A DNA stretch of 30,735 nucleotides. Source: Candidatus Hermodarchaeum yapensis. Its GTDB lineage: Archaea; Asgardarchaeota; Hermodarchaeia; Hermodarchaeales; Hermodarchaeaceae. A program made the translations under genes and the position numbers. The notes below the pieces were generated by a model. The model ran no database searches. It was not told the DNA's origin and was given only the letters and a program-made list of their open reading frames with translations. Positions 1-30,735 of this stretch are shown here, one piece after another (position 1 is the first letter of the stretch; every line of letters starts with the position of its first letter). The stretch covers positions 1 to 30,735 of the forward strand of contig JAEOSK010000029.1 in assembly GCA_016840405.1 (NCBI GenBank), written 5' to 3'.

Positions 1-317
1 ATCTTTTCATACACTTCAACGCGATATTTCGGCTCCACTTTCAAAAATACCAGGGCTTCATCTGTTGACTTTCCAAGTAACCGTAAAGAATCGGGAGATA
101 AATCGATAAACCCTCGACCGGTTCGAATCAGTTTGAGGCCTCGAAGTTTCCGTAAGTGGTTACTTAATGCTTGGCGGGTAATCTTCAATTCCTTGGCTAA
201 CTGGGCTTGCGTCCGAGTGACAGTCTGAACAGACACGGGTACACTGGCCATGTACAATCTGCGGAGGATTTCCAGTTGCCGTTCTGTAAGCCGAACAACT
301 CTGTCAACTAGTTCCAA
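1..317 (-). CDS. Winged-HTH Lrp/AsnC-like transcriptional regulator (partial, 3' end outside window)
   Basis: Not in ORF track. Manual translation: (M)ELVDRVVRLTERQLEILRRLY...TQAQLAKELKITRQALSNHLRKLRGLKLIRTGRGFIDLS...ALVFLKVEPKYRVEVYEK, i.e. an HTH followed by the start of a RAM-like domain. TTG start at 317 with upstream GGTG SD; alternative GTG at 329. Confidence 0.75.
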   Translation of the reverse strand, partial: MELVDRVVRLTERQLEILRRLYMASVPVSVQTVTRTQAQLAKELKITRQALSNHLRKLRGLKLIRTGRGFIDLSPDSLRLLGKSTDEALVFLKVEPKYRVEVYEK

Positions 318-377
318 ACTTTTCCACACCTATGTAAAGTAGTGTCTGTCAGTAGGAGAATTCCTTTTTCAGCGTTG

Positions 378-405
378 TTGTTGTGTAAAGTAAATTAGAC
401 AACAA
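378..405. promoter_or_regulatory. Imperfect palindrome, candidate operator in divergent promoter region
   Basis: TTGTTGTGTAAAGTAAATTAGACAACAA matches its reverse complement at 22/28 positions; TGTAAAGTA is repeated at 333-341 and 384-392. Confidence 0.4.
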
Positions 406-521
406 TGACAAGGTGCGTTTTTAGTGGAGAATGACAACGTTTTTTAACCTTCCAGCATAGCCGAAACCTACAAATTTACCTTCCAAGCATCATACGAAGG
501 CTAAGAATAGAAGGTTTAATT

Positions 522-1031
522 GTGAAATCTCCCCTCTGTACAATTTGTTTGAAAAATTACCCCCTTGTGTGTGGGAACTGCCAAGAGAAGATTAGCGAAG
601 GCGAGATTTCCGAACTCGACATCAAAGTCGCTCGGGTCCTCGTTAATCTTGAAGATCTGTTTCCCTCAATCAAAGAGGTCACTTTCAAACAAGTCTTCGT
701 AGCTGATGGCGTATATGTCGTTCTTGTAGGTAAAGGGGATGTTCGTCGGATTTTAGGCTCTGGACGTCGTGTCCTTCGGCAATTGGAAGAAGAGCTCGGT
801 GCTAAGGTTCGACTTGTCGAAGAAAGTCGTGATCCACAGAAAATCCTTCGCGATCTCATCCGACCAGTTCGTATCCTTGGGATCAATACCATTTGGCTCC
901 CTGATAACAGCTTCGAGCGAAAAGTCCGTATTAGTGAACGAGAACGCGATAATATCCCCTTAACGCTAGAGCAACTGAACAACGTTATCTATGAAATGAC
1001 GGGTGAACGAATTCGCATTGTTTTTGATTAA
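522..1031 (+). CDS. NusA-like protein with N-terminal Zn ribbon and KH domains (PRK06418-like)
   Basis: MKSPLCTICLK...VCGNCQEKISEGEISELDIKVARVL N-terminus, KH-like ILGSGRRV and PVRILGINTIWLPD are typical of this archaeal family; GTG start. Confidence 0.85.
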   Translation: MKSPLCTICLKNYPLVCGNCQEKISEGEISELDIKVARVLVNLEDLFPSIKEVTFKQVFVADGVYVVLVGKGDVRRILGSGRRVLRQLEEELGAKVRLVEESRDPQKILRDLIRPVRILGINTIWLPDNSFERKVRISERERDNIPLTLEQLNNVIYEMTGERIRIVFD

Positions 1032-1046
1032 TTTGCGAATCTCCTG

Positions 1047-2381
1047 CTACAGCTGAGTAGGTAACTCGGGTTTAATGAACTCTCTTAATATCACCGAGGC
1101 ATAACTGCCTTTGGGCAAATCGAAACAAATCTGTACTGCAGTCTCCTCGGGTGTTAAAATGGAAGACTGGTAGTTCGCCGGGTTCACCAACAGGGGTCGA
1201 AAAGTGCCTCGTGAACTTAACGTTGGCAGGTCTTTCAATCGAAATTGTGCTGGAGTAATCTTCTCTTTTTCCAAAATGGTTGTTACGATTTCTCCCATGG
1301 ACCCCTCGAAGGAAACATGTTCAAAATCAAATCCAACGATAGGAATTACAATCTGATGTGTACTCTCCCGAACTGCTGTTGTTATCTGAGAAATCACGTC
1401 CTTTGTGACGGGTCGAACCGTATGGATTTCACCCGCAACGGGTTTGGCATAGTCACCGAGAGTAGGTTCTTGCAGCGAAATTCCCTGGATTACTCGCTGA
1501 CTAATCGATTTATTGAAGATATAGGACTGAAACGCGTGCACATATAATCGGGCAAGATCCTTTGGAATCACCTGAAACGCCCCCCTGTAATTGTCAGGAT
1601 GCTTGTTCAAGTAGTGGGTGACTGCCCGTTCATATAATCCATAAGGCACGTCTTCGGTTGACTTACCCTCGTTTGAGTCAAAAGCCTCCTGTGTTGAATC
1701 TTCTGAAACCTCTGTTGGTTCTAAGCCGCCTTCAAGCAAAATCTGAATTGCTTCTTTGTAATTTTCAAGAATCAGCTGTCTTCCGATGAGATGGGTATTG
1801 GGGCGAATGATACCAAACCGCTGTGGTCCGTAGAAATTCAGCGCTCCTCCTGCAGACAGAATTTCCTTTTGAGTGGTCTCGACTCGGGTTTGTGCTTCTT
1901 TGGCAGTAAGATCCACTTCACGAATGGCAATCGTGAACCGGTTTCCCCGGAGGGCTCCTGGCACGATGGGCTGTTTTGCTCGATGAGGATGTAGTATCTG
2001 AACGCCTGAAATTTCACGTCCAATCAAATCTTGAGGGGAACCCCTAAAAGAAACCCGTTGCGAAGTCACGGCACGGCGGTCCTTAATCCCTGCATAGGAG
2101 AACCGTTTGTAGCTTACACCCATTGATCGGCTGAGGCGTCGAATTGCTTGGATTGAATCAAGATTGCGCTTTACAAGGTAGAACACAGTGAATTTGCCCG
2201 CGTGATCGGGATACTCTTTAGTGGTAAGTTCAAGTGGGGCTATTGAACCATCTAATCCAATTTCTTGGACCACAAAATCTTCAGGGGTCTTTTTCAATCG
2301 TCCTCCTATACCGGGAGACTGTGTCGTGAAAACTTCCATGCCGATGTGGGCATCGTACTCTTTGGCTTCCACATGAGTCAC
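1047..2381 (-). CDS. truD: tRNA pseudouridine(13) synthase TruD/Pus7
   Basis: GGRLKKTPEDFVVQE, catalytic YAGIKDRRAVTSQ, GNRFTI, NFYGPQRFG, HAFQSYIFN, FDLPKGSYAS. Confidence 0.96.
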   Translation of the reverse strand: MTHVEAKEYDAHIGMEVFTTQSPGIGGRLKKTPEDFVVQEIGLDGSIAPLELTTKEYPDHAGKFTVFYLVKRNLDSIQAIRRLSRSMGVSYKRFSYAGIKDRRAVTSQRVSFRGSPQDLIGREISGVQILHPHRAKQPIVPGALRGNRFTIAIREVDLTAKEAQTRVETTQKEILSAGGALNFYGPQRFGIIRPNTHLIGRQLILENYKEAIQILLEGGLEPTEVSEDSTQEAFDSNEGKSTEDVPYGLYERAVTHYLNKHPDNYRGAFQVIPKDLARLYVHAFQSYIFNKSISQRVIQGISLQEPTLGDYAKPVAGEIHTVRPVTKDVISQITTAVRESTHQIVIPIVGFDFEHVSFEGSMGEIVTTILEKEKITPAQFRLKDLPTLSSRGTFRPLLVNPANYQSSILTPEETAVQICFDLPKGSYASVILREFIKPELPTQL

Positions 2382-2389
2382 CCCTCACA

Positions 2390-2788
2390 TCATAGTAACG
2401 GTAAATCGCCTGTAATTTTATCCACGGTTTCGGTCCGGGCAGGACCAATGCCCAGAGCGGTCGTTGTACCTGGGGGAAGTTCAGTGAGACCCCGATCGCG
2501 AATTAAATGAACGGGGAGGCCTGCTTTTATCGCCTTATCACGCAGTGTTAATAGTTCTTCTTCACTCGAGACTTTCACGGCGACTTTCTTTTGTCCTTCC
2601 CACAACCACCCTCGCCAAGATACGAGAGAATGCTTCCGGGCTTCCTCAGCTGCAGACACGGCTGCGTGCGCTATTTGCACAGCTATCTTTCCTCGGCTCA
2701 TTTTCAAATCCATTCGAATGACTAAGACCTGCTTGTATTCGAAGGTCTTTGTTTGAATTCGCTTTTTTGGCAGATTCGAATCCTCCAT
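2390..2788 (-). CDS. pth2: Peptidyl-tRNA hydrolase Pth2
   Basis: YKQVLVIRMDLKMSRGKIAVQIAHA, GQKKVAVK, IRDRGLTELPPGTTTALGIGP, DKITGDLPLL. Start placed at ATG 2788; the ORF track extends to 2830. Confidence 0.95.
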   Translation of the reverse strand: MEDSNLPKKRIQTKTFEYKQVLVIRMDLKMSRGKIAVQIAHAAVSAAEEARKHSLVSWRGWLWEGQKKVAVKVSSEEELLTLRDKAIKAGLPVHLIRDRGLTELPPGTTTALGIGPARTETVDKITGDLPLL

Positions 2789-2900
2789 ATCAACGCAATC
2801 CCCGGTGAATGCCCTTAAGTAATTAACCATCAGCCGATGGATACTTGAATATGGTTATCAGAATTGAAATAGTTAAACCTCTATTCTCACCCAGAGAGTG

Positions 2901-4118
2901 ATGACCGTGAAGCCTGAAGTTGTTGTGGTTGGAGCAGGACCCGCTGGAGGTCTTGCAGCCCGGCAGCTGGCACGAAAAGGTCACACGGTCTTAATTTTAG
3001 AAGAACATAAGAAAGTAGGTCAACCGGTTCATTGTGCTGGACTTATTGGAATAAATGGGTTGCATGAAAACGGAGTTATACCCAAATCTAAAGTGATAAT
3101 TCGACGAGTACGACAATCAATTTTTCATGCACCGGGTGGGGGGCAGTTGGTTCTTGATAAAGGCGAACCTCATGCCTATGTTCTGCATCGGGATCGCCTT
3201 GACCAACAAATCGTTCAGGAAGCCGAGGCGGCGGGAGCTACTGTGCAATTGGAAACCCGCGTCACTCGTTGTAAGCGAGAGCAGAATGGAATGCGTGTTA
3301 CGATTCGCGAACGGGAATCAAAACGTGATCTACACGCACAATTTGTTGTGAACGCAGAGGGGGTTCGAGCCCGGCTAGCTCAAGACCAAGGGCTTCCAAG
3401 ACCCAAGCGTGATTATATGCTTCCAGCTCTGCAATATGAAGTGACAAACGTCGCACTCCCACCAGATGCAGTTCATTTGTACTTCAATTCTGCGCTCGCA
3501 AGAGGGTTCTTCGCTTGGATTATTCCTCTAGAAACTAACCATGCCCGAGTCGGATTAGCTTCGGCTCATCGGCAGATTCGCCAGGCTCTTGATAAGTTTC
3601 TTATTCAAAACCAACTTCTTTCGGGAGCTAAGATTGAGAAACGCTATGGTGGAATTGTATATGCGGGAGGCCCCTCCTCACGAACAATAGCTCCACGTTT
3701 TGTCAACATTGGAGATGCTGCTGGACAAACCAAAGCTACTACTGGTGGTGGTGTCGTCGCGGGTGGAGCTTGTGCAATTATGGTTGCATCAAACATCAGC
3801 AATGCACTTCAAAATGGCAGTTACAACCACCGAGACCTCCAAAGGTATGAGCGAAGGTGGAAACGAAGTTGGGGACGTCAACTCCAACTAATGGCATATC
3901 TCCGCCGATTTGTAAACACGCTCGAAAACCATGAACTGGATCAACTTTTCGAGAAATTACAGGCAAGTAAGGCTCGAGAAGTTATTCAACGTAGAGGCGA
4001 TATTGATCATCAGGGACGACTAATCACTTCGGCGTTGACATCTCCTGTGCTGTTGCAGAGTGTGCTGAAGTTATTGTTCTCAAAAAGTCGGTTTCTGCCC
4101 AAGATTCTACGTGGCTAG
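2901..4118 (+). CDS. Geranylgeranyl reductase family FAD-dependent oxidoreductase (DGGR-like)
   Basis: VVVVGAGPAGG dinucleotide motif, PVHCAG, GFFAWIIP, GDAAGQTKATTGGG. Confidence 0.85.
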   Translation: MTVKPEVVVVGAGPAGGLAARQLARKGHTVLILEEHKKVGQPVHCAGLIGINGLHENGVIPKSKVIIRRVRQSIFHAPGGGQLVLDKGEPHAYVLHRDRLDQQIVQEAEAAGATVQLETRVTRCKREQNGMRVTIRERESKRDLHAQFVVNAEGVRARLAQDQGLPRPKRDYMLPALQYEVTNVALPPDAVHLYFNSALARGFFAWIIPLETNHARVGLASAHRQIRQALDKFLIQNQLLSGAKIEKRYGGIVYAGGPSSRTIAPRFVNIGDAAGQTKATTGGGVVAGGACAIMVASNISNALQNGSYNHRDLQRYERRWKRSWGRQLQLMAYLRRFVNTLENHELDQLFEKLQASKAREVIQRRGDIDHQGRLITSALTSPVLLQSVLKLLFSKSRFLPKILRG

Positions 4119-4129
4119 CCTGCTAGACG

Positions 4130-4474
4130 CTAATATTCTCGCCAGGTCTGTTCACATTTTGTGCACCGATAAAATGTCGTCATACCTTCGTCTCCGGAGC
4201 GTGTCTGGACCTGCCAGTAGTAGGCTTCATTGTTCCCACATTTTGCACAAATCGCTCGGACTGTAGGCATTGTACGTTGCTCTAGCAACTTCTCATCGAT
4301 GACCACAGTTTCCTCATTTTCGGGGAGGTGAGTGATTTTCTCTCCGATTCGGTATTTTTCCTTGGTTTTTGATGTCAAACGCTTCGTGTAACCGCAGTTT
4401 TGACAGGATAAAACCTTCTTTTTCCCATTTTTTTGGGGACTCAAGATGCTTGAACAATTAGGACAGAATTCCAT
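4130..4474 (-). CDS. tfs: Transcription factor S (TFS/RpoM)
   Basis: Two Zn ribbons (MEFCPNC...CQNCG; CAKCGN...CTKC) and acidic hairpin QTRSGDEGMTTFYRC. Confidence 0.95.
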   Translation of the reverse strand: MEFCPNCSSILSPQKNGKKKVLSCQNCGYTKRLTSKTKEKYRIGEKITHLPENEETVVIDEKLLEQRTMPTVRAICAKCGNNEAYYWQVQTRSGDEGMTTFYRCTKCEQTWREY

Positions 4475-4532
4475 GTAGCGATTACTCCCTTCCTACGAGG
4501 ATTAGAAAGCATACGAAAAATGACATAATAAT

Positions 4533-5009
4533 CTATTGGCTTTCCGTGGTGTCCTGCATCTGTCCTTGTTCAAAAATGCGTTGGAGAAGAACAGAAAAAC
4601 TCCGAGCTATGTTTTCGCTGCGTTTTTTCCGTGACTGCTGTGTGCCCGTGTCATACAACAGAAACTGTTCCTGTAACACATTCACGGCATCAGAGATTGA
4701 AAAAAACCCACTTAACCAGCCATACGCAATCATGGCTTCAACGCAATCTCCCAGTCCATGGGCATCCAGACGGGATGGAGCGAGGTGACGGAGTTCTGCA
4801 AAGCGTAGTGCTGCCGCAAGAATTTTCCCTGAAACTTTTTCTGCCCCAAAATTTTGCGAGTGAAGGGAGTAAGCAAGAGAAAACAATAAGTTAGTTAACG
4901 GGTCGCCAAGCTTCGCGAGATCTTTTCGTCGCATTGCTGCTTGAATCGAATCAATTCCTTCGCTTTCAAGAAGTGTTTTAAGACTCTTGAGTTCCGTCAC
5001 GCCGGTCAC
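4533..5009 (-). CDS. Archaeal RNase III-family protein (mini-III-like, no dsRBD)
   Basis: KDLAKLGDPLTNLLFSLA and GDCVEAMIAYGWL resemble RNase III signature motifs; GTG start overlaps the rpoL stop (GTGA). Confidence 0.8.
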   Translation of the reverse strand: MTGVTELKSLKTLLESEGIDSIQAAMRRKDLAKLGDPLTNLLFSLAYSLHSQNFGAEKVSGKILAAALRFAELRHLAPSRLDAHGLGDCVEAMIAYGWLSGFFSISDAVNVLQEQFLLYDTGTQQSRKKRSENIARSFSVLLQRIFEQGQMQDTTESQ

Positions 5010-5296
5010 GCGGCTTTAAGGGCTTTCTGAAACTCAGATCGCAGCTCCTCGGTTCGGTCGATAAGTTTCTTTGCGGCTTTTCGAAAAACATTAATGGCTT
5101 TAGCTTTGCCATCGGTTCGGACGATGAATTGAGAACTCCGGGTTAGAGGGTGGGGAACAGAATAGCCGGCAAAGGTTAGATGGTCATCTTCGAATAGAAT
5201 TTCACGAAGTGGATTACACAGTGTGTGGCCTTCACCTTCAATTTCTAGCTCTAATTCTCTGGAGGTGTTTTTGATTACTTTGATGTTCATAGTCAT
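5006..5296 (-). CDS. rpoL: DNA-directed RNA polymerase subunit Rpo11 (L)
   Basis: ELEIEGEGHTLCNPLR...FAGYSVPHPL RPB11/L signature. Confidence 0.96.
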   Translation of the reverse strand: MTMNIKVIKNTSRELELEIEGEGHTLCNPLREILFEDDHLTFAGYSVPHPLTRSSQFIVRTDGKAKAINVFRKAAKKLIDRTEELRSEFQKALKAA

Positions 5297-5348
5297 CGAA
5301 CCTTTACATGAAGTGTCTAAGGAGCAGGCAGACCGTACACAACTCCGC

Positions 5349-5361
5349 TTTTAACCTTGTC
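5349..5361 (-). promoter_or_regulatory. Candidate BRE/TATA for rpoL-rnc-tfs
   Basis: Minus strand GACAAGGTTAAAA, about 55 nt upstream of the rpoL start. Confidence 0.4.
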
Positions 5362-5404
5362 GGAGATAAGTCCTCTTCTTTCAGGTGGGAGATGAATCAA
5401 GGGG

Positions 5405-5410
5405 TTTATA
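5405..5410 (+). promoter_or_regulatory. Candidate TATA box for the structured ncRNA
   Basis: TTTATA about 22-27 nt before the start of the GC-rich structured segment at ~5432. Confidence 0.45.
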
Positions 5411-5431
5411 GAATTTTTTGCAACAGCTCTA

Positions 5432-5680
5432 GGTATGCCCGACTGGAACCCTATTGCACCAGTCATTACGTGGCAGGGCGGCATCTACACACATGAAGCC
5501 CCCTCCAGCATATGCAAGAAATTCCCCTGAACAAGGGGCAGGTGTGGGGCGGAGCAGCGTCAGAACCTAGCAAGTTTCGGGCCCAAAGCGCCTCGGCGAC
5601 GAGCGTAACAGGAAGGAAAAGTCCGAAGCCCCTACATCCAAGGGAGGGAGGATGTCACAGTCTTGCTTTAACAGGGCTAG
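5432..5680 (+). ncRNA. Putative structured ncRNA; 3' part resembles an IS200/IS605 right end / TnpB omega-RNA
   Basis: Stems: GACTGG(5441-46)/CCAGTC(5459-64); ATGCC(5435-39)/GGCAT(5480-84); CCCCT/AGGGG (5524-38); GGTGTGGGGC(5541-50)/GCCCCTACATC(5628-38); TTCGGGC(5576-82)/GTCCGAA(5621-27); CTCG-GCGA-CGAG GNRA hairpin (5592-5603). Ends GAAGCCCC...GGGAGGATGTCAC (5625-5658). Confidence 0.55.
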
Positions 5681-5682
5681 TC

Positions 5683-5907
5683 TCATGGAGTAGGGGTGTG
5701 TTTGAATTCACGGTACACGGCTTGGGAACGGTTCACTGCTATTCGAACCTGTGTAGGGTCACCACGAATGGTGACGGTGATGCCTCGTTGATCGGCTTTA
5801 ACTTGGAAGTCAAGTTTTAGTTTGCGTTTTAACTGGTCGATAAAGGTAACTTGGGCTTCTGCACCGGTTAAGGGAAATGTGAGGCTCTTTTTTGTCCATC
5901 GAGCCAC
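5683..5907 (-). CDS. Small protein resembling the N-terminal domain of DUF2067 (short or truncated)
   Basis: Pattern KSLTFPL...FIDQLKRK...VKADQRGITVTIRGDPTQVRIAVNR and position between csl4 and rpoL, where DUF2067 lies in other archaea; only 74 aa; GTG start with purine-rich SD. Confidence 0.55.
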   Translation of the reverse strand: MARWTKKSLTFPLTGAEAQVTFIDQLKRKLKLDFQVKADQRGITVTIRGDPTQVRIAVNRSQAVYREFKHTPTP

Positions 5908-5923
5908 TCTATTCCTTTCCTCC

Positions 5924-6538
5924 TTAATCCTCGGAAGGAAGCTCTTCCTCAGCTGGTTTAGAATTTAGAATCTGACCGTATTTTTGTGAGATTTTGCGTT
6001 GTTCAAAGTTTCCGCATTCAGTACATTCCAGTCGAGTGCCTTGCAGATGAAGAGGTTCTCCACAACGACTACAGGATGCCTGAAAGACGCCAAACCTTGT
6101 TCCGACTGTTGAAAGGCGAGCCAATCCATCAGCTTGCTGTTGTACCCGGGCAATGACTAGATCGCCAGGGGCAAAGAGGTCTCGCATTTGTTCTACATAT
6201 CCGCCAGCGGTATTTTTGATGAACAAATATCCGGAGAAGGTAATAGGGCATTCTGTATTTCCGATTCGAAAGATGTTAATAATGGCAGATTTTTTGGTCA
6301 CGTGTTGGATTTGACCTAGCACCACGTCATTTCGCTTCGGATAGACGGGTTGACGTGTAGAACCCTCAACGCTAATTTTTCGTTCCTTCATATCGATGTG
6401 AACAATTCCAGTAATAGTTGCATAGATTATGTCATCTTCATCTTGGAATGTTCCTTCACCTGGGAGGTATTCTTCAATCACTCCTAACCTTTCCCCAGGC
6501 AAAACAGAGTCTCCCTCTTTGATACGTTGATTTATCAT
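5924..6538 (-). CDS. csl4: Exosome RNA-binding subunit Csl4
   Basis: VLPGERLGVIEEYLPGEGT, S1 domain (FAPGDLVIARV), C-terminal Zn ribbon CSRCG...CTECG..EQRKIS. Confidence 0.95.
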   Translation of the reverse strand: MINQRIKEGDSVLPGERLGVIEEYLPGEGTFQDEDDIIYATITGIVHIDMKERKISVEGSTRQPVYPKRNDVVLGQIQHVTKKSAIINIFRIGNTECPITFSGYLFIKNTAGGYVEQMRDLFAPGDLVIARVQQQADGLARLSTVGTRFGVFQASCSRCGEPLHLQGTRLECTECGNFEQRKISQKYGQILNSKPAEEELPSED

Positions 6539-7170
6539 ACATTTTCCTCCTGCTTTTCTATTCGATAGAAATCCACTTTGATTGTGTGCCTTTTTTTCTC
6601 ATGAAAGGACATGGTGGCAGGAAGTGCCATCGGCATTTCCTGTACAAATGAGATTCGCCCACCCAACTCCGAGACAAACCGGGTAATGAATTTCCGTCCG
6701 CCTTCCGACGCTTTATGTAACGAATAAATTACACTTCCAATTTCCAACGCTTTTTGGAGAAAGGGTTGATCGGCGTGAACCCGTTGAACTCCAAACGGGG
6801 CATTCATCAACACCGTATCTGCCTGGGCTGTGATTGCCTTGATATCTTGTGCGACGAACTCAATGCGATCTTTCACACCAAGTTGTACTGCGTTTTGTTC
6901 TGCGACATTTAATACTTTCGAATCAATGTCGACACCAACGACATGACGTGCTCCGAGCAACGCCGCTCCAATCGCGAGACGTCCAGGTCCACATCCCAAA
7001 TCATACACAAGTTGTTCTTCGATATCTCCATAGGTTGCTGCCGTAAAGAGCATCGTCGCAGCCACTGTATCCGAGATTTCATACTGTTCACTACTCGCGC
7101 AAGGCTCAGGAAAACCACATATCTGGCTAAGCAATATTTCCAAGCGTTTCCGTGGCAGTCGTACGAACAT
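6535..7170 (-). CDS. METTL5-like rRNA N6-adenine methyltransferase
   Basis: EQY, DLGCGPGRLAIGA, MNAPFG, FHEKK; conserved position upstream of csl4. Confidence 0.9.
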   Translation of the reverse strand: MFVRLPRKRLEILLSQICGFPEPCASSEQYEISDTVAATMLFTAATYGDIEEQLVYDLGCGPGRLAIGAALLGARHVVGVDIDSKVLNVAEQNAVQLGVKDRIEFVAQDIKAITAQADTVLMNAPFGVQRVHADQPFLQKALEIGSVIYSLHKASEGGRKFITRFVSELGGRISFVQEMPMALPATMSFHEKKRHTIKVDFYRIEKQEENV

Positions 7171-7276
7171 TAAAATGAACGCCCTCTACCTTTTTTAGAC
7201 CCATTGTATTGTTATCACTTAATTGCATCGAGGATTCCTAACTTAAAATTCTCGCATAAATGGAGGCTTCCAAGTA

Positions 7277-8569
7277 TTGCCAAATCCTTATGAAATCAGA
7301 GAAATCCGAGCAATGGAAATTTTAGACAGTCGTGGAAATCCTACAGTTCAAGCCGAGGTGCTTACCCTAGAGGGGTATGGAAGAGCCATGGTTCCCTCCG
7401 GCGCTTCAAAGGGCCAATTCGAAGCAGCCGAGTTACGTGATGGAAACCCCCAACGTTATCATGGTCGCGGTGTCTTAAAAGCCGTGGATAACATTCTCAA
7501 CATTATCGCACCAGCTTTGATTGGAATGGACGCACGGGAACAGAAAACAATAGATGATAAGCTACGTAAATTGGATGGGACACCAAATAAAGGTCGTTTA
7601 GGCGCAAATGCCATTTTAGGCATTTCCTTGGCTGTGGCGAAGGCAGCATCAGATACCAGCATTCAGCATCTCTTCGAATACTTAGCCAAACGGGATGAGT
7701 ACATATTACCTATTCCTATGATGAACATCATCAATGGGGGGATCCATGCAGGGAATGAATTGGCAATACAAGAATTCATGATTATGCCCTTGGGGTTTGA
7801 CAACTTCAACAAAGCCCTTCGTGCTGGAGTGCAAATATATCACACCCTCGGAAAGGTACTCCTTCAGAAATATGGTATATCAGGAAAGAATCTTGGTGAT
7901 GAAGGAGGATTCGCTCCACCAATGCTAAAAACCCGTGAAGCATTGAACGCCATCGAGGCTGCCATTGAACAGGAAGGGTACAAGCCAGGAAAAGAAATTG
8001 CATTAGCATTGGATGCAGCTGCAAACGAATTTCATGCAAAAGGAAAATACTCCATTGATGGGCGAGAATTACCTGCAGACGAATTGTATGAATACTATCG
8101 TGTCCTCTGTGATGAATATCCAATCATTTCTATTGAAGACCCTTTTGAAGAGAACGATTATGAAAGCTTCACCGCACTAACTCAGAAACTTGGTAAATCG
8201 ATTCAAATCGTTGGCGATGACATCTTCGTTTCAAATATCGAACGATTAAAGAAAGGCATTGAAATGGGGGCTGCCAACTCACTATTACTTAAGGTCAACC
8301 AAATTGGGACACTCACTGAAGCAACGGATGCGGCACACCTTGCAGGCTCTAGCGGGTATACTGTTGTTGTAAGCCATCGAAGTGGGGAAACCGAAAACAC
8401 GTTTATTGCTGACCTCTCAGTGGCCCTGTCCTGTGGTCAAATTAAGACTGGTGCACCTGCACGAGGTGAACGAACAGCAAAATACAATCGCCTCACCAAA
8501 ATCTCTCATGATTTGGGACCAAAAGGACACTATGCTGGAACACAATTTCGGAAGTATAGAGTCAGCTAA
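7277..8569 (+). CDS. eno: Enolase
   Basis: EILDSRGNPTV, VPSGAS, GDEGGFAP, SIEDPF, VGDD, LLKVNQIGT, SHRSGET, QIKTGAP, RGERTAKYN; TTG start with GGAGG. Confidence 0.98.
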   Translation: MPNPYEIREIRAMEILDSRGNPTVQAEVLTLEGYGRAMVPSGASKGQFEAAELRDGNPQRYHGRGVLKAVDNILNIIAPALIGMDAREQKTIDDKLRKLDGTPNKGRLGANAILGISLAVAKAASDTSIQHLFEYLAKRDEYILPIPMMNIINGGIHAGNELAIQEFMIMPLGFDNFNKALRAGVQIYHTLGKVLLQKYGISGKNLGDEGGFAPPMLKTREALNAIEAAIEQEGYKPGKEIALALDAAANEFHAKGKYSIDGRELPADELYEYYRVLCDEYPIISIEDPFEENDYESFTALTQKLGKSIQIVGDDIFVSNIERLKKGIEMGAANSLLLKVNQIGTLTEATDAAHLAGSSGYTVVVSHRSGETENTFIADLSVALSCGQIKTGAPARGERTAKYNRLTKISHDLGPKGHYAGTQFRKYRVS

Positions 8570-8595
8570 CACCCTTTCAAAAATTACGGGGTAGA

Positions 8596-9132
8596 CTAAA
8601 AACCAATTTGCTTGCGCAGTTCTTCAGGTGCTTTGTCGAGATGAAGTTTGCAGGGAGTAGGAAGCTTCATGGATGCCCGGCGAAGGGCGTTCTTGGCAAT
8701 ATCAAGATGCGGGTAATTTACTTCCAAGGTTAGTATCGGTTGACCGGATTTTACCCGTGCAGCTAAGGCAAAGGGCTTGCCGAAGGAGCGACGCATGCCT
8801 TCTTGAATACGGTCGGCTCCTGCAACGGCCATCATCTTCTTTTCGCGGAGAATTTGGTGTGGATAGGTTCGAATCCATAAAAAGTAATTTTCTGCTCCCA
8901 GCTCTTTCGTGAGATAGCGGTTGGCGGAAACTCGCATTGCCTCTAAGGCGGAGTGACGAATTTGCACGGCTTCTTTAGCCAAGAGGCTAATTGTCAGTTG
9001 GAAATTTCGGTTCCGTTTTTTCCCCATTCGCCACAAGACGACTTTGTTAACTGGCATCCGCTTGACATACTCTTTGCGTGTATACGGTGGACGTTTAATG
9101 TGTCTATAGCAGTGTCCTGGTCTAGCAGGCAT
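8596..9132 (-). CDS. rpl10e: 50S ribosomal protein uL16 (L10e)
   Basis: RPGHCYR, QIRHSALEAMRV, YPHQILREKKM, GADRIQEGMRRSFGKP. Confidence 0.97.
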   Translation of the reverse strand: MPARPGHCYRHIKRPPYTRKEYVKRMPVNKVVLWRMGKKRNRNFQLTISLLAKEAVQIRHSALEAMRVSANRYLTKELGAENYFLWIRTYPHQILREKKMMAVAGADRIQEGMRRSFGKPFALAARVKSGQPILTLEVNYPHLDIAKNALRRASMKLPTPCKLHLDKAPEELRKQIGF

Positions 9133-9228
9133 TTTGAATAATCGCCTCTGGGTTTCAGGGTAGGGAGTAGTGCAAATCTCGGGGTCTTATTAATCTTACG
9201 TGCTGACAAGCTAGGAATCTGATGAAAA

Positions 9229-10395
9229 TTATGATGTAAAGATCTGGATTACATCTTGATCTTCTAATACGAAGGTGAATCCAACTTTCTTCTTCATTTG
9301 TCCTGTGTGCATTCGATAGACAATGGCATACCGGAAGTTTTTGTGGAAATCACTATGAAGACGTTTCGCTAAATCCTCCACGGTAGATCCTTGGGGTAAA
9401 ATTAAAGGTTTGTCACCAATTTCACCAGAGCTTTTTCGGGTGAAGATTCGGATAACTCCAAGTCCTTCAAAGATTCCTGCACCAGCAATTCTAATCTCCT
9501 TGTCTTTTTCCACTGAAACAGGATAGATTTGAAACATCTTTCCATATTCCGCCTGCAGTGTTTTGAAATTCTGAGAACTAGCCGGCAGATCACCTTTAGT
9601 ACCAATAATGATTGCCGGGGTGTATTGTGTCCGACTGTCGAGAACCTCAATGAAATCCTCCAAAGTAGCAGTACCACGAAATTGCAGAGAACAATTGTGA
9701 ATTCGCCGTCGACGAAGGAGTTGTCGAATAAGTTCTGGATCCTCTTGGAAGTTAGTGCCTCCAATAATATGAATTCCACCACTCCCGGTCTTCGCAAAAC
9801 GAATGGGTGGTGGGTCCTTATTGAGTTTAATTCGCGCCTTTTCTAAAGTGCTCACCAAGAACTCTACTTGGGGTAGAGGGGGTTTAGAAAGATCGATAAC
9901 TAGTACTACAAGATCCGCGTTTCGAACGCCTCCCAATATTTGACGACCTACACTACTGTCGTCCATTCCCTCAAATAACGCAGGCATCTCGATGATTTGA
10001 ATATCAGTTCCGCCATATTTGAAAACGCCTGGTTCTGGCAGTTGGGTAGTAAATTCATAATCGCCAATTTTTGCTTTTGCACCAGTTAACCGATTGAGAA
10101 GAGCGCTTTTCCCTGAACTAGTTAACCCGACTAATACTACTTGTCCTGCACCCTCTTTGGCTATAGAGTAGGTTGGTCCTCCCTTTGCCATTTTTCGTCG
10201 TGCACGTCGCTCTTCTTGTTCCTGGCGTAGGACTGTTAGTCGATGGCGGTAATGTGCGACCATTTTTTCTGAGGATTTATGTTTGGGGATAAGTGATATG
10301 AATTTTTCAAGCTTCGCTATTCGATCTTCTAGGATGGTTGCCTCTTCATAGGCGTTCATCGCCGCTTTTGCTTCCGCAGTTAAGTTTACTGGCAA
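9229..10395 (-). CDS. OBG-superfamily DRG-like GTPase with C-terminal TGS domain (archaeal MPxNL subtype)
   Basis: IPKHKSSE, G1 GLTSSGKS, G2 YEFTT, G4 TKGD, TGS domain (STVEDLAKRLH...LEDQDVIQI). Confidence 0.9.
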   Translation of the reverse strand: MPVNLTAEAKAAMNAYEEATILEDRIAKLEKFISLIPKHKSSEKMVAHYRHRLTVLRQEQEERRARRKMAKGGPTYSIAKEGAGQVVLVGLTSSGKSALLNRLTGAKAKIGDYEFTTQLPEPGVFKYGGTDIQIIEMPALFEGMDDSSVGRQILGGVRNADLVVLVIDLSKPPLPQVEFLVSTLEKARIKLNKDPPPIRFAKTGSGGIHIIGGTNFQEDPELIRQLLRRRRIHNCSLQFRGTATLEDFIEVLDSRTQYTPAIIIGTKGDLPASSQNFKTLQAEYGKMFQIYPVSVEKDKEIRIAGAGIFEGLGVIRIFTRKSSGEIGDKPLILPQGSTVEDLAKRLHSDFHKNFRYAIVYRMHTGQMKKKVGFTFVLEDQDVIQIFTS

Positions 10396-10448
10396 GGAAC
10401 CACCCGCTTTTCATTCAGCATCAATGACTTCTAAAGCATTGTGTTCAA

Positions 10449-11063
10449 TTAGGGTTGTTGTATCGGTTTACGTGCTAAGAATAATAGTAAACGCTCAAAG
10501 AAAAATGCCTTCTCCTCTTTCACTTGGACGGAGTGGAATTGTTGTTTCAGCTGAGTTCGAATGTGTTCTGGTTCGGAGAGTGAAGACTGAATTAATAGTA
10601 ATCTTCCATCTGCATGAAGGTAGCGTGAACATTGAGCAATGAATTTCTCAGTGATTTCATAGCCTTTCTCACCACCAGACCATGCTGGATCAAAAGCGGT
10701 ATCGGCCTTTGTGCCGGGAAGATAAGGTGGGTTAAAGGTCAGTAAAGAAAATTTTTCATCCGAGTGAATCGGGTCAAAGAGATTTCCTTGGCGTATCTCG
10801 ACCAAGGAGTCAAGATTATGAAGCGCAACATTTTTCTTCGCGTTTTGAACCGCAAGGTCAGATTGATCCGTTGCAACCACCTGTGCCCCTGCTTTTGCGG
10901 CAACAATGGCTACGAGCCCACAACCCGTCCCCACTTCTAACATTGTGTCACCAAGAGCAATACCAAGATTCGCACAAAGCATGAACGTGTCATCAGACGG
11001 TTCATAGACTCCGTCATCTACAACGACCCAGACATCTTCATAAAACGCTGCTGAAGGACTCAT
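10449..11063 (-). CDS. HemK2/Mtq2-like (release factor Gln) methyltransferase
   Basis: VYEPSDDTF, LEVGTGCG, FNPPYLP, WSGGEKG, LLIQSSL. Confidence 0.9.
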   Translation of the reverse strand: MSPSAAFYEDVWVVVDDGVYEPSDDTFMLCANLGIALGDTMLEVGTGCGLVAIVAAKAGAQVVATDQSDLAVQNAKKNVALHNLDSLVEIRQGNLFDPIHSDEKFSLLTFNPPYLPGTKADTAFDPAWSGGEKGYEITEKFIAQCSRYLHADGRLLLIQSSLSEPEHIRTQLKQQFHSVQVKEEKAFFFERLLLFLARKPIQQP

Positions 11064-11884
11064 ACCTGCCGGTCCTCATAGATGATGTTCGAAATCTCTG
11101 CTATCTTGTCTGGTTCCAGCTCTTCCACTCGTTGCTCTAGCCACGGAATTTTTTCCTGTAATTGTTGAAAATCATTTTGACCTAAGAAGGACTTCAAAGG
11201 TGTTCGAATCTTTTTTCTTCGTTGGTTAAAAAGCACGGTCGTGATTTGTCCAAACAGACTCACATCTTTTACAGGGAATGTAGGTTGTGAACGTCGGTGA
11301 ATTCGAACGAGTGCAGATGATACTTCTGGGGGCGGGTAGAACGATTCAGGGGTAACCAACTCTAACAATTCCACTGCTGCATAATATGCTGCCATCACAG
11401 TTAATCTTCCATATTGTTTCGATCCAGGTGTTGCTGTTAGACGTTCTCCAAATTCCTTTTGAAGCATTAAAACAGCCATAGGGATATTTGACTCAAAGAA
11501 CTTGAATAACACAGGTGAGGAAATACTGTATGGAAGATTGGCGATGAGTTTGTCACTTTGCGGCCATTCGATTTTCACGGCATCGCCTGGAATTACCTTA
11601 ATGCGTTGATTTGATTCTAGTTCCTGAGAAAGAATCCGAAAAAGTTTCACATCTTTTTCAATCGTGTAAACCTGGAGTACGTGATCGGCTAATGCCTGTG
11701 TTAAAATTCCGTTTCCTGTTCCAACTTCTAGGATTCGGTCATCCAGGGAGAGGTCGGCTGCCTGAATAATACGTTCTAGTACTCTTTCGTTAATGAGGAA
11801 ATGTTGACCTAGTCTTTTTGACACTAGGACATTATGCGTCTTCAGCCACTGTTGGGTCCGGGTGAGAAGTGTTCCCGGGGTCAT
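11060..11884 (-). CDS. rsmA: 16S rRNA dimethyladenosine transferase KsgA/RsmA/Dim1
   Basis: KRLGQHFL, LEVGTGNG, ANLPYSISS, MLQKEF, YGRLTV, FYPPPEVSS. Confidence 0.96.
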   Translation of the reverse strand: MTPGTLLTRTQQWLKTHNVLVSKRLGQHFLINERVLERIIQAADLSLDDRILEVGTGNGILTQALADHVLQVYTIEKDVKLFRILSQELESNQRIKVIPGDAVKIEWPQSDKLIANLPYSISSPVLFKFFESNIPMAVLMLQKEFGERLTATPGSKQYGRLTVMAAYYAAVELLELVTPESFYPPPEVSSALVRIHRRSQPTFPVKDVSLFGQITTVLFNQRRKKIRTPLKSFLGQNDFQQLQEKIPWLEQRVEELEPDKIAEISNIIYEDRQV

Positions 11885-11982
11885 CTTTCATACAATCCTG
11901 GAAGTGCAATGAGTTTTTTTTCAGATGGCTTCTTAGCTTTTGTCAATCAAAAAGAGCGGTGTTGATGCTATTAAGGCTCCGA

Positions 11983-12582
11983 TTAACTTCGACCTTGTTC
12001 CTTTTCTGCAACAGGTTTTCGGGTGAAGAGGTTGTATTTGTCTTCACCACCCAATTCAATAAGGATACGCTTCACGATTAGTTCCTTGGGATTGCGGATT
12101 TGGGTTCTATCTGCGACATCCTGGAAGCTAGTGAAAGGCGCTTTGCGGCGTTCTTCTAATAGATCCCACATAAGTTTCTTACCGATGCCCGGGAGAAGTT
12201 CAAGGCTATGCATTCGGGTTGTTAGAGGTCGAGCATTGTTGAAGAAGTCTACGAACCGCTGCTCCGACCTTTCTACAAGCTTTTCAATAACAAAGGGGAG
12301 CTCACTTCGAGAAGATGCCGTTAACACTTCGAAGGTGATGCGGCGTTTCACGTGGTCAATTTTATCGCGTCGATCACGTCCAATGAAGATAGATTCTTGT
12401 GGGTCGAATCGTGCCCCCTTACGTGGAACCAGTTCAAGGAGGGTGAAATAGGTGTCACCAACGGCTTGGACGATGGGTTCCTTTTTGAAGATCGGTCGTG
12501 TGTCATCTGGGTACCCACGCGGTAAATGGTCTAAGACATATGCATATTCTTCAAACTTCTTCGTGGGGGGACGTGTTGACAT
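11983..12582 (-). CDS. DUF655 predicted RNA-binding protein (HhH)
   Basis: EEYAYVLD, FTLLEL, FFNNARPLTTRMHSLELLPGIGKK; conserved rpl21e-rpoF-DUF655-ksgA synteny. Confidence 0.92.
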   Translation of the reverse strand: MSTRPPTKKFEEYAYVLDHLPRGYPDDTRPIFKKEPIVQAVGDTYFTLLELVPRKGARFDPQESIFIGRDRRDKIDHVKRRITFEVLTASSRSELPFVIEKLVERSEQRFVDFFNNARPLTTRMHSLELLPGIGKKLMWDLLEERRKAPFTSFQDVADRTQIRNPKELIVKRILIELGGEDKYNLFTRKPVAEKEQGRS

Positions 12583-12648
12583 TGTTTTACCTCTCTAAAA
12601 TAATGTAAAGGAAGGTTCAGCGGGTTTATCTCTTTTCCCGTTTATTAC

Positions 12649-13014
12649 CTAGGACTTCTTCTTTTTCTTCGCTGCCTCCTTCGGTTTGGCTGCTTCAAGA
12701 AGCTCTAAAATCTCGGAAATCTGATCAGCGGAATAAGTCTGAGGTGCTCTGGCAAGAAAAGCAGCAAGTTCGTCCGTTGTTGAGGGAGCAATATCAACTA
12801 GTTGAATAGCTAACGGCTCCTCCATATCGTACTTGCTCTTAAGCTTTTTAACAAGAGATCTTGCACTGCGGGCGGAAATTGAAGAAAACTTGACAGTATG
12901 ATCTAAGGTAACTCGCTGAATGTAACTTAATTCAGCTTTCTTCCCCCGCTTCGTTAGTGTGCTCTTGACCTCTGCCAATGTAAGCGGTTCTGATTCGATG
13001 ACTTCTTTACTCAT
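12649..13014 (-). CDS. rpoF: RNA polymerase subunit Rpo4 (F)
   Basis: EPLTLAEVK, ELSYIQRVTLDH, AIQLVDIAPST; synteny. Start placed at ATG 13014. Confidence 0.92.
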   Translation of the reverse strand: MSKEVIESEPLTLAEVKSTLTKRGKKAELSYIQRVTLDHTVKFSSISARSARSLVKKLKSKYDMEEPLAIQLVDIAPSTTDELAAFLARAPQTYSADQISEILELLEAAKPKEAAKKKKKS

Positions 13015-13033
13015 ACTGGACCCCCCAACCGGA

Positions 13034-13339
13034 TTATTTCGGTTGACCACCACTTGGTCGTAAATGCTCGGGACGAATAATTAGTAGTTTAACCTTCTTT
13101 CCTAGTGTGGTTTCCACTTCATAGGAATGACCACGACGTCCTCGAATAATCCCAACTCGACCATGGTATCGACGATGAGGTTGACCACCATGAATAGATG
13201 GGTCAATTATGATGTCGACTCGTTCGTCTTCTTCGTAGATTCGTAGCAACTTCCCAAGACTAGGCAGGCCACGTTCGCGGACTTTTTTTGTCATCATTTT
13301 CCGGCTACCGACACGATAACCGTGAGATCGTTTTACCAT
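13034..13339 (-). CDS. rpl21e: 50S ribosomal protein eL21
   Basis: RSHGYR, IDPSIHGGQPHRRYHGRVG, IRPEHLRP. Confidence 0.97.
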   Translation of the reverse strand: MVKRSHGYRVGSRKMMTKKVRERGLPSLGKLLRIYEEDERVDIIIDPSIHGGQPHRRYHGRVGIIRGRRGHSYEVETTLGKKVKLLIIRPEHLRPSGGQPK

Positions 13340-14688
13340 GGTAATTGGTCCTCCTCAATTTCTACCGTTACGACATCTAACTGTTTACAAACAGCTGGTG
13401 TTCCCAGGAGTTCTGCAATACTTGGTACAGTGCGTCCCTCATCGCCCGATATAAATTCTTTGACATATAAACCACCCTGACAACTGATGGTTAGTTCAAA
13501 GGATTTGGAGCTAACGGGTACAATTTCTAAGGTATGTATCCGTTTCTTCCGAGTTCGGTTAGCGCGACGGTGCAGGACGCGGTGCGGTGTTCGTTGGTTT
13601 ACCTCTAGGGGTAAGGATACACTCTGGAGCGTTTGCAGCGTGTCTTGGCGGATGGGCGACTCCACATAGACAAGCGCCTTATAAACCTTTTTGGAAGTCG
13701 TAGCGCCTCCCTTCACGTGTTTTACAACATCTTTGTTAGCAAAGCGCAAATTACTAACTTTCACCTTTCCCTTGGTTGACTTGTTAATCCGTTTAATGGC
13801 TTTTTGCAAGTCAATGGTTCGTGTGTGAGGGCTAAGAATTTCAATGACAAAGGGACGCCCACTTCCAAGCATAAGGGCATCAATGTCCTCGCGACCTGCT
13901 CCATGGAATTTCACATCTTTGCCTTGAGTGAGTTCGAGGAGAACAGGTGCAATGAGTTCTTCTACTGATTCTGCGTACATTTTCCCAGTGTTTTTACACC
14001 GTTGACACCCTTTTCCGCCACATTCCCGGCAAGGCCAACGCGTTTGAGGAATTCCCCGTTTGAGTTTCTGGTACCGACCGTAGATAAACAGAGAATGTAC
14101 TTCCAAATCAACAGAAAATTTAGGAATCTGAATTAAGGCAACAACGTCTGGAGATTCGAAATCAACGTCTATACCCTTTTCTTCGGTGACTAGTTTCCCA
14201 ATTTCTCGATTCAATTCAGCCTTGATGGGTTCACCTGAATCAATTTGTAGTTCACTTCTCAACTGCTCCTCATTTTCAATAATAGTTGGGTCAATTCGGG
14301 TTCCGATAAGAAGTGAGGAAATTTCCCAGTCTTGGAGGCTTTGAATTGCTGCCTGTGCTGCTTCAGGAAGCCGATCCATTACGCCCTGACAGATATCACA
14401 AACTTGGCTGGGTTTGATATCAGTTATTCCTTCCTTGAGGAGAAATTCTCTGGCTGGTTGATACTGGCCATGTTCTACTAAGTGTCGAATGAGAGTTAAG
14501 CCCTGCTTAGGATTGTCATGATATGTCTCAGTGCCTGTCATCAGTAGGAGCGTTTTCAGTGCTAGTCCTCGATCCTTGTTGGTTAATCCGTAGCCTTGCA
14601 TAGCAAATTGTCTACCTAAACACCAATCACAAATGGTGTACTTGCGAAGAATTCGTTTTGCACTAGTAATCGTTTTACCTAAAGTCAT
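13333..14688 (-). CDS. pus10: tRNA pseudouridine(54/55) synthase Pus10
   Basis: CDWCLGRQF, GRYQKLKRGIPQTRW, FHGAGREDIDALMLGSGRPF, QRTPHRV, GGLYVKEFISGD. Confidence 0.96.
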   Translation of the reverse strand: MTLGKTITSAKRILRKYTICDWCLGRQFAMQGYGLTNKDRGLALKTLLLMTGTETYHDNPKQGLTLIRHLVEHGQYQPAREFLLKEGITDIKPSQVCDICQGVMDRLPEAAQAAIQSLQDWEISSLLIGTRIDPTIIENEEQLRSELQIDSGEPIKAELNREIGKLVTEEKGIDVDFESPDVVALIQIPKFSVDLEVHSLFIYGRYQKLKRGIPQTRWPCRECGGKGCQRCKNTGKMYAESVEELIAPVLLELTQGKDVKFHGAGREDIDALMLGSGRPFVIEILSPHTRTIDLQKAIKRINKSTKGKVKVSNLRFANKDVVKHVKGGATTSKKVYKALVYVESPIRQDTLQTLQSVSLPLEVNQRTPHRVLHRRANRTRKKRIHTLEIVPVSSKSFELTISCQGGLYVKEFISGDEGRTVPSIAELLGTPAVCKQLDVVTVEIEEDQLPW

Positions 14689-14715
14689 CAAGCCAAGGAC
14701 AACTCTGCAACTTTT

Positions 14716-15300
14716 TCAGTCTTTCTGCAGTCCAATTTCGGCTGAATCAATGGCATGAACCACTTCAAGAATGGCTAAGTCTCGGTGAAGGTTTTTTGAA
14801 TAAAAATCTGGGTTATAGGTTGCCAAGTCTTTCTGTTCCCATTCTTTGGAAAGGGGGCAGTACATCACCAGTTTATCAACCGAGGTGACCAATTTTTGCC
14901 ATGTTGAGCTCTCGCCGGGAACCAGAAGCTTTACCTCGTCACGAGTTTCATTCGAAAGAACTTCGAGAGCTAGTTTATCTGAAAGGGTCACACCATGGGG
15001 AATCTTAGTTCTCGGTTTTCGAAAGGCTTCTTGTCCGCGTAATATCACATGTAAGATTGATCGTTCATCTGTTCCCAGATATCGAATTGTGTTCGGGTCA
15101 AGGGTCATAGTTAACGGACCCAGTTGTGTAAAACCAATTGATATTCGCACCCATTTTCGGAGTGCATGAGACACACAAAAACCTGCGCGGATGCAATGGG
15201 CAATGTCAACATATGGTTTAGTGATTGCGCCGATATCTACTTCTGTTTTTGTTACTTCATAAAGGGCAGGGGATTCAAGGATTATGTGCAGGAGGGGCAA
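14716..15300 (-). CDS. Divergent TrmY-like SPOUT protein (tRNA m1Psi54 methyltransferase family)
   Basis: DIAHCIRAGFCVSHALRK and IRYLGTDERS resemble TrmY; located between srp54 and pus10; C-terminal knot motifs not recognisable. Confidence 0.65.
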   Translation of the reverse strand: MPLLHIILESPALYEVTKTEVDIGAITKPYVDIAHCIRAGFCVSHALRKWVRISIGFTQLGPLTMTLDPNTIRYLGTDERSILHVILRGQEAFRKPRTKIPHGVTLSDKLALEVLSNETRDEVKLLVPGESSTWQKLVTSVDKLVMYCPLSKEWEQKDLATYNPDFYSKNLHRDLAILEVVHAIDSAEIGLQKD

Positions 15301-16668
15301 CTAGCGGCTTCCTCGCGGTAATTTTTGGTCGCCTATGGCTCCGGGCATTCCAGGAATTCGGAGACCTCCACGGCGTTTTCGGATTTGTTTTATGAATTTC
15401 TTGGATTGGCTGTACTGTTTCAAGAGTTCTTTGATGTCCTTTGGTTGAGTGCCTGATCCTCGGGCAATTCGTTGAGTGCGAGATCCTCGGATGAGTTTGG
15501 GATTTTCTAGTTCCTCATCAGTCATGGATTTCATGATAACCTTCCATTTCTCTAAGTTTTCTGTGGCAACATCTTGCATTTCTTCAGGAACTTTATACCC
15601 TAATCCCAGCATTTGGAGAATTTTACCAATGGATCCCACGTTACCCATGGCATCCATTTGGGCCATCATATCCTTCAATGAAAATTTCCCGGAAAGTAAC
15701 GCTTTCGCCAAATCCTTGTCTGGCATTGCTTCGGCGTCTTCTACTTTCTTAAGTAGAGATTCGAAGTCCGCCATGCCCAAGAGTTGTCCAACAAATTTCT
15801 TGGGTTCGAATTTTTCTAAGTCATTTACTTTCTCGCCGGTGCCAATGTATTTGATGGGTGCTCCGGTTGCCGCAACGGCGGAAAGGGCACCTCCTCCGCG
15901 GGCGGATCCATCAAGTTTTGTTACAATTATGGATCCAATCGGGGTGGCGGCGTTGAAGGCTTCAGCTTGAGTTGACGCTTGTTGACCCAATGTTCCGTCG
16001 ACAACTAGAATAATCTCGTCTGGTTTTACGGTCTTGGCAATCTGTTTCATTTCACGAATGAGACCTTTCTCTTCTTTATGTCGACCAGCTGTATCGACCA
16101 AAATAATTTCAGTTTTCTTTGATTTGTAATGTTTCACGCCTCTTTTCGCAATCGTGATGGATTCTTTCTCCTTTGGGTCACCAAAACACGGAACATCCGC
16201 TCGTTCAGAAAGCTGTTGTAATTGGTCATAAGCGCCCGCACGGAATGTGTCAGCAGCAACGATACCGACACTGTGTCCTTCTTTTTTGAGTAACTTAGCC
16301 AGCTTGACAATATTTGTTGTTTTTCCACTACCTTGGATACCAACAACGAGATAGATATTGGATTTGTTAGGTGTGAGGGTCAAAGGAACGACTTTCTGAC
16401 CCAAGATGTCTGTTATCTCCTCGTACACGACTTTCACAACGTATTCCCGTCGAGAGACACCAGGAGCAATGTCATCTTTCAACGACCGTGATTCAATGCG
16501 CTTTGTAAGATCCATGACAAGGTGGACGTTGACGTCAGCTTGGAGAAGGGCTCGCTGTAAATCTTTCACAAGCTCTTTGACTGCCTTTTCATCAACTATG
16601 GATGACCTTAAGAGCTTTTGAACCGCTTTGTGAAGCGAAGAACCTAATTTTCCTAAGACCATATTCAT
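15301..16668 (-). CDS. srp54: Signal recognition particle protein SRP54
   Basis: [44 protein letters not shown], Met-rich M domain, RIARGSG. Confidence 0.98.
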
Positions 16669-16723
16669 TTCCTACTTCGAATGATTACTGCTCGGATAAC
16701 CCAACACGCCATATTAATTCTTT

Positions 16724-17665
16724 CTAATCTGAATCGAGCTGTTCCAACACCGCTCCAATAAGAAGCGGAAATAATAGAGTAGCATCACCAATCACGGTCT
16801 CAAAGGTGGCGGTGGCTTCGACCTTCCCCCATGAAATGCCTTCTCTTAGTTTGGCACCACTTAAGCTCCCATCCTCTTCGCGTGCTGTGGTTATTTGGAC
16901 TGCACTATTTAATCCACCACGCAAAATATTTGCACCTAAGGTGAAATGTTTGGGCAGTCCGCCACCCAGAATAATTGCACCTATCTGTTTTGCTTCATGT
17001 ACCTGGTCATAGAGGATTTGCATATCTTTGAGCCCGTTGAGTTTCAAGGGTTTCATTTGATTAAAGAGGGCAATATGAAGACCAAGCATGGAATCAAGAA
17101 TACCGGGGCAAAAAATCGGGACATTTTGTAAATATGCCTGATGCACAAAAGAGTGCAGATCCACAATATTTTCTCCAATGATTCGAATGAGTTCGGAGGG
17201 AGAAATCCCTTCACTGCGTTGCGGCTCAGAGATTTTATCGAGAATCGAATGGATGGTGGTTTCAAATTTCTCAAAACCCGCCGTTTCTATGAAAACATCA
17301 CCTGCGCGTCCCAGCTGTTGCTCAGCGAGCTCTCGGTCATCTGCCTGTAACGTTCCCTTTACATGATGCCCTCCTATTGCTTCAAGAATATCATGGACAA
17401 CATTCGCACCACTAGTTACAATCACATGAATGCGCTTTGTCTGCACAAGTCCTGCAATGATTTCTCGCAACCCGCCAGGAATCATGGGTCCTGCCATCGC
17501 TAGAAACACTAGATAATCCGGAGATTCGAAAAGATTACGTACGATATGTGTAGCCCGGGCTAACCGTCCGGCTCCCAAGACTCCAGCTTGTTGGAACTGC
17601 TTCATTAATTCGCCAATAGTCATTCCTTTCGTGATTTTCATCTGTTTGACGTATCGACGCGCCAT
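16724..17665 (-). CDS. dys: Deoxyhypusine synthase
   Basis: GPMIPGGLR, VTSGANVVHD, GGGLPKH, DGSLSGAKLREGISWGK (catalytic Lys), GDATLLFP. Confidence 0.95.
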   Translation of the reverse strand: MARRYVKQMKITKGMTIGELMKQFQQAGVLGAGRLARATHIVRNLFESPDYLVFLAMAGPMIPGGLREIIAGLVQTKRIHVIVTSGANVVHDILEAIGGHHVKGTLQADDRELAEQQLGRAGDVFIETAGFEKFETTIHSILDKISEPQRSEGISPSELIRIIGENIVDLHSFVHQAYLQNVPIFCPGILDSMLGLHIALFNQMKPLKLNGLKDMQILYDQVHEAKQIGAIILGGGLPKHFTLGANILRGGLNSAVQITTAREEDGSLSGAKLREGISWGKVEATATFETVIGDATLLFPLLIGAVLEQLDSD

Positions 17666-17708
17666 TTTCTAAAAACCAGGTTCGATTATTCAATCAAGAT
17701 CTCAGAAT

Positions 17709-18113
17709 CTATCGACGTCTCACGAGTTTCCGGCGGCCAAGCACTATCCAGTATTCAATTTGGATGCCCTGCTCGACCTTTCCCTCAAAGTCCTCTGGAT
17801 CTGGCATAGCTACTTCGAAGCTTTCGTAGCTCTCCATGTCCATCAATCCTAACATTGGAGGTGAAGAATCTGTGATGTAGTTGACTTGGGCTAGGCGTTT
17901 ATCGATGACAGGTGCATCCACTTTGGTATCTGTAGGAAGAACAATGCTCTTTTTCGAGCCATCAAAAATCCCAACAGCAGTAATGCGGGCCTTAGCATGA
18001 CCATGCTTCCCAGATTTGCTCTTCTCAATACTCACTACCCTGTAGGGTTCTCCTTCGATAACGAGATACCGACCAATCTTTAAGCTACCAGCTTCGACAA
18101 CTTTGTGCGACAT
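17709..18113 (-). CDS. eif5a: Translation factor aIF5A/eIF5A
   Basis: Hypusine motif KSKSGKHGHAKARI; start placed at ATG 18113; adjacent to dys. Confidence 0.97.
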   Translation of the reverse strand: MSHKVVEAGSLKIGRYLVIEGEPYRVVSIEKSKSGKHGHAKARITAVGIFDGSKKSIVLPTDTKVDAPVIDKRLAQVNYITDSSPPMLGLMDMESYESFEVAMPDPEDFEGKVEQGIQIEYWIVLGRRKLVRRR

Positions 18114-18220
18114 CTTCTGCCACCTTCCCCGAATACACAATAGCGGTCACTTAAACTTTTAGGCTACCGAGAAAAAGTCCTAATAAGAGTATCTCTCCAC
18201 ACATAGAGGAGGCTATCAAG

Positions 18221-19039
18221 TTGAAAATCGTAGGTCTCTTAACTCGTCCGGACTTCAAATCAGGTGTTCAGTTTTCCCAACAAATTCTAGCATATCTAGA
18301 AACGAAAAAACGCACAGTGGTCATCCCGCCACATTTAGCCAAAGCTCTTAAGCGCCCAGAATTAGCCCGTCCAATCAAAGAGATGAAAGCGGACGTGGTC
18401 ATAACCCTTGGAGGAGATGGGACAACCCTCTACGCAGCGCAACATTTACCTTCAGATATCCCACTTCTTCCCGTAAATCTCGAATCCTTTGGATTTCTTT
18501 CCGAATGTGAAATTCAGGAAGTTGAGGATCTTCTCGATCAAGTGTTAGCAGGGCAATTAGCAATCCAAGAAACTTTGCGGCTTGGAGTCTGGTTAAAGAA
18601 AAAACGCCTCCCAGATGCAGCAAATGAAGCGGCTCTTTTTCCCATAAATCAAGGACGCCCAACCTTGATAACGGTTCAACTTAACAAAAGCACTGAATTT
18701 GAATTTCGTGCTAATGGGTTTCTAATTGCAACACCTATGGGTTCTACCGGACACACCCTATCCTTGGGAGGACCAATCTTAGACCTTCATCTTGATGGCA
18801 TACTACTCTTCGCTGTAGCCCCTCTACGGCATAGTTTCCTCCCCCTCATCGTTCCAACCACTACCACAATTAAAGTCCAACTTGGACGAGTTGCCAATCT
18901 CTACATCGATGGTGAATACTCAACCGAGGTCAACCAAAACATCCCAATCACAGTGAAACATTCCGAATCCTCTCTCCGCATTCTTCGCCGGTCATCTCGC
19001 TTCTACGCCCGTTTACAAGGGAAACTACTGGGGTGCTAG
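18221..19039 (+). CDS. nadK: NAD(+) kinase
   Basis: LGGDGT, NE, ATPMGSTG..LSLGGPI, YIDG; TTG start with GGAGG. Confidence 0.88.
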   Translation: MKIVGLLTRPDFKSGVQFSQQILAYLETKKRTVVIPPHLAKALKRPELARPIKEMKADVVITLGGDGTTLYAAQHLPSDIPLLPVNLESFGFLSECEIQEVEDLLDQVLAGQLAIQETLRLGVWLKKKRLPDAANEAALFPINQGRPTLITVQLNKSTEFEFRANGFLIATPMGSTGHTLSLGGPILDLHLDGILLFAVAPLRHSFLPLIVPTTTTIKVQLGRVANLYIDGEYSTEVNQNIPITVKHSESSLRILRRSSRFYARLQGKLLGC

Positions 19040-19040
19040 A

Positions 19041-19568
19041 ATGCCTCAGAAAAAACCCCTAATCTTTGTAATTGACACCTCCGCAATATTCAATCGAATC
19101 CAATATGCCGCCGAAGACATTCAACTGGCCACTACTCCCCTTCTTGAAAAAGAAATGCGGCAAAAAGGGTTGAAAGAAACGGTTGACATGCTACTCAGTG
19201 CACAAAAACTCTGCATCTTAGAACCAACACAGATATCACTGCGAAAAGTAAGAGAGGTGGCAAAACAATTGGGAGATTTGGATAATCTATCTGATCCCGA
19301 TATAGAGCTGCTAGCCCTAGCCTTAGATTTAACCAGCCAAAATGGGCATCCCGTGCTAGTCACTGATGATTATTCTATTCAAAATGTTGCACAGAGCCTT
19401 TCTCTCGAATTTCGAGGTACAAACCAGCCTAGAATCCGTGAAGTTATTCAATGGGAAACCTATTGCTCAGCGTGTGGCCATAAAGCTCCAGATATGTCAA
19501 AAGATGAGCCCTGTCCTGTTTGTGGCACACCCCTCAAGCGGCGTGCAATCAAGAAAAAACCAATCTAG
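19041..19568 (+). CDS. nob1: Nob1 endonuclease (PIN + Zn ribbon)
   Basis: VIDTSA, LSDPDIELLALA, VTDDYSIQNVA, CSACG...CPVCG. Confidence 0.93.
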   Translation: MPQKKPLIFVIDTSAIFNRIQYAAEDIQLATTPLLEKEMRQKGLKETVDMLLSAQKLCILEPTQISLRKVREVAKQLGDLDNLSDPDIELLALALDLTSQNGHPVLVTDDYSIQNVAQSLSLEFRGTNQPRIREVIQWETYCSACGHKAPDMSKDEPCPVCGTPLKRRAIKKKPI

Positions 19569-19586
19569 CGAAAATTAGTGTGATAG

Positions 19587-19601
19587 TGAACAAAATTTAA
19601 G
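19587..19601 (+). promoter_or_regulatory. Candidate BRE/TATA upstream of Zn-ribbon and EF-1beta genes
   Basis: TGAACAAAATTTAAG about 55 nt upstream of ATG 19656. Confidence 0.35.
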
Positions 19602-19655
19602 AAGCCTATTAGCATCCTTCTGAACCACGCCCTTTTACAATGAAGGCGATTTAAC

Positions 19656-19832
19656 ATGAGTGAAACCAAAACCTCATTCTGCTCATGCTGTGGGGGTCTA
19701 ATCACACCCCGAGAAAATTCAGTCCAATTTACATGCCCCGCATGTGGAAACTACACAATTCGTCGTTGCCAGAAGTGCCGGGAGTTTGCCAATGCTTACA
19801 CATGTCCAGCGTGTAATTTCAAAGGGCCCTAA
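19656..19832 (+). CDS. Small Zn-ribbon protein (DUF1610/COG2888 type), 58 aa
   Basis: Below ORF-track cutoff. Manual translation MSETKTSFCSCCGGLITPRENSVQFTCPACGNYTIRRCQKCREFANAYTCPACNFKGP: four CxxC pairs, C-terminal FxGP, conserved position upstream of EF-1beta. Confidence 0.93.
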   Translation: MSETKTSFCSCCGGLITPRENSVQFTCPACGNYTIRRCQKCREFANAYTCPACNFKGP

Positions 19833-19877
19833 ACAAATGGTTACTTTTCAGAGATTATACTATTGAGGGATTCTTCC

Positions 19878-20144
19878 ATGGGAAAGGTTATTGCCATCAT
19901 GAAAATCACACCTGAAGACGCGAACGCACCAATCGGTGAATTACGCCAACAAATCGATCAAACTCTCAAAGAGAAAGTGCATATTGAAGCTTGGGAGGAA
20001 ATTCCCATCTTTGGTCCTCTATACGCTTTACGACTCCGGTTCATCGTTGATGATGAAGCTGGAGGAACTGACGTGGTTGAAGAAATTGTTAGGAACATAC
20101 CTGGCGTTAGCCAGATTGAGATTGAAGCAGTCAGTCTCTTATAA
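19878..20144 (+). CDS. ef1b: Elongation factor 1-beta
   Basis: MGKVIAIMKITPED...IVDDEAGGTDVVEE...GVSQIEIEAVSLL; synteny Zn-ribbon-EF1beta-cdc48. Confidence 0.9.
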   Translation: MGKVIAIMKITPEDANAPIGELRQQIDQTLKEKVHIEAWEEIPIFGPLYALRLRFIVDDEAGGTDVVEEIVRNIPGVSQIEIEAVSLL

Positions 20145-20227
20145 TCACTCAATCTCTAATCGTTAGAGAATGACAGTTCTGACAGTTTTTTATGTGTTTG
20201 TACCTTTTCATAGTGTGGAGACTAACA

Positions 20228-23200
20228 GTGGCAGAAGATCAATCCCCACCCGGAAAATCAGTCACACTTCGTGTAAAGAAAGCACATGAACGTGATGCAG
20301 GACGCTTCATCATTCGCATCGACTCCTCGACAATGGAAAAACTTGGAGTTCAAACCGGTGACATCCTCGGAATCAAAGGGCGAAAACAAACCGCCGGCAT
20401 CGTATGGCCTGCTTATCCCCAAGATGAAGGGCAAAGCATTATTCGAATGGATGGTCGCATGCGTCGCAACGCTGGCGTCAGTTTAGAAGAAAATCTCTCA
20501 GTTTATCCTGTTCAAGAGCGACCCGGACTATCTGTAACTCTTGCCCCTCTTGAGATGAGATTTCCCGTTAAAGACTTCGATGATTTTGTCAAACAAAAAT
20601 TACTCAACTGTCCTGTAGTAAAAGACGATACAGTCCATGTTTCGATTCTTGGACGACCTGTACGGTTTCTCGTCAGGCGCTCTCGCCCAACTGGTGTAGT
20701 CTTAATTGCCCTCAATACTCAAATCACCATTCTCAGTGAACCGCCCAAAGAACTCGATGTCGGTGTACCCCTAATCACCTACGAAGAAATCGGCGGATTG
20801 GATCACGAAATCCAACGAATTCGTGAGATGGTCGAGCTTCCACTCAAACACCCAGAACTCTTTGCACGATTAGGCATTAACCCACCCAAGGGCGTCTTAT
20901 TATTCGGACCTCCCGGCTGCGGTAAAACCTTACTTGCACAAGCGGTTGCCAATGAATCCGAAGCCCACTTCATCTCCATAAACGGACCCGAAATAATGAG
21001 CAAATTTTATGGTGAGTCTGAGAAACGCCTTCGCCAGATTTTTGACGAGGCCGAAAAAAACGCACCCAGCATCATATTCATTGATGAACTTGATGCCATC
21101 GCACCAAAACGTGAAGAAGTAATTGGAGAAGTTGAACGACGCGTTGTCGCTCAACTCCTTGCCGTCATGGACGGACTCCAACAACGCGGACAAGTCATAG
21201 TCATCGGTGCGAGTGTTACAGGTGATACACCAATTCTAATAAAAGATTCACAGGGAACTAGACTAGTTCCTATAGGAGAATACGTTGATTCATTTTATGA
21301 GCACGGAGAGGCTGACGTTGAAAAAACAGTTGATGGAGTTTATACGCTTGGGTTCAAATCTCGAACACCTGACAATAATTTTGGAAACATCCATTTTGAG
21401 TGTGCTGAGTTCAAGTCTGTGAAAGGCGTCTTCAGACACAAAGTAAACGAAATATATGAAATTCAATTCACTGGAGGAACAATTAGGGCAACTGGCAATC
21501 ATTCCGTGTTTGTAAGAACTAGGCGAGGAGTTGAAGCTAAACCTGTTTCAGAATTACAAGTAGGTGAGTTTTTAGTTGATTTACCCTACAGAGTTCAACA
21601 AACAGGATCACAATCACGAAAAGCTGAAATTGCTACAACTCATTCCACCTTAATCCCTGTTCCATTATTAGGAAATCTAATTGATGCATACGAGATGGCG
21701 ACTGAAGTAGAACTAGATGACGAAGTTGTTATGGATGTGAAAACCATTGCTGCTAAGGTCGGTGTCCATCCGACGACAGTATATCGGTGGCAAAAAGGCA
21801 GTAAACCGCGGTTACTTAAGACTCCACTTGCAAACTCAATTCATTCGAACATTGAGGTAACTCCAAGATTTCTGAAATTGTTGGGATATTTTACAGCTGA
21901 AGGGTATGCCCGTAAGGAAGTTGGTTTTTGTTTTGGAACCCATGAAACTGAATTAATTACAGAATTAAAACAATTAATGAAGGAATGCTTTGGAGTCGAA
22001 CCTTCAAAAGTGAAGGAAACAGGTTCAAGAACTAATATAATCTACTACTCAAAGATACTAGCATCGTTCTTTTCGGATTTATGTGGTCCAACCTCTCACA
22101 AAAAACATGTTCCACCAATGCTGTTTGAGTTGCCACAAGAATTCTTTCTTACTTTTCTTGAAGGAGTTACAGCAGGTGATGGGTATGTTTCTCCTCGAGG
22201 AAAAATTGAAATCACTTCAGTTAGCAAACAGCTCATAATAGAACTGAATTGGCTTTGTCGTATGCATGGGATAAAATCCTATACTCGACACTTCGAATCA
22301 GATGAGCGAGTTCTTGGAGAACGAGTCATTTCTCCAACCTCTTTTCATAGACTTGGGATAGGTGTGACACATAATCCCTTTTTACATAAATCAGAGAAAC
22401 GTGCAAATATTCACCGGGCAAAAATAATCCAAATAGCAAAGAAACCCTTTGATGGATTTGTCTATGATTTATGTGGATGTGATAACGAGGCTTTCTTTGG
22501 GGGCGAGACCCCAGTTCTATTACATAACTCCAATCGTCCTAATGCTATTGATCCTGCGTTGCGTCGGCCTGGTCGGTTTGATCGTGAAGTTGAGATTCGA
22601 GTACCCGATAAAGAAGGTCGCCACCAAATCATCCTTATTCATTCTCGAGGGATGCCCCTCGAATCGGTTAAACCTGAATCCATTGCAAATATCACTCATG
22701 GCTTCGTCGGAGCTGACCTTGCCGCTCTTTGTCGAGAAGCCGCAATGAATGCACTCCGCCGATACCTGCCCCGGATCAATCTTGAGGAAGATGAAATTCC
22801 ACCAGAAGTCCTTGCAGATCTCCGTGTCACAAACGATGACTTCATGGACGCCCTACGCGAAATCCAACCCACCGCCATGCGTGAGGTTACAATTGAGGTT
22901 CCCAATGTTCGCTGGTCGGATGTCGGAGGATTAGAAATAATCAAGCATAAATTACAACAGGCAGTACAATGGCCCCTTCAGAACCCTGAATCCTTCACCC
23001 GATTAGGTGTAGAACCACCACGTGGTGTGCTATTGTATGGACCACCCGGATGTGGGAAAACGCTGCTCGCACGGGCTGTCGCGACCGAAAGCGAAGCCAA
23101 CTTCATTAGTATAAAAGGTCCTGAGGTTCTTAGCAAGTGGGTTGGTGAATCTGAAAAAGCCATCCGTGAAGTGTTCCGCCGGGCTCGACATGCTGCTCCT

Positions 23201-23737
23201 GCAATTATCTTCTTTGATGAAATCGATGCAATTGCTCCTGCTCGGGGAACTGGAGCTGGCGATTCCCATGTAACCGAACGCGTCATTAGCCAATTTCTCA
23301 CCGAAATCGATGGTATCCAATCTCTCAAAGACATTGTTGTATTAGCTGCAACCAACCGACCAGACCTGCTCGATCCAGCTATGCTCCGACCAGGACGGTT
23401 TGATCGACACATCCTTGTGCCAGCACCGGATGAGAAAGCCCGAAAACAGATTTTTGAAATATACACTAGGGATATGCCAATTACCAAAGATGTGAAAATC
23501 GATGAATTAGTTCGATTATCAGAGAATTTTGCAGGTAGTGATATTGCCGCATGTTGTCGGGAGGCCGCATTAGCAGCTCTCGAAGAAAGCATGGAATCTA
23601 AAAAAGTGACCCGTAAACACTTCCTAAAAGCAATAGACGAAATTAACCCAACAGTCACACCCGAGATGGAAAAAGCCTACCTTTCATGGGGTAAACAAGC
23701 AGGTCAAACTCGACCTAGCACGTCACCATTTGTCTAG
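20228..23737 (+). CDS. cdc48: CDC48/p97/VAT AAA+ ATPase, intein-containing (about 730 aa after splicing)
   Basis: N-domain, two Walker A GPPGCGKT, Walker [32 protein letters not shown]; GTG start at 20228 after GGAG. Confidence 0.97.
21212..22528 (+). mobile_element. Intein with LAGLIDADG homing endonuclease (439 aa) in CDC48 D1
   Basis: VIVIGA|[10 protein letters not shown] (block A), ATGNHSVFV (block B TxxH), LLGYFTAEG and [10 protein letters not shown] (LAGLIDADG), VYDL (block F), VLLHN|SNRP (block G). Removing it restores [23 protein letters not shown]. Confidence 0.96.
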
Positions 23738-23769
23738 CAGAAACATAATGGCACAGTACAAGACTTGCC

Positions 23770-24021
23770 CTAGTCCTCAGCAATAGCGAGGTACCGCCGT
23801 TCACCAAGGAGTTCAATTTTCCGCTTCGCTTTTGTAATCTGTTGAACGTGAATTTTCCCTCCAATCTCCAACTCCATCAGAGTTCGGTCTAGCTCTTCGG
23901 GGGTCACTTTCACACGATTATTTTTCAATAAACGAATTAATTCCTTATCGATAAGAACCCCTTGACGCTTATCAAGTAAGGTTAGGATGATATTTCGAAG
24001 GGGAACGGTTCTCCATGTCAA
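23770..24021 (-). CDS. Small basic winged-helix-like hypothetical protein
   Basis: 83 aa, LRNIILTLL...DKELIRLL...TPEELDRTLMELEIGGKIHV fits a wHTH pattern; TTG start. Confidence 0.65.
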   Translation of the reverse strand: MTWRTVPLRNIILTLLDKRQGVLIDKELIRLLKNNRVKVTPEELDRTLMELEIGGKIHVQQITKAKRKIELLGERRYLAIAED

Positions 24022-24212
24022 AGCATTCAGCCTCTATACATCAATTATGAAAATAGTCATTCAAAGGAAGATGGAAATCCCAAGTCGAATGCCAGAGGAA
24101 AACTGGAAGGAGGGCTCTTTAAAGTTTCTCCTTTCAGATGAAGACTAAGAAGAGATAGAACTTTAAGGACTATAATGGGACAATCTACTCAAGATCAAGT
24201 GGCGGATATTAC

Positions 24213-24560
24213 ATGTCTTCAGACCCATTCACCAGAACACCTGCAGTCTTCACAGATATCGGTCAAATCACCTCAGAATATGCTGGTCGGCGTGTTCGAA
24301 TAATGGGGTTTGTCGTTGACCATCAAGACCAATCTGGATTCATTCTCAGCGACGAAACCGGACGCATATCCGTTCTCTCCGAAGAATCAATTCCACAACT
24401 CCAATCCTTTGTCCGGGTCTTCGGGTCAGTTGCAGTATCGGGAGAAGGTCAACCCATACTCCGTGCTGAAATTATCCAAGACCTTGCCGCTCTTGATAAA
24501 CAGCTTTATAGTAAAACAAGAAAAATAATCGAAGCCGTACCCCGCCGGAGGAATTCATAG
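24213..24560 (+). CDS. Single OB-fold protein, RPA14/RPA3-like
   Basis: PAVFTDI, RVRIMGFVV, LSDETGRISV, FVRVFGSV, LRAEIIQDL..LDKQLY; stop abuts the PCNA start. Confidence 0.75.
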   Translation: MSSDPFTRTPAVFTDIGQITSEYAGRRVRIMGFVVDHQDQSGFILSDETGRISVLSEESIPQLQSFVRVFGSVAVSGEGQPILRAEIIQDLAALDKQLYSKTRKIIEAVPRRRNS

Positions 24561-25316
24561 TTGTTTGTTGCCAAATTCGATGATGCAAAAACCTGGCAGG
24601 CTCTTATTAGTGCTATTTCCGCATTAGTTGATGAAGCGAATTTTGAAATTTCAGCCAAAGGTATGACACTTCGCGCGATGGATCCCTCACGAATCGCCAT
24701 GGTCGATTTTGAATTACCTAAAGGTGCTTTCAGTCATTTTGAATGTGATGAAGAAGGCCAACTTGGCGTGAATCTTGATGAAATGGAGAAAATCGTCAAA
24801 CGCGCAGGAGCAGGAAATAGTCTAACTCTAGGGCTTGATCGTGAGAAAAATCAATTACAAATCACTCTTGAAGGACGTACACGGCGCAGTTTCAAAATCT
24901 CTCTCATCGATTTAGGCGCCGATCGCCCGCCAACACTCAATGTAGATTTTGATGTCAACATCAAAATCACCGCAGACACATTGAAAGAAATCATCCAAGA
25001 TGCCGATATCATAAGTGACTTCATAGCAATTGATGCAGCTCCAGAAACCCTTACGATTTCTGCTCGCGGAGACACCGGGAATCTTGAAGTGAGCATTGGG
25101 AAAGATGAGGAAGCCCTCTTAGAATATTCCGTCAAACAGCCAGCTAAATCACTTTACGCCTTAGAGTATCTAAACGACATGATGAAAGCTGTTGCCGCTT
25201 CTGATACCGTTCAAATGGAATTCGGCAAAGGCACTCCCATTAAACTTCTCTTCGCAGTGAGCAGTGGCGGTCATATAACCTACTTTCTGGCTCCACGGGT
25301 CGAAGATGATTTCTAG
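24561..25316 (+). CDS. pcn: DNA polymerase sliding clamp PCNA
   Basis: LVDEANF, RAMDPSRIAMVDFEL, GVNL, YALEYL, YFLAPRVE. Confidence 0.98.
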   Translation: MFVAKFDDAKTWQALISAISALVDEANFEISAKGMTLRAMDPSRIAMVDFELPKGAFSHFECDEEGQLGVNLDEMEKIVKRAGAGNSLTLGLDREKNQLQITLEGRTRRSFKISLIDLGADRPPTLNVDFDVNIKITADTLKEIIQDADIISDFIAIDAAPETLTISARGDTGNLEVSIGKDEEALLEYSVKQPAKSLYALEYLNDMMKAVAASDTVQMEFGKGTPIKLLFAVSSGGHITYFLAPRVEDDF

Positions 25317-25355
25317 CTCCCATCCCCTACTAACTCCCATCCATAGGCAGAGAAA

Positions 25356-26387
25356 ATGCACGAGGATATCTCCATACACGAAGCAGCCAAATACCCTTGG
25401 TCAGTGATGGCTCGGTCTCTGCTAAAAAACCTCGATGTCACCCTTGGAGAAGTCGATAACAACCCACGTGTTGTTCAAAGAGCTCATGACAGATTAACAC
25501 AGGCACTTGACTCTCGAAGAACCCAGACAAGAGAAATGCAAAGCGATGATGAGTACATAGAACTAACCAGTTTTTTTGTCGCCAAAGCTCTGGTCGATGG
25601 AATTGGAAGCATGTTTTTGCGCAGACGCTGGGCAACGGCTGAAGCAAAACGAGCTGAAGGCTTCCTTCTCAAAGAATCGGAGACTAAGCTTCCTCAATTT
25701 GCCAAGCAAGAATTTAATTGGCAAATCAGTTCAGCTGGACGTGTGGCAAGTCGAGTTTTTTCTCATAGGTTACATTTTTCCAACTATCTTGATGCCACAG
25801 CGGGGTTTCATGAACGTGAATGGAAACTTGTCAACAAACGGCTTGACAAGGGGTATGTTCTACTAAGAAAGAGTGAAACCGTGCGTGTTATCCGGGCTGC
25901 CGTGGAAAAGATGCTAATTCGCGATATCAAAAAGGTTCCTGCGAATTTCCCTCCCAATATTCAGAAAGTATACGAAGATATTGATGAAACGGTTCGAAAG
26001 CAAACAGATCGAATGCGCCAAGAAATCCAAGGAGAAATTGTCACGGAAGCTTTTCCACCCTGCATGCAAGCCCTTCTTGCGGATATGAATGAGGGTAAAC
26101 CGTTATCGCATATAGCCCGTTTTGCCATTACCGCGTTTTTATTAAATGTAGGTATGGATGTTGACTCGGTTCTTGAACTCTTCATGAGAGCTCCAGATTT
26201 TCGAGAAGATCTTGCCCGATACCAAATCGAGCATATTGCTGGCAAACGCGGAAGCACGGAGTACACTCCGCCAAGTTGTGCCTACATGATTTCAGTACGC
26301 CTGTGTGTCGATCCAGATAAAGCGGAATCCCGTAGGCACCCCCTCGCCTATTATCGTCGAAGGAGGAAATGGCTATCAAAACGCTAA
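25356..26387 (+). CDS. priL: DNA primase large subunit PriL
   Basis: AKYPW, WKLVNKRLDKGYV, FPPCM, LSHIARF, APDFREDLARYQIEHIAG, YTPPSC, HPLAYY. Confidence 0.95.
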   Translation: MHEDISIHEAAKYPWSVMARSLLKNLDVTLGEVDNNPRVVQRAHDRLTQALDSRRTQTREMQSDDEYIELTSFFVAKALVDGIGSMFLRRRWATAEAKRAEGFLLKESETKLPQFAKQEFNWQISSAGRVASRVFSHRLHFSNYLDATAGFHEREWKLVNKRLDKGYVLLRKSETVRVIRAAVEKMLIRDIKKVPANFPPNIQKVYEDIDETVRKQTDRMRQEIQGEIVTEAFPPCMQALLADMNEGKPLSHIARFAITAFLLNVGMDVDSVLELFMRAPDFREDLARYQIEHIAGKRGSTEYTPPSCAYMISVRLCVDPDKAESRRHPLAYYRRRRKWLSKR

Positions 26388-27601
26388 ACTTCCTAGTAAA
26401 ACAATTCTCAAATTACTATCGCGATCATGGAAACGCCATTTTGCCCCCTTCCCAATTCGAAAACCGGGAATTCGCGTTCTTCTGGTTTTCACGTGAAGGT
26501 GCACTTCGACACACCAGTTTCGCCAACTTGGAAGAACTCATTCAATTCATGGGGAGAGAAGGTCCCGCTCATACATTTCATTCAGCTGCATACTACGAAA
26601 AGCCCGATGCCCCCCAAATGCCCCTCAAAGAATGGCGTGGAACGGATTTGGTTTTTGATATTGACGCAGATCACTTTGATTTACCATGCCAGAAACAGCA
26701 TGATATCTGGTGGTGTCTTGAATGCGGTCATCGTGACCACGGACGGCGACCTGATTTATGCCCCAAATGCAATGCCTCGCGACTTGATGAACTAAAATGG
26801 ATGTGCGATGAATGTTTGGCCAAGTCGAAAGAAGAAGCCATCAAAATCATCGAAAACTTCCTTGTGCCCGACTTTGGAATATCACGGTCAGAGATTATGA
26901 TAGTCTTCTCTGGGCACCGCGGGTATCATGTTCATAGTTACACATCCGAGATTTTGAGCCTTGGCTCTCAAGCTCGACGCGAAATTGTTGACTACATTTC
27001 TGGTACTGGTATTGATTTTCGGTCTCATGGCTTTGTTGATAATGCCTATGGTGTACCTAAAGGGCCAGATCCCCACTCGCCTGGATGGGAACGGAAAATC
27101 GCACAGGGCATTCGTTTCCTATTTCAGAACCCATCGCAATTACAGAAAATTCCTGGGCTTCGTGCCAATCAGGCACGCATTCTCCAAGAGGAAGCAAAAA
27201 CAATTAGCGAACATCTCATGGAAGAACCAGCTCGGTATATCACGCCTAAAGGTGTGGGGAGAAAAACGTGGAGTACCATTGCCCAATATGTCTTAGAATC
27301 GACAAGTGCCATTGTCGATGAACCCGTTACAACCGATATTCACCGACTTATTCGGCTTCCTGGCTCGCTCCATGGGAAAACCGGATTTATCGTTAAAAAG
27401 GTGGAGCTCTCTGCACTAGCGGATTTTGACCCTTTTCGACATGCACAAACCTTTCAGGGAACGATAACAGTCTCCATAAAGGATTCACCAGCTTTCACTC
27501 TGGGCAGTGTCCATTATCCACCAATGCGCGAAATTAAAAAGGAGCTTCCCCTCTCCGCAGCCATGTTACTTCTGTGTAAGGGAGTAGCTGAGATCACCTG
27601 A
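26369..27601 (+). CDS. priS: DNA primase catalytic subunit PriS
   Basis: REFAF, DLVFDIDAD, FSGHRGYHV, DEPVTTDIHRLIRLPGSLHGKTG; extra Zn ribbon insert. Confidence 0.96.
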   Translation: MAIKTLNFLVKQFSNYYRDHGNAILPPSQFENREFAFFWFSREGALRHTSFANLEELIQFMGREGPAHTFHSAAYYEKPDAPQMPLKEWRGTDLVFDIDADHFDLPCQKQHDIWWCLECGHRDHGRRPDLCPKCNASRLDELKWMCDECLAKSKEEAIKIIENFLVPDFGISRSEIMIVFSGHRGYHVHSYTSEILSLGSQARREIVDYISGTGIDFRSHGFVDNAYGVPKGPDPHSPGWERKIAQGIRFLFQNPSQLQKIPGLRANQARILQEEAKTISEHLMEEPARYITPKGVGRKTWSTIAQYVLESTSAIVDEPVTTDIHRLIRLPGSLHGKTGFIVKKVELSALADFDPFRHAQTFQGTITVSIKDSPAFTLGSVHYPPMREIKKELPLSAAMLLLCKGVAEIT

Positions 27602-27619
27602 TATTGGAGGAAAAACACT

Positions 27620-28183
27620 GTGTATAATGCTCTCCTGGAAAGATGGAAAGCTGAACGTGACACACCCGAGCTTCTTTCCTTACGGGACTCTTTCCTCCAA
27701 AATGTACGCGAATACGTGGAACAGGTTCTCGAGCAAAAAAGTTCAGAGGCCATTACGGACTTGCAACGGCAATTAGTCGAAACCGAGTTGGCCAATCTCC
27801 AGTTTATGATGAAAAGTCTCCTTCAGATGCGTATTCAGAAAATCTTGACATTACTTGTCAATCAAGCAGTGGATTATGATCTACTAACCCGTAATGAACG
27901 TCGTTTTGTTGATCAAGTATCTCGGAACCTCAATTCCGTCCTGATGCCTGCAGATGAACTTTTCACGCCATTGCAGTCAGAATCCTCGTCCCAACTACAA
28001 CTTGTACGTTTTCTCGAAGATCATCCTCAGCTTGTTGGAGTAGATTTAAAAACCTATGGACCATTCAGAGCCGATGACCTAGCGACGCTTCCTACTGAAA
28101 ACGCTCGGCTCATAATCCGAAAAAATCAAGCTGAACCTGTTTCCCTAGGAGAAATCCACCATGAAAGTTCCGAAGACCATTAA
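27620..28183 (+). CDS. GINS subunit (Gins51/GINS15 type)
   Basis: WKAE..ELLSL..SFL, MRIQKI, LTRNE, B-domain VRFLEDHPQLVGVDLKTYGPFRADDLATLP.ENA; synteny after priS. Confidence 0.9.
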   Translation: MYNALLERWKAERDTPELLSLRDSFLQNVREYVEQVLEQKSSEAITDLQRQLVETELANLQFMMKSLLQMRIQKILTLLVNQAVDYDLLTRNERRFVDQVSRNLNSVLMPADELFTPLQSESSSQLQLVRFLEDHPQLVGVDLKTYGPFRADDLATLPTENARLIIRKNQAEPVSLGEIHHESSEDH

Positions 28184-28436
28184 GACATACTGTGCGCGAT
28201 GTAAAACGCACAGAGAACATGCCGCTAGTTTATACAAGAAGGGTCGTGAGCGCGTACTTTCCGCTGGACGACGTCGGTATAACCGAAAAGAAGCAGGATA
28301 TGGCTCACAACCAAAACCCATCCAAAAAAGATTCTCAAAGGTTACAAAGAAACAATCTTTGCGCCTAAAATGCTCAGAATGCGGGCATGTCACTGTTCGT
28401 GAAGGCATTCGACTGAAGAAATTAGAATTAACCTAA
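28161..28436 (+). CDS. rpl44e: 50S ribosomal protein eL42 (L44e)
   Basis: MKVPKTIKTYC..CKTH, GRRRYNRK, GYGSQPKP, KVTKK, LKCSECG. Confidence 0.97.
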   Translation: MKVPKTIKTYCARCKTHREHAASLYKKGRERVLSAGRRRYNRKEAGYGSQPKPIQKRFSKVTKKQSLRLKCSECGHVTVREGIRLKKLELT

Positions 28437-28453
28437 CTTGGAGTGGAGATGTC

Positions 28454-28648
28454 GTGGCAAAAAAGAAAACTATCCCTGAACCAAAATCCCGATTTCTTCT
28501 CGTGAAATGCAAAGAATGTGAACACGAACAGACAGTGTTTGGATGGGCAACACGAAAAGTCATCTGCGATGTGTGTGGCAAACCCCTCACCGAACCCAGA
28601 GGTGGTAAAGCTCACATCATTGGAGAAGTCCTCCAAGAGCTAAGCTAA
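28454..28648 (+). CDS. rps27e: 30S ribosomal protein eS27
   Basis: PEPKSRFLLVKCKECEHEQTVF, CDVCG..LTEPRGGKA. Confidence 0.97.
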   Translation: MAKKKTIPEPKSRFLLVKCKECEHEQTVFGWATRKVICDVCGKPLTEPRGGKAHIIGEVLQELS

Positions 28649-28689
28649 TTCCTCCATTCAGCCCTATCCCACCTTCCAAGGTGATTTCC

Positions 28690-29496
28690 ATGGCAAAGGA
28701 CTCCCCAAACCCAGCATCTAAACGAAAACTTCCAGAAGTAGGCGACTTAGTCGTTGCTACAGTTAAGCGGATAACATCCCATGGTGCCTACTCCGAAATG
28801 GATGAATTCAACAATCAAGAATGCTTTATCCATATTTCAGAAATCGCATCAACTTGGGTACGCAATATTCGCAACTTCGTTCGAGAGAATCAAAAAATCG
28901 TGATCAAGGTCCTTCGCGTTGATCCAGAACGTCACCAAGTGGACACTTCATTGCGACGGGTAACTAAAGAACAAGGACGCATGAAAATCCAAGAATGGAA
29001 ACGGGCACAACGCGGCAGTAAACTCCTAGCTCTTGCCGCTGAAAAAATGAAAAAGACCCCCGAAGAAGCCTACCAGATTGCAGGGCAGCTAATGGAACAA
29101 CATTTTTCGGACCTGCTTGAAGCCTTGGAAGAAACAAAAGAAAAAGGATCCAAAGTGCTAACCGACCTTGGCATACCCAAGAAATGGGCTGACATACTAT
29201 TCGAACTGGCACAAGCACATGTTATTGTTCGCGAGGTCAGCGTTGAATCAACCATTGAACTCACCTGCCGTGGTCCTGAGGGCGTTGAAGGCGTTCGAAA
29301 AGCCCTTCTGGCTGCACAAGAACTCGTTATCCCTTCAGGAGGCGAAGTTTTTCTTGAAGGCGCTCCTCGGTATCGAATTCGCGTAAGTGGGAAAGATTAC
29401 AAACAGGCCGAACAAATTTTAGAACAAGCCCTTCAAGCCAGTCTAAAAACAATTAAAGAATCGGGCGGAGAAGGTCAAGTAGAAGCACGTACATAA
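28690..29496 (+). CDS. eif2a: Translation initiation factor 2 alpha subunit
   Basis: LPEVGDLVVATV, FIHISEIASTWVRNIR, KVLRVD, SLRRV, GAPRYRI. Confidence 0.97.
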   Translation: MAKDSPNPASKRKLPEVGDLVVATVKRITSHGAYSEMDEFNNQECFIHISEIASTWVRNIRNFVRENQKIVIKVLRVDPERHQVDTSLRRVTKEQGRMKIQEWKRAQRGSKLLALAAEKMKKTPEEAYQIAGQLMEQHFSDLLEALEETKEKGSKVLTDLGIPKKWADILFELAQAHVIVREVSVESTIELTCRGPEGVEGVRKALLAAQELVIPSGGEVFLEGAPRYRIRVSGKDYKQAEQILEQALQASLKTIKESGGEGQVEART

Positions 29497-29522
29497 TCAC
29501 TGGAAGGGTGTGCACAGCTGTA

Positions 29523-29723
29523 ATGACCAAACTTCTAAAGAAATGCAGTCAGTGCAACACTTACACACTTAATCAAGAACAATGCCCGACCTGCAAGGGC
29601 TCAGTAAAAAACGCCCATCCTGCTCGCTTTTCGATTGAGGATCGCTACGGCTCATATCGGCGAAAAATGAAAAAGAACCTACTTTCTTCGAATGATTCCA
29701 AGAAGAGCAAAGAAAGTTCGTAG
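29523..29723 (+). CDS. nop10: H/ACA RNP protein Nop10
   Basis: LLKKCSQCNTYTL...CPTC...AHPARFSIEDRYGSYRR; conserved position after eIF2alpha. Confidence 0.95.
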   Translation: MTKLLKKCSQCNTYTLNQEQCPTCKGSVKNAHPARFSIEDRYGSYRRKMKKNLLSSNDSKKSKESS

Positions 29724-30735
29724 TTATATTCAATTATTTCTTGACTGGGGAGCTGTACTCCATTTGGTATGATATGATTAGTTTCAGTGGGAGCGATTGG
29801 TGCTGGTGGCGTTTCTTGGACGACGATTGGAATTGTGACGTTCAGTCCTTCGTAATCTGCTAGTAGGCTTGCATAATACAGTGTTACCTCGATGGTATCC
29901 CCTGAATCCATAAGTAACTCGTATTCTGCTCCGTCAATCCAAATACCGAGTTTCTCACCAGTGAAAAGAAGTCGACCTTGGGTCAACTCCTCTCCTCTTA
30001 GGTAGATATCCACCGTTCCTTCAGAATCTGTAGCTCTGGCAATTGAGTCAATCGTAACATAACCTATTCCCGTGTTTTCGACTTCAACGTAAATCGTTCC
30101 GTTATCATATGCATAGGCATTTGAAGTGAGAGCGGTCAACTCATAATCGGGGGGTGACCGAACAGGAATACTTACACTAGCATTCAAAGGTGGAGTATAG
30201 CCGTCGGCAAATAGATTAAACTCGATGTCGGTTCCAATGGTGAAGTACACAGGAACGCGAATGGAGAGCATGACCGTTTCACCGGGTGCAACCGTTAAGT
30301 TACCAGATGTTGTTGTAATCCCTCGAGTCGCAATATCAGTGACATTGAACGTCTGGTAGGTTCCTGATTCAGCTTCCCAATACCTGATGGTCGCCTCGTC
30401 GAGGGTTAAGGGGTGAAGTCCAGTATTAGTGACTTCGACAATCACCTCGCTCATATCTTCAGAGCCGAAAAAGGTCGTGTCATTGTTGATAGCATAGGCA
30501 CTTGCACCCCCCAATTCCATGCTACTATCAAGCCACGTGTAGTTGCACTGATAAACTTTCATTAGCTGTGTCTGAGAGAAATACACGGGTGGAAAGACAC
30601 TGAAAATTGTTCTTGCGGGTTCAAGAGTCGGTTGAACTGGTAGACGTGATTGTCCAGCAGCATCCAATGGGGGCTGCATATATTGTTGAAATTCCCACAC
30701 AGAGGCATTCACCCAGAGCATATTGTAAATCATGG
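29645..30735 (-). CDS. C-terminal part of a large extracytoplasmic protein with Ig-like/CARDB-like repeats; possibly the tail of an AglB/STT3 oligosaccharyltransferase
   Basis: Two repeats VEVTNTGLHPLTLD / VEVENTGIGYVTID, acidic Thr-rich beta-strand composition, many NxS/T sequons. First segment MIYNML...FPPVYFSQTQLMKVYQCNY resembles AglB C-termini. 5' end lies outside the window. Confidence 0.55.
   Translation of the reverse strand, partial: MIYNMLWVNASVWEFQQYMQPPLDAAGQSRLPVQPTLEPARTIFSVFPPVYFSQTQLMKVYQCNYTWLDSSMELGGASAYAINNDTTFFGSEDMSEVIVEVTNTGLHPLTLDEATIRYWEAESGTYQTFNVTDIATRGITTTSGNLTVAPGETVMLSIRVPVYFTIGTDIEFNLFADGYTPPLNASVSIPVRSPPDYELTALTSNAYAYDNGTIYVEVENTGIGYVTIDSIARATDSEGTVDIYLRGEELTQGRLLFTGEKLGIWIDGAEYELLMDSGDTIEVTLYYASLLADYEGLNVTIPIVVQETPPAPIAPTETNHIIPNGVQLPSQEIIEYNYELSLLFLESFEESRFFFIFRRYEP

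What the first reader, a model, noticed from the sequence alone, without database searches (positions are those of the whole stretch)
5400..5680. Orphan structured RNA with candidate promoter and an IS200/IS605 (TnpB omega-RNA-like) 3' end, with no tnpB gene
Seen: the largest intergenic gap in a very compact region. It is GC-rich, has at least six stems including a GNRA hairpin, is preceded by TTTATA (5405) and is antisense to the csl4-rpoL run. It ends GAAGCCCC-TACATCCAAGGGA-GGGAGGATGTCAC. Known: archaeal IS605/IS1341 right ends typically read GAAGCCCC...GGGAGGA(T/A)GTCA(C/G), and the TnpB guide RNA is made from this end plus about 16-20 nt of flanking DNA. Inference: this is either a non-autonomous IS605 remnant or a stand-alone omega-RNA with extra 5' domains that guides a TnpB/TldR-like protein in trans. 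The predicted guide is AGTCTTGCTTTAACAGGGCT (5659-5678). A domesticated RNA-guided system in a core archaeal operon would be novel.
Basis: partly seen in the sequence, partly recalled or inferred. Interest (0 to 1): 0.78.

Follow-up and report, generated by a model that had tools for sequence, protein, structure and literature searches.

The report
Protein-less mini-transposon carrying a guide-RNA gene
The gap between two core genes of this Asgard archaeon holds a 304-base, protein-less IS200/IS605-type mini-transposon made of a promoter and a structured RNA that looks like a stand-alone TnpB guide RNA: a known kind of selfish element, not a domesticated system.

Summary
Window 5355-5658 (+) is a discrete, GC-rich element of 304 nt. 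It has a conserved TATA box (5406-5411) and a ~225-nt RNA supported by covariation, ending ...GGAGGATGTCAC.

It is mobile DNA:
- The genome holds six copies.
- Ten relatives in the genus, including the nearest, have an empty site reading ...TTTTAA|AGTGTTGC.... Insertion was therefore exactly 3' of TTTAA with no target duplication, the IS200/IS605 signature.
- Its left end resembles the left ends upstream of tnpB genes in the same genome.
- A second RNA-only family in this genome has the same layout, and its RNA is clearly homologous to tnpB 3' ends.

No tnpB lies upstream in cis of any of the ~60 copies examined, here, in relatives or in metagenomes. Each copy's "guide" matches only its own flank.

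Best reading: a PATE-like mini-IS that expresses a stand-alone omega-RNA used in trans by TnpB to re-cut the empty site. Stand-alone omega-RNAs and PATEs are already described (PMC10691335, PMC10055086).

The domestication idea is not supported. The partner TnpB and expression of the RNA remain untested. Other first-stage readers of this scan flagged sister copies in this genome with the same reading.

The parts
5350..5354 (+). Target/transposon-adjacent motif TTTAA, immediately 5' of the element's left end
   Evidence: The empty site in 10 genus relatives reads ...CGCTTTTAA|AGTGTTGC.... By my reading of the alignment and the L071 sequence, TTTAA precedes the left end in 15 of 16 copies with an intact left end.
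5355..5658 (+). Whole non-autonomous IS200/IS605-type mini-element (304 nt), with no protein gene
   Evidence: Six copies in the genome with sharp shared boundaries. Present or absent as a precise block between TTTAA and AGTNTTGC, without target-site duplication.
5355..5405 (+). Left end (CCTTGTCGGAGATAAG..hairpin region..GATGAATC), related to the left ends upstream of tnpB genes
   Evidence: nhmmer and blastn matches of element positions ~2-92 to regions just upstream of tnpB starts, e.g. C40:35004-34921, C14:141055, C67:13260. The hairpin in this copy is thermodynamically weak.
5406..5411 (+). Archaeal TATA box TTTATA, the element-internal promoter
   Evidence: Conserved as TTTATA or TTTAAA in almost all copies, including those with a degenerate left end, and ~25 nt upstream of where strong conservation begins. 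The same position holds the TATA box that precedes tnpB start codons in full-length elements. Promoter activity is inferred, not measured.
5433..5658 (+). Structured RNA scaffold (~225 nt), omega-RNA-like, ending at the right end ...GGAGGATGTCAC
   Evidence: Alignment A1 of 25 copies. 92.3% of cells are paired, and 20 pairs carry double changes against 8.4 +/- 2.1 in shuffles. Insertions fall in loops: 58 nt in the apical loop of the CCCCU/AGGGG hairpin of the G009 copy. CM R2 finds the RNA in 18 of 151 Asgard genomes.
5592..5603 (+). CUCG-GCGA-CGAG hairpin with a GNRA tetraloop
   Evidence: Read directly. It is replaced by UUCCC-GUGA-GGGAA in the Borrarchaeum and G037 copies, which is compensatory.
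5626..5651 (+). GAAGC + terminal right-end hairpin (CCCCUAC...GGGAGGG)
   Evidence: Helix 12 has 5 of 7 pairs with compensatory changes. The architecture matches tnpB right ends in this genome, GAAGC..hairpin..(T/C)AGTTCAC.
5659..5678 (+). Flanking DNA that would be transcribed as the guide (AGTCTTGCTTTAACAGGGCT)
   Evidence: It equals the sequence next to TTTAA in the empty sites of relatives, one mismatch to G002 over the aligned part. Over the first 16 nt with up to 3 mismatches, there is no other TAM-flanked match in the genome. Guide function is inferred.

Best explanation
Window 5355-5658 is a protein-less derivative of an IS200/IS605-family (IS1341-type, tnpB-only) insertion sequence, comparable to a PATE. 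It sits 3' of the motif TTTAA in the rpoL-orf74 intergenic region.

It keeps three parts: the left end, the left-end TATA promoter (5406-5411) that in full-length elements drives tnpB, and a ~225-nt structured RNA that runs to the right end.

Proposed mechanism (inferred):
1. Transcription starts near 5433 and reads through the right end at 5658 into the flank. This gives a scaffold plus a 16-20-nt guide (5659-5678).
2. One of the TnpB nucleases encoded elsewhere in the genome binds this RNA in trans.
3. The complex recognises TTTAA followed by the guide sequence, which is the empty donor site left after excision or present on a sister chromosome.
4. Cutting that site provokes recombinational repair that restores the element.

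Movement itself needs a Y1 TnpA transposase supplied in trans.

Shown here: mobility, boundaries, target motif, left-end relatedness, RNA-level selection, and absence of tnpB in cis.
Inferred: transcription, TnpB binding, cleavage.
For: 1. Six copies in the genome, 83-85% identical, with sharp common ends.
2. A precise empty site...TTTTAA|AGTGTTGC..., in 10 relatives of the genus including the nearest (G002). There is no target duplication.
3. TTTAA precedes the left end in 15 of 16 copies with an intact left end (my reading).
4. Left-end positions 2-92 match the regions just upstream of tnpB start codons. These share the ..GAGAAG-hairpin-GATGAATC-TATA layout.
5. The genome carries at least 28 tnpB-like loci. 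Several are full length with HTH_OrfB_IS605, OrfB_IS605 and Cas12f1-like TNB domains.
6. tnpB right ends read GAAGC-hairpin-(T/C)AGTTCAC. This element's right end reads GAAGC-hairpin-GGATGTCAC.
7. A second RNA-only family (15 copies) has the same left end + TATA + RNA + right end plan. The 3' 95 nt of its RNA are homologous to tnpB 3' ends, E 1e-11 to 1e-15 genome-wide. This is an internal precedent for the architecture.
8. The RNA structure is supported by covariation and by insertions confined to loops.
9. The TATA box is conserved even in copies whose left end is degenerate.
10. The guide region equals the empty-site sequence next to the TAM.
11. Stand-alone omega-RNAs that work in trans, and PATEs encoding omega-RNAs, are described in PMC10691335 and PMC10055086.
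Against: - No statistically supported homology links the RNA body to any tnpB-linked omega-RNA. nhmmer against tnpB 3' ends gives E of 8 or worse. CM R1, built from tnpB-linked and group-2 RNAs, hits only the terminal hairpin at E 0.62. CM R2, built from this RNA, hits only the six copies in the genome.
- None of the ~60 instances examined has tnpB upstream in cis. No 'master' element is known and the cognate TnpB is unidentified.
- No Y1 TnpA was found in this 86%-complete genome, and it was found in only 1 of 15 genomes of the genus.
- The left-end hairpin of this copy is weak, so this copy may be immobile.
- No expression data could be obtained.
Confidence: 0.7

Rival explanations
1. It is a mini-transposon, but the RNA has no guide function. 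The conserved interior serves only DNA-level needs, such as single-strand DNA folds recognised by the transposase, or it is a decaying remnant.
For: No cognate TnpB or tnpB-linked homologue of the scaffold was found. IS200/IS605 elements transpose as folded single strands (established knowledge; PMC10055086). The copies are 15-17% diverged.
Against: TnpA recognises short subterminal hairpins, not 225 nt. Covariation runs across 12 helices. A TATA box sits at a fixed distance from the conserved core and is kept even where the left end is lost. Insertions occur only in loops. The core is conserved across six Asgard families. All of this points to selection on a transcript.
Confidence: 0.12
2. 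It is a domesticated, host-serving RNA-guided regulator (TldR-like) that controls the csl4-rpoL gene cluster or a distant target.
For: It sits in the conserved promoter-like block upstream of rpoL. G009, a more distant species, carries a copy at the same site. Some copies (G009_C83, G004_C158) have lost the canonical left end but keep the promoter and RNA at an orthologous site.
Against: The site is empty in the nearest relative and in nine other members of the genus. The element is multicopy with unrelated flanks. None of the six guides has a second TAM-flanked match in the genome. The guides of the orthologous immobilised pair diverge after 9 nt.
Confidence: 0.05
3. The RNA guides or serves a partner other than TnpB, such as another transposon-encoded effector, or it is an independent small RNA carried by the element.
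For: The scaffold has never been seen joined to tnpB in ~60 instances from six Asgard families. Copies cluster by genome rather than by orthologous site, as if tracking a genome-specific partner.
Against: The left end, TAM logic, right-end hairpin and variable 3' flank all fit TnpB-type elements. The parallel group-2 family is demonstrably derived from a tnpB omega-RNA. No Rfam family matches.
Confidence: 0.1
4. It is a known housekeeping or catalytic RNA: RNase P RNA, SRP RNA, a group I intron or a riboswitch.
For: Its size (~225-300 nt), GC richness, GNRA loop and a GGAAAAGUCC string recall RNase P conserved region I (my recollection of the RNase P consensus). Another first-stage note suggested a group I-like core for a sister copy.
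Against: No Rfam hit at gathering score in the window, and none to these families at E up to 10 in 5250-5750. The genome's RNase P RNA is elsewhere, at C17:9705-10091 with 166 bits. It has six copies and is absent from many relatives.
Confidence: 0.01

Closest known systems
PATEs (palindrome-associated transposable elements): protein-less IS200/IS605 derivatives that often encode omega-RNAs (Meers et al., PMC10055086)
   Same: No protein gene. IS200/IS605-type left and right ends. Insertion next to a short motif without duplication. Multicopy in a genome that also holds tnpB elements. The RNA runs to the right end.
   Different: Here the scaffold has no detectable tnpB-linked counterpart. The element carries a conserved archaeal TATA promoter fused directly to the RNA. 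The host is an Asgard archaeon.
Stand-alone omega-RNAs of OMEGA systems, shown to work in trans with compatible effectors (Altae-Tran et al. 2021, as summarised in PMC10691335)
   Same: A mobilised guide-RNA locus without an effector or transposase, in a genome with effector-containing loci. The guide comes from the flank.
   Different: Compatibility with any TnpB of this genome is untested. Sequence and covariance searches do not connect it to their omega-RNAs.
The 'group 2' RNA-only element family of the same genome (e.g. C3:55697-55900, C73:34162-34373)
   Same: Same plan: T-rich TAM..GAGAAG-hairpin-GATGAATC left end, TATA box, RNA about 25 nt downstream, terminal hairpin, abrupt end.
   Different: Group 2 follows TTTAT, has a ~143-nt RNA ending TAGTTCAC, and its 3' 95 nt are clearly homologous to tnpB 3' ends. 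The element studied here follows TTTAA, has a ~225-nt RNA ending GGATGTCAC, and has no such link.
TldR: exapted, nuclease-dead TnpB homologues with guide RNAs acting as transcription factors
   Same: An RNA-guided TnpB-type system that could act near a host promoter.
   Different: No adjacent or dedicated protein. Not fixed at the locus. The guide targets only its own empty site.

Membership tests
IS200/IS605-family transposable element (non-autonomous, PATE-like) | Multiple copies with defined, asymmetric left and right ends | tested here: met
   Six copies in the genome and more in relatives. Boundaries are common: a left end beginning (C/T)TTGTCGG and a right end ...GGATGTCAC.
IS200/IS605-family transposable element (non-autonomous, PATE-like) | Insertion 3' of a specific 4-5-nt motif without target-site duplication; seamless empty site | tested here: met
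   The empty sites read TTTTAA|AGTGTTGC. The filled site reads TTTTAA-[304 nt]-AGTCTTGC. TTTAA lies 5' of the left end in 15 of 16 copies (my reading).
IS200/IS605-family transposable element (non-autonomous, PATE-like) | Ends related to those of protein-coding family members in the same genome | tested here: met
   The left end matches regions upstream of tnpB (best E 1.6e-5 in a small database; nhmmer E 0.006-0.4 genome-wide). The right end shares only the GAAGC-hairpin-GT(T)CAC architecture.
IS200/IS605-family transposable element (non-autonomous, PATE-like) | Subterminal hairpins at both ends | tested here: inconclusive
   The right-end hairpin is supported by covariation. The left-end hairpin is clear in other copies and in tnpB left ends but weak in this copy, with a fold no better than shuffles.
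IS200/IS605-family transposable element (non-autonomous, PATE-like) | A Y1 (HUH) TnpA available to mobilise it | tested here: not met
   PF01797 gives no match in this 86%-complete genome and a match in 1 of 15 genomes of the genus. This is usual for archaeal tnpB-only elements. It bears on current mobility, not on family origin.
TnpB omega-RNA (reRNA) | A structured scaffold ending at the right end, followed by a variable flank that serves as guide | tested here: met
   Conservation stops at 5658 in all copies and the flanks are unrelated. The structure is supported by covariation.
TnpB omega-RNA (reRNA) | Sequence or structure homology to an RNA encoded at the 3' end of a tnpB gene | tested here: not met
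   nhmmer E of 8 or worse. CM R1 gives E 0.62 on the terminal hairpin only. CM R2 gives no tnpB-associated hit in the genome. No tnpB lies upstream in relatives or metagenomes.
TnpB omega-RNA (reRNA) | The guide plus TAM matches the element's own empty donor site | tested here: met
   Relatives read TTTAA + AGTGTTGCTTTAACAGG. The guide here reads AGTCTTGCTTTAACAGG.
TnpB omega-RNA (reRNA) | Expressed, and bound by TnpB to direct DNA cleavage | not testable with these tools
No binding test was attempted.
Rfam families (RNase P, SRP, group I intron, IS605-associated motifs) | Covariance-model score at or above the gathering threshold | tested here: not met
   No hits. Bona fide tnpB-linked 3' ends of this genome also get no hit above threshold, so Rfam says nothing either way about omega-RNA identity.

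The most novel reading that the evidence does not exclude
This RNA may be an independent, long-lived 'RNA-only' transposon lineage of Asgard archaea. It is found in six families and has never been seen joined to tnpB. On this reading, its scaffold has diverged from every tnpB-encoded omega-RNA and evolves in concert within each genome because it depends on a particular trans-acting effector: a dedicated TnpB clade that lacks a matching RNA of its own, or a non-TnpB protein. That would be guide and nuclease living as separate mobile genes, a step towards the split arrangement of guide array and effector seen in CRISPR.
Probability: 0.15. Interest if true: 0.7.

Novelty: new member of a known kind. 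Interest (0 to 1): 0.36.

Why it matters
It shows that Asgard archaeal genomes carry families of promoter-plus-guide-RNA mini-transposons alongside many tnpB genes. These add guide sequences without adding nuclease genes.

For annotation, it explains an odd GC-rich gap inside a conserved gene cluster for transcription and the RNA exosome. It also gives exact boundaries, the target motif (TTTAA) and a covariance model for finding more copies.

If a matching TnpB were identified, the compact scaffold and its TAM would be one more programmable nuclease system from the lineage closest to eukaryotes. As it stands, this is an ordinary selfish element of a described type.

Tried and rejected
- Rfam at gathering score over the whole window, and at E up to 10 over 5250-5750: nothing relevant.
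- RNase P idea, prompted by GGAAAAGUCC: rejected. The genome's RNase P RNA is on C17.
- tRNA/tmRNA scan: none in the window.
- Residual TnpB coding signal in the element, by tblastn of 28 TnpB ORFs: none.
- nhmmer of the RNA profile against tnpB 3' ends: nothing.
- CM R1 from tnpB-linked and group-2 RNAs against 13 copies: only the terminal hairpin, E 0.62.
- CM R2 against the own genome: only the six copies.
- Search for tnpB upstream of copies in relatives, GTDB genomes, metagenome contigs and divergent Asgard hits. None was found upstream in cis. Upstream ORFs checked were housekeeping (aminotransferase, DUF1847). The only tnpB seen near a copy were a tail-to-tail IS in C14 and L105, one downstream tnpB in G064 (L143), and a tnpB C-terminal fragment ~1.2 kb upstream in G049 (L142).
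- Secondary targets of the six guides next to a TAM: none. One search was the same search with unusable, oversized output.
- A tail-upstream pseudoknot (GGCAUCU with GGAUGUC) seen by eye: no covariation, so dropped.
- Left-end hairpin folding: not better than shuffles for this copy.
- Tree of copies, to decide whether the G000 and G009 insertions at the same site are orthologous: unresolved. Copies group by genome.
- No complex or structure prediction was run, because no specific partner could be nominated.

Full report
**What is there.** The window comes from an Asgard archaeon. Copies of the element in GTDB genomes carry titles such as Candidatus Hermodarchaeota, Promethearchaeota and Candidatus Borrarchaeum. 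The finding lies between rpoL (5006-5296, minus strand) and a conserved 74-aa ORF (5683-5907, minus strand). These sit in a minus-strand run of TFS, an RNase III-like gene, rpoL, orf74, csl4 and a methyltransferase. No Rfam family matches at gathering score, and none relevant at E up to 10. There are no tRNAs in the window. The genome's RNase P RNA is on another contig.

**It is a repeated, mobile unit.** The stretch has five further copies in the same genome at 83-85% identity. Aligning the copies with their flanks, and an nhmmer profile search, place the common unit from just after a conserved TTTAA to ...GGATGTCAC. The flanks are unrelated on both sides.

The rpoL-orf74 interval of eleven other members of the genus settles the boundaries. 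Ten of them, including the nearest relative (G002, 94-100% protein identity in the neighbouring genes), have an 80-100-nt gap reading ...CTCCGCTTTTAA|AGTGTTGCTTTAAC.... The window has exactly 304 nt (5355-5658) between TTTTAA and AGTCTTGC, with no duplicated target. Insertion 3' of a fixed pentanucleotide, no target duplication and a seamless empty site together form the signature of IS200/IS605 peel-and-paste elements (established knowledge; PMC10055086). By my reading of the alignments, TTTAA precedes the left end in 15 of 16 copies with an intact left end.

**Relation to tnpB elements.** The genome has at least 28 loci matching the TnpB zinc-ribbon/TNB domain. Several are full length with HTH_OrfB_IS605, OrfB_IS605 and Cas12f1-like TNB domains. 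It has no Y1 transposase, and only 1 of 15 genomes of the genus has one.

The first ~90 nt of the element match the DNA just upstream of several tnpB start codons. All share the plan T-rich motif..GAGAAG, hairpin, GATGAATC, TATA box, then about 25 nt to the start of the gene. In the mini-element, those 25 nt instead lead to the start of the conserved RNA.

tnpB right ends in this genome read GAAGC-hairpin-(T/C)AGTTCAC. The element's right end reads GAAGC-hairpin-GGATGTCAC.

A second RNA-only family (15 copies, preceded by TTTAT) has the same plan. The 3' 95 nt of its 143-nt RNA are plainly homologous to the last ~90 nt of the main tnpB group, E 1e-11 to 1e-15 genome-wide, with compensatory changes in a shared hairpin. 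That family is an internal precedent. In this genome, deleting tnpB fuses the left-end promoter to the omega-RNA region.

**The RNA.** Twenty-five copies from eight genomes of the genus, plus G037 and Borrarchaeum, align over the core 5430-5658. The consensus fold has 46 pairs in 12 helices:
- 92.3% of cells are paired.
- 20 pairs carry double changes, against 8.4 +/- 2.1 in shuffles (0 of 500) and 5-11 when partners are slid.
- The terminal hairpin has 5 of 7 pairs with compensatory changes.
- The GNRA hairpin CUCG-GCGA-CGAG (5592-5603) becomes UUCCC-GUGA-GGGAA in distant copies.
- A 58-nt insertion in the G009 copy sits in the apical loop of the CCCCU/AGGGG hairpin.

The single-sequence fold is not unusually stable (z = -0.9), so the support comes from comparison between copies, not from energy. 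The TATA box is conserved at a fixed distance, even in copies whose left end has been replaced.

A covariance model of the 3' 122 nt finds the RNA in 18 of 151 sampled Asgard genomes from six families, with up to nine copies per genome.

**What could not be shown.** The RNA body has no supported homology to any tnpB-linked RNA. Rfam also misses the bona fide tnpB 3' ends of this genome, so its silence is uninformative.

Among ~60 instances examined in the genome, relatives, GTDB genomes, metagenome contigs and divergent Asgard hits, none has tnpB upstream in cis. In contig C14, a 1.37-kb tnpB element lies tail-to-tail with a copy. Comparison with G005 shows that this element inserted later, 2 nt beyond the copy's right end. 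One copy in G064 lies upstream of an unrelated tnpB.

The cognate nuclease is therefore unknown. Elements whose left ends also follow TTTAA (C6:1174, C24:8196, C73:7231, C67:13260) are the obvious candidates on TAM grounds, but their own RNAs differ. Expression could not be checked.

**Domestication.** The site is empty in the nearest relative. The element is multicopy. Each of the six guides matches only its own flank; no other TAM-flanked site has 3 or fewer mismatches over 16 nt. The guide here equals the empty-site sequence next to TTTAA. That is the arrangement expected for selfish homing to the vacated donor site (PMC10055086). Nothing points to a host function.

**Known or new.** Stand-alone, mobilised omega-RNAs that function in trans, and PATEs that encode omega-RNAs, are in the literature (PMC10691335; PMC10055086). 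This is a new member of that kind. Its modest peculiarities are an Asgard host, an internal TATA promoter, and a scaffold family never seen attached to tnpB. Other first-stage readers of this scan flagged sister copies in the same genome with the same reading.

Confidence that it is an IS200/IS605-type mini-element is about 0.9. Confidence that its RNA is a trans-acting TnpB guide is about 0.6-0.7.

Noticed in passing
window 5318-5354 and 5659-5675; relatives L053-L062, L066: The element split a block, GCAGGCAGACCGTACACAACTCCGCTTTTAA|AGTGTTGCTT, that is more conserved across the genus than the flanking coding DNA. On the rpoL strand it reads ..CACTTTAAAAGCGGAG.., a TATA-like box about 60 nt upstream of the rpoL ATG. 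The insertion therefore landed inside a probable rpoL promoter, leaving TTAAAA but replacing what lies upstream.
   Followed up: partly
G009 locus L055/L046 versus window 5355-5658: The same TTTAA site is filled in G000 and in the more distant G009. It is empty in ten others of the genus, some of them (G002, G010, G006) nearer to G000 by rpoL identity than G009 is. Either the ancestral insertion was lost by repeated seamless excision, or insertion at this site recurred. The tree of copies does not decide.
   Followed up: partly
alignment A1; tree: Element copies group by genome (for example G005_C158/C160/C14 and G000_C18/C8/C76) rather than by orthologous site, although flanks show that G000_C67 = G005_C158 and G000_C14 = G005_C160 are orthologous insertions. 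The left end of such pairs is near-identical, while the 5' part of the RNA carries genome-specific variants. This suggests gene conversion or co-evolution with a genome-specific partner.
   Followed up: partly
G000 contigs, e.g. C3:55697-55900, C73:34162-34373, C14:111562-111772, C19:28427-28569 (15 copies): A second RNA-only mini-element family has TAM TTTAT, the same left-end and TATA plan, and a ~143-nt RNA ending TAGTTCAC. Its 3' 95 nt are homologous to the 3' ends of the main tnpB group.
   Followed up: yes
G000:C14:94507-95877 (locus L033): A 1.37-kb tnpB element (ORF 94907-95839, right end ..GGAGAGTGTCAAA, left flank ..GGATTACA) inserted 2 nt beyond the right end of the C14 mini-element copy, tail to tail. 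The orthologous G005 locus lacks it. The C14 copy's 'guide' is now the end of that tnpB element.
   Followed up: yes
L035 (G009:C83) and L031 (G004:C158): An orthologous pair of copies has lost the canonical TTTAA and left end but keeps the TATA box and the whole RNA. Their 3' flanks agree for only the first 9 nt. These may be immobilised copies.
   Followed up: no
L120, L127, L114 (group-2 and tnpB-linked RNA loci): Weak, sub-threshold Rfam matches to RAGATH-18 (23-27 bits against a 44.9 cut-off) fall on the hairpin region of the tnpB-type omega-RNAs of this genome.
   Followed up: no
window 5683-5907 (-): A 74-aa ORF with no Pfam match is conserved (59-95% identity) between csl4 and rpoL in all genus relatives that include this region. 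It is absent from that position in the more distant Asgard genomes examined.
   Followed up: no
L071 6494-6790 (Borrarchaeum weybense) versus L032 (G037): The B. weybense copy lacks the promoter segment present in the G037 copy. The ends of the missing piece share CCGAC, which suggests deletion between short direct repeats.
   Followed up: no
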